A DNA stretch of 64,000 bases from an uncultured delta proteobacterium (GTDB lineage: Bacteria; Desulfobacterota; Desulfomonilia; UBA1062): NCBI GenBank assembly GCA_963785235.1, contig CAWAUM010000003.1:64001-128000 (forward strand). The letters are read 5' to 3'. Positions within the stretch are counted from its first letter, which is position 1, and the number at the start of each line of letters is the position of its first letter. Both the position numbers and the translations under genes were made by a program. Positions 1 through 64,000 of this stretch are shown here, piece by piece. The notes below the pieces were generated by a model. That model saw only the letters and a program-made list of their open reading frames with translations, made no database searches and had not been told where the DNA came from.

Positions 1-546
1 GAATCTCTCATCACACTGCCCATGGTGCTGCCGCCAACAGTGCTCGGTTTCTACCTCCTTGTGGTCATGGGGCCAAAGGGGGCGGCAGGCAATGCCTGGC
101 AGGCCATGACCGGCTCATCTCTCCTCTTCACCTTCACGGGCATCGTGATCGCCTCTGTCTTCTACAGCCTGCCCTTTGCAGTACAACCGCTCAAGGCGGC
201 CTTTGCCCGCATCGACCGGCGGATTCTCGAAAATGCCGCTGTGCTGGGTCTTTCACCGCTGGCCATCTTCTTCCGGGTCGTCATCCCGAATTCCCTGGCC
301 GGTTTTGCCGCAGCCGCGATCCTGGTTTTTCTGCACACCATGGGGGAATTCGGTGTTATCCTCATGGTTGGAGGCAGCATACCCGGTGAGACCAGGGTGG
401 CCTCCATCGCCGTCTACGAGGCTGTGGAGTCTCTCAGGTACCAGGATGCATGGATCATGTCCGTGGTTCTGGCGCTGATCAGTTTTTCTTTTCTCATCGT
501 TGTGAACCGCCTGACCGGAGAGGGTGCCAATGGCTTTACAGGCTGA
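1..546 (+). CDS. modB: Molybdate ABC transporter permease (5' end outside window)
   Basis: LPMVLPPTVLGFYLL and GEFGVILMVGGSIPGETRVASIAVYE motifs; overlaps modC start. Confidence 0.9.
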   Translation, partial: ESLITLPMVLPPTVLGFYLLVVMGPKGAAGNAWQAMTGSSLLFTFTGIVIASVFYSLPFAVQPLKAAFARIDRRILENAAVLGLSPLAIFFRVVIPNSLAGFAAAAILVFLHTMGEFGVILMVGGSIPGETRVASIAVYEAVESLRYQDAWIMSVVLALISFSFLIVVNRLTGEGANGFTG

Positions 547-1281
547 CATCACCCGGAGGCTGAAGCACTACACCCTGAAGGTCTCGCTTTCATGCGAAGC
601 AGGTAAAATACTGTCCATCGTCGGACCTTCGGGCGCGGGCAAGACCACGATCCTGCGCATCATTGCAGGTCTGGATACGCCGGATGAAGGCAGCATCACC
701 TGCGGGACAGAGACATGGACGGACATGGGAAAAGGGATCATGATACCCACCCGCAGGCGGGCTATCGGCATGGTCTTCCAGGAGTTCCCCCTGTTTCCGC
801 ACCTGAGCGTCTGGAAGAATGTCTGTTTCTCCGCCCAGGACAAGGATCTCGCCCGGGCGTATATGGAACGGTTCGGCATCTGGCACCTGAAGGACAGCAG
901 GCCGGATGCCATCTCGGGTGGTGAAAAGCAGCGGTGCGCAATCTGCCAGGCCCTTGCCCGGAAACCGCAGGCGCTGCTCATGGACGAACCGTTCTCAGCC
1001 TTGACCCGCTCACCAGAAGGAATCTCCGCGATGCACTGCGCTTCATGAAGGCAGAGCTAAACATCCCCATCATCCATGTCACCCATGACATCCGGGAGGC
1101 ATTGTTCCTGGCCGACGAGATCCTGCCCGTGGTGAACGGCCGCGTATTCCACAAGTGGCTGCTCCAGTTCATGATCACGGCAAAAGAGGGATTCCAGTGC
1201 AGGGAACATAACCGTGAATCAGCCGAAGAGATGTTTGACGAGATCGAACTGCCAATAAGAATTAAGGAGTATATGAGATGA
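530..1281 (+). CDS. modC: Molybdate ABC transporter ATPase, frameshifted near 1003 (probably a sequencing indel)
   Basis: Walker A GPSGAGKTT, ISGGEKQR, LLMDEPFSA in ORF 524..1048; LDP...HVTHD continues in ORF 934..1281. Confidence 0.8.
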
Positions 1282-1892
1282 ATATCGGAACATACACCAT
1301 CGACGACTATATGCACCTGGTCAAGTCATTCCACGGAAATGTCGCTCCGGGCCTCATCATCGGAGGGTTCATGGTGGACCTTGCCATGAAGAACCTGCCG
1401 GAGGGCATCCTGTACGATGCCATCTGCGAGACCCAGACATGTCTCCCGGATGCGGTGCAGCTGCTGACACCCTGCACCGTAGGCAATGGGTGGCTCAGGG
1501 TGCTCGGGTTCGGCCGTTTTGCCCTGTGCCTGTATGACAAGTACGAGGGCGACGGGGTGCGGGTGTTCATGGACCCGAAAAAGCTTAAGGACTGGCCCGA
1601 GATCAATGCATGGTTCTTCAAGCTCAAGGCCAAGAAAGATCAGGATGCAGCGGCCCTGAGAGACCAGATCATAGAAGCGGGTACTGAGATCCTCACCATA
1701 GAGCGTGTGCACGTGGACAGTACCAAGATCGGAAAGAAGGGCAAGGGGGCCATCGCCACATGCCCCTCGTGCGGCGAGGCATACCCGGCAAAAGATGGAG
1801 CAACTTGCCTTGCCTGCCAGGGAGGCAACCCGTATAAACAGAGATTACCGGAAGATAAACATGGAACCAAGCCAACCTTGAAAATTATATAA
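1278..1892 (+). CDS. FmdE-family protein with C-terminal Cys4 zinc finger
   Basis: FHGNVAPGLIIG, CLPDAVQLLTPCTVGNG, CPSCGE...CLAC. Confidence 0.85.
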   Translation: MNIGTYTIDDYMHLVKSFHGNVAPGLIIGGFMVDLAMKNLPEGILYDAICETQTCLPDAVQLLTPCTVGNGWLRVLGFGRFALCLYDKYEGDGVRVFMDPKKLKDWPEINAWFFKLKAKKDQDAAALRDQIIEAGTEILTIERVHVDSTKIGKKGKGAIATCPSCGEAYPAKDGATCLACQGGNPYKQRLPEDKHGTKPTLKII

Positions 1893-2028
1893 TCCGGATT
1901 TTACATTGAAGAGGAGTAAAAAAACTTAATCCGTTAAAAATCTCAATCTTGCAGCCTTTGGTGAATGCTGATTTTCTCGGTCCTTCAAGGCTGCAAGATT
2001 GAGGTTTTTAACGGACCTATTTAAAAAC
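1893..2028. repeat. Intergenic hairpin element, long-loop copy A1
   Basis: 29-bp arms 1930..1958 and 1987..2015 (one mismatch), 28-nt loop; homologous to copies near 12373, 29591, 41050 in the opposite orientation. Confidence 0.9.
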
Positions 2029-2084
2029 AATTCCAATGTTATTATGAGTTCTTTACTAAAGGGTAAGCGAGACAAAAATTCAAC

Positions 2085-3203
2085 TCAAGATCGTTTATAT
2101 GAGGACAACTGTTCGGGCTGCAGAATAACATGTACGGCAGTGGCCTTGAATACGGCAACGATGCGCATCCCGGTTTCTATGTGCAGGTCATCCATTGCCT
2201 GCTGTGTCACATGAGCACTGAGCGGGAAACCGCAATCGATCTGTATCCTGAAAAGGAGCCCGATGGTCTGTATCTTCGTCACAGTACCTGGAAAAACATT
2301 CCGGGCGCTCGAGTCGGCAGCATAGTCTGCGGGAAAGACCATGACGCTCTCCGGGCGTATGAAGCACATGACCCGCTCTCCTAAAGAAAAGGCGCCTGTG
2401 CCATAGATGCTCTGATGGTTGATGCCCACTTCGAGCACGCCCCCGGAAGATCCTCTCACCTCTCCTGCAAGCATGGTTTCGACCCCGACGAATAGGGCAA
2501 CGGTCTCATTGACCGGTTGGTGAATCACCGAAGACGGGGTGCCTATCTGTACGATCCTGCCGCCATCCATCACCGCGATCCGACTGGAGAGCCGCAGGGC
2601 ATCCATACGATCATGGGTGGCCATGATGGCAGTGGTATGCTTAATCCTCATGACGTGGCCCAGGTCTTCGATGATGGATTCCTTGGTGGGCGGGTCCAGC
2701 GATGCAAAGGGTTCGTCTAATAAAATCAATTCCGGGTCAGTGGCAAAGGCCCTGGCCAGGCTTGTCCTCTGCGCCTCACCGCCGGAGATCTTCCGGGCCG
2801 AGCGGGATGACAGGTGAGAGATACCGAAGAGCGCAAGGTTTTCTTCCACCACCGGCCGAATCCGGGACCGGCCCATGCCTCGAATCTTGAGCCCGGATGC
2901 CACGTTGTCGTAGACCGTTGCATCGAAAAGGAGAGGCTCCTGGAATACCATGGCCACGCGGCGCCGGAAAGCAAGCACCTCTGTCCCGTTATCTACGCGC
3001 CTTCCCTGGAAACTGAGTTCGCCTGCCTCACGTTTCACAAGACCTGCCAGGCTCACCAGCAGCGTGGACTTACCCGTGCCGTTGGGACCGATGATGGAGA
3101 GGAATTCCCCTTTCGCCACAGAGAACTCGGGGATATCGAGTACGGGTGTTCCCCCGCGGCTGACCCTCAGGCCGCTCACCTGCAGGATGGTATCGCTGCT
3201 CAT
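2085..3203 (-). CDS. tupC: Tungstate ABC transporter ATPase with C-terminal TOBE domains
   Basis: GPNGTGKST, ISGGEAQR, LLDEPF, C-terminal VFKATAVH; start MSSDTIL at 3203. Confidence 0.85.
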   Translation of the reverse strand: MSSDTILQVSGLRVSRGGTPVLDIPEFSVAKGEFLSIIGPNGTGKSTLLVSLAGLVKREAGELSFQGRRVDNGTEVLAFRRRVAMVFQEPLLFDATVYDNVASGLKIRGMGRSRIRPVVEENLALFGISHLSSRSARKISGGEAQRTSLARAFATDPELILLDEPFASLDPPTKESIIEDLGHVMRIKHTTAIMATHDRMDALRLSSRIAVMDGGRIVQIGTPSSVIHQPVNETVALFVGVETMLAGEVRGSSGGVLEVGINHQSIYGTGAFSLGERVMCFIRPESVMVFPADYAADSSARNVFPGTVTKIQTIGLLFRIQIDCGFPLSAHVTQQAMDDLHIETGMRIVAVFKATAVHVILQPEQLSSYKRS

Positions 3204-3900
3204 CGAGGCCGCTCCCGCTGCTGGATGCTCGGTGAGGATGGCATTGATACAGAAGCTGAAGAGCAAGAGGATCACTCCGAGTGCAATGGCAACATCGAAA
3301 TTGCCCCGGCCGGTCTCCATGACCGTTGCCGTGGTCAGCACCCGCGTATAACCCTTGATGTTGCCGCCCACCATGATGGAGGCCCCGACCTCGGAGATGA
3401 CCCCGCCGAACCCTGCCATCACCGCTGCGAGCAGGGGCAGCCTGGCCTCCTTGATGAGCATCCAGATCATCTGGAGCCGGGTGGCACCCAAGCGCCAGGA
3501 TCTGGAGTCGCAGGGCCTCAGGGAGCTTCTGGATGGAGGCCAGCGATATCCCTGCTACGATGGGCGTGGCAATGACGGCCTGGGCGATGATGATGGCCAT
3601 GGGTGTGTAGAGGAGTTCCAGCATGCCGAAGGGGCCGTTGCGCCACAGGAAGATCGTCACGAACAGGCCTACAACAACAGGAGGCACGCCCATGCCGGTA
3701 TTGATGAGGCTTACCACAAGCCTGCGGCCGGGGAAGCGCGTCAGTGCCACAACCGTTCCCAGCGATATGCCTATGAAGAGGCTGATGAAGGTGGCCAGCC
3801 CGGAAACCTTGAGCGAGAGCCACGTGATCCCGAGCACCTCGGGGTCAAACGTTATCAAGAGCCAGAGTGCCTTTTTAATACCTTCTAGGATCAGCTCCAT
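3200..3900 (-). CDS. tupB: Tungstate ABC transporter permease (indels near 3490 and 3232)
   Basis: NTGMGVPPVVVGL in ORF 3070..3900; ISEVGASIMVGGNIKGYTRVLTT in the other frame; corrected end reads IQQRERPR* overlapping the tupC ATG. Confidence 0.8.
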
Positions 3901-3928
3901 GGCACTTCCTTATGGCTCATCTTTAATA

Positions 3929-3961
3929 TGAGAAGAACCGGGCAGGAAAGTCCCTGCCCGG
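3929..3961 (-). terminator. Stem-loop between tupA and tupB (terminator or mRNA stabiliser)
   Basis: CCGGGCAGG-N6-CCTGCCCGG followed by TTCTTCT on the minus strand. Confidence 0.55.
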
Positions 3962-3978
3962 CATATTACATGTGGACC

Positions 3979-4827
3979 TTAATCGAACTCAGGTTTGCCT
4001 GCGTCCGGGAAAAACAGCGGGCTGCCGTACTTGTCCACACCGAACTTGGCAATGATGTCCTGTACCTCCTTGCTGACCATGAAGTCGGCAAAGGCTTTGG
4101 CTGCAGGGGCATTCACCTTGGGGAACTTGGTCGGATTCACATCGATGACGTGGTAGATGTTCAGCAATACCTTGTCTCCTTCCACCAGGATATCCAGGCC
4201 GAGGTTTTTCTTCAGCGACAGGTAGGTGCCACGGTCGGCAAGGGTATAGGTCTTCTTCTCGGCTGCCACAGCGAGCGTCTGGCCCATGCCGAGGCCTGTC
4301 TGCTGATACCATTTCTGTCCTTCAGGATTGATCCCGGCTGCCTTCCAGACATCTTTCTCCTTGGCGTGCGTTCCGGAGTTGTCGCCACGCGACATGAAGA
4401 CAGCACCCTTGGCAGCGATCTGCTTGAAGGCCTCGGCTGCGGATTTCATGCCCTTGATGCCGGCGGGATCGGACGGCGGTCCCACGATGATAAAGTCATT
4501 ATGCATGACGAGCTTGCGGTTGACACCGTTTCCTTCGCTCATGAACTTCTTCTCAGCAGCGGGCGAGTGCACGAGCAGGACATCGGCCTCGCCCTTGGCG
4601 CCCATGGCCATGGCCTGGCCTGACCCTACCGCAATGGTCTTTACGAAGAAACCGGTCTTCTTCTCAAAGATCGGGTTGAGCACATCCAGCAGTCCCGTGT
4701 CCTGGGTGCTGGTGGTGGTGGCCAGGATCAGGTTCTTCTGCTCGGCGGCCGAGGCCGGTGAGCTCACAAACAGGGCTGCCATGCACAGGGCCAGTATCCA
4801 TACCAACGACAGGTTACGTATCTTCAT
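3979..4827 (-). CDS. tupA: Tungstate-binding periplasmic protein
   Basis: Signal peptide, LATTTSTQDTGLL, SRGDNSGTH, YTLADRGTY. Confidence 0.9.
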   Translation of the reverse strand: MKIRNLSLVWILALCMAALFVSSPASAAEQKNLILATTTSTQDTGLLDVLNPIFEKKTGFFVKTIAVGSGQAMAMGAKGEADVLLVHSPAAEKKFMSEGNGVNRKLVMHNDFIIVGPPSDPAGIKGMKSAAEAFKQIAAKGAVFMSRGDNSGTHAKEKDVWKAAGINPEGQKWYQQTGLGMGQTLAVAAEKKTYTLADRGTYLSLKKNLGLDILVEGDKVLLNIYHVIDVNPTKFPKVNAPAAKAFADFMVSKEVQDIIAKFGVDKYGSPLFFPDAGKPEFD

Positions 4828-4855
4828 GATTTTCTCCTTTTCTCTATTCTTACGT

Positions 4856-5710
4856 TTACTGTTTCTTGTTCTTTGCCTTGAATGCGTCAGACTCCGGGAA
4901 GAACAGGGGCTGGCCGTATGTGTCCTTGCCGAAGGACTCGATGATCTTCTGGCCCTTGTCCGGGTCAGTGAGCCAGTTCACAAAGGACATGGCCTCCTTG
5001 TTATAGACCCGGGGGCACTTTGCCGGGTTCACCGGGATGAGTGAGATATGGTTGAGGAGCGCTTCGTCCCCTTCCACCAGTACCACGAGCTTGATCTTGT
5101 CCTTTATTGTCAGGTAAGTAGCCCGGTCGATCACGGTATAGGATGCCTTCTGGTCGGTGAAAAGCAGGGTCGGCACATTCCCTTCGGAACCCTTCTCATA
5201 CACGGTATACCATGCCCCGGATGGGTTGATGCCGGCCTTGGCCCAGAGATCCATTTCAGCAATATGGGTGCCTGATTTGTCTCCCCGGCTGATGAAAGGG
5301 CGCGCCTTTGTAGAAATTGCCTTAAGTGCCTCTGTGGCAGACTTCATGCCCTTGATCCCAGCCGGGTCCGAGGCCGGACCCACGATGACGAAGTCGTTGT
5401 ACATGAGCGGGATGCGGCCGGTGCCGAAGCCAGCTGCCACAAACTTCTCTTCCAGGGCCTTGGCATGCACCAGGACGAGGTCCACGCTACACTGCTCCCC
5501 TATCTTGATCGCTGCACCCGTACCCGCCCCCACATGCCGCACCCGTATGCCTGTCTCCTTCTCGAACTGATTTTCGAGCGCATCGACAATTCCCGAGTCG
5601 ATGGGACCGATTGTACTGGCCATAAGGATAAACCCTTCGGCCTCAGCTCGTCCGGGTGCCGGCAGACATATGAACAAAGCGCACACAACTATGAAAAGCC
5701 ACTTTCCCAT
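4856..5710 (-). CDS. Second TupA-family binding protein with variant STIG motif
   Basis: MASTIGPIDSG, SRGDKSGTH, YTVIDRATY; paralogue of the adjacent tupA. Confidence 0.85.
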   Translation of the reverse strand: MGKWLFIVVCALFICLPAPGRAEAEGFILMASTIGPIDSGIVDALENQFEKETGIRVRHVGAGTGAAIKIGEQCSVDLVLVHAKALEEKFVAAGFGTGRIPLMYNDFVIVGPASDPAGIKGMKSATEALKAISTKARPFISRGDKSGTHIAEMDLWAKAGINPSGAWYTVYEKGSEGNVPTLLFTDQKASYTVIDRATYLTIKDKIKLVVLVEGDEALLNHISLIPVNPAKCPRVYNKEAMSFVNWLTDPDKGQKIIESFGKDTYGQPLFFPESDAFKAKNKKQ

Positions 5711-5802
5711 AATTTTTCCTCCCTTAATTTCGTTGACTACATGGTCTCTGTATTTTTATAAATTCTGTGTTGCCAAGCTTATTCATTCCCTCATCTGAAA
5801 GA

Positions 5803-6720
5803 CTATTTCGGATACACGACCATTCCAGTCTCCCGGTCGCTGTATCCCTTCATCATCTCGAGAAGGCCCCTGAAATGAGGTGACCTTATGAACTCTACAA
5901 ATGCCTGGACATGGCGATCAAAGAAGGCCTCCTTTTTCACAACCATGTCGAACCGCTCTTCAAAGATTGGGAAGAACACCAGTCGGGAACTCACAGCAAC
6001 CGACTCGGCAGCTATTCCCACGTCCGTCAGGCCTGTGGCAACAGACCGCACCACGTCATAGTGGGTGAAAACCTGGTCATTATACCCTGTGAGCTCAGAC
6101 GGCTTAATTCCTTCATCCTCAATGAGACGATCAACAAGGGCACGAACACCCGATCCCTCCTGCCGGTTGATGAAACGCAGCTTGTTGTCCACGCATTCCT
6201 TCATGGACTGCACTGCCACATCTCTCGATACAAATCCAATAGTCCGATGAAAGAGGTTTATCACAACCAGTTCATCCGCGTTTTGAAAGTACTCCCGGAT
6301 ACAGAAAAAATTGAAGTCATCCAGTTTGTTATCATAGAGGTGACTCACTGCAATTGTGCAGAAACTTTCCTTTAAAAGCCTGATCCCTTCCCTGCTCCCC
6401 ACGCTGGACGAAAATAAGAGGTAATCCGGGAACATCTTGTGAAAATGTCCCTGGGCAATGGAGATGACCGGGTCATCGGACCCGCACATAAGCAATACCT
6501 TTTTGTTGACCAGCGATTCCCAGAATGGTTTTTTAACTGTTTCCAGTGCCTTGCCCTTCACAAACAGTTCGAGTTGGGCCTTTGGAAAAAGCCATTTGCC
6601 TGTTACCTTTGTCCCGGGCAGCCTTCCTTCCTTAACCAGGGCATAGAGTTTTTTTTCATTGATATTGAGGAACTTTGATGCCTCTTTAACTGTCAATAAG
6701 TCGCTATTTTCTTCTTTCAT
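5803..6720 (-). CDS. Excisionase-type HTH plus molybdate/tungstate-binding (PBP-like) transcriptional regulator
   Basis: LLTVKEASKFLNINEKKLYALVKEGRLPGTKVTGKWLFP; GSDDP, FINRQEGSGVR, EERFDMV. Confidence 0.85.
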   Translation of the reverse strand: MKEENSDLLTVKEASKFLNINEKKLYALVKEGRLPGTKVTGKWLFPKAQLELFVKGKALETVKKPFWESLVNKKVLLMCGSDDPVISIAQGHFHKMFPDYLLFSSSVGSREGIRLLKESFCTIAVSHLYDNKLDDFNFFCIREYFQNADELVVINLFHRTIGFVSRDVAVQSMKECVDNKLRFINRQEGSGVRALVDRLIEDEGIKPSELTGYNDQVFTHYDVVRSVATGLTDVGIAAESVAVSSRLVFFPIFEERFDMVVKKEAFFDRHVQAFVEFIRSPHFRGLLEMMKGYSDRETGMVVYPK

Positions 6721-7018
6721 TTTTTTCCTCGAAAATAATTGCTTATCATTACCATAAATCATATATATTCACCAAGCCTCTGTTCATCTTTATTCTTTAT
6801 AATACTTGTAGGACTTAAGGATATTCTATGCCCGCTTACTATTCATGCATGCGCGGGAGATAAACCTGTATTCTGACAACAACCAGGCAAGACTTCCCTG
6901 ATGGATTATGGATTAAATATTGAATGGCAGGATTTTTATGTCGGCGAAGTCCTGTACGGTTAGGGAGTACCTTTCCGCCACAGGACCTGGCCGGGAATGG
7001 AAAAATGCCTCAGTAAGA

Positions 7019-7570
7019 TTATTTCTCTGCGCCGTCGGGTTGAGGTTCTGCTTTGACTGCTTCAGGCTCGACCTTGGGTTCCTTTGCCTTGGTTTTCTTT
7101 TCAGGCTTGGGCTCCTTCTCAGGCTTTGCCTCCTTCTCGGCCTTAGGTTCCTTATCAGGCTTAGGCTCTTTTTCGGCCTTGGGTTCCTTCACAGGCTTAG
7201 GCTCTTTTTCGACCTTGGGTTCCTTTTCGGCCTTAGGTTCCTTCGGGGCCTTATCAGACTTGGCCTTCTTTTCCTTCTTAGGGGCCGGGGCCTCTACAAC
7301 GGCCTTCTTAACCTTTTCCTTCACTACCGGTGCGGCCTTCTTCTCTTCCTTGACCCTGGCCATTTCCTTGATCTTCTCATCCTTGGCCAGAATAGCCCGT
7401 AACCTGAATGCAGTATCCTTGATCTTTGCCTTGATCTTGCGGACCACGGTATCTTTGGTTATCTCTTTTGCACTTACCCCTTCGCTCTTCAGGACCTCCA
7501 GGCGCTGGTTCAGCTTAAGTTCCCACTGCGCCTTCTGAGTTTCCCTGACATTTTTCAATTTGGACGCCAT
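7019..7570 (-). CDS. Hypothetical basic protein with KEPKxE hexapeptide repeat tail
   Basis: AGGAG RBS before MASKLK; Lys/Glu/Pro-rich 18-bp periodic repeat about 7070..7245. Confidence 0.75.
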   Translation of the reverse strand: MASKLKNVRETQKAQWELKLNQRLEVLKSEGVSAKEITKDTVVRKIKAKIKDTAFRLRAILAKDEKIKEMARVKEEKKAAPVVKEKVKKAVVEAPAPKKEKKAKSDKAPKEPKAEKEPKVEKEPKPVKEPKAEKEPKPDKEPKAEKEAKPEKEPKPEKKTKAKEPKVEPEAVKAEPQPDGAEK

Positions 7571-7679
7571 TACTACTCCTTTCTCCTGATATCGTCTGCC
7601 ACCTTGGCTTACAAAGCATACACAATCCAATTTTGGCAAGGGTTTCCTGTGTAGCATAGATTAACAGCATTTTCCAGAA

Positions 7680-8369
7680 CTATGAAGTTATGTCATTTGC
7701 CTTGTTCCATTTTCTATAAATCACCGGGACTAAAGCAAAAATACCGAGCAAGGCAAGAGAGGTGAGCACCCTGGGGCTGGATACCTGGCTGATGTTCTCG
7801 ATACTAGCCAGGCTTGCCCCTGCATTGGCAAAAACAAAACTGCCCGGGAGGATGCCTATTACTGTCCCGGCCAGATAGGTCCTGATTGAAAGACCGGTTA
7901 CCCCGCAGGCCAGGTTCACCAGGAAGAAGGGAAAAAGCGGAACGAGTCTGAGGAACAACAGGTAGGAAAGACCGTTTTTCGATAAACCCCTGTCAAATGC
8001 CTTCATCTTCTCCCCGAACCGCTTCATGACCCAGTCCCTGAGCAGGGTACGCGCCAGGAGAAAGGCCAGCAGAGCACCTGTGGAAGCCCCGATATTGACC
8101 CAGAGAGTCCCCATGGCAGCCCCGAATATGGCGCCCCCTGCAAGGGTCAATATGGCAGCCCCGGGTAGTGAGAGCGCTGTCTGTACGATATAGATCAGGA
8201 TGAATCCCAAAGTGAAAGCCGCCGTGTGGGACTGATAGGCAAGCAAAAGTGATTGTCTGTTCTCCTTCAAGCTCGACAGGGTCAAAAATTGCTGCAGATC
8301 AAGAATGTAGAAAAGAGCAATAGCCCCTGTCATCAAAAGGAGAATCATAAACCTTTTCTTCATATCCAT
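7680..8369 (-). CDS. TVP38/TMEM64 (VTT/DedA-like) membrane protein
   Basis: ALSLPGAAILTLAGGAIFG, LFLRLVPLFPFFLVN, GILPGSFVFANAG. Confidence 0.9.
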   Translation of the reverse strand: MDMKKRFMILLLMTGAIALFYILDLQQFLTLSSLKENRQSLLLAYQSHTAAFTLGFILIYIVQTALSLPGAAILTLAGGAIFGAAMGTLWVNIGASTGALLAFLLARTLLRDWVMKRFGEKMKAFDRGLSKNGLSYLLFLRLVPLFPFFLVNLACGVTGLSIRTYLAGTVIGILPGSFVFANAGASLASIENISQVSSPRVLTSLALLGIFALVPVIYRKWNKANDITS

Positions 8370-8545
8370 TACAATAGACTCACCCTGGCTTCTGCACAAG
8401 CGTAAGCATGTAATCAACACTATATGCATTGCATTTAAGGCAAACCTCCTTGAATTTTATATTTCTGAACGTACTATAATAGAAGGACATGGCTCCCATT
8501 CAATATAACGCCGGTCAATAAATTTATGGTAAAGGAGGAAAGCTC

Positions 8546-9157
8546 ATGAAGGTTCTGGTTGTATTCTATTCCATGTACGGACATATCTACCAGATGGCCC
8601 AGGCTGTGGTAAAAGGGGCCCATGAGGTAGATGGGGCGGTAGTGGAACTGAAGCAGGTCCCGGAGACGCTGCCTGATGATGTCCTTGCAAAGATGGGTGC
8701 CACTGAGGCACGCAAGGCATTTGCCCACATCCCTGTCTGTACTGCCGGTGAACTCGCCTCCTACGATGCCATCATCTTCGGTGCCCCCACAAGGTTCGGC
8801 AACATGTGCGGCCAGATGAGGCAGTTCCTGGACGGAACTGGCCAGCTCTGGGCTCAGAACACCCTGGTGGGCAAGGTGGGCAGTGTATTCACGAGTTCCG
8901 CCACCCAGCACGGCGGCCAGGAATCAACCATCCTGAGCTTCCACACCACCCTGCTCCACCTGGGCATGATCATCGTAGGCCTGCCGTATTCCTTTGACCT
9001 GCAGAAGGACATCCATGAGATTACGGGATGTTCCCCCTACGGGGCCTCCACCATTGCAGGAGGTGACGGGAGCAGACTGCCGAGTACCCATGAGCTCACC
9101 GGGGCACGCTTTCAGGGCAGGCATGCGGCGACCATTGCCGCCAAGCTCTTCGCATGA
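8546..9157 (+). CDS. wrbA: NAD(P)H:quinone oxidoreductase, WrbA type
   Basis: [37 protein letters not shown]. Confidence 0.95.
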
Positions 9158-9170
9158 ACTCTTTACATAA

Positions 9171-10172
9171 TTAACCGCGGAGTCTCTTCTTGAGCTCCTT
9201 GATGAGCGCCATGCATACCTGGTTTGCATCCGCCACGATGGCTACATCCGCCATCTTCATCATGGCAGCGTTGGGGTTCTTGTTTATTGCGATAATGAAA
9301 CCGGCATCAATGATGCCGGCCGTATGCTGGATAGCGCCGCTTATGCCGAAGGATAGGAGGACCTTGGGCCTGATGTGCTTATCCGCCTGGCCCACAAGGG
9401 CTTCTTCGTCGGCCCATTTGGAATACACTACCGGCCTCGTGGCCCCCACCTCTCCCCCCAGGATCCTGGCAAGCTCGTAAAGGTTCTTGAATTTGCTCCG
9501 GCTGCCCATGCCCCTGCCACCGCACACAACAACCGCAGCCTCCTCGAGCTTCTGGGTTACGGGGGGTTTGCGCTCGGAGCTGATAAGGCGGATACGATCC
9601 TTAGGCAGATCATTGGGAAGAGGTATCCTTACAATTTCCCCTGTAGCCTGGTAGTTATGGGGGATTTCCTGGAAGATTCCAGGTCGCACCGTGGCCATCT
9701 GAGGCCTCTTCTCAGGGGTGATGATCTTGGTGAGCAGGTTGCCGCCAAAGGCGGGTGCTGTCTGTACAAGCAGCCCATCCTCGTTGATGTCAAGGCCCAC
9801 ACAGTCGGCAGTCAGACCTGCGCTGAGCCGTTTGGCTACCCGGGGCGCATACTCTCTGCCGAAGGTTGTGGCCCCCACCAGGATAATCTCGGGACGTTGG
9901 TCTTTGGCAAGGCGTTCCATAAGGGTGACATAGAGGTCGGTAGAATAGTCTTTGATGGACTCATCCTCAATCACATAGACCTTCTGTGCCCCATGGGCGA
10001 TATATTCACCCACCCATTCATCCACCTGGTGGCCGAACACGGTGGCACACACACATGCACCCAGCTTGGATGCAAGATCGGTAGCCCGCGAGAGGAGTTG
10101 CAGGGTTACCCGGTTCTGGAAATAATTGCGATAGTCCCCGAATACCCAGATCTCAGGTGCATGCAGTGTCAT
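9171..10172 (-). CDS. etfA: Electron transfer flavoprotein alpha subunit
   Basis: GLTADC, RPQMATVRPG, GGRGMG, GISGAIQH, AINKNPNA. Confidence 0.9.
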   Translation of the reverse strand: MTLHAPEIWVFGDYRNYFQNRVTLQLLSRATDLASKLGACVCATVFGHQVDEWVGEYIAHGAQKVYVIEDESIKDYSTDLYVTLMERLAKDQRPEIILVGATTFGREYAPRVAKRLSAGLTADCVGLDINEDGLLVQTAPAFGGNLLTKIITPEKRPQMATVRPGIFQEIPHNYQATGEIVRIPLPNDLPKDRIRLISSERKPPVTQKLEEAAVVVCGGRGMGSRSKFKNLYELARILGGEVGATRPVVYSKWADEEALVGQADKHIRPKVLLSFGISGAIQHTAGIIDAGFIIAINKNPNAAMMKMADVAIVADANQVCMALIKELKKRLRG

Positions 10173-10180
10173 GGACTCCC

Positions 10181-11002
10181 CTACCCCTCCCACTTGAGAT
10201 CTTTTCTGATGACTCCGCCTATCCTGGTCTCAAAGCGCTCAAAGAGCTCCTCTACAATCTTTTTAGGGGCTCCCTTGAGCACGATGTTCTCCTTTTGCGC
10301 CCTAGGCGTATACACGTCGATTATCTTGGTAGGAGAACCCTTTGTTCCGAGAACAGCCGGATCGAGACCCAGGTCTGATGCGCTCACCGCCAGGATGTTG
10401 AGGTCTTCGAAGGCGTCCTGCAATCCGGACAGTGGGATATAACGCGGCAGGAAGTGCTGGGTGTTTATGCTCACCAGGCAGGGCATGTCCATGTCAAGCG
10501 TTTCGAGGAAGTTGTCGGAAAGCCGTTTGACCCTCATGGTCCTGGATTTCAAATCCAGGTGATCCACATAGGATATTTCTGGTATGTTCAGCTCCTCGGC
10601 AAGCTGCGGTCCTACCTGGGCGGTCTCGCTGTCCGTTGTGTGGCATCCGCATAAGATAAGATCAAAGTCGGAACAGAAGATCTCAATGGCCCGCGCCAAG
10701 GTATAGGATGTAACATGGGTATCCGCACCCGCCATGGCCGCATCGGTGAGCATAAGGCATCGATCCGCACCCATAGCGATAGCCTCTCTGAGGATCTCCT
10801 CTGCGATGGGTGGGCCCATGGTAATGGCGGTGATATGCCCGCCATGCTCCTGTTTGAGCGTAAGTGCAGCCTCAAGGGCATGTTTGCAGGCAGGGTTCAT
10901 CATGCCGTCCGCAAGGTCCCTCCGCAGCGTCCCTCTCTTGGCATCCCAGGGCAGCTCGGTTGCCATGGGGACCTGCTTGATGCATACAATCATCTTTACC
11001 AT
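10181..11002 (-). CDS. etfB: Electron transfer flavoprotein beta subunit
   Basis: IVCIKQVP, TMGPP, AGADTHVTSYTLA, DSETAQVGPQLA. Confidence 0.9.
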   Translation of the reverse strand: MVKMIVCIKQVPMATELPWDAKRGTLRRDLADGMMNPACKHALEAALTLKQEHGGHITAITMGPPIAEEILREAIAMGADRCLMLTDAAMAGADTHVTSYTLARAIEIFCSDFDLILCGCHTTDSETAQVGPQLAEELNIPEISYVDHLDLKSRTMRVKRLSDNFLETLDMDMPCLVSINTQHFLPRYIPLSGLQDAFEDLNILAVSASDLGLDPAVLGTKGSPTKIIDVYTPRAQKENIVLKGAPKKIVEELFERFETRIGGVIRKDLKWEG

Positions 11003-11021
11003 ATACGTGTTTCCCTTGCCC

Positions 11022-12170
11022 TTATGTCAGCTCATTCATCACGGCGCGCGAGATAACCAGTCGCTGGATCTCGCTGGTGCCTTCATAGATCTCAGTGACC
11101 TTGGCATCCCTGAAATACCGTTCCACGTCATATTCCTTGCTGTAGCCATAGCCGCCATGAATCTGTACAGCCTTATTGGTTACCGTCGAACTTACCGTAG
11201 AGCTGAAGAGTTTGGCCATAGCCGCCTCTTTGCCATAGGGCTTGCCGGCGTCCTTCAAGGCACAAACCCGGTAAACCAGGAGCCGTGCCGCATCAATATC
11301 AGTTGCCATGTCTGCAAGCATGTTCTGAATGGATTGAAATGCAGCGATAGGCTTCCTGAATTGCTGGCGCTCCTTGGAATATTTGACCGAGGCCTCAAAA
11401 GCAGCCTGGGCTATTCCCAAAGCCTGTGCAGCAATACCGATCCGGCCGGCATCAAGGGTTGCCAGGGCGATCTTGATCCCGTCACCGATCTTGCCCAGGA
11501 GGTTCTCCTTTGGCACACGGCAGTCCTCGAAAAACAGAGAAGACACCGGGTTTGCCCTCATGCCGCAGAGATCTTCAATCTCGCCGACAGAATAGCCGGG
11601 CATGTCTTTTTCCAGGATGAAAACACTTGCGCTGCGTGCGGGTTGCGCTGCATCGGTCACGGCAAAGATGAGCGGCAGCGAGCACACTCCGCCATTGGTG
11701 ACGAAGATCTTGGTGCCATTGATTAGGTATCCGCTTCCGGATGCCACTGCATGGGTTTCAACACCCGAGGCATCCGAGCCTGCATTTGCCTCGGTCAGAC
11801 AGAAGGCGCCAATGCACTCTCCGCTTGCAAGCCTGGGGATAAAGCGCTCTTTCTGCTCATCTGTGCCGAAATGCACGATGGGATATATACCCACGCTGTT
11901 ATGGACAGTTACACATAGCCCCATGGCGCCGCTGACACGGGATATCTCTTCAACAGCAATGGCGTAGCTGATACTGTCGAGGTCTGCACCACCGTATTCT
12001 TTGGGGACTTGCAGTCCGAAGAAGTTCAATGGCCGCATTTTCTCCACAACTTCCCAGGGGAAGCGGGCATCCCTGTCCATCTCATGGGCAATGGGTCCGA
12101 GCTCTGCCTCGGAAAATTCACGGACCGCCTTACGGACCAGTTTGTGCTTCATGCAGGGATCTAATCTCAC
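11022..12170 (-). CDS. Acyl-CoA dehydrogenase (butyryl-CoA dehydrogenase-like)
   Basis: AFCLTEANAGSD, NGTKIFVTNG, QIHGGYGYSKEY, EIYEGTSEIQR. Confidence 0.95.
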   Translation of the reverse strand: MRLDPCMKHKLVRKAVREFSEAELGPIAHEMDRDARFPWEVVEKMRPLNFFGLQVPKEYGGADLDSISYAIAVEEISRVSGAMGLCVTVHNSVGIYPIVHFGTDEQKERFIPRLASGECIGAFCLTEANAGSDASGVETHAVASGSGYLINGTKIFVTNGGVCSLPLIFAVTDAAQPARSASVFILEKDMPGYSVGEIEDLCGMRANPVSSLFFEDCRVPKENLLGKIGDGIKIALATLDAGRIGIAAQALGIAQAAFEASVKYSKERQQFRKPIAAFQSIQNMLADMATDIDAARLLVYRVCALKDAGKPYGKEAAMAKLFSSTVSSTVTNKAVQIHGGYGYSKEYDVERYFRDAKVTEIYEGTSEIQRLVISRAVMNELT

Positions 12171-12355
12171 GTTATATTCGCCTATTTGTTCGATTTCTTA
12201 AGCGTTAAGCCAACGACTTGGCGCGAACCATAGCCTAAAAAAGGTCATAATTCAAGGGCTCAGCGAAGTGTTTTAAACTTAGATTTCACGTTTGAATGTA
12301 AGCATTCTTTATATGCCCCAGGAGGCCTTAAGCAAAAACACATAGTGCCACGGAA

Positions 12356-12494
12356 TTTTTTTTAAAAATAGGTCCGTTCAAAACATCAATCTTGCAGCCT
12401 TGAAGGTCCGATAAAACTAACTTTCCATGAAGGCTGCAAGATTGATGTTTTGAACGGATCAGGTTTTTGACTTATCTTATATCCAATATCTGGG
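12356..12494. repeat. Intergenic hairpin element, long-loop copy A2
   Basis: Perfect 29-bp arms 12373..12401 and 12430..12458, 28-nt loop, conserved one-sided tail. Confidence 0.9.
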
Positions 12495-12560
12495 ACAAAA
12501 AAGAACTATTGGATAATTATTCTGAGCTGAATTGATCAACTAACTGAATATTATTTAGTT

Positions 12561-13919
12561 TTAACGGGCTTTTCTTATCTTCGGGGATTCAGGGCTTGGA
12601 GATTCTTTACCGCAGGACACAAAACAGTTTCTCTTCTCTTTTGCCTTGTACATAGCGCAATCAGCATTATTCAGGAGGACATCCGCATCCTGTCCATCTT
12701 CAGGATAGGTGCTGGCACCAATACTCGGTGTCACAAAATCAATCTTAATACCCTGGATTGTATAAGGTTTGGATAAAGTCTTCAGAATCCGTGCACCAAC
12801 TTTATCAATATTTGTCTTTACAGGACCTCCAAGAATTATGGTGAATTCATCACCTCCCAGCCTGCTTACGTAGTCTGTATCACGAAGTATCTCAGTCAGA
12901 CGTGTCGCTACCTGCATAAGCAGCTTGTCACCAACCTCATGGCCATAGACATCATTGACCTTCTTGAAGTGGTCCAGGTCTATGAACAGGAGGGACCTGA
13001 AGTTCTCATAACGTTTGGCATCACGGAGTACCTCGTCTAGCCTTTCAAGAAAGGCCTTGCGGTTATGCAGTCCGGTCAGCGCATCATGGTAAGCCAGGTA
13101 TGCAAGCTCCTGTTCGGTCTTCTTGCGATCCGTGATATCCCTGACTATGCCGCAGAAACCAACAGGGTCTCCATCCCTGTTACGCTGGAGAGAAACCGAT
13201 GCCTCGACATACATTGTCGATCCATCTTTCTTGATCAGTTCCCAGTCAAAGGATTTAGTTGGAGTGCCGGAGACAAAGACATTGTGAAATGTCTCGAATA
13301 CACGCTTCGCATTGGCATCATCGACATATTTTTTATAGCTGAGCCCAACGCACTCATCATATTCATACCCGAGTTGCTGTGGGATATTGTCGTTAAAGAA
13401 GGTAAAGCTTCCCTCCAGATCCACTTCAAAATATCCATCCTCAATGGAATCAAGGATTGACCGGAACCTGATCTCGCTCTCAATGAGGGCCTGTTCAGTC
13501 TCAAGCATATCCGTTACATCCCGCGCAATACCCTGTATAGTCATGGTACCATCGGGATACGTAAATACGTAGTCCTTGTGCTCGACAATACGCTTCCGGC
13601 CTGTCTTTGTAACCAGCCCGATGAGCCCTTCATCGCGTCCATGTTCAACCACCCTGCTTAAATAACCATGAAACTGCCTCTGATACTCCTGTGATAAAAG
13701 ATCCTTTACGTTATGGCCGATCAGTTCTTCTCTGCTGTAACCAAGGAAACCCACAAACCGTGGGCAAATGCCAATAAAGATACCATTAAGATCATGTTCG
13801 AAGATGAACTCATTTACGCTGTTGTAGACTTCAGTACATATATCCGTACTATCACAGGAAGCCCTCTTGATCCGGGCTATTTTCTGAGCGATATCCTCAT
13901 GGGTAAGTTTGTCGAACAA
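12561..13919 (-). CDS. PAS-PAS diguanylate cyclase
   Basis: Two PAS/PAC blocks, HDALTGLHNR, DLDHFKKVND, RDTD I-site and RLGGDEF. Confidence 0.92.
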   Translation of the reverse strand: MFDKLTHEDIAQKIARIKRASCDSTDICTEVYNSVNEFIFEHDLNGIFIGICPRFVGFLGYSREELIGHNVKDLLSQEYQRQFHGYLSRVVEHGRDEGLIGLVTKTGRKRIVEHKDYVFTYPDGTMTIQGIARDVTDMLETEQALIESEIRFRSILDSIEDGYFEVDLEGSFTFFNDNIPQQLGYEYDECVGLSYKKYVDDANAKRVFETFHNVFVSGTPTKSFDWELIKKDGSTMYVEASVSLQRNRDGDPVGFCGIVRDITDRKKTEQELAYLAYHDALTGLHNRKAFLERLDEVLRDAKRYENFRSLLFIDLDHFKKVNDVYGHEVGDKLLMQVATRLTEILRDTDYVSRLGGDEFTIILGGPVKTNIDKVGARILKTLSKPYTIQGIKIDFVTPSIGASTYPEDGQDADVLLNNADCAMYKAKEKRNCFVSCGKESPSPESPKIRKAR

Positions 13920-14241
13920 ATTACATCACCCTTGGTTGAGGCATTGATTTCAGATAATAAAAAGCATACTGCCCCTGGCATCCGTAAAAAAAGGACAATG
14001 TCTTCAATTTCATCAATTTCTCCCGCAATTATATACAGAGCAATTGTGATTAATATCGGGAAAACAATTGTAAAACATTATTATTTTTAAGATGTATCAG
14101 AGATCATTCAAACAAAGGCCTGTGATTTCAATCTGTAAGGATCATTTTATGTAACTATTCAATTTAACTTATTTTATTATATATTTACTAAGATACTTTG
14201 CCCCTCTTGACTTGGCACATGTGGGGCTTATCATATATGGC

Positions 14242-14308
14242 AAGCCTTGGGATTTCATTTCAAAGGGAATATCCCCATAGACCCTCGCTTGAAATGTGCC
14301 CGAGGCTT
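14242..14308. other. Long interrupted hairpin, candidate structured RNA
   Basis: Nested pairing AAGCCTTGGG/CCCGAGGCTT, CATTTCAA/TTGAAATG, AGGG/CCCT; TTGACT-N16-TATCAT at 14207..14234 just upstream on +. Confidence 0.45.
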
Positions 14309-14341
14309 TCATTAAGGATGACGTCATCTGTTATTTATCTG

Positions 14342-14659
14342 TTATTTATCGCGGTGGGACTTGTGACTCTTTTCATAATGCGCATCAAGTATCTTTTTGA
14401 CTGTAGAGCCCTTCTTTTTAAGGACTTTGGAGCCTCGGGTGATCTTGCAAAGGCTGATTCGATATCGTAATGCAATGCTCCTTTGTGTCTTGCCTTCATA
14501 AAGCTCTTTAAGGAGCTGCCATCTCAGGGTAAGGTCGCGAAGTTCTTTCTCGGTAAAGATCTCCTCGAAGAGCGTAATCATCTCCTGATAATCCATAATC
14601 TCGGCAAAGACCTTCTCAAGCTCATGTTCCGGGTCCTTAATTATCTTGCCTGTTGACAT
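14342..14659 (-). CDS. trpR: Trp repressor (TrpR/YerC) family protein
   Basis: IFTEKELRDLTLRWQL...TQRSIA...ISLCKITRGSKVLK. Confidence 0.75.
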   Translation of the reverse strand: MSTGKIIKDPEHELEKVFAEIMDYQEMITLFEEIFTEKELRDLTLRWQLLKELYEGKTQRSIALRYRISLCKITRGSKVLKKKGSTVKKILDAHYEKSHKSHRDK

Positions 14660-14712
14660 AATAAAAGACGTATCTGAAAGGCCATGGTGCTGTCAAAGAT
14701 TTTTTACCTTCA

Positions 14713-14740
14713 TTGACACGTAGGATGTATTATATATAAT
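14713..14740 (+). promoter_or_regulatory. Sigma70-type promoter of xth
   Basis: TTGACA-N16-TATAAT about 45 nt upstream of the start codon. Confidence 0.6.
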
Positions 14741-14785
14741 CCTGCTACACTAAAATGGTACAATCCTATACCTAAGGATATTTGC

Positions 14786-15541
14786 ATGAAACTGATCTCA
14801 TGGAATGTAAACGGCCTCAGGGCAGCTCTGAAGAATACCTTCATCGAAAGTGTTAAAGAAATGAAACCTGATATCCTGTGCCTTCAGGAGACCCGGGTCT
14901 CTCAGCATGAGATTAACGTTGGCCTCGATGGCTATCAGCAGTATTTCAACAGCGCAAAAAAAAGGGGGTATTCCGGAACTGCTGTCTTCACCACGACTCC
15001 ACCCGAAGCCGTATCCTATGGATTAGGCATGGCCGAGCATGACAGCGAAGGCCGTGTCATTACACTGGAATTCAAAGATTTTCAGCTGGTGAATGTCTAC
15101 ACCCCCAATGCCCAGCATGAGCTCTTACGTCTCGATTACCGCCAGAAATGGGATGTGGATTTCCATTCGTTCTTAAAGGAACTGGAGTCCAAAAAACCCG
15201 TGATCTTCTGCGGTGACCTGAACGTGGCACACAAAGAGATCGACCTTAAAAACCCCAAGGCCAACCAGCACAACCCCGGATTCACCATGGAAGAGAGGCG
15301 TGGTCTTGACAGGTACATTGAAAGCGGCTTCATCGATACCTTCCGCGAGTTCAACCAGGAATCCGACAACTATACCTGGTGGTCTTACCGGTTCAATGCC
15401 AGGGCTAAAAACATTGGGTGGCGCATAGACTATTTCTGCATCTCAAAGGCCCTCAGACCGAGGCTCAAGGACGCCTTTATCCTCAAGGCTGTCATGGGTT
15501 CCGATCATTGCCCGGTTGGGATTATACTGGAAGATTCATAA
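14786..15541 (+). CDS. xth: Exodeoxyribonuclease III (AP endonuclease)
   Basis: SWNVNGLRA, LQET, GDLNVAH, GWRIDYF, GSDHCPV. Confidence 0.95.
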   Translation: MKLISWNVNGLRAALKNTFIESVKEMKPDILCLQETRVSQHEINVGLDGYQQYFNSAKKRGYSGTAVFTTTPPEAVSYGLGMAEHDSEGRVITLEFKDFQLVNVYTPNAQHELLRLDYRQKWDVDFHSFLKELESKKPVIFCGDLNVAHKEIDLKNPKANQHNPGFTMEERRGLDRYIESGFIDTFREFNQESDNYTWWSYRFNARAKNIGWRIDYFCISKALRPRLKDAFILKAVMGSDHCPVGIILEDS

Positions 15542-15543
15542 CA

Positions 15544-16276
15544 TCAATCCCCATCAAACTCTCCCCTGAGGTACATGAGCCTTTTGTCCTCAGGGAACCG
15601 TTCAATGGCATAACGGAGCATGGTCCGCGGCATGGTTTTGCTGTGCAGTCTTAAAAATGTCTCCTCTACCGGAAGATCCCGCTTGCCAATCTCCCGGAGC
15701 ATCCAGCCGCATGCCTTGTGTATGAGGTCTTCCTTGTCGCCCAGAAGCGACTCTACAAGAGACAGCGTTAAAGAGAACTGGCCCTTCCTGATGAAATGGA
15801 AGGTCGCCATAACTGCTATACGTCTTTCCCAGAGGATCTTGGAATGTGCGAGCTGTACCAGCTGTTTCCTGTCCCGGTTAAACAGATGGGCACCCATAAT
15901 GTGCTCTGCGCTTAAATCCACAAGGTCCCAGTTGTTAATGAATACGGATATTGTCCAGATAGAATCGGTAGATCTTCTCTTTCATCATCTCATCACTTTT
16001 ATTATAAGATCTCACAAGGATGAGTAATGCCAGCAACCGCTCCTCATGGATAGAAGACCTCATGAGTTCAAGGACCTCTTCAAATCTCAACTGTTCATAA
16101 GTGCGGACCAGAGATCTTAATTGAGGCATACGAAGGCCCATGAATATGTCCCCTTCGCCATATTCACCCGGACCGGTCTTAAAAAAACGCTGGAGTATCC
16201 TGGCATGAGAATCATCCTTGATCTCACAGAGTTTCCGGCGGATTTCACGGATCATGGAATTATCTTCAGTGACCAT
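15544..16276 (-). CDS. DNA alkylation repair protein (AlkD-like), frameshifted near 15938
   Basis: RFFKTGPGEYGEGDIFMG in ORF 15935..16351; DLIHKACGWMLREIGKR and MPRTMLRYAIE in ORF 15544..15921. Confidence 0.85.
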
Positions 16277-16289
16277 TATGATTATTTTT

Positions 16290-17045
16290 CTACCAGCTGA
16301 ACTTCTCTCGCTCCACAGAGTCAGGCGCCACGCCAAGCTTCTGAAGATCATTCATCGCAGATTCCATCATGGGGGGAGGGCCGCATAGGTAAAAGGCTGC
16401 ATCACTGACAACACCGTGCTTTTTCAAAATATCTTCGCTTAAGCGCCCCTTTTCGTAAAAAACATTTGCATACTGTGTATCAACATACCTGCCCACATCG
16501 TCATCACGGCTCAGGCAATGAACAACATTAAGGCTGAGTTCCCCAGACATCTGTTTTATCTCTTCTGTTGATAAAATATCTTCAATGCCCTTATTGGCCC
16601 ACAAGAGTGTTACCTTGTTAGGCCCTTTGATATTCCTGAAGTGACGGAGCACACTCAAGAAGGGTGTTATGCCGACTCCTCCGGCGATCATGACAATGGA
16701 AGGCTCCGCATCGATATCTTTGCAAAATACCCCTAAAGGCCCCATGCACTTCACCGGGGCGCCCGGCTTAAGCTCACCAATAGCAGAGGTGAATTTTCCA
16801 ACCTTTTTGATGGTAAAGCGCAGCAGGGCATCTTCAGGCGCAGCTGAGATCGTGAACGGATGGGGCTCGCTCCAACCGTCAGGCCTCATGATTCGAATGG
16901 AGGCATACTGTCCGGCCTTTCTAAGTATAAATCCTTCACCGGATCCTTCCAGGTAAAGGGAGTTAGTGTCATGGTTTTCGGGGACAACCTTGACCACCTT
17001 CCAGATGTTCTTCTGTTCCTGGCCTGCTGTGGGTGTATCCATCAC
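16290..17045 (-). CDS. FNR-family FAD/NAD(P)-binding oxidoreductase
   Basis: HPFTIS, MGPLGVF, IAGGVGITP, YLCGPPPM. Confidence 0.9.
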   Translation of the reverse strand: MMDTPTAGQEQKNIWKVVKVVPENHDTNSLYLEGSGEGFILRKAGQYASIRIMRPDGWSEPHPFTISAAPEDALLRFTIKKVGKFTSAIGELKPGAPVKCMGPLGVFCKDIDAEPSIVMIAGGVGITPFLSVLRHFRNIKGPNKVTLLWANKGIEDILSTEEIKQMSGELSLNVVHCLSRDDDVGRYVDTQYANVFYEKGRLSEDILKKHGVVSDAAFYLCGPPPMMESAMNDLQKLGVAPDSVEREKFSW

Positions 17046-17343
17046 ATATCCTCCTCACATAATGCCTATGAATATGTCCTTATATTCAGAATGCAGATAA
17101 GAGACCATAAGCACCTTCCATTAATCATATCACGGTTGTGGCTAAATGACGAGCTCTGCACTCACTTGATTATCATGCAATGTGTTGGTACGCAGCTATA
17201 CTGGCAGATAAATTATCCGGTGAAAAAGATGTATCATGCATAATTACCGTGATCATGCCTTACTGCCTCACGGCAGATCAACACCATTGAGCATGGCAAG
17301 TTAATGTAAGTCAGAATCCTTGTGATTTGGTAGTTACTTGGCG

Positions 17344-17868
17344 TTATGCCCCATCAAGCCCGTGATGCTCCATCTCTCTGAACCAGGCCTGCGGGTCTTT
17401 CAAATATTCCTCGATATTCTTGAGGTGGATAAAATTTTCCTGCTCTGAAAGCGCCATGGCCTTAAGCATCTCCTTGCCGGCCGGGTCTTTGAGGGCCTCA
17501 TACGAATTGGATAAAAACCGTGTGGTCTTTCTGACGAACCTTGCCGCAATATCTATGGCCGTAAGGTCATCGAAATCTGCCAGGGCCTTGTCCATACTCT
17601 CGGTAAGCTTCTCCTCATCGTCATCATAGTTGATGCTGCCGATGCTTGCCATCTGGGCCTGACCGACAGTTTTCCCTTTACTTGAAAGCTGTTCATGAAG
17701 ATCTTTCAAGCTCTGGTAATTTTTTTTGCCCTTGTCGGCATAATCATTAAAAACTGCCTTTCCAAGCGGGCTTTTGATACGTTTTGACAGACGTTTGAAG
17801 AATGCAACCTCTCGTCGTTCGCTCTCAAGGGCTTCTTCTATAATGGATAGGGTGTGTGAGCTGTACAT
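17344..17868 (-). CDS. Ferritin/rubrerythrin-like protein
   Basis: Helical protein ending YLKDPQAWFREMEHHGLDGA; ExxH ligands appear degenerate. Confidence 0.65.
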   Translation of the reverse strand: MYSSHTLSIIEEALESERREVAFFKRLSKRIKSPLGKAVFNDYADKGKKNYQSLKDLHEQLSSKGKTVGQAQMASIGSINYDDDEEKLTESMDKALADFDDLTAIDIAARFVRKTTRFLSNSYEALKDPAGKEMLKAMALSEQENFIHLKNIEEYLKDPQAWFREMEHHGLDGA

Positions 17869-18148
17869 AAAAACCTTCCTTTCGATATGAACTGTTCATT
17901 CCATCCAATTACATATCTTACCAAAATAACGAGATAAAATAAAGGATTTTTTCACAATTGAATTATTTCTCTGCAGAAAAGGCGTAACTATACGGCAATA
18001 GATCAATTATTGTTACATATATTACTCGACCTTCGCACCCCTAAATCATGAGATGTGTCTAGAGAATTTATTCCATTGAGTCCCTTAAAAAGGATATGAA
18101 ACGTAAGTCATAGGTATTGACATCCAGGAGATGATATATTAATTCATA

Positions 18149-18175
18149 TTAGCACTCATTAATGATGAGTGCTAA
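18149..18175 (+). promoter_or_regulatory. CIRCE operator (HrcA binding site)
   Basis: Exact TTAGCACTC-N9-GAGTGCTAA upstream of groES; TTGACA at 18117..18122. Confidence 0.95.
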
Positions 18176-18215
18176 TAGTTACAGAAAAATCTTTTCTTCT
18201 CAAAGGAGGACTATA

Positions 18216-18506
18216 ATGAAGATTAGACCATTGCATGACAGGGTTATTGTCAAGAGGATCGAAGAAGACCAGAAGACTAAAGGCGGCATAATAATTCCCG
18301 ACACCGCCAAAGAAAAGCCCCAGATGGGTGAAGTGATTGCAGCAGGTTCGGGAAGAAAATCCGAAGATGGAAAACTCGTGGCGCTCGATGTAAAAAAAGG
18401 CGACAAAGTACTCTTCTCAAAGTATTCAGGCAATGAGATCAAGATTGATGGAGAAGAGCTGTTGATCATGAAAGAAGATGACATTCTTGGTATCTTTACG
18501 AAATAA
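18216..18506 (+). CDS. groES: Co-chaperonin GroES
   Basis: [23 protein letters not shown]; AGGAGG RBS. Confidence 0.98.
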
Positions 18507-20153
<1,647 letters not shown>

Positions 20154-20165
20154 TATTTCAAACGA

Positions 20166-20202
20166 AAAGCGGGGGCGGTGCTAATGCCGTTCCCGCTTTA
20201 TT
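20166..20202 (+). terminator. Intrinsic terminator after groEL
   Basis: AAAGCGGG...CCCGCTTT stem followed by ATT. Confidence 0.7.
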
Positions 20203-20351
20203 CCAAATTTTGCAATTAAATGTACCCGTGAATACTCTTCTCATTCCGGTTGGTCTTAATCATAAAACTCATTGTGACGATTACATGAACGAATCAAAGT
20301 ATTGCCTTGTACTGAAATAAGGGACATATAGATATAGTTAAGGATATAACA

Positions 20352-20507
20352 ATGTCATACAGATTTGAGACAATCAAAACAGGCATTACCTTCGGGACCG
20401 CCCTTGCCATGGTTATCTCCTGGTACGTCAACAAATCGGTCTTATGGGCAATCTTCCATGGCCTCCTCTCATGGATTTATGTCATCTACTATGTGATCTT
20501 TTACTAA
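20352..20507 (+). CDS. 51-aa small membrane protein, absent from the ORF track
   Basis: AAGGA RBS; MSYRFETIKTGITFGTALAMVISWYVNKSVLWAIFHGLLSWIYVIYYVIFY*, two hydrophobic segments. Confidence 0.8.
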   Translation: MSYRFETIKTGITFGTALAMVISWYVNKSVLWAIFHGLLSWIYVIYYVIFY

Positions 20508-20582
20508 ACAGCTCTGGTGAATTTTCTAAAAGGGCACAGTTTAAAACTATTTTAGAAAAACATTTTACAAGGATTATTATCC

Positions 20583-21998
20583 ATGGGTAAAATCAAACTC
20601 ATAAGGATGCTTAGGCTTTTTGGGGTATTCTTTTCTGTTGCGTTCATAGCCGGGTGCAATTTTTGGGGAGTGGATGACCTCACTGTGAAGATAACCTCAC
20701 CATCTGGCGATGTAACTGTTGCCGCAGGACAATCGGTTGATTTTCAATGTGATGTGACCTTTGAAGACGGAACGGTCACCTACCAGTGGGACTTCGGGGG
20801 TGGTGCGACAAACAGTACGGTTCAAAATCCAGGTTCAACAACATTCAGCACCATAGGCACCTATACTGTCAACCTTACCGTGACTGACAGCAGCGGGGCC
20901 ACAGCAGATACTTCGGTTGTCGTGACTGTTCAATCTTCAACAGCAACCACCTGGACCAAAGTATCCGCAGGTCAAAACCATGCCTTAGCACTCAAGTCCG
21001 ACGGGACAATGTGGGCATGGGGTCTGAATGGCAATGGCCAGCTTGGGGACGGCACAACCGACAATAAGAACACTCCGACACGGGTAGGTTCTGATAGCAA
21101 TTGGAAAACCGTTGCTGCCGGATCGAACCACAGTCTGGCATTAAAAAATGATGGAACCATGTGGGTATGGGGCTCCAATAACAGTGGCCAGCTCGGGGAT
21201 GAAACAAATACAGACAGGCTTACACCGGTTAAGATAGGATCTGATACTGATTGGACAGCTATTGCTGCAGGTTCAGGTCATAGTCTTGCCCTTAAATCCG
21301 ACGGAACCCTTTGGGCTTGGGGGGGCAACTCGTATGGCCAGCTTGGGGACGGTACAACGGAAAATAAGATCATTCCGATAAAGGTAGGATCCAATACCGA
21401 TTGGACAGCTATTGCTGCGGGTTCAGGTCACAGTCTTGCCCTTAAATCCGATGGCATCTGGTCATGGGGGGACAACTCGTATGGCCAGCTTGGGGACGGC
21501 ACAACCGACAATAAGATCATCCCGACAAAGGTAGGCCTTGATACCTCTTGGAATGTTGTAGCTTCAGGCTCATACCATAGTCTCGCATTAAAAACCGGCA
21601 CCTTGTGGGCATGGGGTGATAACACCTATGGGCAGATCGCCAATGGAACAATGGCTGATCAGACAACTCCCTTACAAGCCAGTGGAGAAAGCACTTGGTC
21701 TTCTGCAGCGGGTGGTGCAGCTGGTGGAGGTTATCATACCCTTGCCATTAAATCCAACGGGACACTCTGGGCCTGGGGAAGAAATACTTCAGGCCAACTG
21801 GGAAACAGTGCGACCGCAGATAAGCAAACTCCGATACAGGTAGGCAGCCAAACCAATTGGACAGCTGTATCTGCGGGCGAGGCATATAGTCTTGCCTTGA
21901 AATCGGATGGAACGCTCTGGGCCTGGGGGGACAACTCGGATGGCCAGCTGGGTGATGGAACACTTATCAGCAAGTATGCACCTGTTCAGATAAAGTAA
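20583..21998 (+). CDS. Lipoprotein with PKD domain and RCC1-repeat beta-propeller
   Basis: Lipobox IAGC, TYQWDFG PKD motif, seven [27 protein letters not shown] repeats. Confidence 0.9.
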
Positions 21999-22029
21999 TA
22001 ACGTACCTGTTAAAGGTGGCTTTAGGCGT

Positions 22030-22449
22030 TTATTTTCTCTGACTTAAGAAAAGCTCACGAAGATCTATCCGAGGGCAATGGCTTGAATTCAATTCTTCGA
22101 AGGAACCAAAGTTCCACACCTTGGCCTTGTCACCCCATGCAATATACATCATTACATCCTTACCTCCGGCGACATCCATCACTGACCAGAACCGGTAAAA
22201 ATCAACATTGCCTTCTTTAATCGGGTTGTTCTGATCCTTATGCCATCCCATTCGAAGGTCCTGTGTGGTGAACTGCCTGCTTCTCAATGCGCTCAGGCTT
22301 GCGCCCCCCAGGACTGTCGCCCTGGTAAGTTGCTCTCCATAGCCCTTGGCATGGATGCACACCAGCTGCATCCTGGCAAAGGCTACGATACAGATCATGA
22401 GGATGCACAACGCAATCATCACCTCGATCAGGGTAAAGCCTTTTCTCAT
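22030..22449 (-). CDS. Prepilin, PilV-like minor pilin
   Basis: RKG/FTLIEVMIAL class III signal peptide. Confidence 0.8.
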   Translation of the reverse strand: MRKGFTLIEVMIALCILMICIVAFARMQLVCIHAKGYGEQLTRATVLGGASLSALRSRQFTTQDLRMGWHKDQNNPIKEGNVDFYRFWSVMDVAGGKDVMMYIAWGDKAKVWNFGSFEELNSSHCPRIDLRELFLSQRK

Positions 22450-23039
22450 CTGAGCAGCCTCCAGGAGCTTATATATTCATACATCAAAACTGTTCCTGAT
22501 GCCGGGAGAACACGTAGCCCCATTGACTTATCGCTGGTGCATAGATAAACAGTTCCGGAATTGCAGGCACCCATGGGTGAAAAGTTTATCCGGTTGTCTG
22601 AAAAGGTGATTCCGTCAGGAGGGACAACGGAATTATTCGGTCCGCCAGCTGCATGACATCCGAATGTTATGCCCTGTGGAAGAATGCATGTCCCTATCTG
22701 CTGCTCCCCTGAATCGTATCGTGCATTCCCGTTGACATCACCGAAGGCGAACCATTGGCGTTCCCCAGGTATAAAAATAATCCGCCAGTAAATACCTTCA
22801 CGGATAGCCCGCTCACGTGCCTGGTGGAAGTATGCGCCCAGCTGATCTGCCTGATGTTCAATTGTCTTCCTTGAGGAAAATGCCCCCAGGCCCGGTAGTG
22901 CTATAGCAGCCAAAATGCAGATGATGGCGAGTACCACCATCAGTTCCGCAAGGGTAACCCCTGCACGAGGGTTTACACGTGCTTGACTGTGATGAGATCC
23001 GACCTTCCTAATTTTTTCAGAACAGCATTTGCAATACAT
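22446..23039 (-). CDS. Prepilin, FimT/GspH-like (start uncertain)
   Basis: RAG/VTLAELMVVLAII, ARERAIR, INFSPMG...NSGTVYL. Confidence 0.8.
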   Translation of the reverse strand: MYCKCCSEKIRKVGSHHSQARVNPRAGVTLAELMVVLAIICILAAIALPGLGAFSSRKTIEHQADQLGAYFHQARERAIREGIYWRIIFIPGERQWFAFGDVNGNARYDSGEQQIGTCILPQGITFGCHAAGGPNNSVVPPDGITFSDNRINFSPMGACNSGTVYLCTSDKSMGLRVLPASGTVLMYEYISSWRLLR

Positions 23040-24184
23040 ATACCCCAGAAAAAATCGCCTTCATTGCCGAGACAAGCATATTTGTCCCGGTCACAGGCAT
23101 ATATCCTCTCAATGGGAGTAATATAACGCCGCCAACCGAAAAGTGAAGGGGGTCTGACATTTTCTGAGAAATGAAACCAGGGGCGTATAGACTCATGCGA
23201 TAGAGGATTTACCACTTCAAGGGCCTGAAGGGGTACGGACAGGAAAGGCATGATCTGCGACAGCCTCTTTGTTATCATCCCTGAGGCCCATGAAATGATC
23301 TCAGTCAATGAGCTCAGACCCGGCTCAAGGGTTATCTTTGTCTGAACAGTAAGAGTGGGATTGTGTGGATTTCTGTTCACTTTTAATATAATAGGGTATT
23401 TCAGGTCTTCAGGCGGCGAGATGACCATAAGATCCCCTACACCTTTGGGAATCATCCCAAGACGTGCCCTGCACTGCCCATAAAAATAAAACCCATGATA
23501 TGGATCTTGTCCGGCAACGTCTTCAGTGAGATAGCAACCACCTTTACAGATACCCTCGTTTAGCTTAAGTCCGAGCACCTCTTTTCCACTCATCACGAGT
23601 ACAGCACCGGAATCTTCTGTATATTCACCCATACTTCTTTGCAAATATGCTATGAATGCTGTCTTTATCTTTCCAAGCTCTATAGAGCTCATGCCAAGGG
23701 TAGATACATAAGCCTTCATCTGAGCCAAACGACCCGCCTCGGGAGTACTCAGTACTGATCCTATAACTTCTTCCCATTTCCCGGATGTGACTGCACTGCT
23801 TTGAAGCTCCCTGAGGTAAAGGCGCGGCTTAGAGAGAGATTTCTTCAACAAGTGGAGATATTTGCCCTTGAATTTTTGTACCCTTGAATGGTCACATTGT
23901 GTCTGAGAGGCATCGGTCAAACCCATAAATTGCATGATAAGACCCCGCTCGGTTTCAAGGGAATTCTTCATGCGCTGATCGATCCTGCTCAAGACAGGTT
24001 CAAGAAGCTCTCTGAAAAACGTCTCTGTCAAAATATAGGGTGTATCTGCCCAGAGCTTTGACCCGGGCTTTTGCTGTGCAGTGTCCACCCACAAGCACTT
24101 CATACCTTTACTTGCAAGGAGCACGCAGACAAAAAGCCCTGATATACCTTCACCATACCCTATGACATCATAAGTCTTCTTCAC
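22973..24184 (-). CDS. Hypothetical protein with degenerate N-terminal FAD-binding motif
   Basis: YDVIGYGEGISGL dinucleotide-binding-like start; 403-aa ORF following purN. Confidence 0.6.
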   Translation of the reverse strand: MKKTYDVIGYGEGISGLFVCVLLASKGMKCLWVDTAQQKPGSKLWADTPYILTETFFRELLEPVLSRIDQRMKNSLETERGLIMQFMGLTDASQTQCDHSRVQKFKGKYLHLLKKSLSKPRLYLRELQSSAVTSGKWEEVIGSVLSTPEAGRLAQMKAYVSTLGMSSIELGKIKTAFIAYLQRSMGEYTEDSGAVLVMSGKEVLGLKLNEGICKGGCYLTEDVAGQDPYHGFYFYGQCRARLGMIPKGVGDLMVISPPEDLKYPIILKVNRNPHNPTLTVQTKITLEPGLSSLTEIISWASGMITKRLSQIMPFLSVPLQALEVVNPLSHESIRPWFHFSENVRPPSLFGWRRYITPIERIYACDRDKYACLGNEGDFFWGICIANAVLKKLGRSDLITVKHV

Positions 24185-24246
24185 AACATAAGCCCATGTT
24201 TATTATTGAATGCCCAAAAGGCAGGCACTCTCAAGAACTGCTCCTT

Positions 24247-24900
24247 TTAGCCGAGCAAAAAAGGATTTACGAGGTATGCATCTTCATCTTTTTCAAAGTC
24301 TTTGATGAATACCTTTCTCCCTTTGATGGAAAGCCTGCCTTGTGCAAAGAGCCCTATGGCCTCAGGATAAATCTTATGCTCAAGCCGCAGGATACGCTCT
24401 TTCAAAAGATCTTCGGTATCCTCCGGATATACCGGGACAACGGCCTGGATAATAATGGGCCCGGTATCAACACCCTCATCAACAAAATGGACCGTGCATC
24501 CGGAGAACCTCACTCCATATTCTATAGCCTTCCGGCGAACTCCCAGGCCCGGAAAAGATGGCAGCAGGGCCGGGTGTATATTCATTACCATGCCGGGAAA
24601 CGCTCTGAGAAATGCTGGGGTAAGAACTCGCATGAATCCTGCCAGGACAACCAGGTCTACCTTGTAGTCTTTAAGGATTTTTACCAGCTCCTCATCAAAG
24701 TTTTCCCTTTGAGGGTGCTCGGCATGAGATACTACCTTGGTAGGTATGCCTTTTCCCTGCGCACGCTCAAGGGCATAAACACCAGGGAGGTTGCTGATGA
24801 CGATGCTGACCTGACCGTTAATGTCATTGCGTTCACAAGCATCCATTATGGACTGGAGATTGCTTCCGCTGCCCGAAACAAGGACGCCAATGTGAACCAC
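24247..24900 (-). CDS. purN: Phosphoribosylglycinamide formyltransferase
   Basis: VSGSGSNLQ, LAGFMRVL, NIHPALLPSFPG, VDTGPII; GTG start at 24900. Confidence 0.95.
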   Translation of the reverse strand: MVHIGVLVSGSGSNLQSIMDACERNDINGQVSIVISNLPGVYALERAQGKGIPTKVVSHAEHPQRENFDEELVKILKDYKVDLVVLAGFMRVLTPAFLRAFPGMVMNIHPALLPSFPGLGVRRKAIEYGVRFSGCTVHFVDEGVDTGPIIIQAVVPVYPEDTEDLLKERILRLEHKIYPEAIGLFAQGRLSIKGRKVFIKDFEKDEDAYLVNPFLLG

Positions 24901-24910
24901 GTATGTACCT

Positions 24911-25948
24911 CTATGAGAGGATAACAGCCTCTCCACCCTTGGGCCGCGTCTCGATATAGCCAATGATATCAGCAGATTCCTTGAGACCCTTCAACCTGAG
25001 CATTACATCATCTGCATCTTTTGGAGAAACGACCAACACCATGCCGACACCCATATTGAAGGTCCTGTACATCTCTGTATCTTCGATCTTCCCGACATCC
25101 TGAATAAATCGAAATATGGGCGGTATGCCCCACGAACCTTTCTCGATAACAGCTGTTGATCGTGCAGGGAGTACCCTGGGGATATTGTCGATAAAACCGC
25201 CTCCGGTAATGTGGACAACGCCTTTTATCTCAAAACCCCTAATGATATTGAGCATACTTTTAACATAGATCCTTGTGGGTGTAAGAAGTTCTGCAGCTAA
25301 TGACTTACCCAGATCCTCGAGATAATCATCAATGCGCATCTTAGCACGATCGAAGAGGGCCTTCCTCACCAGAGAAAAACCGTTACTATGCAGCCCTGAT
25401 GAATGTATGCCGATAAGGACATCCTTTGCAGAGATACGGGATCCATCGATGATCTTATCACTATCAACTACACCGACGCCGAATCCTGCCAAGTCATACT
25501 CGTCCTCTCGATAGAAACCAGGCATCTCGGCGGTTTCACCGCCGATAAGCGCGCAACCAGCCTCTTTGCACCCGCTTGTAATGCTTGATATAATGACCTT
25601 GGCGCGATCCAGGTTGAGTTTGCCGGTGGCAAAATAATCGAGGAAAAACAGGGGCTGTGCCCCAACGACGATGAGATCATTTACTACCATAGCCACAAGA
25701 TCAATTCCGATACCCTCATGGTTGTCTGCCATGGATGCGATTTTCAGCTTGGTACCAACGCCATCGGTAGATGAGACAAGGATGGGTTCGGTATAATTCC
25801 TGATGTCCAGTTTAAAAAGGCCTGCAAATCCACCTATACCACCGATGACCTCAGGCCCATGGGTAGACTTCACACTTGATTTGATAGCCTTGACAAGTAG
25901 GTTCTGTTTGTCAATATCAACCCCTGCATCACGATAGGTCAAAGACAT
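24911..25948 (-). CDS. purM: AIR synthetase
   Basis: TYRDAGVDI, TDGVGTKLK, GGETAEMP, HSNGFSL, HITGGG. Confidence 0.97.
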   Translation of the reverse strand: MSLTYRDAGVDIDKQNLLVKAIKSSVKSTHGPEVIGGIGGFAGLFKLDIRNYTEPILVSSTDGVGTKLKIASMADNHEGIGIDLVAMVVNDLIVVGAQPLFFLDYFATGKLNLDRAKVIISSITSGCKEAGCALIGGETAEMPGFYREDEYDLAGFGVGVVDSDKIIDGSRISAKDVLIGIHSSGLHSNGFSLVRKALFDRAKMRIDDYLEDLGKSLAAELLTPTRIYVKSMLNIIRGFEIKGVVHITGGGFIDNIPRVLPARSTAVIEKGSWGIPPIFRFIQDVGKIEDTEMYRTFNMGVGMVLVVSPKDADDVMLRLKGLKESADIIGYIETRPKGGEAVILS

Positions 25949-26010
25949 CTATACCCCCAACTCTCTACCTACTATATGAGAATATTGAGCTAGTCAATCC
26001 GGCATTAAAG

Positions 26011-26047
26011 AAAAAAAAGATGGCGGTTTGGGCTTTTCCCCGCCATC
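26011..26047 (-). terminator. Intrinsic terminator on the minus strand
   Basis: GATGGCGG...CCGCCATC stem followed by T8 on the minus strand. Confidence 0.85.
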
Positions 26048-26114
26048 CTTAGAGGAGGTAGATAGGAGTTATATGTCTTTGAAGAAGTTTTTCCGTTTAC
26101 TTTCTCTTTTAATA
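26011..26114 (-). ncRNA. Candidate sigma54-dependent small RNA (~100 nt)
   Basis: Bounded by a sigma54 motif and a T8 terminator; no ATG-initiated ORF; contains ACTCCT and ACCTCCT. Confidence 0.55.
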
Positions 26115-26124
26115 CCCTTCAATG

Positions 26125-26141
26125 AGCAATGGTCATGCCAA
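26125..26141 (-). promoter_or_regulatory. Sigma54 (-24/-12) promoter
   Basis: TTGGCATGACCATTGCT versus consensus TGGCAC-N5-TTGCW with exact GG-N10-GC spacing. Confidence 0.75.
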
Positions 26142-26235
26142 CAATAATGACAATCATCTATCAGGTTGCATTTAAAGATAGTTTATGATGATCAGCAGGA
26201 TTCTCCCCTGAATTATCGCTATTAATGACATCCTC

Positions 26236-26288
26236 AGGTGTATATTAAATATACATCATGACTATACAGGTGTATAAAAGATATACAC
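26236..26288. promoter_or_regulatory. Tandem palindromic enhancer (UAS) sites for a sigma54 activator
   Basis: TGTATA-N5-TATACA at 26239..26255 and 26271..26287, 32 bp apart, both preceded by CAGG. Confidence 0.7.
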
Positions 26289-26378
26289 TTATTCTTCGAA
26301 AAATAACCTCCTCTGCGTGGAGAATGCTTATCAGAGGACTGTGGCATGAGAGTTGTAAGGCATATACCGGATTATTTT

Positions 26379-28136
26379 ATGGATAATAACAACTCAATAC
26401 ATTCCAAAAAGGCCTGGATCAAAATATCACCCTGGGTGATCATGGGCTCCCTCATCGTGATGGTGCCCATCTTCATTTTCACCACCATGGAGAGCATACG
26501 GACCCAGAGGAAGAACATGTACCACATGCTCAGCGAGAAGGGAGATACCCTTATCCGATCTTTTGAAGCCGGTACCAGAACGGGCATGATGGGCCAGGGC
26601 TGGAGCGGGGCCCAGGTTCAGCGCCTCATCATGGAAACAGCGGAAGAGCCGGATATCCTCTATATCCTTATAACAGACAAGGATGGAAAGATCGTTGCCC
26701 ATAACCAGCCCATGAACATCGGCAAGACATACGGGCTCGACATCGACCGGGCAAGGCTGAGTCATATCCTCAAATGGAGGGTTATCAAGGACGAGAAAGG
26801 AAGGCAATCCTTCGAAGTGTATCGAAGGTTTCATCCCTCCCGGAGCGGGATGATAATTCTCAAACGTAAACGACCTCTACGCGACTGGTTTTACCCACAC
26901 ACCCTGCCGCAGATGGAAAGACCTCCGGTACAGAGTATCTACATTGGGCTGAATATGCAGCCGGTTGAGCAGATTATCTCAGAGAGTATAAAACAGAGAA
27001 TCTTCCTGGCGGTAATCCTGTCCATGTATGGACTGCTTGGGATTGTAGCCATTGTCATTGCACAGAATTACCGGTCCACAAAGGCCTCGTTATCCAGGAT
27101 CAAGGCCTTTTCTGATACGCTGGTGGACAATATGCCCATAGGCCTCATTTTTATCGATCAAGAAGGGAACATCGTTACACTCAACGACGTATCTGAAAGT
27201 CTTCTTATGGTCACCACGGCTGATACCGCTGGCAAAAAGGCCGAAGAGGTGCTCCCCGAACAAATATCAAAACTCATTGAAGATATTCAGAACCCCCATG
27301 ACATAGCCGTGCGTGACCTGCGTATTCCTCTCCTGGACAAAGTCATGGTGTATGAAGCCAGCGCAAGCTTCCTTACCGATGAAGACCGCACGTTCCTAGG
27401 CTATATCGTGCTGCTGCGCGATATTACAGAGATCGAACAGCTGAAAAGGGAAGTGGAACGCAAAGAGAGGCTTGCTGCCATCGGCAGCCTTGCAGCCGGC
27501 GTCGCCCATGAGATCAGGAACCCGTTGAGCTCCATCAAGGGTTTCGCCACCTACTTCAAGGAGCGCTACCGTGATATCCCGGAAGACCAGAGAATTGCCG
27601 GGATCATGGTTGGCGAGGTTGAACGCCTCAACCGTGCCATCAGCCAGCTTCTGGATCTCTCCCGCCCAATGGATCTGAGGATGAAGGAGACCTCCCTGGT
27701 GGAGTTGGTAAATCGTTCTCTCGCAATGATTGAGAAGCAGGCTTTGGAAAAAAACATCGCGATTGACCGTTCGGGGCTTCCGAGTGACCCCTGCTACGCA
27801 GATATAGACCCTGACAAGACAGGACAGGTACTGCTCAACCTCTTTCTCAACGCCATGGAGGCCATGACAGGAGGGGGAACCCTTACGGTGGCCATCAGGC
27901 ATGATGAAACATCCTCCAGGTTTTCCATCCACGTGTCAGACACCGGAGGCGGGATCTCCCAAGAAGACCTCCCCCACATATTTGACCCATATTTCACCAC
28001 AAAACAGTCCGGAACAGGCCTCGGGCTTGCCATTGTCCATAGAATAATAGAGGCCCATGGCGGTGAGATCAAGATTGAAAGCACGCCCGGTCAAGGCACA
28101 ACGGCCATACTGGGCATACCTGAAGCAGGAGCGTGA
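26379..28136 (+). CDS. Sensor histidine kinase, ZraS/HydH-like (start 26346 or 26379)
   Basis: LSEKGDTLIRSFEAGTRTGMMG, two TMs, PAS, AGVAHEIRNPLSSIKGFA, GTGLGL. Confidence 0.88.
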   Translation: MDNNNSIHSKKAWIKISPWVIMGSLIVMVPIFIFTTMESIRTQRKNMYHMLSEKGDTLIRSFEAGTRTGMMGQGWSGAQVQRLIMETAEEPDILYILITDKDGKIVAHNQPMNIGKTYGLDIDRARLSHILKWRVIKDEKGRQSFEVYRRFHPSRSGMIILKRKRPLRDWFYPHTLPQMERPPVQSIYIGLNMQPVEQIISESIKQRIFLAVILSMYGLLGIVAIVIAQNYRSTKASLSRIKAFSDTLVDNMPIGLIFIDQEGNIVTLNDVSESLLMVTTADTAGKKAEEVLPEQISKLIEDIQNPHDIAVRDLRIPLLDKVMVYEASASFLTDEDRTFLGYIVLLRDITEIEQLKREVERKERLAAIGSLAAGVAHEIRNPLSSIKGFATYFKERYRDIPEDQRIAGIMVGEVERLNRAISQLLDLSRPMDLRMKETSLVELVNRSLAMIEKQALEKNIAIDRSGLPSDPCYADIDPDKTGQVLLNLFLNAMEAMTGGGTLTVAIRHDETSSRFSIHVSDTGGGISQEDLPHIFDPYFTTKQSGTGLGLAIVHRIIEAHGGEIKIESTPGQGTTAILGIPEAGA

Positions 28137-29503
28137 TGATGGCAGTCAGCATGAGGAGAGACATCCTGGTAGTGGATGATGACTTCAGTCATCGAACCAT
28201 GCTCAAAACCCTGCTTTCAGGATGGGGATATGAGGTCAGCGAGGCTGACGACGGTCAGGTGGCAATCGATATGGTCCAGGAACGGCCCTTTGATCTGATC
28301 CTCATGGACATCCGCATGATCAAGGTATCAGGACTGACAGCCCTGGCAGCCATCAAGGAGATCAACCCTTCCATCCCTGTCCTCATCATGACCGCTTATT
28401 CCTCCATCGACACGGCAATCGATGCCATAAAAAAGGGCGCCTATGAATATCTGACAAAACCGCTCGACTTTGATGAGCTGCATTTGAAGATGGAACAGGC
28501 AATGGATCACAACATGCTCAAGGAGGAGAATCGTCTTTTAAGAGAGCTCGTGGGAGAGCGCTTCGAAACCGGGAATATCATAGGCAGGAGCCCTGCCATG
28601 ATCCGTCTTCTTGAAACTACGGCCAGGGCCTCATCATCGGAAGCAACGGTTCTTATCACCGGAGAATCCGGGACCGGCAAGGAAATGATCGCCGGCGCCA
28701 TCCACTTCAATTCCCCCCGGAAAGACCACCCCTTCATCAAAATGAACTGTGCCGCCATTTCGGAAGGATTACTCGAATCCGAACTATTCGGACACGAAAA
28801 GGGCTCATTCACCGGGGCGTTACGCCGCAGGGAGGGCCGCTTCAAACAGGCACATGGAGGCAGCCTCTTCCTTGATGAAGTCTCTGAAATGCCCCTGTCC
28901 ATGCAAGTCAAGCTCCTGAGGGTGCTCCAGGAAAAAGAGATCACCCGGGTCGGCGGCGAAGAGGTGATCCCGGTGGATGCCAGGATCATTGCTGCGACCA
29001 ATAAAGACCTCCCTACCCTTGTCAAGAAAGGTCTTTTCAGAGAAGACCTTTACTATCGGCTCAATGTAATCAACCTTTCCGTCCCGCCGTTAAGAGATCG
29101 CAGCGAGGATATACCTGTTCTGGCTGAACACTTTCTCAAAATGTTTGCCCTCAGGAACAACAAACCATTGAAAGGCTTCTCACCCCAGGCCATGGACCGG
29201 CTCATCAAGTATCCATGGCCCGGTAACGTGCGCGAGATGATGAATACGGTTGAGAGTGCTGTAGTCCTGTCCAGCTCGGACTACCTGAGGGATGAGGATA
29301 TCCCTGTTTTCCGGCAGGAAGAATTATATAAGGCTCCCCTGGAAGGGGGCGGTTCCGCTGAGTTCAGCCTGGACGAGATCGAACGCCTCAGCATATTGAA
29401 GACCCTGGGATCAGCCCAGGGAAACAAGAGCGAGGCTGCGAGAAAACTCGGCATCACGAGAGCGACACTGCACAAGAAGCTGAAGAAATATGGAGTGCCC
29501 TGA
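28133..29503 (+). CDS. Sigma54-dependent response regulator, ZraR/HydG-like
   Basis: REC, GESGTGKE, ESELFGHEKGSFTGA, WPGNVRE, Fis-type HTH. Confidence 0.92.
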   Translation: MMMAVSMRRDILVVDDDFSHRTMLKTLLSGWGYEVSEADDGQVAIDMVQERPFDLILMDIRMIKVSGLTALAAIKEINPSIPVLIMTAYSSIDTAIDAIKKGAYEYLTKPLDFDELHLKMEQAMDHNMLKEENRLLRELVGERFETGNIIGRSPAMIRLLETTARASSSEATVLITGESGTGKEMIAGAIHFNSPRKDHPFIKMNCAAISEGLLESELFGHEKGSFTGALRRREGRFKQAHGGSLFLDEVSEMPLSMQVKLLRVLQEKEITRVGGEEVIPVDARIIAATNKDLPTLVKKGLFREDLYYRLNVINLSVPPLRDRSEDIPVLAEHFLKMFALRNNKPLKGFSPQAMDRLIKYPWPGNVREMMNTVESAVVLSSSDYLRDEDIPVFRQEELYKAPLEGGGSAEFSLDEIERLSILKTLGSAQGNKSEAARKLGITRATLHKKLKKYGVP

Positions 29504-29574
29504 CCATTGGCTTGATGACAAAATATGGGGAGAAAAATAACCGGGTTTTAGCATAAAGCTCATGGCGACCATGA

Positions 29575-29713
29575 TTTTTTTAAAAACAGATCCGTTCAAA
29601 ACCATCATCTTGCAGCCTTGAAGGACCGAGATAATTCGCAATCAGCAAAAGGCTGCAAGATGATGGTTTTGAACGGACCAAGTTTTTTTACTCTTCTTGA
29701 ACCCAAAACCTGG
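29575..29713. repeat. Intergenic hairpin element, long-loop copy A3
   Basis: Perfect 29-bp arms 29591..29619 and 29649..29677, 29-nt loop. Confidence 0.9.
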
Positions 29714-29749
29714 TATAAAAACAAACCTTATCATTAGTTAATATTCGTC

Positions 29750-30817
29750 TCACGCCACTGCATAACCTGCAACCTTATCCCCGACCTGTGTCGTAGAAAG
29801 GCCCATCTTCCCTGCTGCCTGAGACTTGATGTCTTTCTTGAGGACTTCAATGATGCCGCGTTCAATACGCTCTGCTGCAGCATCTTCGCCCAGGGTTTCC
29901 AGCATCATCTGTGCCGAAGCAATGGCAGCCAGCGGGTTGATGATGTTCATACCCGTATATTTCGGGGCAGACCCTCCTATGGGCTCGAACATGGATACAC
30001 CGCCCGGGTTGATATTGCCGCCTGCAGCTATGCCCATACCGCCTTGCGTTATTGCCCCCAGGTCGGTGATTATGTCGCCGAACATGTTCTCGGTGACCAG
30101 CACATCAAACCACTCCGGGTTCTTGACCATCCACATGCAGGTTGCATCCACGTTATAGTACTCACGCTTGATGTCGGGGTAATCCTTGTCCCCGATCTCA
30201 TGGAAGGCACGCTCCCACAGGTCGAACACATAGGTAAGAACGTTTGTCTTGCCTACCAGGGCTAATGTCTTCCTCCTGTTCCTCGTCCTCGTGTACTCAA
30301 AGGCATAACGCAGACAACGCTCCACCTGGAAACGGGTATATATCATCTCCTGCACAGCCACCTCATGAGGCGTACCCTTCATGGTGATGCCGCCTGCACC
30401 TGTGTACACTCCACCCGAGTTCTCCCTTACTACCACATAGTCGATATGTTCAGGCCCCTTGTCTTTGAGAGGGGTCTCCACATTGGGGTAGAGCTTTACC
30501 GGCCTGAGATTGATATACTGGTCCAGTTCGAACCTGAGCCGCAATAGGATCCCCTTTTCCAGGATTCCGGGTTTTACATCCGGATGTCCTATGGCGCCCA
30601 GGTACATGGCATGGTGCTTTTTCATTTCTTCGACTGCCGTTTCGGGAAGGATCTCTCCGGTACGCAGGTACCTGTCCCCACCGAAGTCGTATGGAGTAAA
30701 ATCGAGCTTTATCCCTTCAAGGGCTGCAACTGCATTAAGGACCTTGATACCCTCGGCAACCACCTCTGGACCTGTCCCGTCACCGGGAATCACTGCGATG
30801 CTGTATGAACGTGCCAT
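29750..30817 (-). CDS. leuB: 3-isopropylmalate dehydrogenase
   Basis: IPGDGTGPEV, NLRPVKL, VVRENSGG, NMFGDIITD, FEPIGGSAP. Confidence 0.9.
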   Translation of the reverse strand: MARSYSIAVIPGDGTGPEVVAEGIKVLNAVAALEGIKLDFTPYDFGGDRYLRTGEILPETAVEEMKKHHAMYLGAIGHPDVKPGILEKGILLRLRFELDQYINLRPVKLYPNVETPLKDKGPEHIDYVVVRENSGGVYTGAGGITMKGTPHEVAVQEMIYTRFQVERCLRYAFEYTRTRNRRKTLALVGKTNVLTYVFDLWERAFHEIGDKDYPDIKREYYNVDATCMWMVKNPEWFDVLVTENMFGDIITDLGAITQGGMGIAAGGNINPGGVSMFEPIGGSAPKYTGMNIINPLAAIASAQMMLETLGEDAAAERIERGIIEVLKKDIKSQAAGKMGLSTTQVGDKVAGYAVA

Positions 30818-30941
30818 TCTTCTACCCCTTCACTGGTATATGATGAAAACAGCGTCTGAAAACAAGCGCAATTCCTGGCTCGATATAATAAAACAGCCGA
30901 TGAAGTCAAGGACATTGGGGTATCATCATGGAGATTATCCG

Positions 30942-30970
30942 TTGACACTACTATGCAACTTATTTAGAGT
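30942..30970 (+). promoter_or_regulatory. Sigma70-type promoter of the enoyl-CoA hydratase gene
   Basis: TTGACA-N17-TAGAGT. Confidence 0.55.
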
Positions 30971-31053
30971 CGGACCCGTCAGGGTGACATGTCGGAAAAG
31001 GCCGCTCCATGCCCGCCTAGGATTATTCAAGACTATGTAAGGAGAATTAAACG

Positions 31054-31812
31054 ATGTCATATGAGACTATTACCTATGAAACACATGAGAAAGGGATCGG
31101 GGTCCTGAGTTTAAACCGCCCGAATGCCTACAATGCAGTTAATCAGAAGATGGTCTTGGAGCTGGAAGCCTTCTGGCTTGAGCGTCTCTATGACCTGGAT
31201 ACGACAGTCATAATCCTGAAAGGGAACGGCGAAAAGGGTTTCTGTGCCGGTTTGGATATGAAGGAGACGGCAGAGGTTGCCCCAACCATGGATATCCCCC
31301 ACTTCTACCGTTTTCAAATGCGGCTGGCCCGATTGAATCTGGCCATGAGACGGGCCCCCCAGCCGATCATCTGTGCCGTCCATGGCGCTGCCTCCGGTCA
31401 GGGCTTCAGCTTTGCCCTGGCCTCAGATATCCGCGTTATCGCTCCGGATGCCCGGTTCAATGCAGCTTACATCAACATCGGCCTGGGCGGCGCCGACATG
31501 TCGTGCAGTTATTTTCTGCCCCGGATGATCGGAACGGGTCGTGCCTATGAGTTCATGTACACCGGGGATTTCATGTCGGCGCAGGAAGCCCTTTCCCTGG
31601 GCCTGGTCAGCAAGATAGTTGAACGTGCCGACCTGTTTGATGCCGCCATGGCATATGCAAAAAAGCTCATGACAAAGAATCCCATGGGTCTCAGACTGAC
31701 AAAAGAGGCCATTAACCTGAATATCGATACCGGTGGCCTGGAAAATGCCCTGCAGGTGGAGGACCGAAACCAGACACTTCTTTCGGTGGGACTGATCTTC
31801 AGCAAGAAGTAG
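31054..31812 (+). CDS. Enoyl-CoA hydratase/isomerase family protein
   Basis: LNRPNAYNA, FCAGLDM, AVHGAASGQGFSFALASDIR. Confidence 0.92.
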   Translation: MSYETITYETHEKGIGVLSLNRPNAYNAVNQKMVLELEAFWLERLYDLDTTVIILKGNGEKGFCAGLDMKETAEVAPTMDIPHFYRFQMRLARLNLAMRRAPQPIICAVHGAASGQGFSFALASDIRVIAPDARFNAAYINIGLGGADMSCSYFLPRMIGTGRAYEFMYTGDFMSAQEALSLGLVSKIVERADLFDAAMAYAKKLMTKNPMGLRLTKEAINLNIDTGGLENALQVEDRNQTLLSVGLIFSKK

Positions 31813-31826
31813 CGCTGAATCAGGTC
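31768..31826 (+). repeat. Direct repeat copy 1 (3' end of the hydratase gene)
   Basis: Matches 33534..33591 with 6 substitutions and 1 gap over 59 nt. Confidence 0.85.
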
Positions 31827-31925
31827 GATGCGAAGGGAATGGGCCAGTTATGTGAAAGGGCTGTTGCCCTGCCTTCCACATGGCAGCGTGACATATCGCA
31901 GGTTTTGCACAGGTCCAGGGTTTCC

Positions 31926-33212
31926 CTAAAACTGTGTCTTGGCCGCCTTGTTGGCTGCAATTATGGCCTGATTGGCCATATCGATGGAACGGCCCAGGGT
32001 GTTCAGGACCTGATCGGGGTTATGGAACCCCATGCTGTTTTCCGCAGCCACGATGTCCCAGAACCATTGGGCCTTGCGGACAAGTTCCCTCGCCTTGTCA
32101 AGTCCGGCCTTGTCGGCCTTGTCTACTGCAGCAGCCTTGCCGATGACCTCATGGGCCCGGGCCACTGTCTGCCCTGCTATCCGCTGAAGCTGCCAGACAT
32201 TGTTCTGCTGTGTCTTGACCCTTTCCAGAAACCACTGCGCGCCCTGGGTGTGGCAGGTCTGGCAGGATTCTTTCGCATGCTTCATGGGACTCGTCACCCA
32301 GTGTGAAGAGTATTTCTGTCCGTTTTCCCGCATGAACGGCATGTGGCAGTCGGCGCAGGAAACACCCGATTTCGCATGAACGCCACCCGCCCAGGTTTCA
32401 AAATCCGGGTGCTGGGCCTTGAGCATCTTGGCCTGGGAATCGGGGTGTACCCAGTCCTGCTCGAAATTGGCGGGCTTCTCTTCATAGTAGGCATACATCT
32501 GTTCGGGGAGGTAGCCCTTGTCCCAGGGGAAGACGACCTTTTTTGTCTTGGGTTCGAAATAGTATTCAGCGTGGCACTGGCCGCATACATAACTGCGCAT
32601 ATCTTCTCGGGGCGCTTTCTTGCACATCGATACCTTTACGCTGCATGGCCTCAATGAAGGCAGGATTGACGACACGGAGCTTCATGGTAGCCGGGTCATG
32701 GCAGTTGGCGCAGGTGATGGGATGTTTCATTTTCAGAAATAAATCCGCAAGCGGCATGATGGCATAACCCCACCCCTTGCTCCTTGATAGATGTCTATGA
32801 TGTTGGCCGTCTTGCACGTCATGCAGGCGCCCACACTGGCCGGTGTGACACGCTTCGATCCCTTGAGGTCCTCGACGGCATAGGGATGGCCCCGGTCTTC
32901 CGAGTAGTCTTTGCTGAAGGGCATGCCCTTGAAGTTCATCGAGGATCTCCGGCTCCTTGATGGACTTCTGCACCTTCTCGCTGCCGCCGAACCCTGTGGG
33001 AGATGGCGCCATCTCCAGATTCTTCTTATAGCTCTTGTATTCCAGCGGGTAATACTTGCCCCATACAGCGGGGTCATATTCGCCTGCAGGCAGCTTGGCC
33101 AGTTTCATGGCTGTGGGGGGCTCAAGCAGGAATGCCTGGACGATTACAGCCGCAACAGCGACTACGCACCGAGCCCCACAATCATTATGATAATTTTTAT
33201 CTTGTTATTCAA
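31926..33212 (-). pseudogene. nrfA: Cytochrome c nitrite reductase catalytic subunit, split by several frameshifts (decay or sequencing error)
   Basis: CMTCK active-site haem, CANCH, CGQCH, CADCH, CQTCH, KAQHPDFE, AENSMGFHNP spread over several frames. Confidence 0.8.
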
Positions 33213-33533
33213 CTTTGATCCCTCCTGTTTCCTGTACAGGGCCATGGACAAGTCTGTGATGGCACTTGAGGCAATTGCCCCCTGTAAGGCCATGAACGTA
33301 TTTCCTACGGTGGAGTAGTGGCAGCGCAGACAGTTTCCTTCGGCGATCCCCCTCGCTTCGGCGAGATACCGGATTGAGGCCGGATAGCTCCGCAGGGTTT
33401 CATGGTAAAGATCATTGAGCCCGGCCTTTGTCTTGTAGGCAACCTTAATGGCGATGTTGCTGTCTGGCAGGTGACACTCGATGCATGCGAACTGTTTGTG
33501 GTTGGATTGCTGCCAGTGTGCGCCCACGTCTGC
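33209..33533 (-). pseudogene. nrfH: 5'-truncated cytochrome c nitrite reductase small subunit
   Basis: WQQSNHKQFACIECHLP, NCLRCH; N-terminal anchor and first haem motif absent; 3' frameshift. Confidence 0.75.
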
Positions 33534-33591
33534 AACCAGACACTTCTATCGGTGGGACTGTTCTTCAATAAGAAGTAGGGCGAATCTGGTC
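33534..33591 (+). repeat. Direct repeat copy 2 (duplicated hydratase 3' end)
   Basis: AACCAGACACTTCTATCGGTGGGACTGTTCTTCAATAAGAAGTAG...; begins where nrfH similarity stops. Confidence 0.85.
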
Positions 33592-33677
33592 ATAATGAGA
33601 GCAATGGGCTTCTGAACCTGGGTTTTAAGCCTCCCCAACATTTCTTCCTGGTGAAGGGAGTTCTCTGCCGGGTTTAT

Positions 33678-34055
33678 CTATGGTTTTATCCTTTTCCAGA
33701 TCGTATCCTGTGAGGACTTCTGCCGCAATGTTCCACCGCCATCAGGTGAATAAATCAAGGTGAAAAGGCTTTCAACCCCTGATGTATCTGAACAAAAGAC
33801 CCTGTAGGTTGTGCTGTTATGGAGATGGCTCTTCTCTGTTTTGACCTTTTTGATCGTATACGTGAAGCCCTCTGAATCCTGTGAACCGAAGGTAATGGAT
33901 TGGCTTGAAATATCTATGTATTCACCTTTGTAAGCCTGATTATCCGTTGTCCAGGTACCTGCAATATCAAGAGGCAGGGACTTGCTGGAGTTACACTGGA
34001 TCATAAAAACACTGAATAGACAAAAGAGAATCCACAATAGTCTGTGTGTATTCAT
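33678..34055 (-). CDS. Hypothetical exported protein, probable lipoprotein
   Basis: Hydrophobic N-terminus followed by Cys; IAGTWTT lipocalin-like start; directly abuts the HD-GYP stop. Confidence 0.65.
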   Translation of the reverse strand: MNTHRLLWILFCLFSVFMIQCNSSKSLPLDIAGTWTTDNQAYKGEYIDISSQSITFGSQDSEGFTYTIKKVKTEKSHLHNSTTYRVFCSDTSGVESLFTLIYSPDGGGTLRQKSSQDTIWKRIKP

Positions 34056-36168
34056 TTACGCACACTCCTTGATCACATCATGTGCCGACATAACCTTCAG
34101 AAAAGCTTGGACTACCTCAGGATCGAACTGCCTGCCGGCTTCTTTGCGGATCTCTCTGAGGACAACAGCCGCCTCCATGCCGGGACGGTACGGCCGGTCA
34201 GAGGTCATGGCGTCGTATGTATCCGCAACCGCCATTATGCGCGCTCCAAGGGAAATCATATGCCCAGCGAGCCTTCTCGGATAACCCTTGCCATCGAAAC
34301 GTTCATGGTGCTGCAAAACTATTGGGATCATTTCCGCATATGACGATATCGGCTCCAGGATACGGGCACCACTTTCCGGATGCTCCTGGATTATTGCATA
34401 TTCTTCATTGGTGAGCTTCCCGTTCTTGTCGAGTATAGCCCGCGGGGTGCTTACCTTTCCTATGTCATGGAGCATGCCTGCCTTATTCAATACATCAAGC
34501 TGGTGCTTGCCGAGCCCCATGGTCTCTCCGATCCTCAAGGCTATTGCAGCGACCCGCTCGGAATGTCCTGCAGTCCAGGGAGATTTCGCATCAACCACCC
34601 TTGCCAGGGCTGTCAAGGTACCCCAGTTGAGGGTCTTGAGCTCACTGATGAGATATGCATTGGATAAGGCCACTGCCACGCGGTCGGTTATCTGACGTGC
34701 CCTGACCTGATGATCCTTGTCTTTGAAGACATCGTCCCGTGCCGCCAGAAAGACAATCGCCATCATATGGGTATTTAAGGTTATCGGCATGACAAGAAAG
34801 GAGGCCATATCCTTATGCACCAGCGAAGAGAGGTATTTCGGGATATAACTGTCCCGGGCAGAGATCAGGCACTCGGATTTATTATAAAGAAAGACAAGAT
34901 CATCATTATTCAAAGAATGTATTTCCAAGTCACTTTTTACAGCATGTGAAGGGATAGCACGATAATGGGTTATCCATCTTTCATCCGTACTAAGATAACG
35001 GTAGCAGACACCTGCCGCATGGCACGGACACAGGTCGTCAATCCGGGTTATAAAGGTATCGATGATACTTTCAAAGTCAAACTCGGACAGGATTGCCCGG
35101 TCAATATCCGTCATGGTCTGCAATGTTTTGAACTGCTCGTCTATGCGGGTAATCATTGTATTGAAGGACCCTGCAAGGTTCTCGAACTCATCTCCGCTGT
35201 TTATGATCACCCTTGATTCAAAATCTCCCTGGGATATCTTGAGCGTCCCCTGCTGGAGCCGTTCCAGAGGAACGAGATATCTTCTGATCTGATTGGTGCT
35301 GATCAACACAATGACAACGAAAGCCAACAGGATAACAAGGATGAATGTTATCTTAAAACTTTTCACCGGACTGAAGACATCTGCCATGGGCTCGGTCATG
35401 GCAAGTGACCATAATGGCCCGCTGAACCTGCTTCCCAAAAAAACCGGTACGCTGCTGAGGATGTCGTCGCTTATCATCTGGCTGAAAATAATCTGATCCC
35501 CTAGCTTGCCGTCATTTATCCGCTGATGGAGTCGGCCTGTCTGTTCCTCTGGCAGTGTAGTGAAGATGACTCGACCTTTTTCAACAATGCTCACCCCGAC
35601 ATTACCAAAAGAATCCTCATGACTTTGTAAGATGCCAAGCAGGAAGTATGGCCTTATCTCTGCCAAAAATGTCAGCTCTTTTCCTGATTTCTCTTTTTTG
35701 AATTTATACATGAAGATCGAGGCCGAGGTCTGTGAGCGGCTGTGAGTAAATAACACGGTTTTCCCTGCGGCCAGTTCTCTTTTCTGCTTACTGCTTAAAG
35801 CAGGCCAGTCCTTTTTATCCCCTAAGAGGTCTGAAAGAAGAAATCCGTCCTGAGAGGCTACCGACACTGCCGAAAAGTATCGATCGAATCCGTACGACTG
35901 TGTCCGAAGGTCGGTGTTCCTTATCCGTCTCATAATAGGCTGAGATCAATTCAATCTCATCTTCTGCAATGACGCACCGCTCTATCATAGACATCCCCAG
36001 GGTTACTGCCTGGTGATGGAGGCGGTCCTGGGAGGACTGTACGAGCTGATGGGATACCTGGTAGAAGGTGATGAAAGAAAGGATCACTAAGGGGACAATG
36101 GCGCTGAAGATAAACAACAGAAAGATACGATACGCGAATTTGCTCTTGAATAGCTCAAAGGATATCAT
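34056..36168 (-). CDS. Membrane HAMP-GAF-HD-GYP c-di-GMP phosphodiesterase, frameshifted near 35870
   Basis: TM in ORF 35815..36168; HAMP, GAF, HSERV, LHDIGK, HHERFDGKGYP, RPYR in ORF 34056..35933. Confidence 0.85.
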
Positions 36169-36179
36169 GGCGTGGAGTT

Positions 36180-36665
36180 TTAAATAATGTCTCTGGCTAT
36201 GCCGAGGTATGACCCGTTGAATGCCCTGATGATGTCATCTTGGCTTGGATTTGCCTGGATGGTGTCTTGGCTCTTGCCGTCCTTGCCGATGCTGAACAGG
36301 TCATAATCCGTATTTATGGGATGTACAGGCCCGTTTTTCCTGCAACCAGTGCACTTGTGTTTATTGTCATTTGCCATTATGAATTCATTATTTTGATACT
36401 GGTAAGCTCTATCCCAAGGATCTTTCAGGCCACCCCTGCCGATATCACCCAGCGAATCGGGGTAGCGGTTGTTCTCGGCATAAAACTTCTCAATCAGCAG
36501 CCCAATGCCGGTCATGTCCGCCACAGCCTGTGCGGCATCAGTTTTTTCCTTGTATCCTGTATACGCCGGGACGGCTATTCCTGAAACAATGGCGATAATA
36601 CAGACAACCAGCATCAACTCTATGAAGGTGACCCCGCGGTTTGAACAGGATATCCACGTCATCAT
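36180..36665 (-). CDS. Prepilin / GspG-like pseudopilin
   Basis: RG/VTFIELMLVV, YPDSL, KDPWDRAYQY, DYDLFSIGKDG, DDIIRA. Confidence 0.85.
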   Translation of the reverse strand: MMTWISCSNRGVTFIELMLVVCIIAIVSGIAVPAYTGYKEKTDAAQAVADMTGIGLLIEKFYAENNRYPDSLGDIGRGGLKDPWDRAYQYQNNEFIMANDNKHKCTGCRKNGPVHPINTDYDLFSIGKDGKSQDTIQANPSQDDIIRAFNGSYLGIARDII

Positions 36666-36946
36666 ACCGCGCCGGATCGATCTTGCCGCATTTTGCGAAA
36701 AGATCTGTTTTGACTTTAATTCTTTTATATTTTCAGTATGATATGAAGGCTTCATATTCATCCTCAATATATTATTGAACATCAATTCTTTATCGGAATT
36801 ATCACAGCTATAGATTAATCGGGGCTATACCCTGAATAGTCTGCAAAACCTGCATGATCAGACCATGCAGCTAATCATTCTTTTCTCTTTGATCCCCAGT
36901 GTTGATGGATTATAACAAAACCATAGCGCAGAGAAAGGAACATGCC

Positions 36947-37261
36947 ATGTCGGAATTCAGGGATGTAACAATAGTCAAAAAGGCCAATGTTTATTTCAAC
37001 GGAAACGTTACCAGCCGCTCGATCATCTTTTCAGACGGTTCAAAAAAGACGCTTGGCATCATGCTTCCAGGCGAATACGAGTTCACAACGGCCGAGAGCG
37101 AGATCATGGAGATCTATGCCGGTGATCTGGATGTCCTGCTGCCTGGAACACAGGAATGGAAGGCCATCAAAGGCCCGGGTGCCTTTGAAGTGCCGGCCCG
37201 ATCCAAATTCAGCCTGAAGGTGAGGAGCCTGACGGATTACTGCTGCTCCTTTGTCAAATGA
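36947..37261 (+). CDS. ppnP: Pyrimidine/purine nucleoside phosphorylase (DUF1255)
   Basis: [33 protein letters not shown]. Confidence 0.92.
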
Positions 37262-37279
37262 GATCTTGTTCTCTATTTT

Positions 37280-39253
37280 TCAAACCTCGATGGCATCTCC
37301 TGCAATGAGTTCTTCCACGGTGATGGCCTCAGCCATGATATTGCCGATGATCTTTGAAAAGTTCGCAGGGTCATCGGGTTTTGAACCCTCTGATATGAGC
37401 GCCAGATCAAAGAGGAGACGGGCATAATCCTTAAGGGCAGGATCCTTCCTGTTCTTCTCAAATATAAACTTGATATTGGAAACGGCCGGATGGTCGATAT
37501 TGAGCTCGAGGATCCTCTTGGCAGGCTCGGTCTTCTGCCCGCTCGCCTTCATGATCTTCTCCAGATAGGGGCTCATATCATAGGTTTCCCCGGAAAGGCA
37601 CGCAAGGGAATCCTTCAGGTGCGTGGATACCTTCACATCCTTTACCCGGTCTTTCAGCTCTTCCTTGAGAAAGCCGAAGAAATCGCTGAACTCGTTCTTT
37701 TTCTTTTCATCTACCTCTGTGAGGCTGAGGTCGCCCTTTTCCGCGCTCGTGAATTTCTTGTGGTCGAACTCCCTTAAGACCTGCACGACAAACTCATCGA
37801 TGGGGTCGGTCATGAACACCACCTCGATGTCCTTTTCCTTGAGGCGCTCCAGGTGGGGGCTGTTCAGCAGGGCTGCGACATTCTCGCCGGTGATATAATA
37901 GATAGTATCCTGTCCGGGTTGCATGCGGGCCGTATAATCGGTGAGTGAAACATATCCCCCCTCGGATTTCGTGGTCTGGTACCTCAGGAGCTTCGAGATC
38001 CTCTCCCGGTTGTCGTGGTCGGTGGGGATGCCGATCTTCATGACAGGTCCGAACTCGGCATAGAACTGGTCGTATTTCTCCTTGTCCATGCCTTCCAAAA
38101 GGTCGAAGATACGCTTGATGAGGTTCTTGCGGATGTTCCTCACCAGGCTGTCCTGCTGGAGGATCTCGCGGCTGATGTTGAGGTTCAGATCCGGGGCATC
38201 CACCACGCCCTGGATAAAGCTGAAGTATTCGGGCATGAGCTCCTTGCAGTCATCCATGATGAACACGCGCTTGCAGTAGAGGTGGATCCCGTGTTTGCGC
38301 TCACGCATGGTAAAGTCCAGGGGGATCTTGGAGGGGATGTACAGCAGGGCGTTGTATTCGGTGGTCCCTTCGAACCTGATGTGGATATGCTCCAGGGGCG
38401 GATTCCAGTCATGGCTGATGTGCTTGTAGAACTCTGTATACTCTTCTTCTGAAACATCAGCCTTGTTTCTGGTCCAGATGGCCTTCATGGAGTTGAGCGT
38501 CTCTTCGCGCTTCACCTTACGGGTCGTTTCACCCATGGGTTGCCCTTGGCTGTCCTTGAGGAGTTCGGCATCCGGGATGGTTTCGTCGCGCTCCACATCC
38601 ATGACAATGGGGTAGTTCACGAAGTCGGAGTGGCGCTTCACCACATCCCGTATGGTCCATTCGTCCGTATAGTCGGGCTCATCTTCGTTCTTTTCCTTGA
38701 GCTTGAGGGTAACCGACGTGCCCCTTCCCTTCTTTGTGGTCTCCTCGATGGTATAGGAGCCGTCTCCTGTGGATTCCCACCTGGTCGCGGTCTTGGCGCC
38801 TGCAGCCTTCGTGATGAGGGTGACCTTTTCGGCCACGATGAACGAGCTGTAGAACCCGACACCGAACTGGCCGATGAGCTCGGGTGCGATGCTTTCCTTT
38901 TTCTTCATGGCGTCGATGGCTTCAAGGAAGGCCTTTGTGCCGCTCTGGGCTATGGTCCCGATGTTTTCCACCACCTCGTCGTACGTCATGCCGATCCCAT
39001 TGTCCTCGATGGTGATGGTCCTGGCTTTGGGATCAGGGATTATCCTGATCTTGAATTCGGTGTCCTTGCCAAGGATTCCCTGTTCGGTCTGCGAACTGAA
39101 CCTGATCTTGTCGATGGCGTCAGAGGCATTCGAGATGAGCTCCCGCAGGAAGATCTCGGGATGCGAATACAGCGAATTGATAATGAGCTTCAGAACTTTC
39201 TGAACCTCTGCCTTGAACTGGTGTGTCTCTTTCTTATGCTCTGCCTTCTCCAT
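37280..39253 (-). CDS. htpG: Chaperone HtpG (Hsp90)
   Basis: [37 protein letters not shown]. Confidence 0.98.
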
Positions 39254-39346
39254 AGCGCCTCCGTTTGTTCTGGTGTTTAAATTATGTCGGATATCATAGG
39301 ATTACATAGGCACTCAAGGCTCAAAAATCAAGGCGCCTCACATTTT

Positions 39347-39961
39347 TCAGGAAAACACCATGCCGGGAAAGAACCTTTTCATCTCGTCTAAGAACTGCTG
39401 TTTACCTGTATAGCAGATGGCATGCAGGCCTCTTGAACGGGCCCTTTCTACATGGCCTATGGTATCGTCGATAAAGAGTGTCTCGTCCGGCCTGAGACCC
39501 ATGACTGCAATGACGTCGGAAAAGATGCTCGGGTCGTTCTTGCTCTTGCCCAGATAGAAGCTGTTGAACACACGCTCGAACTCCTTGAAGAAATGCAATT
39601 TTGAATCAAGCTCATCAAGCCAGTTGGTCTGATCGCTCAGGATAGCCACGCGTACAGATGCCTCCTTCAACCTTTTTACCAGTACCATCATCCAGTCCCT
39701 CAGGATAAAGCGCTCCAGGATGATGGTCTTCAGCTCTTCATCACTGCTTGTAATCCCTGTTCGCGCCCTCAGTTGTTCCCATAAGGAGGCCTCGCTGCCA
39801 TGGCCGGTGAGGTACCCGCTTGAGAAGATCAGGCCCTGCACTGTATGAAAAAATTCATCCGCATCCAGAGAATTCACCGAAGCGATATGCATAATCCCGT
39901 TTCGGAACCCCTCTTCTGCAATCACCCCTCCAAAGTCGAACAATACGGCATTTATGTTCAT
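39347..39961 (-). CDS. HAD-family phosphatase
   Basis: LFDFGGVI, ILSDQ, GKSK, LFIDD. Confidence 0.88.
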   Translation of the reverse strand: MNINAVLFDFGGVIAEEGFRNGIMHIASVNSLDADEFFHTVQGLIFSSGYLTGHGSEASLWEQLRARTGITSSDEELKTIILERFILRDWMMVLVKRLKEASVRVAILSDQTNWLDELDSKLHFFKEFERVFNSFYLGKSKNDPSIFSDVIAVMGLRPDETLFIDDTIGHVERARSRGLHAICYTGKQQFLDEMKRFFPGMVFS

Positions 39962-39976
39962 CAGTCCCTCCTTCTG

Positions 39977-40936
39977 TTAGACCAGGAGCCCTAAGAAAAA
40001 GCCCCTGAAGATAAAGAGCACAGGCAGTATCCCTGCAAGAAATATAATGGAATTCCACACGAACAGATTGGATGCAAACCCTGCATCCAGATCGAACAGG
40101 ACGCATGATACCACTGAATAAATGGCGGCAGGCATGAATGACTGGATGAATATCACGGTCTCGATGGCAGGGTTAAGATGGAGTGCCTTAAGGATGAGGA
40201 GAGTTACTGCCGGCACAAGCAAAAATTTTATTGCTGCAAGGGCTGCATTCTCTTTTCCTGAACCAAAAAAGGCAGGCAACTCGAAATTGAGCCCCAGGGT
40301 AAAGTAGTACAGCGCCATGGATATGATGATGAAGATATCCACAGGGAATAAAATATGGGGTCTTTCAAATCCAAGGGCAAGGAAAACAAGCGATAGGACA
40401 ATGGCAAAAAGCGGCATGTTCTGGAGGCTCAGGAAATAGTCAAATACAGTTGCAAGGTCAAGGCCTTTTCCCGTTGATTGCCTGCGGGCATAGGGGAAGA
40501 TGACGAGAAAGACAAAGGGCATGAAATAGGAAAGAAAGAGAAACGCCAGCCCGAGCCCCTGTTCCCCTATAAGGAGGTAGCACAGAAAGGCCCCCATGGT
40601 AAATCCGTGGTTGGCCAGGGTTGAACTGATCAGAAAGGTTGCACCCTTTTTCTCAGAAAGGCTTAGCATGCCCTTGAATACCTTGCCGAAAAACATGCCC
40701 GACATCACCAGGAAGAACCCGGCCAGAGGTAGCCAGAAAAGCTCTTGGGTGAGGGCCAGCCCCCATGTGCTCCACAGGGCGATAATAGGCTCGATAATGA
40801 CCAGATTGACCCTGATGAGCTTCTTGGTAAAACCTGATAGATCGGGTATCCTGTGTAGGCTTTTTACCGCCATGCCTGAGGCAAAGGGGACAATGATCAG
40901 TATCTGGAAGAGAATGAATCTCGTCGATATGTCCAT
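39977..40936 (-). CDS. AEC (auxin efflux carrier) family membrane transporter
   Basis: About ten hydrophobic segments, ANHGFTMG, IKFLLVP, MPAAIYS. Confidence 0.75.
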   Translation of the reverse strand: MDISTRFILFQILIIVPFASGMAVKSLHRIPDLSGFTKKLIRVNLVIIEPIIALWSTWGLALTQELFWLPLAGFFLVMSGMFFGKVFKGMLSLSEKKGATFLISSTLANHGFTMGAFLCYLLIGEQGLGLAFLFLSYFMPFVFLVIFPYARRQSTGKGLDLATVFDYFLSLQNMPLFAIVLSLVFLALGFERPHILFPVDIFIIISMALYYFTLGLNFELPAFFGSGKENAALAAIKFLLVPAVTLLILKALHLNPAIETVIFIQSFMPAAIYSVVSCVLFDLDAGFASNLFVWNSIIFLAGILPVLFIFRGFFLGLLV

Positions 40937-41032
40937 GGCGGCAAAAGTATCAAGCTCCTCATATAAGGATCAGTTACGACAGACCTTGTATCACACAACG
41001 TACCCGGCATGAAACTCATAGAGACAATTGTA

Positions 41033-41169
41033 TTGTTTTTAAAATGTAGTCCGTAAAAAACCATCATCTCGCAGCCTTGATGGTCCGTTAAGATTAGCAT
41101 TCTTCAGTGGCTGCGAGATGATGGTTTTTTACTGATCAAGTTTTGCGTATCTTAAGCGCAAAATCTGGG
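41033..41169. repeat. Intergenic hairpin element, long-loop copy A4
   Basis: 27-bp arms 41050..41076 and 41109..41135 (one mismatch), conserved tail. Confidence 0.88.
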
Positions 41170-41212
41170 TTTATTGAAGTCCCGGGAACCAGCCTTACAG
41201 ACGATCAGTTTT

Positions 41213-44155
41213 CTAAGGTATTGATACTGGTGGGCTAGGAAGTGTATCCTTAGTCTTATCAAGTTCAGACCTTACAGCCCGAGCAAGATCACTTAAGGCA
41301 TAGGGCTTACGAATATACGCACCCACACCCAGTTTAATGGCTTCCCTTACCCTGTCCGTCTCAGAGAAGCCACTGACGATGATGGCCTTCTGGTGACCCT
41401 GTACGGCAAGCATCTTCTTGTAGGTGTCCAAACCATCTATCCCGGTGTCCATAATCATGTCGAGAATAACAAGGTCTACTGCATTGAGTTTGATCAACTC
41501 CACGGCATCCTCACCGCTCATAACCGTATCCACATTGTAGCCGAGCTTTTTTAACAAACTTCTCGTTATTTCCCTTTGTTCCTCTGAATCATCCACCACA
41601 AGGATATGCTCCGTGCCTGAATAATCCTGGATCGACCCATTGTCAGCCTTCTCTTTGATAATGTGTCTGGTAACAGGGAAATAAAGGTCGAACCTTGTGC
41701 CCTCGCCTTCCTTGCTCTCCACATCGATGTAACCGTTGTGATCCTTGACCGTGGACCACACAACAGTCATTCCCAAGCCTGTACCGCTCCTGCCCATGAC
41801 CTTCTTTGAGAAGAATGGTTCAAAGATCTTTCTCAGGTCATCTTCTGAAATTCCAATACCGTTATCTGCAACCGACAGCACCGCATATTCTCCCTGGGAT
41901 ACCGTGTCATAGCCCTTGAGAGGCTTATCAAGATGCCTGTTGCCGGTGCTCACAGACACAGTTCCGCCCTTGTGCATAGCCTCGGCTGCATTCGAAACGA
42001 GGTTCATCAGGGTTTTGCCTAGGTGCACCTCTGAACCCAGTATATACTTGAGTTCATCATCAAGGCGTACATCAAAATTAACATGGGGGTGATACTCCTG
42101 GAGTTTCGAGAATTCAGGGCTTTCAAAATAGTCTCTCAATATTGCGTTGAGATCAACGACATTCGAGACATTGACCCCCCTGCGTGCAAGGGTGAGGAGG
42201 TCTTGAACCATTGCTGCAGCCTTGTCTCCGGACTTCTTGATGGTTTGTACCGCCTTCCTCATGGGGCTTTCCTCCGGGATTTCCATAAGGAGGAGTTCAG
42301 GATAGCTCGTGATACCACTTAAAATATTGTTCAGGTCATGGGCCACACCGCCGGCCAAGGATCCTATGGCCTCCATCTTCTGTGCCCTGATGAGCTGTTC
42401 CTCCAACTGTCTCTTCTCACGCTCGGCCTTTTTCCGGGCCGTGGTGTCATAGCCCACACAAAGGATCTCGGAGACATTGCCCTCTTTGTCGTAGATGGCC
42501 TTACTGCTCCAGTTTATCCATACTCGCTCTTTGCTTTTCAGGATATTCTCGCTCTCCATTGTATCATAACTTTCCGGGTTTGAGAGGAATACACTCATGG
42601 CAGAGGTCAAGTCCCTCCCGTTGAGATCTTTTTCCGGCACGATGAAGCCCAGGATGTTCCTGCCGAGCATCTCAGCTTCGTCATAGCCATAGAACTCCTT
42701 GGCATAACGGTTGACAAAGGTTACTTCACCCTTGGTATTGATCCTGAGGATGATACTGTTGGCACTCTCCACGAGCACACGGTATTTCTCCTCACTTGCC
42801 TGCATCATCTCAAAGGTGCGTGCATTATGAATGCTGATGGCGATCTGAGGGGCAATTCCCATGAGGAGATTGAGATCGCTCTGTTTGGGAGGGCCTATAG
42901 TCTTTGTATTATCGAGAGAGAGAACCCCCAGCGGCTCATCCTCATAGATAATCGGGACACAGATAAATGATCGGGCGCCTGATGTGCGGACAAGATCCTT
43001 GCTCCGCTGAGACAGGTTATCTATGATTTCATTCACATCATTCACAAGGAATGGCTTTTTCTGCCTGAAAGCCATGACGAATGGCCCCTTTGACCCGGGA
43101 TTGTCAAGATGAAGCTCAGTAGTTCTCAGTGATTCCAACTGCCCGGCCGTATACCCATATCCGGCTTTGATTTGAAGCCTTTTTCTTTCATGGTTCGCAA
43201 GGAGGATCATCCCCCTGTCATAGTCGAGGTGTTTCTTGAGGGTGACCATTGCAATATTTAAGAGCTCATCTATATCGAGTACGCTGGAGATTGCCTGGCC
43301 AAGCTCCTGTATCAGTTCTGCATCGCTGTATCTTCGGTTCGATTCAGCCATGAGCTGTTCCGCCATTTTGCCCTGATGCTCGATCTGCCGCCTGAGGTCC
43401 TGCTTCTCCTTAATCCCGATATAAGCTGAGAAGCCTAAAACCATCGAAAGCAATCCGAGACCGATGTCTGCTGTGTGAGTAGTGGATAGAAAAAATGAAC
43501 CGATGGCTGTGGATAGTATACTTAAGAGAAGAATGAGATTTCTCAATCGTTTAAGCTTGAGCGATAACGGCTCATTCCAGGAAATAAGATATTTACAGTA
43601 GTTTGCCCCTTTGTGAATGCATTCGTTATGCTCAACAATTGCATACTCTCCGGTAAAAGGCATGGCCAGGGCTTCCATTGATCCAAGACGGTTTTGGCAT
43701 TGATAGAGTTTTTCCTTTACCCCTGGATTCTGTTCGAAGACAGCCTCAACCTTGTTTGATGCAATTTTATTAATTGTGATCTTGGTTCCTCTTGTAAGCT
43801 TTGATCCGATCTTTCCCATGACTTCATAGGCTGTTGATGGTTCGATAAAACTGAAGATATACTGGCGGATTATGCCATAGGACGCAGATGTCGTGCCATA
43901 CCTGCCTGCATCACGTGCGATATTAGTATGATTGGTGAGTTTGTCTACAATCTCATGAAAACGGTCAGCCTGTTCCTGTGTATACCAATAACCGTCATCA
44001 TCTAACTGAGACTTCGTAATACCAGAGTAATCAAGGATATGGTCAATATTCAGTTCAGGATAATTCTTTCGGACATACTCCAGGTATGTCTTTATAATTT
44101 TTATATGATAGAGGTGCTTACCCTGTTGCCCAGCATCATTCATGCATCGATCCAT
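41213..44155 (-). CDS. Hybrid histidine kinase: V4R/H-NOX-like N-terminus, 2 TM, GAF, PAS, HisKA, HATPase, REC
   Basis: CQNRLG...[18 protein letters not shown]; GGVAHDLNN; GTGLGM; ILVVDD...LDMIMD. Confidence 0.88.
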
Positions 44156-44349
44156 TATTCCGTATTAAAAGAAGCCCCGATCGAGAAGGCTTCCTTCTCC
44201 ACAAAAACTTCAGGTTCGAATTTCGAAATTACATCAATCAAACCGTACTTTTATAATCGGCAATATGAAAAGGGAACATGACTTTATTCTGAATGCTTCA
44301 AGAGATCATGAATGCACGGTTTGCGGACATATTGACGGTTACTTAACTC

Positions 44350-46464
44350 TCACTTTTTGAATATTCTTGCGAGAAGGATCTTCAGGAAAAGTCGTGCAGG
44401 GCGGATTTTTGCCTGCGTCTTCAAATGTTCTGAATAATCATCACTAGCCCGGGCACTGAGAACCCAAAGGTTGTATTTTTTACTGTATGGTATGGCCTGC
44501 TCGTCGGCATATTGGTATGGGTAAACGAGAACAGGGACATTGGATGTCCTATAGAGCCCTGAAAACATCCCGACAGAGGCCTTCAGTATGCTCCATGGAA
44601 GATCCGTCTTATCGGTTACTATGATCTTGATACTGTTGAGAAGTTCCGAAAGGTTTACTCCCATGTCCGACTCGTCTACGATCATATACGCCTTTGTCTT
44701 TCCATTATATTTCAAGACATGCGCCCTATATTTTCGTTTGAGTCCATATTTGCTGTAGAGGTCACTGATCGATCCTGTAGAATCAATTCGGCCATCGAGA
44801 CAGAAAGCATCGACCATAAGGCCGCCGGAGAGCTCTTTATAACTTGATCGCAGTTCGGCGATGTCTTTGGTGGAAGTCTCACTCAGAGTCCAATTCTCCG
44901 GCAGTGCTTTCTTGGTTGGCGTCAGCGGATGTGTGATATAAGCAAAACAATCCATTGAGCAACCCTGTGGATTTTTGTATTCTCTGCAGAATCCTCCGAA
45001 AAAGTGATCCGGGAATTTATTATCAGGCCGGAAGTAGAAGATCATGTAGTCCATGCCGATTGAAGGCATTCGATAAAAGCCATCAAAGTAGTTGAGTATA
45101 TGATTCAGTACAAACAGGCCGGTCCTTTTTGTTCCCATTGGTTTAGCCGCGAGGTGGTGAATCATCCAGGTCCGTTCGTAGGACTTGATTATGGACACAT
45201 GGCCATATATTGCGTCGTTCTCCCGGTAAGTAAAGTTGGCAAATATTTCAGGACTGCTGTGATAGAGCTTTTCGTAGGTTTTTTTATAATCTTCTTTATA
45301 CTGGCTGAAGCAAGAATACTTGTTGGGATAAATAAAACCTGACTCGAAGAAAAATCCCCAGAGGAGGTCCATGTTGACATCACGGGAGACATTTGCATGC
45401 CTGTCAATGGCGTTGCTGTACATGTCAAACAGCTGGTTATACGTTACTACGTCTGTGTCGTTAATTGCAAAGCCGTACTTAACTCTGTTTTTTTTCTGCG
45501 GGCTGGCATGCACGATTTGCGCAGAACATTTCATCTTGAACAGGCCGGGACGGGTAATCGTGACCGTGTCGATTATCATACCCGGGATCAGAAGAGAAGT
45601 ATCGGATTTTGCCTCCACGGAGAAACCGGAGGTTGTTATGTCAACCACATCAAAAGTGACCCGCTTTAAAGTGAACGGGTGATTGAAGATCACCTTGGGG
45701 CCTGGAGAAAAGATCATCCTGGGATTTCGGAATTTTTTCTGTTTGTAACGCTGCTGAGGAATGTTGAGAGGATTTACTACAAGTACGTTATTTCTCTCTT
45801 CGACACGGATAAGATTACCAAGGCCCGAGAAGATACGATCATCCCCTCTTGTGAGATGAATGGTGAATTCTTGTTCAGAACGTAGAGATGATATGACCTC
45901 AGCAATATTGTCCTTCAGGGAGATACGCAGCCCGGAAGGATTAAACTCCTCAAGCGATCCCTCTATTTCTCTATCCCCTTGCTTCAGCACAGCATCCACA
46001 AGATGACAGTAAAACCTCTTTGCATGACGTGCGTTGTATATTGTCCCGGATTTCCTGAGCTTCATCGTGATGGACTTTGAAGATACCCGGACAGGGTCCA
46101 CATTCATGATAATTATTGATTGTCCATTATCTATTACAAGCCCTTTAATCAAAAAGTTATCAAAACTCAGGTGTGATCCTTCGGGAAGTGTACAGATAAG
46201 CTCGTTAGCAATACAAGGACCCGGGAGCACCCAGAAGAGCAACTCCTCCTTGGTAAGAGGGTGGACCATCAGTACGAAAATCTGCTCGTCATTAAAATTG
46301 TGAAAATTAATGGTATTGATAATTTGTTTCTGGTCGATCCTTGATGAAGAGAACACGGACCGCTTCAGATTCGATCTCTTGAATTGTACGGCCTGTGGAT
46401 ATATTTTGGATAAAATCCCTGTTACATCCTTGATATCAGTAATGTTATGAACATCATTGTCCAT
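44350..46464 (-). CDS. Tandem PilZ-like domain protein with C-terminal GNAT-like region
   Basis: RHAKR...EFNPSG and RNPR...DITTSGFS PilZ-type motifs; C-terminal IYGHVS...WMIHHLAA...FYFRPDN; AGGGGG RBS before MDNDV. Confidence 0.7.
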   Translation of the reverse strand: MDNDVHNITDIKDVTGILSKIYPQAVQFKRSNLKRSVFSSSRIDQKQIINTINFHNFNDEQIFVLMVHPLTKEELLFWVLPGPCIANELICTLPEGSHLSFDNFLIKGLVIDNGQSIIIMNVDPVRVSSKSITMKLRKSGTIYNARHAKRFYCHLVDAVLKQGDREIEGSLEEFNPSGLRISLKDNIAEVISSLRSEQEFTIHLTRGDDRIFSGLGNLIRVEERNNVLVVNPLNIPQQRYKQKKFRNPRMIFSPGPKVIFNHPFTLKRVTFDVVDITTSGFSVEAKSDTSLLIPGMIIDTVTITRPGLFKMKCSAQIVHASPQKKNRVKYGFAINDTDVVTYNQLFDMYSNAIDRHANVSRDVNMDLLWGFFFESGFIYPNKYSCFSQYKEDYKKTYEKLYHSSPEIFANFTYRENDAIYGHVSIIKSYERTWMIHHLAAKPMGTKRTGLFVLNHILNYFDGFYRMPSIGMDYMIFYFRPDNKFPDHFFGGFCREYKNPQGCSMDCFAYITHPLTPTKKALPENWTLSETSTKDIAELRSSYKELSGGLMVDAFCLDGRIDSTGSISDLYSKYGLKRKYRAHVLKYNGKTKAYMIVDESDMGVNLSELLNSIKIIVTDKTDLPWSILKASVGMFSGLYRTSNVPVLVYPYQYADEQAIPYSKKYNLWVLSARASDDYSEHLKTQAKIRPARLFLKILLARIFKK

Positions 46465-46705
46465 ACAATTCCCCCTGTACATGTTCAAAATAAATCATCA
46501 ACTTTATCAAAAAGTAAAAGTGTTTCCTCTTAACTTGATACTATAAAACTAATAAAATATCTATGATTATCTCCACAAGTGAACATTCAAAAGAATAAAA
46601 AGAGACTAATTAATATAATGTATTCACGTTTTATTATATTTGAAATATCCATCTCAGTTATTTCTTACACAAGGGGATATTCCCCCTTAGCATTGTATAC
46701 TTTTT

Positions 46706-47521
46706 TTATTTTACCGGCTTCCTGCCTGTGCAGATTATAAGCGGCGTGTAGGTAAAACGCCTCGGATCGTGGAAGAAGTCATTAAAGTCTTTAAAAAAAC
46801 CTTCATAACCACCCGGATAGTCATCAAAGAGGGTTTTGGCCTTTACAGATGCCATCTCTACTTTCTTTATCCAATTAAAATCATCGCTTGACTGAAGATC
46901 TCCATAAATAAGGTGGTGGGGTATCAGGCTGACCTCGATATCTCGGAACCCGAGGTCATACAGGTACGTGTACATTTTCCTACCGACAAAGGCATCAAAA
47001 TTATATTTTGTCATCATTTTCTGCACTAATTTCTGAAGTATTGACTCCATCTCAGGCTTTATTGGGTAATGACTCAGGCAATTATAATCAAGGTCCAGGA
47101 GACACAGCCGGCCTAGTGGCTTCAGGCTTTCTGCAGCATTCCTGATAATATCAAGAGATCCCTCCAGGTAATACTCAAGTACAAAACGGATCCAGATAAA
47201 ATCAAAGGAACCCAGTTCGTCAAGGGGCTTCATAAGATCCATGCATCGAAACTCGATGCCGTCTTTGTTTCCGTAATGCTTATCTGCAAAATCAACCCTG
47301 TCCTGTGCGAAGTCTATACCTACTGCGGAACCGCCGGGCCGAACCATCTCATGAATAATGGAAGTTGTTTTTCCTGATCCGCAACCTGCATCAAGTACCC
47401 TTGCCCCGGGACCTATACCGCAAAGCTCGACCTGCCTTCGCACCGCATCGGGGTCTGTCTTGACGTCAAGCCTGAGGGCTTCCTCGGAATTCTCCATGAG
47501 ATATGCATCAGAACCGGACAT
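46706..47521 (-). CDS. Class I SAM-dependent methyltransferase
   Basis: EEALRL, VLDAGCGSG, AVGID, FDFIWIRFVLEY, LKPLGRL. Confidence 0.92.
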   Translation of the reverse strand: MSGSDAYLMENSEEALRLDVKTDPDAVRRQVELCGIGPGARVLDAGCGSGKTTSIIHEMVRPGGSAVGIDFAQDRVDFADKHYGNKDGIEFRCMDLMKPLDELGSFDFIWIRFVLEYYLEGSLDIIRNAAESLKPLGRLCLLDLDYNCLSHYPIKPEMESILQKLVQKMMTKYNFDAFVGRKMYTYLYDLGFRDIEVSLIPHHLIYGDLQSSDDFNWIKKVEMASVKAKTLFDDYPGGYEGFFKDFNDFFHDPRRFTYTPLIICTGRKPVK

Positions 47522-47624
47522 ATCCCCTCCTTATTTGCAGTGATTTGATTTATTGCAGAATATTAACCAAAATAGCTACATACCTTTATAAGAATCACCT
47601 TACTGTGTGGCTCACCCTTGCACA

Positions 47625-47993
47625 TCAGTCAACGACATCCTTAGATTTATCCCGTGCGCGTTTAGCCCTTTTGTTCTTCTGCTTCCGCACTCTATCGACT
47701 TCCCTTGCCTTGGCGCAGTGCCCTCCATGAAGAAGCTCATCTATCTTGTCCGCCAGGGTCCTTCTGGCAAAAAACCTGTTCATGGCCTGACTCCGGGCCT
47801 TCTGACACTTCACTTCAATGCCGGTAGGGGTATGCTTTAAGTATACACAAGAGGAGGTTTTGTTCACCTTCTGGCCCCCTTTGCCCTGAGAACGGATGAA
47901 CTTTTCTTCAATGTCCTTCTCTTGTATCCCGAGATCCTTCATGCGTTCTTCCAGGGCATGAATCTTTTCAGGGCTTATGTGCGAATCACCCAT
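47625..47993 (-). CDS. Peptide chain release factor-like protein (GGQ, ArfB-like)
   Basis: EEKFIRSQGKGGQKVNKTSSCVYLKH, RSQAMNR, basic tail. Confidence 0.88.
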   Translation of the reverse strand: MGDSHISPEKIHALEERMKDLGIQEKDIEEKFIRSQGKGGQKVNKTSSCVYLKHTPTGIEVKCQKARSQAMNRFFARRTLADKIDELLHGGHCAKAREVDRVRKQKNKRAKRARDKSKDVVD

Positions 47994-48046
47994 ATAATCA
48001 TGAAAAGAAGAAGAATTTCATGTACCACATACCTTTATCCTTGAAC

Positions 48047-48379
48047 TCAATGGAAATATAAAAGGTAGATGACCGAGAAAAGGATATATGCAACGCCGAT
48101 CAACAGGGTAACTGCCAATTTATCGTAAAATGAAAATGGGCCCAAGAGCCAATAGCGGCAGTGTGGACACTTAATGAACCACCTGCGCCGAACAACACCC
48201 CTGCAACGTGGGCAGTAAATTATCGTTCCCACCTCTCCGAGTTCCCTCACGCTGATGTTTCTCTTCAGTTCTTTATGAACATTCAGGCGCTCTCCACACT
48301 TACCGCACCGTATGTCAATGGGCTGGAAGTCATCCCACACCGTTTTTTTGCCGCAAGTCGGACACTTGACTATAAACAT
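48047..48379 (-). CDS. Hypothetical double zinc-ribbon protein with C-terminal TM
   Basis: Four CxxC motifs followed by a hydrophobic helix. Confidence 0.7.
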   Translation of the reverse strand: MFIVKCPTCGKKTVWDDFQPIDIRCGKCGERLNVHKELKRNISVRELGEVGTIIYCPRCRGVVRRRWFIKCPHCRYWLLGPFSFYDKLAVTLLIGVAYILFSVIYLLYFH

Positions 48380-48413
48380 GTATACAGATCTCCCCTATAT
48401 GTATAATAGCCCT

Positions 48414-49001
48414 TCATGATGAGGCCCACCTTCCCCCTTGTTTGACCAGAAACAGAATCGTTACAGCATCAGTTCCATAGTTGACTTCCATTGTAACATT
48501 TTTTCCAGCAGGCTTGAAGAAAAGATCAAGCGCCATGGCACTTGGAACATGAAGTTCTGTAGGCAGAGTGGCCTCATTAACCCTCAAAACCCCCCAAGTA
48601 TATACAACTTTCATTCCGCCCGGGATCTTTTGTTTATACAGGTACCTCTGTGAAGGCATATCACCGGCTATCAGACCTGATACCCCGCTCACCGGAAGCT
48701 TTATCATGTCCATCTCTCTACCCCATATGTCCTTGATTACAAGCCTATCCTCATGGATGTCGATTGTGTTGGAGGGCATACCACCCGGAAGGTAGGTCTG
48801 AATAATCCCTGTATTGCTGGAGGTGAGGTATATGGCGCCGTTCACGTTCATATCCTTACCCTGAATGTTTCCCTGTGCAACGAACTCGGCGCGGAATGGA
48901 TAGATCATTTGTGCCGGCACCTCCATTTGAGCGCAACCGGCAAGCAGGACCATACATGCAAGAATATGTGCAGAGAGCTTCATCTGAGGCCTCATATACA
49001 A
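48414..49001 (-). CDS. Hypothetical lipoprotein
   Basis: Lipobox LAGC after a hydrophobic stretch. Confidence 0.7.
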   Translation of the reverse strand: MYMRPQMKLSAHILACMVLLAGCAQMEVPAQMIYPFRAEFVAQGNIQGKDMNVNGAIYLTSSNTGIIQTYLPGGMPSNTIDIHEDRLVIKDIWGREMDMIKLPVSGVSGLIAGDMPSQRYLYKQKIPGGMKVVYTWGVLRVNEATLPTELHVPSAMALDLFFKPAGKNVTMEVNYGTDAVTILFLVKQGGRWASS

Positions 49002-49084
49002 GTTTGTGGCGATAATGGCAAGAATCGCCGTATGGAAAGAATCACTGTATTGACAAATGCGAAATCAAAACTAATTTCTACATT

Positions 49085-49543
49085 ATGATAAATAAAATAC
49101 TCATACCTACCGACTTCAGTATTTCTTCCCGGCATGCATTCAGTTTTGCAGTTGATCTGAACAAGCTTTTCAAGGCGAGGCTGTATCTTGTACATGTCCT
49201 GCAGGACTTTACCGAGTTCTCTGAATACACCCTCAGCGCCACCATCCTTCCTCAACTCTATCTTGAATTCGAACATAATGCATCAAACAAGCTTGAAGAG
49301 ATGGTTAGTGCCATCGTACCGGACGAAATGCACTGCGATACCTATATCCTCCATGGAATCCCCTTCTATGAGATCATCCAGTTCGCCCGAAATGAGCAGA
49401 CAGATCTCATCGTAGTAGGATCACATGGCCGCACAGGGCTCAAACACGTGCTTTTTGGAAACACGGCAGAAAAGATAGTCAAGAAGGCCCCATGCCCCGT
49501 GCTATCGGTAAGGCATCCGGATGCTGAATTCGAAATGCCCTGA
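49085..49543 (+). CDS. Universal stress protein
   Basis: KILIPTDFS, DLIVVGSHGRTG, FGNTAEKIVKKAPCPVL. Confidence 0.95.
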   Translation: MINKILIPTDFSISSRHAFSFAVDLNKLFKARLYLVHVLQDFTEFSEYTLSATILPQLYLEFEHNASNKLEEMVSAIVPDEMHCDTYILHGIPFYEIIQFARNEQTDLIVVGSHGRTGLKHVLFGNTAEKIVKKAPCPVLSVRHPDAEFEMP

Positions 49544-49561
49544 GCCACCTTTCATAACCCG

Positions 49562-49670
49562 CCAAACATTTTGTTTGAGAAGAAAAAACTGACCTGTTCA
49601 AATATGGCATCTCGGCTTCACCGAGATGCCATATTTGAACAGGCTAATTTTTGGTTTGCATCTCAGAGAT
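49562..49670. repeat. Intergenic hairpin element, short-loop copy B1
   Basis: Perfect 23-bp arms 49593..49615 and 49621..49643, CTTCA loop. Confidence 0.88.
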
Positions 49671-49708
49671 TCTTGAAGTTGTATGATTACCTGAATTCAG
49701 TCTATCGC

Positions 49709-50458
49709 TTATCGGATCGGGTTGATGGGGCCTTCCAGCAATCCTTCAACAAACTGTCTTACAAGGGGTTCCTTTGTCTTATTGAAGTCATCCGGCGACC
49801 CATGAAAAGCCACCTTCCCCTCATAGAGTATTGCCATGTTATCGGCCAGTTCAAAGGCGCCATGGATGTCATGGCTGATAACGAGGCTCGTTGCACCCGA
49901 CTTATCCTGGACACCTTTGATAAGAGCATTTATGGCGCTTGTCATTACCGGGTCAAGCCCTGTAGTGGGTTCATCAAAAAGCAAAACCTGCGGATTCATG
50001 GCAAGCGCCCGGGCAAGACCTACCCTTTTACGCATGCCGCCTGAAAGCTGGGCGGGCATTTTGGCCTCGATGCCTGCCAGACCTACCTCTTTGAGTAGTG
50101 CGGCCACCTCGGCTGCTATCTTGTCTTTATCAAGTTTCGTATGCATGGCAAAAGGAAACCCTACATTGTCTCCCACGGACATTGAATCGAACAAAGCCGA
50201 ATCCTGAAAGCATACACCGAATTTTTTCCTGATCTCGGTAAGATCCTCTTCATTCATGGCAACAATATCCTTGCCGTCAAAAAGGATCTGTCCGGAGTCG
50301 GGTTTCATGAGTCCGAGGATGAGTTTGAGCAAAACGCTCTTGCCGGTGCCGGTGGGGCCCATGATCACCGTTATCTTCCCTTCGGGGATATCGATATCAA
50401 GATTATCAAGTACCTTCTGTGTCTTGAATGTCTTACAAAGTGACCGGATCTCTATCAT
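49709..50458 (-). CDS. ABC transporter ATPase, MlaF/Mkl family
   Basis: GPTGTGKS, FQDSALFDSM, LSGGMRKRVGLARA, DEPTTGLDP. Confidence 0.88.
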   Translation of the reverse strand: MIEIRSLCKTFKTQKVLDNLDIDIPEGKITVIMGPTGTGKSVLLKLILGLMKPDSGQILFDGKDIVAMNEEDLTEIRKKFGVCFQDSALFDSMSVGDNVGFPFAMHTKLDKDKIAAEVAALLKEVGLAGIEAKMPAQLSGGMRKRVGLARALAMNPQVLLFDEPTTGLDPVMTSAINALIKGVQDKSGATSLVISHDIHGAFELADNMAILYEGKVAFHGSPDDFNKTKEPLVRQFVEGLLEGPINPIR

Positions 50459-51291
50459 GAACCACCCTTCCATAGCGTCTGGTAGAGATCAACCCTGCGG
50501 TGAGCACATAAGGGAAACTGTGCCCTGATCTTATGGATTTCAGCAAGATCCAGCTTCACGACCTGAACGGTCTCGTCTATGCCGGCATCAAGGAGTATCT
50601 CTCCCCAGGGGGAGGCTATCATGGAATGGCCCCAGGGGATATACTTCAGGTCCGGATTGTATGCCGGCTGAACCCCGATGACAAAGGCCTGCAACTCAAT
50701 GGCACGCATCCTGACCAGCATCTCCCAGTGGGCCTTGCCTGTTGCCTGGGAAAAGGCAGCGGGTATAAACAAGAGCCGGACATCCTTATCTGCAAGGAGT
50801 TGAGTGAGGGGGGTGAACCTGATGTCGTAACAAATGATCACCGATGCGTTCCCCCATGGGGTTTCAAAATGTGCAAGTGAGCTGCCGGGGACAATCACCT
50901 CTGATTCCTTCACCAAAGGACCACCCACAGGGGTACAATCAAAAAGGTGGATCTTGTCATGGTGATAGATGATCTCCCCATCAGGGCCTGCCACATATGC
51001 ACGGTTGTATAACCTCTTTCCCTGCGATTTCCAGGGCATGGAGCCGGTGACAATATAAATTTTTTTGCTAGCTGCTGTGGCCCTCATGACATCAAGGGCC
51101 TGTGAGCTGAATTGTGCAGCAGAGCGGATCGCCTTTGGTTCATAGGGCGTAAAGAACATCTCGGTAAACACAACGATGTCCGCACCCATATCCGCAGCCT
51201 TTACTGCCATGACCGAAGCTTTTTTGATGTTAAGCTCGAAATCGTATGTTAAAATGTTTTGGCAGATGCCTATGGATACCTGGTCAACCAT
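50455..51291 (-). CDS. Carbon-nitrogen hydrolase (Nit/omega-amidase-like)
   Basis: E-K-C triad: FTEMF, KIHLFD, ICYDIRF; TGKAHWEMLVRMRAIE. Confidence 0.9.
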   Translation of the reverse strand: MVDQVSIGICQNILTYDFELNIKKASVMAVKAADMGADIVVFTEMFFTPYEPKAIRSAAQFSSQALDVMRATAASKKIYIVTGSMPWKSQGKRLYNRAYVAGPDGEIIYHHDKIHLFDCTPVGGPLVKESEVIVPGSSLAHFETPWGNASVIICYDIRFTPLTQLLADKDVRLLFIPAAFSQATGKAHWEMLVRMRAIELQAFVIGVQPAYNPDLKYIPWGHSMIASPWGEILLDAGIDETVQVVKLDLAEIHKIRAQFPLCAHRRVDLYQTLWKGGS

Positions 51292-51525
51292 ACTGGATTT
51301 CAAGGCCCCCTCCGGCATATCATCTTGGATACGCACGAGAACTGACTTTACCGGTCAAGAAATTTGTATCGACAATGCATGAAGGAGTCAATTCTTTTAT
51401 CGGTTATGGCCGGCACAACAGATCTAATCAGTTACATCTCTTAAGTCGGTCTGCGCGAAAGAGGTAACCTTACAAAACGATTACGGCGTGTTGACAACAC
51501 GTCAAAAAGAAAAGGAGGAACATAC

Positions 51526-51822
51526 ATGAAGGGTATTGTTGTATTGGCAGTATTGCTCATCACATCAGTCATGGCCTTTCCGGCTTACACGGCAGATCAG
51601 GCGCAGGAACAAAGGACCAGGAACGCTTTCAAAATGATCCTGGAGCAGGCGGATACGAACAAGGATGGAAAACTTTCCATGACTGAATGCATGGCGATAT
51701 ACAAAGACAAAAACATGGCGGATAAGAACTGCACCTTCTGGGATATCAATAAGGACGGTATCATCACGGAAGACGAATATGTGAAGCAGGCATCGAGTCT
51801 GGGTAAGAAGAAAAAGAAATAG
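51526..51822 (+). CDS. Secreted EF-hand protein
   Basis: AGGAGG RBS, signal peptide, DTNKDGKLSMTE and DINKDGIITEDE loops. Confidence 0.85.
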   Translation: MKGIVVLAVLLITSVMAFPAYTADQAQEQRTRNAFKMILEQADTNKDGKLSMTECMAIYKDKNMADKNCTFWDINKDGIITEDEYVKQASSLGKKKKK

Positions 51823-51964
51823 TCCGGAATCGTTCTCCCACCCTGCTCGGGTGTACTTTGCGGAATAAGGGGAGTCCGGCCAGGGCTGCGACAGCAACTA
51901 GACATTCAATATCTTTTTTGCCGATATCCAAGGGGATGCGCTGAAGGACTACGCTGCTGCACTA

Positions 51965-52212
51965 AAGGAAAAAGGCGGCGACAATGACCCGCTCGATATC
52001 TGAGTGATAAGCGGGAGGCCGGTGGCCCATTCAGAGGTGATCCTGAACGCTCGTGTCGTGGGTGGGATACAGCAGATCGACAATGGGCTAGCCGATGACA
52101 AGATCATTGGTATCCTCGCCAACGATACCGTGTGGGACAAGGACAAAGACATCTCGGAACTGCCGGATATCTTTGTCGAGCGCATGAAGCATTCCTTCAG
52201 CACCTATAAACC
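51965..52212 (+). pseudogene. Internal fragment of a family I inorganic pyrophosphatase
   Basis: GDNDPLDI*VIS...ARVVGG...DDKII...FSTYK; in-frame TGA at 52001; both ends missing. Confidence 0.75.
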
Positions 52213-52235
52213 AGTAAAAGCTTGTTTCTGCTATC

Positions 52236-55200
52236 TTATCGATCATCCATGATTCCCTTGATTTTCTTAGATAATTCCAACATGGTGAACGGTTTCTGGA
52301 TGAATCCCTTGCAACCACTCTGCATGATCTCCTTTGCCTGACCATTGAGGCTGTACCCGCTCGACAGAAGTACACATACTTCCGGATTAATCCGTCTCAG
52401 ATCATCAAAAGTCTCTTTCCCGCTGTAATCGGGCATGATCATGTCGAGGATAACAAGATCAATATCACCCCGGCCTTTTTCATAAATCTGTATACCTTGT
52501 CTCCCGCCAGCCGCAATTATCACGTTATACCCGAGGCTTTCAACCATCTTAGAACCGATATCAAGGATCATTTCCTCGTCGTCGATGAGCAGTACGGTTC
52601 CCTGACCTGTCAGGATATCATCCTTGGATTTGTCTATATCCTCAATCTCTTTGTCCGAAGCTGGGAGATAGATTATAAAGGATGATCCAATTCCTTTTTC
52701 ACTCTCCACTGTGATAAGCCCACCATGATTCTTGACTATACCGTATACAGAGGCCAGACCGAGACCAGTCCCACGGCCACGCTCCTTTGTAGTGAAGAAT
52801 GGCTCGAAAATCCGTGCCTTGGTCGCCTCGTCCATTCCAGTGCCAGTATCGGTAACGATAACCTTTACAAAATTACCCGGTTTAATACCGTAGGGGCCTA
52901 CATCAATCTCATCAAGTTGGACATTTTCAACTGAGAGATAAAGGTCACCACCGCCTGTCATGGCCTGCCAGGCATTCACATACAGATTGAGGAGCACCTG
53001 CTCCATCTGTCCCCGGTCTACCTCCACTGTCCAAAGTCCTTCCTGGGCCTTTTGATGTATGCGAATCTCCTTCTTGGTCCTTCCGAACATCTCCGAGCTT
53101 TTCAGTATAAACTCGCCAAGATTGGTGGGTTTAACCTCATATTTTCCACCCCTGGCAAATCCGAGCAACTGCTTCGTGAGGTCAGAGCCGCGTTGCACAT
53201 ATTCCTCAACATTTTTCAGTCGCTCACGTAGCGGATTACCCTCATCCATTCTCATGAGGGCTAATGATACATTTCCAAGAATCCCTGTGAGGAGGTTGTT
53301 GAAGTCATGAGCAATTCCACCTGCCAGTGTCCCTATGGACTCCATCTTCTGGGCCTGGTTGAGCTGGTCTTCCAGCTTTTTATTCTCCTCTTCCGCTTTT
53401 TTTCGCTCTGTGATGTCCGTTACCATGGTTAGGAGATAATCTTCATGTGCGATTTGTATCTTTGTTGAGTTAAATAACCCGTATCCTATCTCTCCTTCTT
53501 TTATTCTCACCTGTAACTCAAGATTCTCAACACGCCCTTTCTCTGTAAGCTCCTTCAGCACGAGAGCTCTCTGCTCCGAATTAATGAAACCTACCCCTGT
53601 CGATGTATTCCCGATAACTGTATCTCTATCCTGGCCGATCCATTCCAGGAATGTCTCACTAACGTCAATATATCGACCTTCCTTGATCGTGCTTATTGCC
53701 ATGGGAATTGCATTTTGCAGGAAAGCCCTGGCGAATTTATCTACGTTCTTCTTGAGCGTCTCCTCTGCCTGCTTCCTCTCTGTGATGTCGTTGATGATTA
53801 CACCAAGAAGGGGCGATGTATCCGAGCGTTCGATACGGAACTTCCGCGTTTCGAAGACATGATCATTCCCTGCTTTGTCTCTCCATGTTTCCTCGTATTG
53901 TATATACCCCTCGGCAAGGGCCTTGTTGTCATTCTCTATCATGGAGACTGCGATGTCTGGCGGGAATGTATTTTCCGGGGTTTTCCCCAGCCACTCATCG
54001 GCGGGAAAGATATCTCCAAAAGGGCGGTTAAAATAGACAGGCCGCAGGTTGTGGTCTTTTATGATTACGAGACTGGGAGAATAATCCATGAAGGCCCGGA
54101 AGCTGGTATCGCTCTCCCTGAGGGCTTCCTCCGCCTGCTTTCGTGCAGAGATATCCCGAGTTACACCCATGATGCCTGTGGGCTCGCCATTCTCATTGTA
54201 GACGATGTTCATTGTAGCCTCTGTCCAGACAGTAGAACCATCTTTACGGATCATTTCGAGTTCAGATTTTAATGACCATTCAGGTCCATGGCGTTGTCCA
54301 CTGAATTCAAGCGTGAATTCCCTGTCGAGAGCCTCCTTGACCTTTTGATAGGATTCCGGTGCCAGGATTTGGTCGAGGCTCTGTTCCAATGCCTCTTCCA
54401 CGGTGTATCCTCTCAGCTGCAGTACAGACGGAGTCACATAGGTGTAGCCTAGGTTCAGGTCAAAGATCCAGATAACATCACGGGCATTTTCAGTAATAAA
54501 ACGATAGCGTTCTTCACTCTTCCGGAGAGCATCTTCGGCCTTCTTTCTTTCGGTGATGTCTCGGGTTATTCCTTTGAAACCAATTGGGTTACCCTGAGAA
54601 TCCCTGCGGAGAGAGACGGACGCTTCCACATTAATCTCATTGCCATCCTTATGTCTGAGTTTCCAATCAATCCCCTTTATTGTCTCTCCGGTGACATAGA
54701 CTTGGTTGAAAGCCTTGAACACCTTTTCAATGTTCTCCTTATCCATGGCTATTATGTAGCTTTTACCCATAATCTCATCTTTCGTATAACCATAGGTCCT
54801 TGTAATTGATGGGTTGAAAAATGTGAATTTCCCTTCCAGGTCCACCTCGTAATAAGCCTCCTCCATATCCTCAAGAATACCCCGATAGCGTTCCTCACTC
54901 CTGTGCAGAGCCTCTTCAGCCAACTTGCGTTCCGCAATCTCACTCTGTAGGGAGATATTTGTGCTCTGCAGAAGTTCGCTCTCGTGTGAGAGTTTATTGT
55001 GTAAGTCACGTTCAAGGAAAAATGAGGTGTTCAGCCTCTTTAAGAGTAAACTCACCGGTAAGCTTGCAACCAAGGAAATGACGGAGAGACTCACTACGAA
55101 AATAATCCAGTTAGTTGCTGGTTCCATGTATAACGGTGCCCACGATTGCAAGTTAGGGCCGATGAACACATACAGGACTATAAGAATTGCTGCATTGATC

Positions 55201-55598
55201 ACAGTAGCCGTTATTGCTGCCTGTACACCAAATAAGAGTGCTGCAGTAACTGAACAGAGAACAAGCCACCCTGGACGTGCATAGAACGGTCCCAGGGAAA
55301 TGAAAAACATGATAACCATCATATAACCAGCGAATATGAATATCACCCCGCGCAGCGCTGAATCACGCATGGCAAATAATATCAGCAGGAGGATGAATAT
55401 TCCTATTTGAAAAGCTATAACCCCAAAATTTTTCCCGGCAATATAAGTGGAAATAGATACAATAAGCGCAATGGGCAGGAGAATGAGAGATAATAACAAC
55501 ATGAGGTCAAAGTAGTAATTTCTCCAACCGGCAAGGTCTGAGAACTCAGCCAATGCTTTTTTATGCCTGAGTCTCTCCAACCATTTATCGATATTCAT
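52236..55598 (-). CDS. Membrane multi-PAS hybrid histidine kinase
   Basis: Multi-TM N-terminus, four PAS/PAC blocks, GGIAHDFNN, GTGLGL, C-terminal REC. Confidence 0.92.
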   Translation of the reverse strand: MNIDKWLERLRHKKALAEFSDLAGWRNYYFDLMLLLSLILLPIALIVSISTYIAGKNFGVIAFQIGIFILLLILFAMRDSALRGVIFIFAGYMMVIMFFISLGPFYARPGWLVLCSVTAALLFGVQAAITATVINAAILIVLYVFIGPNLQSWAPLYMEPATNWIIFVVSLSVISLVASLPVSLLLKRLNTSFFLERDLHNKLSHESELLQSTNISLQSEIAERKLAEEALHRSEERYRGILEDMEEAYYEVDLEGKFTFFNPSITRTYGYTKDEIMGKSYIIAMDKENIEKVFKAFNQVYVTGETIKGIDWKLRHKDGNEINVEASVSLRRDSQGNPIGFKGITRDITERKKAEDALRKSEERYRFITENARDVIWIFDLNLGYTYVTPSVLQLRGYTVEEALEQSLDQILAPESYQKVKEALDREFTLEFSGQRHGPEWSLKSELEMIRKDGSTVWTEATMNIVYNENGEPTGIMGVTRDISARKQAEEALRESDTSFRAFMDYSPSLVIIKDHNLRPVYFNRPFGDIFPADEWLGKTPENTFPPDIAVSMIENDNKALAEGYIQYEETWRDKAGNDHVFETRKFRIERSDTSPLLGVIINDITERKQAEETLKKNVDKFARAFLQNAIPMAISTIKEGRYIDVSETFLEWIGQDRDTVIGNTSTGVGFINSEQRALVLKELTEKGRVENLELQVRIKEGEIGYGLFNSTKIQIAHEDYLLTMVTDITERKKAEEENKKLEDQLNQAQKMESIGTLAGGIAHDFNNLLTGILGNVSLALMRMDEGNPLRERLKNVEEYVQRGSDLTKQLLGFARGGKYEVKPTNLGEFILKSSEMFGRTKKEIRIHQKAQEGLWTVEVDRGQMEQVLLNLYVNAWQAMTGGGDLYLSVENVQLDEIDVGPYGIKPGNFVKVIVTDTGTGMDEATKARIFEPFFTTKERGRGTGLGLASVYGIVKNHGGLITVESEKGIGSSFIIYLPASDKEIEDIDKSKDDILTGQGTVLLIDDEEMILDIGSKMVESLGYNVIIAAGGRQGIQIYEKGRGDIDLVILDMIMPDYSGKETFDDLRRINPEVCVLLSSGYSLNGQAKEIMQSGCKGFIQKPFTMLELSKKIKGIMDDR

Positions 55599-56049
55599 AA
55601 ACCCTCCACGGTGAGACCTCTTCCTTCTGATAGCCTATAGATAGAGTCACCGTTGATGATGTGCTAAGGCCAATGGTTATTCAAGATCAAAGATTTATTT
55701 TGATAATCATCGCAAAAGAAGGGCAAGGTAAATCGAAGATACCATGCCAGCTGTGACTCTCTGGTATGAAGTGATAAGATTCGTCTGTTTCAACTCAAAA
55801 TCATGGGCCTTCAAACCCTTACAAAGAGCCAATCAAACCTGGAACTTGAAATCTTTGCATCTGTAGTAATGGAGAAAGGAGTGTGCCTATTCATTGCCCA
55901 CGACATCTAAACTTCTACCAGTTCCACCCAACTTCTACCAACTTGCCATTTCCGCTAACTCTCTGAAATCCTTTGCTGGTGTGCCTCTGCAGGCATGTGG
56001 AATCCAGAGGTTAGCACTCTTAAGAATCCCTCGGCATGAATCGTGTCCG

Positions 56050-58845
56050 TTATCCCAGTTGCTCCACGCACCTGGGGCATATCTCCGGATGGGCCTGGCT
56101 CTTGCCGATACCTTCACGGTAGTGCCAGCATCTCGGGCATTTTTTCCCTGCAGCCTTTTCCGCCTCGATGCGGAGCATGGTGAAGTTCTCGCTCTCCATA
56201 TACGGGCCGTCACCCGTGGCAACCTCTACCCCAGAGCAGATGAAGACATCTTCCAGGAAAGGCTCCACGTCTTTCAGGAAGGCCAAGGTATCTCCCTGCG
56301 CCACAAGCTTCACCTTGGCATCCAGGGGGTGGCCGATGACCTTGTCCCTGCGGGCCCCTTCGAGAACCTTGGACACCTCCTGTTTGAGCTGCAGGATGCG
56401 TTCCCACTTTCCCTTCAGTGCCTCATCCTTGAGCGCCGTATCCGAAACAGGCAGGCTGCTCAGGTGCACGCTGTCCTCCTTGCCGGAAAAGGCAGGGATG
56501 AAGTCCCAGATCTCTTCGGCCGTGAAGGACAAGACCGGGGCGATGAGCCTGGTGAGCGCCACCAGGATCCTGAACAAGGCGCTCTGGGCCGACTTGCGGC
56601 CCTTGGAGCCCGGCCTTGTACACATAGAGCCTGTCCTTGAGCACATCGAGATAGAAGGCGCTCATGTCCACCACACAGAAGTTATGCACCTGCTGGTAGA
56701 TGACATAGGGTTCGAAATCCTCATAGGCCTTGCGTACCTTCTCGATAAGATCCTGTGTTGCATGCAGTGCATAGCGGTCTATCTCGAGCATGTCATCGTA
56801 GGCAACCATGTCCGTGTCAGGGTTGAAGCCGGAAAGGTTGCCCAGCAGGAAGCGTGCCGTATTCCTGATACGCCGGTAGGTCTCCACCAGGCGCTCGATG
56901 ATCTCTTTGGAGATCCTGATGTCGTTCGTGTAGTCCTGGGCGCTCACCCACAGCCGCAGGATCTCGGCGCCGTACTTGTCGATAATCTCCTGCGGGCGCG
57001 ATGGTGTTGCCCAGCGACTTGGACATCTTGCGGCCCTCGCCGTCCACCACGAACCCATGGGTGAGTACGGTCTTGTACGGCGCGGTGCCTCTTGTGCCCA
57101 CGGATGTCAGCAGGGTGCTGTGGAACCACCCCCTGTGCTGGTCAGAACCTTCAAGGTACATGTCCACAGGTACACCCAGCCTCTCGTCGTTCTCGCACAC
57201 CGCGGCATAGCTCACGCCCGAGTCGAACCAGACATCCGCAATGTCCTCTTCCTTGACCAGGTTGGTGCCGGAACACTTTGCGCACGTGGTGCCTTCGGGC
57301 AGCAGGTCTTTCTCAGGATCGGGTGAACCATGCATCCGCACCCTCCTTCTCGAAGATATCCGCCACATGCTGGGCCACTTTCTCGGATGCCAGCACCTCG
57401 TCGCAGTCCTTGCAATAAAACACCGGTATGGGCACTCCCCAGGCGCGCTGCCTGGAGATGCACCAGTCAGGCCTGTTTTCCACCATGCCGTAGATGCGCT
57501 CCCTTCCCCACGACGGAATCCACCGCACGTTCTGGATCGCCTGCAGGGCCTTCTTGCGCAGGTCATCATGCTCCAGGGAGATGAACCACTGGTTGGTGGA
57601 GCGGAAGATGATGGCGCTCTTGCACCGCCAGCAGTAGGGGTATGAGTGGCTGTATTTGTCAACCGAGAGCAGGGCGCCTTCCCTCTTCAGGGCCTTGTTC
57701 ACGTCGTCATTTGCGTCAAAGACGAATTTGCCGGCAAACTCTTCGACCTCTTTGGTGAACTTCCCTTCGTTGTCCACAGGTGCATAGATATCCAGGCCAT
57801 AGGCCTTGCCGATCTCATAGTCCTCTTCACCGTGGCCCGGCGCGATGTGCACCAGACCCGAACCGGCATCCAGCGTGACAAAGGGGGCCAGGATAAGCAA
57901 TGATTCGCGGTCGTAAAGGGGGTGGCGTCGCCTTGAGGCGGTCCATGATCTTGCCCTCGAACACGGCCAGGGTCTCATAGTCCTTCACCCCGATCTGGTC
58001 CATGACTGCATACACCAGGTCCTTTGCCATGATGAGCACGCCGTACTCCTCCGTCTTGACGGCCGATATTCCAGGTCCGGGTGGAAGGCCACTGCCAGGT
58101 TGGCCGGGATGGTCCATGGGGTGGTGGTCCAGATCACCACATAGGTATTGTCTTTATAATCCTTGAGCTCCGGAACTACCGTCGGAGACATCGGATATCA
58201 TCTTGAACCGCACGAAGATGGCCGGCGTTGTCTGATCGTTGTACTCCACCTCTGCCTCGGCCAGGGCGGTCTGGCAGGTGGCGCACCAGTACACGGGCTT
58301 GCGCGCCTTATAAAGCGACCCCTTGCCGATGAACTTGCCCAGCTCCCGGACAATGGTGGCCTCATACTTATACGACATGGTCACATACGGGTCCTCCCAC
58401 AGGCCCAGCACACCTAAACGCTTGAACTCGTCCGCGCTGGATGTCCAGGAACTTCCCGGCATACTCACGGCACTTCTTGCGTATCTCGGCCTTGCTCATA
58501 CCGGCGATCTCGTCGCCCGATGATATCTCCACCTGGTGCTCGATGGGCAGGCCGTGGCAATCCCAGCCCGGCATGTAGAACGTGTCGTACCCCATCATGA
58601 ACATGGACTTTACGATAATGTCCTTCAGATATCTTATTAAGGGCCGTGCCAAGATGAATATGCCCGTTGGCATATGGCGGTCCGTCATGGAGAATGAACT
58701 TGTCCCTGCCTGCAGAGGCCGCGATAATCTTATGATAAAGGTTTTCCTTTTCCCAGCGCTCCAGGATCTCGGGCTCCTTCTGCACAAGCTTGGCCTTCAT
58801 GGGGAATTCGGTGTTCGGCAGACACAATGTATCCTTGTAATCCAT
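56050..58845 (-). CDS. ileS: Isoleucine--tRNA ligase, split by multiple indels (probable sequencing errors)
   Basis: [59 protein letters not shown] across consecutive frames. Confidence 0.93.
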
Positions 58846-58976
58846 TCCTTCCTCCTTGTTTTTCAAACGCATTCGAATCTATCCCACATGGCAAATGATT
58901 GTCAATGGTCTCAGGGCTCGAGGTAATTGGTATGAGCAGGAAAAAACACACCGGACTTCATTAGTTGTATTTATGC

Positions 58977-59090
58977 ACGGATATTGAGTTTTTAAAGAGC
59001 AAAAACCTTGACCCGTTAAAATCATGCATATCGGCTTCACCGATATGCATGATTTTAACGGGCTAATTTTTTGGTTTGTATCTAAAAATA
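58977..59090. repeat. Intergenic hairpin element, short-loop copy B2
   Basis: Perfect 23-bp arms 59012..59034 and 59040..59062, CTTCA loop. Confidence 0.88.
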
Positions 59091-59108
59091 TATACTTTAC
59101 TCTGATCA

Positions 59109-59982
59109 CTACCTCTTCATCACGTTTTCAAGCTTCCTGACCGCCAGCGAACAGGAAAACGTAAGAATGAAATACATGGCCGTGATGGTTATCCAGATTT
59201 CAAAGGTGTGGTAGGTGGCGGACATGATCTCCATGCCCTGGAAGGTGAGTTCCTGGATGGATATGACCGAGACAATGGCTGAATCCTTGATGGTGGAGAT
59301 CACCTGACCTGCCAGCGGCGGCAGGACCCTCTTGGTTGCCTGCGGGAAGATAATGTGGCGCATCTGCTGGGGCTTGGTAAACCCCAAGGCACTGGAAGCC
59401 TCCCACTGGCCCTTCTCGATGGACTCTATACCCGCACGCACAATCTCGGTGATATAAGCCCCTTCATACAGGGCGAGCATGACCACGGCCGAGATGAAAA
59501 GCGGCAGCTGAGGCGCCGGGACGCAGCAGCCTGCCAGAAAAGCCTGCGTGCCCGGACGCAGAGAGCCAAGCAGGTTATTGATTCCCATGGCGCTCAATAT
59601 CTGATCGCTGATGAAATAATACACTATGAACACAAGCACCAGAGGCGGCATGTTGCGGATGAGCTCAACATAGGTCCTGCCGATCATTCGGCGCAGCAGG
59701 CTTTTGCTGACCCTGAACAGGGCCATGATGACCCCGAGAAGCGTTGCCAGCAGCGGTGGACCATATGCTGAGTTTGATAGTGGTGAGAAACCCCATGATA
59801 AGGAAGTTCGGTACCCAGGCATGCCTTTTTTCATCAAACCGGAAGAGGTACTGGGGTATGGCCTCCCAGTGCCAGTTATAGTGCAGGTCCACCCTGATTC
59901 GGTGGAAAACCCACAGAGAAATGGCTGCAAGTGCACACAGCACTAGTGCATCCAGGACAGTTACCTTAAGCCTTTTCTCCAT
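59109..59982 (-). CDS. Polar amino acid ABC transporter permease, frameshifted near 59760
   Basis: YVELIRNMPPLV, AYITEIVRAGIESIEKGQWEA, IKDSAIVS. Confidence 0.85.
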
Positions 59983-60070
59983 ATGTGCATCATCCCGGCC
60001 AGTGCCGGCAGAGGACATCATTCCATCATGGAAAAACACTCCCCCCTATCGGTACTGCAGTGTGCCTTCC

Positions 60071-60910
60071 CTATTCAATCAGATTCTTCCACTCCTTGGT
60101 CTCGAACCAGTAGTGCTTGCGCTCCTTAAGCCACCCTTCCGCATCCACTATGGTGATCCAGCTGTTCAGGAAATTCAGCGTATCCACATCGCCCTTCACC
60201 ACGGCAAAGCCTATGGGCTCACGCGTAAAGCTCTCTTTGATGGGCAGGAAAAGCCTGTCCGGATATTCAAGGGCCTGGTAAGCGGGCAACGGGGCCGATG
60301 CGATCAGTGCATGGACGCGTCCGTTCAGCAGCTCCTGAACCGCCTGGGACTCATCATCGAAAAGCTTGAGATTGGCATTCGGGACATGCTTTTTGGCCGC
60401 TGCCGCCGCTGTCGTCCCGATCCTTGCTGCAATGGTCACGCCGGGTTTGTTAAAATCCGACAACGATTTAAATCCCTTGGCAAGCTTCTTACTCGCAACG
60501 ACAGACATGCCGGTATAATCATAGGGTATGGAGAAGTTCACCTTGAGATTGCGCTCAGGGGTGATACCCATGCCCCCTATGATGATGTCGAACTTGCCGG
60601 TAAGTAAGCCGGGCAGGATCCCTGACCATTTGGTGGGTACAAACTCCACCTTCACACCCATATCCTGGGCGAGCCTTTTTGCCACATCTATCTCGAACCC
60701 CACAAGGTTGCCCTGCTTGTCCTTCATGGCCCAGGGCACAAAGGTGGACATCCCCACCCTGAGCACGCCCTTCTGAAGCACCTGCTCGATGGTGCTCTGG
60801 CTCGTCAGGTCCTCCCTGATGCCCTTGGCGGCAATGAGCAGCCCTGCACATGCAATGATGATGAGTACAAGAACCGTTGTACTGATGATTCTTTTCTTAT
60901 TTTTAACCAT
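60071..60910 (-). CDS. Polar amino acid ABC transporter substrate-binding protein
   Basis: GVLRVGM, GFEIDVAK, GKFDIIIGGMGITPER. Confidence 0.92.
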   Translation of the reverse strand: MVKNKKRIISTTVLVLIIIACAGLLIAAKGIREDLTSQSTIEQVLQKGVLRVGMSTFVPWAMKDKQGNLVGFEIDVAKRLAQDMGVKVEFVPTKWSGILPGLLTGKFDIIIGGMGITPERNLKVNFSIPYDYTGMSVVASKKLAKGFKSLSDFNKPGVTIAARIGTTAAAAAKKHVPNANLKLFDDESQAVQELLNGRVHALIASAPLPAYQALEYPDRLFLPIKESFTREPIGFAVVKGDVDTLNFLNSWITIVDAEGWLKERKHYWFETKEWKNLIE

Positions 60911-61056
60911 TGTACCTCCTTTTCCTTAGAACAGTTTCTGCATAAACAATTATTATAAAGTCAAGAAATGTTATGCGCAATGCCTTCCAAAAAAACGATC
61001 TTGATTATACCATGTTGTCCATAGCTCATGTTCAACCTTTATGCACCTGCATGTTG

Positions 61057-61095
61057 ATTATGCAAATTGTAAATTAATTTGACAATTTGCATAAT
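61057..61095. promoter_or_regulatory. Palindromic operator-like site upstream of the AAA ATPase gene
   Basis: Perfect ATTATGCAAATTGT-N11-ACAATTTGCATAAT; near copy at 62459..62495. Confidence 0.6.
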
Positions 61096-61113
61096 TAAAT
61101 GTAGCATCACCTC

Positions 61114-62080
61114 ATGATTGCTCGTGATGCCGAACAAACCATCCGAACCCTGCTGCGTGGTTTCCCATCGTTACCCTGACCGGGCCGCGACAGTCCGGCA
61201 AGACAACCCTTGCCAAGGCTCTTTTCTACCAATCTCCCCTATGTCTCACTGGAAGATCCTGACATCCGCCTTGCTGCACAGGAAGACCCCGATCCTTTCT
61301 AAAACGTTCCCGATGGCGCCGTGCTCGATGAGGTGCAACGTGTCCTGATATCCTCTCGTATCTCCAGACGATAGGTTGATGCCGATGGCCGCATGGGGCT
61401 CTATATCCTGACCGGCTCCCAGCAGTTCGGACTATGTCAGGAATCACCCAATCTTAGCAGGTCGAACCGCCTTTGTTGAACTGCTCCCTTTTTCAATCCC
61501 AGAACTTGACCAGGCAGACAAATTGCCTGCAAGCTGCCGATACACATGCTTTTAAGGGCTGTTATCCGCCGCTCTACGACCGTGACGTGCCTACTTCCGC
61601 CTGGTTTGCCGCTTATGTCACGGCATATGTCGAACGGGATGTAAGGCAAATTCTCAAGATACAGGAACTGGAGACATTCCAGCGTTTCGTGAGGCTCTGC
61701 GCCGGGCGGACCGGGCAGATGCTCAATCTATCCTCCCTTGCCACGGATTGCGGCATTCCCCATAACACCGCCAAAGCATGGATATCGGTGCTTGAAGCAA
61801 GCTATATTGTGTTTCAGCACCGCCCGCATCATGCCAATTTCAACAAGCGTCTGGTTAATATGCGGAAACTGTATTTTTACGATGCTGGACTCGTCTCATG
61901 GCTTCTGGGAATCAGAACGCCGGAATATATGGAGACTCAACCGTTACGCGGTACATCTTCGAGACGTTGATCGTTTCAGAACTGATAAAATCACGATCTC
62001 AATCGACGGAGAACATCCGGCTTATCTTTCTGGCGCGACAGCAACGGCAATGTGGTCGATCTCATTGTCGAGGCGTTCCA
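61114..62080 (+). pseudogene. AAA_14/DUF4143-family ATPase, heavily frameshifted and 3'-eroded
   Basis: TLTGPRQSGKTT, LDEVQR, LTGSQQ, AYVERDVRQ, NKRLV...KLYFYDAGL in shifting frames. Confidence 0.8.
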
Positions 62081-62442
62081 CCATGCGGATATCCCATGTC
62101 ATCAATCGGCAAGACGGCCTGTAACGGCTGAAATGGCCTTGACTGTTTGGCAAGGCCTTCGGCCAAACCCCTCAATACTAGGCTGAATCTCCAAGCAGAT
62201 TATGACCTGAAAACGGCCGCTCGGGATCTTGGTCGCAAGGCTTGCACACGTTCATGAGGTACAAAACCACGGGGAAAATTGCACAGGCGAAGAGGTGAAG
62301 AAGTTAAAATTGGGGACAGGTTCTTATTTCGTTCCATATGCTTGCTCTTGATACTAGACAAAAATCCGAGCCCTGTTGTGAAAGTATTTCTTGTTTATGA
62401 GTTTCGTTGTAAAGGAGCTGAAAACTCTATACTCGGTGAGGG

Positions 62443-62612
62443 TGCACCTTCATGTTGCTTATGCAAATTGTAATTAGCTTTGACAATCTGCATAATTTAA
62501 TATCCCTTTATGCTTGCTCGTGATGCCGAACAAACTATCCGAACCCTGCTTCGTGGTTTTCCCATCATTACCCTGACCGGACCAAGTCAGTCCGGCAATA
62601 CAACCCTGGCCA
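62443..62612 (+). repeat. Duplicated promoter region and first ~34 codons of the AAA ATPase gene
   Basis: Direct repeat of 61042..61215; Walker A reads GPSQSGNTT. Confidence 0.85.
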
Positions 62613-62639
62613 GAATATCTTCAGTTATGAATCCCGTTT

Positions 62640-63439
62640 CTAAAAAATCAGATCGGCAAGCATGCCCGTTGCCTTCTCAAGGTCTGAGTCATCAATCCCA
62701 TGTTCCCTCAAAAAGCTGCGATAAAGCAGGTGAGGGCCTGCCTCTATTCCGGTAATGCGTTTGTCTGCGCTATCTTTGACAAGGTTGAATACCCCGGAAG
62801 ACCGGTGGGTGATGGCGCCATCTTCAAGAACCAGCACCTCATCAGCACTCTCCAGGTCTTCCAGGCGGTGCGAGATGTGGATCACGGTCTTGCCCAGGTC
62901 GGCATTCATCTCCCTGATGGTCTTCAGAAGGGTCTTTCTGCTCTGCCGGATCGAGCATCACGGTGCCTTCGTCCAGCACCAGGATATCCACATCCATTGC
63001 AAGCTGGCCTGCATAGGCTATCTTGGCAAGCTGGCCGCCGGAGAGTTTTGAGGTTAGGGCATATCGAAGGTGTTCGCCATGGACATCAGCCAGTGCCTTC
63101 CCTATCCTTGACTTGATTTCAAGGCTTGGAAGACCCATGTTCTCCGGGCCGAAGGCGATGTCTTCTTCAACCACAAGGCTTACGATCTGATTGGCCGGGT
63201 TGCGACAGCACAAGGCCTATACGCATTCCGTGGGTATCGATGGTGCCTGAAGCAGGCTTGAGGATGCCCGCAATGAGAAAGGCGAGCGTGGTCTTGCCGC
63301 TGCCGTTGGACCCTACGATGCCTAAATAAGAACCGGCGGGCACCGTCAGATCGATGCCCGCCAGGGCGTTTGTTTGGGGATAGGAAAATGTTACTCCGCT
63401 CAGCGTGAGCGCTCTCGGAGATGTTTCCTTCCTGATCAA
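62640..63439 (-). CDS. ECF transporter ATPase (EcfA/CbiO-like), frameshifted
   Basis: GSNGSGKTT, NPANQIVSLVVEEDIAFGPENMG, LSGGQ, LDEGTVMLDP, ISHRLED in three frames. Confidence 0.8.
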
Positions 63440-63454
63440 TTCAACTCTTGCGGC

Positions 63455-63958
63455 CTACTTCTCTTTGGCCTTTTTCTCGTCGGCCTTCTTTGCTACTGCC
63501 TTTTTCTTCGGCGCGGCCTTCTTTTGTGCGGCTTTCTCTTCAGAAGCCTTTTTTTCAGCGGCCTTTTTCTTTGATACCTTCTCTTCAGGGACCTTTACCG
63601 CTGCCGACTCCGTCCATTCGATTATCGCCATGGGCGCATGATCGCCGTGGCGGTTCTTATAGTGGATAATACGGGTGTAGCCGCCGTTACGGGCGGAAAA
63701 AAGCGGTGCAAGGTCATTGAAGAGCTTGCCCAGGGCCTCTTTTGTTCTGACAGTCTGGGCGGCCTTGCGAATGGCTGCAAGGTTCCCTTTCTTCCCCAGT
63801 GTGATCATCCGGTCGGCAATCCTTCTGAGTTCCTTTGCCTTTGCCTCGGTAGTGGTGAGCCTCTCATGAGTGATCAGCGATGTCACCAGGTTCCTGAGCA
63901 TCGCCAGCTTATGATCCGTTGTCCGTCCGAGTTTTCTTCCTGCAATATGATGATTCAT
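63455..63958 (-). CDS. rplQ: 50S ribosomal protein L17 with Lys/Ala-rich tail
   Basis: GRKLGRTTDHKLAMLRNL, TTEAKAKELR, RNGGYTRI. Confidence 0.97.
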   Translation of the reverse strand: MNHHIAGRKLGRTTDHKLAMLRNLVTSLITHERLTTTEAKAKELRRIADRMITLGKKGNLAAIRKAAQTVRTKEALGKLFNDLAPLFSARNGGYTRIIHYKNRHGDHAPMAIIEWTESAAVKVPEEKVSKKKAAEKKASEEKAAQKKAAPKKKAVAKKADEKKAKEK

Positions 63959-63973
63959 GTCTCCACTCCGATC

Positions 63974-64000
63974 CTACTTGCTTTCCTCTTCTTCCATCCG
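63974..64000 (-). CDS. rpoA: Probable C-terminal end of RNA polymerase alpha subunit
   Basis: RMEEEESK* directly upstream of rplQ; assigned only from the conserved rpoA-rplQ order. Confidence 0.5.
   Translation of the reverse strand, partial: RMEEEESK

Follow-up and report, generated by a model that had tools for sequence, protein, structure and literature searches.

The ~103-nt unit on the minus strand of the window (the whole 64,000-nucleotide stretch of DNA analysed here, from an uncultured relative of sulfate reducers) is probably a gene for a trans-acting small RNA (sRNA), predicted to be transcribed with sigma-54 as an output of a ZraR-like activator; the unit descends from the 3′UTR of a zraP-like gene. 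The promoter, the enhancer-like sites and the core of the predicted RNA are conserved in genomes in which the zraP-like coding sequence (CDS) is gone, and the RNA is one member of a multi-copy family. Reviews on sRNA origins discuss how sRNAs can arise from genes in decay or from the 3′ ends of mRNAs. Within the open-access literature searched, the RNA family itself, its tie to a ZraPSR-like system, and the passage from a 3′UTR to a primary sRNA gene via loss of the parental CDS are new. No paper in that literature pairs Desulfomonilia with ‘small RNA’, and the matches listed include neither an sRNA freed by loss of its parental CDS nor an sRNA from the zraP 3′UTR; zraP is unmentioned in the review PMC9438474.

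If this reading is true, selection has kept the sensor, activator, enhancer sites, promoter and RNA while the chaperone gene was discarded. The locus would then be a natural experiment showing that a stress system of this kind can do without its protein output but not without its RNA, and would document a route from a 3′UTR-derived sRNA to a stand-alone sRNA gene. Sigma-54-dependent sRNAs and envelope-stress sRNAs from 3′UTRs are each known from a few model gamma-proteobacteria, and would be joined here in a distant, uncultured lineage. Beyond what the model systems offer, this lineage has sister genomes with and without the parental CDS, and a promoter, enhancers and RNA core that appear to be still under selection. 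Whether the non-coding arm of a CpxP/ZraP-type response can be its primary output, and how an sRNA gene gains independence from its parent mRNA, would thereby become testable questions.

Organisation of the minus-strand unit

The features of the locus, and the two further copies of the RNA in the same genome, are given in Table 1. The -24/-12 element TGGCATGACCATTGCT is the sole match without mismatch to TGGCAY-N5-TTGCW within the 64-kb window, and 33 exact sigma-54 consensus sites are present in the whole genome. When up to one mismatch is allowed, the window contains 8 matches against 5.9 expected, so the promoter is informative only as an exact match. Exact copies of TGTATA-N5-TATACA number two in the 3.9 Mb genome, both of them at this locus, with centres ~108 and ~140 bp upstream of the -24 GG; these predicted distances fit the ~80-150 bp expected of upstream activator sites. 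As judged by the GC position of the -12 element, transcription would start near 26114, and the predicted minus-strand RNA would extend over ~103 nt, from ~26114 to 26011.

Table 1. Features of the locus and of sibling RNA copies in the same genome (G000). Plain coordinates are those of the window; contig coordinates are given for the siblings.
Feature	Position	Strand	Basis or remarks
-24/-12 sigma-54 promoter TGGCATGACCATTGCT	26140..26125	-	exact TGGCAT-N5-TTGCT consensus
Two enhancer-like palindromes TGTATA-N5-TATACA	26239-26255 and 26271-26287	.	32 bp apart
5′ part of predicted RNA (zraP-like 5′UTR remnant and deletion scar)	26088..26114	-	poorly conserved
Unpaired conserved core, candidate seed CUUCUUCAAAGACAUAUAACUCCUAUCUACCUCCUCU	26051..26087	-	orthologue alignments; unpaired in consensus fold
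Hairpin AAGGAUGGCGG...CCGCCAUCUU with U8 (intrinsic terminator, family signature)	26011..26050	-	invariant among orthologues
purM own putative promoter and leader, TTGACT ... TATAGT ... GGGGG before ATG	25949..26000	-	hexamers read from sequence
purM (AIR synthase), downstream neighbour outside the unit	24911..25948	-	Pfam AIRS, AIRS_C; synteny
Sensor histidine kinase, ZraS-like by best match	26346..28136	+	Pfam sCache_3_2, PAS_4, HisKA, HATPase_c
Sigma-54-dependent response regulator, ZraR-like by best match	28133..29503	+	Pfam Response_reg, Sigma54_activat, AAA_lid_14, HTH_8
Second sibling RNA (L063; orthologues L064, L066-L077)	G000:C5:266159-266242	-	most widespread type
Third sibling RNA (L078; also L079, L081)	G000:C5:72398-72466	-	AACCUCCUCUU motif; different terminator GGGAGGGCUGCAAUAGCCCUCC

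The core carries two motifs that resemble an anti-Shine-Dalgarno (anti-SD) sequence, ACUCCU at 26069..26064 and ACCUCCUCU at 26059..26051, and is followed by a hairpin with arms at 26050..26040 and 26026..26016 and by a T8 run at 26018..26011 (all on the minus strand). The terminator stem is strong, GC-rich and 10 bp long, with U7-U8. This anatomy agrees in full with the first-pass annotation of the DNA, which had described the palindromes, the promoter, a stretch lacking an ORF, a GC hairpin with T8 and the anti-SD motifs.

Inside the predicted transcript there is no ORF of at least 10 codons with an ATG, GTG or TTG start, except for one from an ATG in the terminator stem that runs off the end, and the same scan of the predicted RNAs of all seven CDS-less relatives (103-147 nt) revealed no conserved ORF. 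A small-ORF reading of the unit was rejected, as these RNAs carry no conserved ORF. A 5′ hairpin with a conserved CUCUUCA box was also considered; the box is mostly paired in 12 of 15 sequences, but the energies (-4 to -14 kcal/mol) barely beat those of shuffled sequences, and no claim is made for such a hairpin.

Origin of the unit in the 3′UTR of a zraP-like gene

A DNA search of 41 related genomes, all of those compared in this work being uncultured MAGs, identified 16 loci that keep the kinase gene and the intergenic unit, 15 from the genus and one from another genus. Exact TGGCAY-N5-TTGCT and at least one palindrome are present at all 16. The loci differ in the distance between the promoter and the CCUCCU/terminator, which is 82-124 nt in seven genomes, including that of the window, and 580-712 nt in nine; among the three CDS-less lineages the distance is 82, 93 or 124 nt. 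Directly behind the promoter, nine of the 16 loci have an ORF of 150-169 aa and seven have none. The encoded proteins have an N-terminal hydrophobic leader (a putative signal peptide, read by eye) and an LTxxQ motif. All six of the nine that were scanned pass the cut-off of PF13801 (Metal_resist/LTXXQ), and ZraP is the best match for both of the two proteins compared with NCBIfam, at only 37-44 bits against a cut-off of 200. The ribosome-binding site of the zraP-like gene in these relatives is AAGGAGG. In the nine CDS-bearing relatives, the RNA core begins 28-110 nt after the zraP-like stop codon and ends in the same terminator. As judged by this synteny, the predicted RNA of the window is the 3′UTR of a zraP-like gene that has here lost both its ribosome-binding site and its CDS.

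Pairwise alignments of CDS-less with CDS-bearing loci cover only two parts, the first 15-30 nt past the promoter and the final ~35 nt ahead of the conserved core, and the exact deletion breakpoints are not recoverable from them. In a tree of purM DNA (14 rows; L020 and L024, which have no adjacent purM, were left out), the seven CDS-less genomes form one clade (support 96/95) that is sister to a CDS-bearing genome. Given this single clade, one deletion is the parsimonious history.

A zraP-like gene deleted between the promoter and terminator had been named in the first-pass annotation as a finding that would refute the sRNA, and such a gene is present at nine of the 16 syntenic loci. The functional reading nevertheless stands, because the piece retained is a conserved 3′UTR element that is more conserved than the CDS: across eight CDS-bearing genomes of the genus, nucleotide identity averages 80% in the 3′UTR core (74 nt) and 55% in the CDS, and the protein averages 42%.

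Two of the loci in relatives have additional features. At L018 (G014:C61), two identical zraP-like 3′UTR cores at ~1277-1359 and ~1504-1586 (oriented), 227 nt apart, flank a run of N; they reflect a genuine tandem duplication or else an artefact of assembly at the scaffold gap. At L020 (G010:C135), an insertion of ~1.4 kb separates the zraP-like terminator from purM.

Conservation after loss of the coding sequence

Column identities were counted across three CDS-less lineages (L009, L012 and L015), which have become widely divergent since the deletion. Identical columns make up 15/17 of the -24/-12 element, 40/51 of the palindrome region and 61/77 of the RNA core (29/39 in its unpaired part and 26/30 in the hairpin). 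The spacers, with 14/79, 19/96 and 22/58 identical columns (about 18-38%) and many indels, and the four-fold sites of purM, of which 30/146 are identical in all three lineages, are near saturation by comparison. Conservation of the promoter, palindromes and core against this background is hard to square with decay, and the comparison of these sequences supports purifying selection, acting after CDS loss, on all three elements. The alignment of orthologous intergenic regions that had been proposed as a check on the unit thus finds these three elements kept and the 5′ part of the RNA not (14/79 columns identical, 46 with gaps), and an unconserved 5′ third counts against an sRNA. In the consensus fold of the orthologues, only the invariant terminator is recovered, with 0 compensatory pairs.

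A non-functional relic is unlikely. The promoter and 3′UTR would in that case be deletion debris and the RNA noise, with the two-component system kept for other targets, as might be expected from relatives that carry a gene between the same promoter and terminator and from a transcript with an unconserved 5′ part. However, the exact palindrome is confined to this locus, which leaves the regulator with no other visible target; the same module occurs as independent genes elsewhere; and the promoter, palindromes and core have been retained to the extent given above despite near-saturated four-fold sites and spacers. On these sequence grounds, the data favour a working sRNA over a relic. Public RNA runs (a metatranscriptome with 5% of the sampled words, and three runs from another study) match only conserved stretches of purM, with 88-99% likeness and from related organisms; they give no coverage of 25961-26900 and have no bearing on expression either way.

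A multi-copy RNA family

A covariance model, R1, was built for the 82-nt core from 16 sequences that include the window copy. Members of the family were recognised by a ACCUCCUCU-type motif followed after 1-4 nt by the hairpin GGAUGGCG...CGCCAUCC and a U-tract, with a score of at least 27 bits. R1 thus provides a covariance model for an RNA family absent from Rfam. Of 52 genomes of one bacterial family, 43 (28 of the 34 of high quality) have between one and five copies (1-5 each), whereas the 70 genomes examined of its sister family, with which it makes up the class, have none.

The genome of the window has three copies. That of the window scores 95.8 bits but is among the 16 sequences of the model, and independent support comes from the other copies, at 53.5 bits (C5:266159-266242) and 31.1 bits (C5:72398-72466), and from the loci of the pattern scan described below. 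A BLAST search of the RNA against its own genome returned the window copy only, and the paralogues surfaced with the covariance model alone. The ACCUCCUCU motif is common to the paralogous copies.

The second sibling has a near-invariant 3′ half (UUUAACCUCCUCUUAAGGAUGGCGCGUCCUAUGCCCUAACCGCCAUCCUAUUUUUUU; UUUAACCUCCUCUUAAGGAUGGCGCGUCCUAUGCCCUAACCGCCAUCC with U7) and conserved 5′ boxes AUGCAUCCUUUU ... GCAUCAAAAUA. It is present in 14 of 15 genus genomes, including that of the window, where it lies between a gene for a multihaem/TPR protein and a gene with no Pfam match, and it is the top match in most other genera of the family. No sigma-54 promoter was found at this type. The second match in G013 is a different copy that is sigma-54-driven, as judged by its promoter.

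The third sibling is located between lon and a gene for a FYDLN_acid-domain protein, has no adjoining activator gene, and is preceded at 32 nt by TGGCACACGTTATGCA, a sigma-54-type promoter with one mismatch. L078 and its relatives L079 and L081 match 10/11 sigma-54 consensus positions 32-39 nt upstream, and all 11 positions are matched 45-59 nt upstream of the stand-alone members L140 (= L065, G013:C288) and L129, the perfect promoters being TGGCATACCCATTGCT at -59 and TGGCACGGGGATTGCT at -45.

Weaker R1 matches of 27-30 bits, L082-L085 in G002, G003 and G004, have two anti-SD-like motifs, ACCUCCUAAUUACCUCCCUCUU, and a GGGGAGCUGCAAUGGCUCCCC terminator, and may represent another sRNA family built on the same logic.

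The distribution of the family was also assessed by a pattern scan of 185,579 species genomes, which returned 102 stretches, 80 of them compared with R1. Fifty-five of the 80 match R1 at 43 bits or more, each of them from a MAG whose title reads Deltaproteobacteria, Desulfomonilia, Syntrophaceae, Thermodesulfobacteriota or Bacteriovoracaceae, the last probably mislabelled. Stretches from Streptomyces, Collinsella and similar genomes gave no R1 match. A search against Rfam, which had also been suggested for the locus, yielded no family: there are no matches at gathering score in the 64-kb window, only chance-level matches (E of at least 2) under permissive settings in 25700-26500, and the paralogues and one CDS-bearing locus have no match with an E of 1 or less.

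Across 51 distinct family members, 94.3% of cells in the hairpin pair and both-side changes occur in 7 of its 10 pairs, in a model-fitted alignment of related sequences and with no such covariation among orthologues alone. None of 500 shuffles reaches this level, and slid controls pair in 40-66% of cells. The conserved core as a DNA-level site or a micropeptide gene is hardly credible against these data. High conservation without covariation among orthologues is what a DNA site might show, but hairpin, U-tract and orientation are retained in every unlinked paralogue, and compensatory changes preserve the stem. For a micropeptide, the frames are all closed or lack a start and the upstream spacers have indels; on the opposite strand, a 25-codon frame of the window genome stops after 3 codons in G004, as read from the sequences.

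The claim of an ORF-less sigma-54 unit with an sRNA output in the first-pass annotation is supported in part, by selection after CDS loss, by the multi-copy family and by the covarying hairpin, its 3′UTR origin having been missed. More tentatively, it is plausible that a lineage-specific family of sibling sRNAs, with an anti-SD seed, a signature hairpin and varied promoters including several of the sigma-54 type, makes up a post-transcriptional layer of this uncultured Desulfomonilia-type family, and that the ZraPSR-like system has a non-coding arm that was born as a zraP 3′UTR and outlived its protein partner.

Predicted mode of action and the purM neighbour

In the mechanism proposed, the ZraR-like activator would bind the two upstream palindromes and sigma-54 RNA polymerase would transcribe from ~26114. 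In the presumed ancestral state, still found in most relatives, the promoter would drive a zraP-like mRNA, for a periplasmic chaperone, with the module in its 3′UTR. This module would consist of a C/U-rich unpaired stretch ending in ACCUCCUCU, followed by the conserved hairpin and U-tail. A deletion of ~0.5 kb, most simply a single one in the ancestor of the seven-genome clade, took the ribosome-binding site and the whole CDS, after which the enhancer-dependent promoter would transcribe the module directly. The anti-SD-like seed most likely pairs in trans with the ribosome-binding regions of mRNAs (AGAGGAGGU) and would block their translation. The RNA would then be the non-coding arm of this envelope or metal-stress system and a counterpart of CpxQ in the Cpx response. 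That the RNA was kept after its parent was lost argues for targets in trans. In CDS-bearing relatives, feedback on the parent mRNA is possible, given its AAGGAGG ribosome-binding site.

Target prediction, another check proposed in the first-pass annotation, was unspecific, because the seed is essentially anti-SD: 1989 sites reach -16 kcal/mol or lower with no outstanding target among them, the purM leader being high in the ranking. The exact complement of the seed, the 9-mer AGAGGAGGU, is found in 12 translation-start regions, several of which precede small proteins that look membrane-bound by eye, an impression to which no statistics are attached. The RNA seed (26050-26065) is also complementary at 13 of 16 positions to the purM upstream block (25961-25976), partly over the putative -10 hexamer. 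The predicted duplex with the purM leader has an energy of -31.2 to -31.3 kcal/mol (z -2.9 to -3.5) in five of 14 genomes and of -25.9 kcal/mol (z -2.2) in a sixth, and the complementarity is absent in eight of the 14, including one CDS-less genome. The purM leader and the AGAGGAGGU start regions are leads only.

The RNA might instead be real and regulated and act by means other than blocking ribosome-binding sites, for example by titration of a protein via the loop UGCCCWA, as a sponge or decoy of its paralogues (as GlmY for GlmZ), or on the purM leader only. The hairpin and loop are conserved far past the needs of a terminator, across paralogues and genera, the seed is common to the sibling copies, and the complementarity to the purM leader, though imperfect, is long in six of the 14 genomes. 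Its absence from the other eight and its overlap with the putative -10 hexamer detract from a role at purM, and base-pairing sRNAs typically have such an unpaired C/U-rich stretch beside their terminator. A mode of action other than blocking ribosome-binding sites is judged unlikely.

The next gene on the same strand is purM at 14 of the 16 syntenic loci, L020 and L024 being the exceptions, and in CDS-less genomes it lies 62-96 nt behind the terminator U-tract. This proximity could suggest that the unit serves transcription only, either by sigma-54 read-through into purMN or with its terminator shielding purM, and the terminator within the conserved core could indeed have been kept simply to insulate purM. 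However, a purely transcriptional role is very unlikely. Read-through would have to pass the strong GC-rich stem and U-tract, and purM has its own conserved upstream block (41/51 columns identical across the CDS-less lineages), the putative promoter in which was missed by a simple promoter scan due to its 15-nt spacer. Shielding leaves the conserved promoter, the palindromes, the unpaired 37 nt and the unlinked copies unexplained.

Divergent two-component system and other genome factors

A ZraSR-like system beside the unit, as first annotated, is borne out by the best NCBIfam matches of the two divergent genes, which are ZraS for the kinase (392.9 bits, under the cut-off of 479) and ZraR for the regulator (527.9 bits, under the cut-off of 760). 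The kinase is intact, with 81-98% aa identity, in all five CDS-less genomes searched. The activator is full length without stops (84-93% identity) in G002, G003, G004 and G013, and is cut by the contig end in the CDS-less G011. The genome also encodes rpoN, a 463-aa open frame with a PF04552 match of 208.8 bits, and hfq is present.

Two more PF13801 (Metal_resist) genes are found in the window genome (G000:C12:182646-182978 and C1:68841-69203, both on the minus strand). No sigma-54 promoter was found at either and no exact palindrome was seen nearby, so they are not visible members of the regulon; a palindrome with one mismatch lies 2.8 kb from the C12 gene. These genes could compensate for the lost zraP-like gene.

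Two short motifs were noted at the start of the kinase gene. In its 5′ leader, ACCUCCUCUG (26306-26314, plus strand) can pair with the CAGAGG ribosome-binding site of the same gene (26330-26335, plus strand), probably by chance, as the motif is not kept in the close relatives G011 and G002. A sigma-54-like site with one mismatch, TGGCATGAGAGTTGTA (26342-26357, plus strand), overlies the start codon and its bases are conserved, probably a coincidence since they encode the conserved N-terminus G-M-R-V.

Comparison with known systems

The arrangement resembles in its logic that of CpxQ, an Hfq-dependent sRNA cut from the cpxP 3′UTR in Enterobacterales. In both cases the parent gene belongs to the CpxP/Spy/ZraP LTXXQ superfamily of periplasmic stress proteins and lies divergent from a two-component envelope-stress system, of which it is the most direct target, and the sRNA uses the terminator of the mRNA. 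In both, too, the 3′UTR is far better conserved than the CDS, as described for CpxQ in PMC9438474 and PMC4817254. Unlike CpxQ, the RNA described here has no sequence or Rfam similarity to it, has an anti-SD-like CCUCCU seed, and is associated with sigma-54 and enhancer sites in place of CpxR with sigma-70. With the CDS gone, it is predicted to be a primary transcript, whereas CpxQ is a product of RNase E.

The relatives have the layout of the ZraPSR system in Escherichia coli and Salmonella, in which genes for a kinase and a sigma-54 activator point away from a zraP-like gene that is preceded by a -24/-12 promoter. The system differs from ZraPSR in that the best NCBIfam matches to ZraS, ZraR and ZraP are all under the equivalog cut-offs, the kinase input is Cache/PAS, and the protein gene is absent here.

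Stand-alone sRNA genes with -24/-12 promoters, a two-component or phosphorelay activator, and sibling copies that have a common conserved seed are known from Qrr1-5 of Vibrio and GlmY/GlmZ of Enterobacteriaceae, the sigma-54 dependence of which is described in PMC10162802 and PMC3045617. The present family differs from these in having no Rfam match and in copies under differing promoters, only some of them of the sigma-54 type, with the window copy born from a 3′UTR.

A further likeness is to sRNAs of the RsaE/RoxS type in Firmicutes, the C-rich seeds of which are unpaired and pair with G-rich Shine-Dalgarno regions. Their sequence, phylum and promoter are unrelated to those of the present RNA, which carries two CCUCC-type motifs where RsaE/RoxS have UCCC/CCCC.
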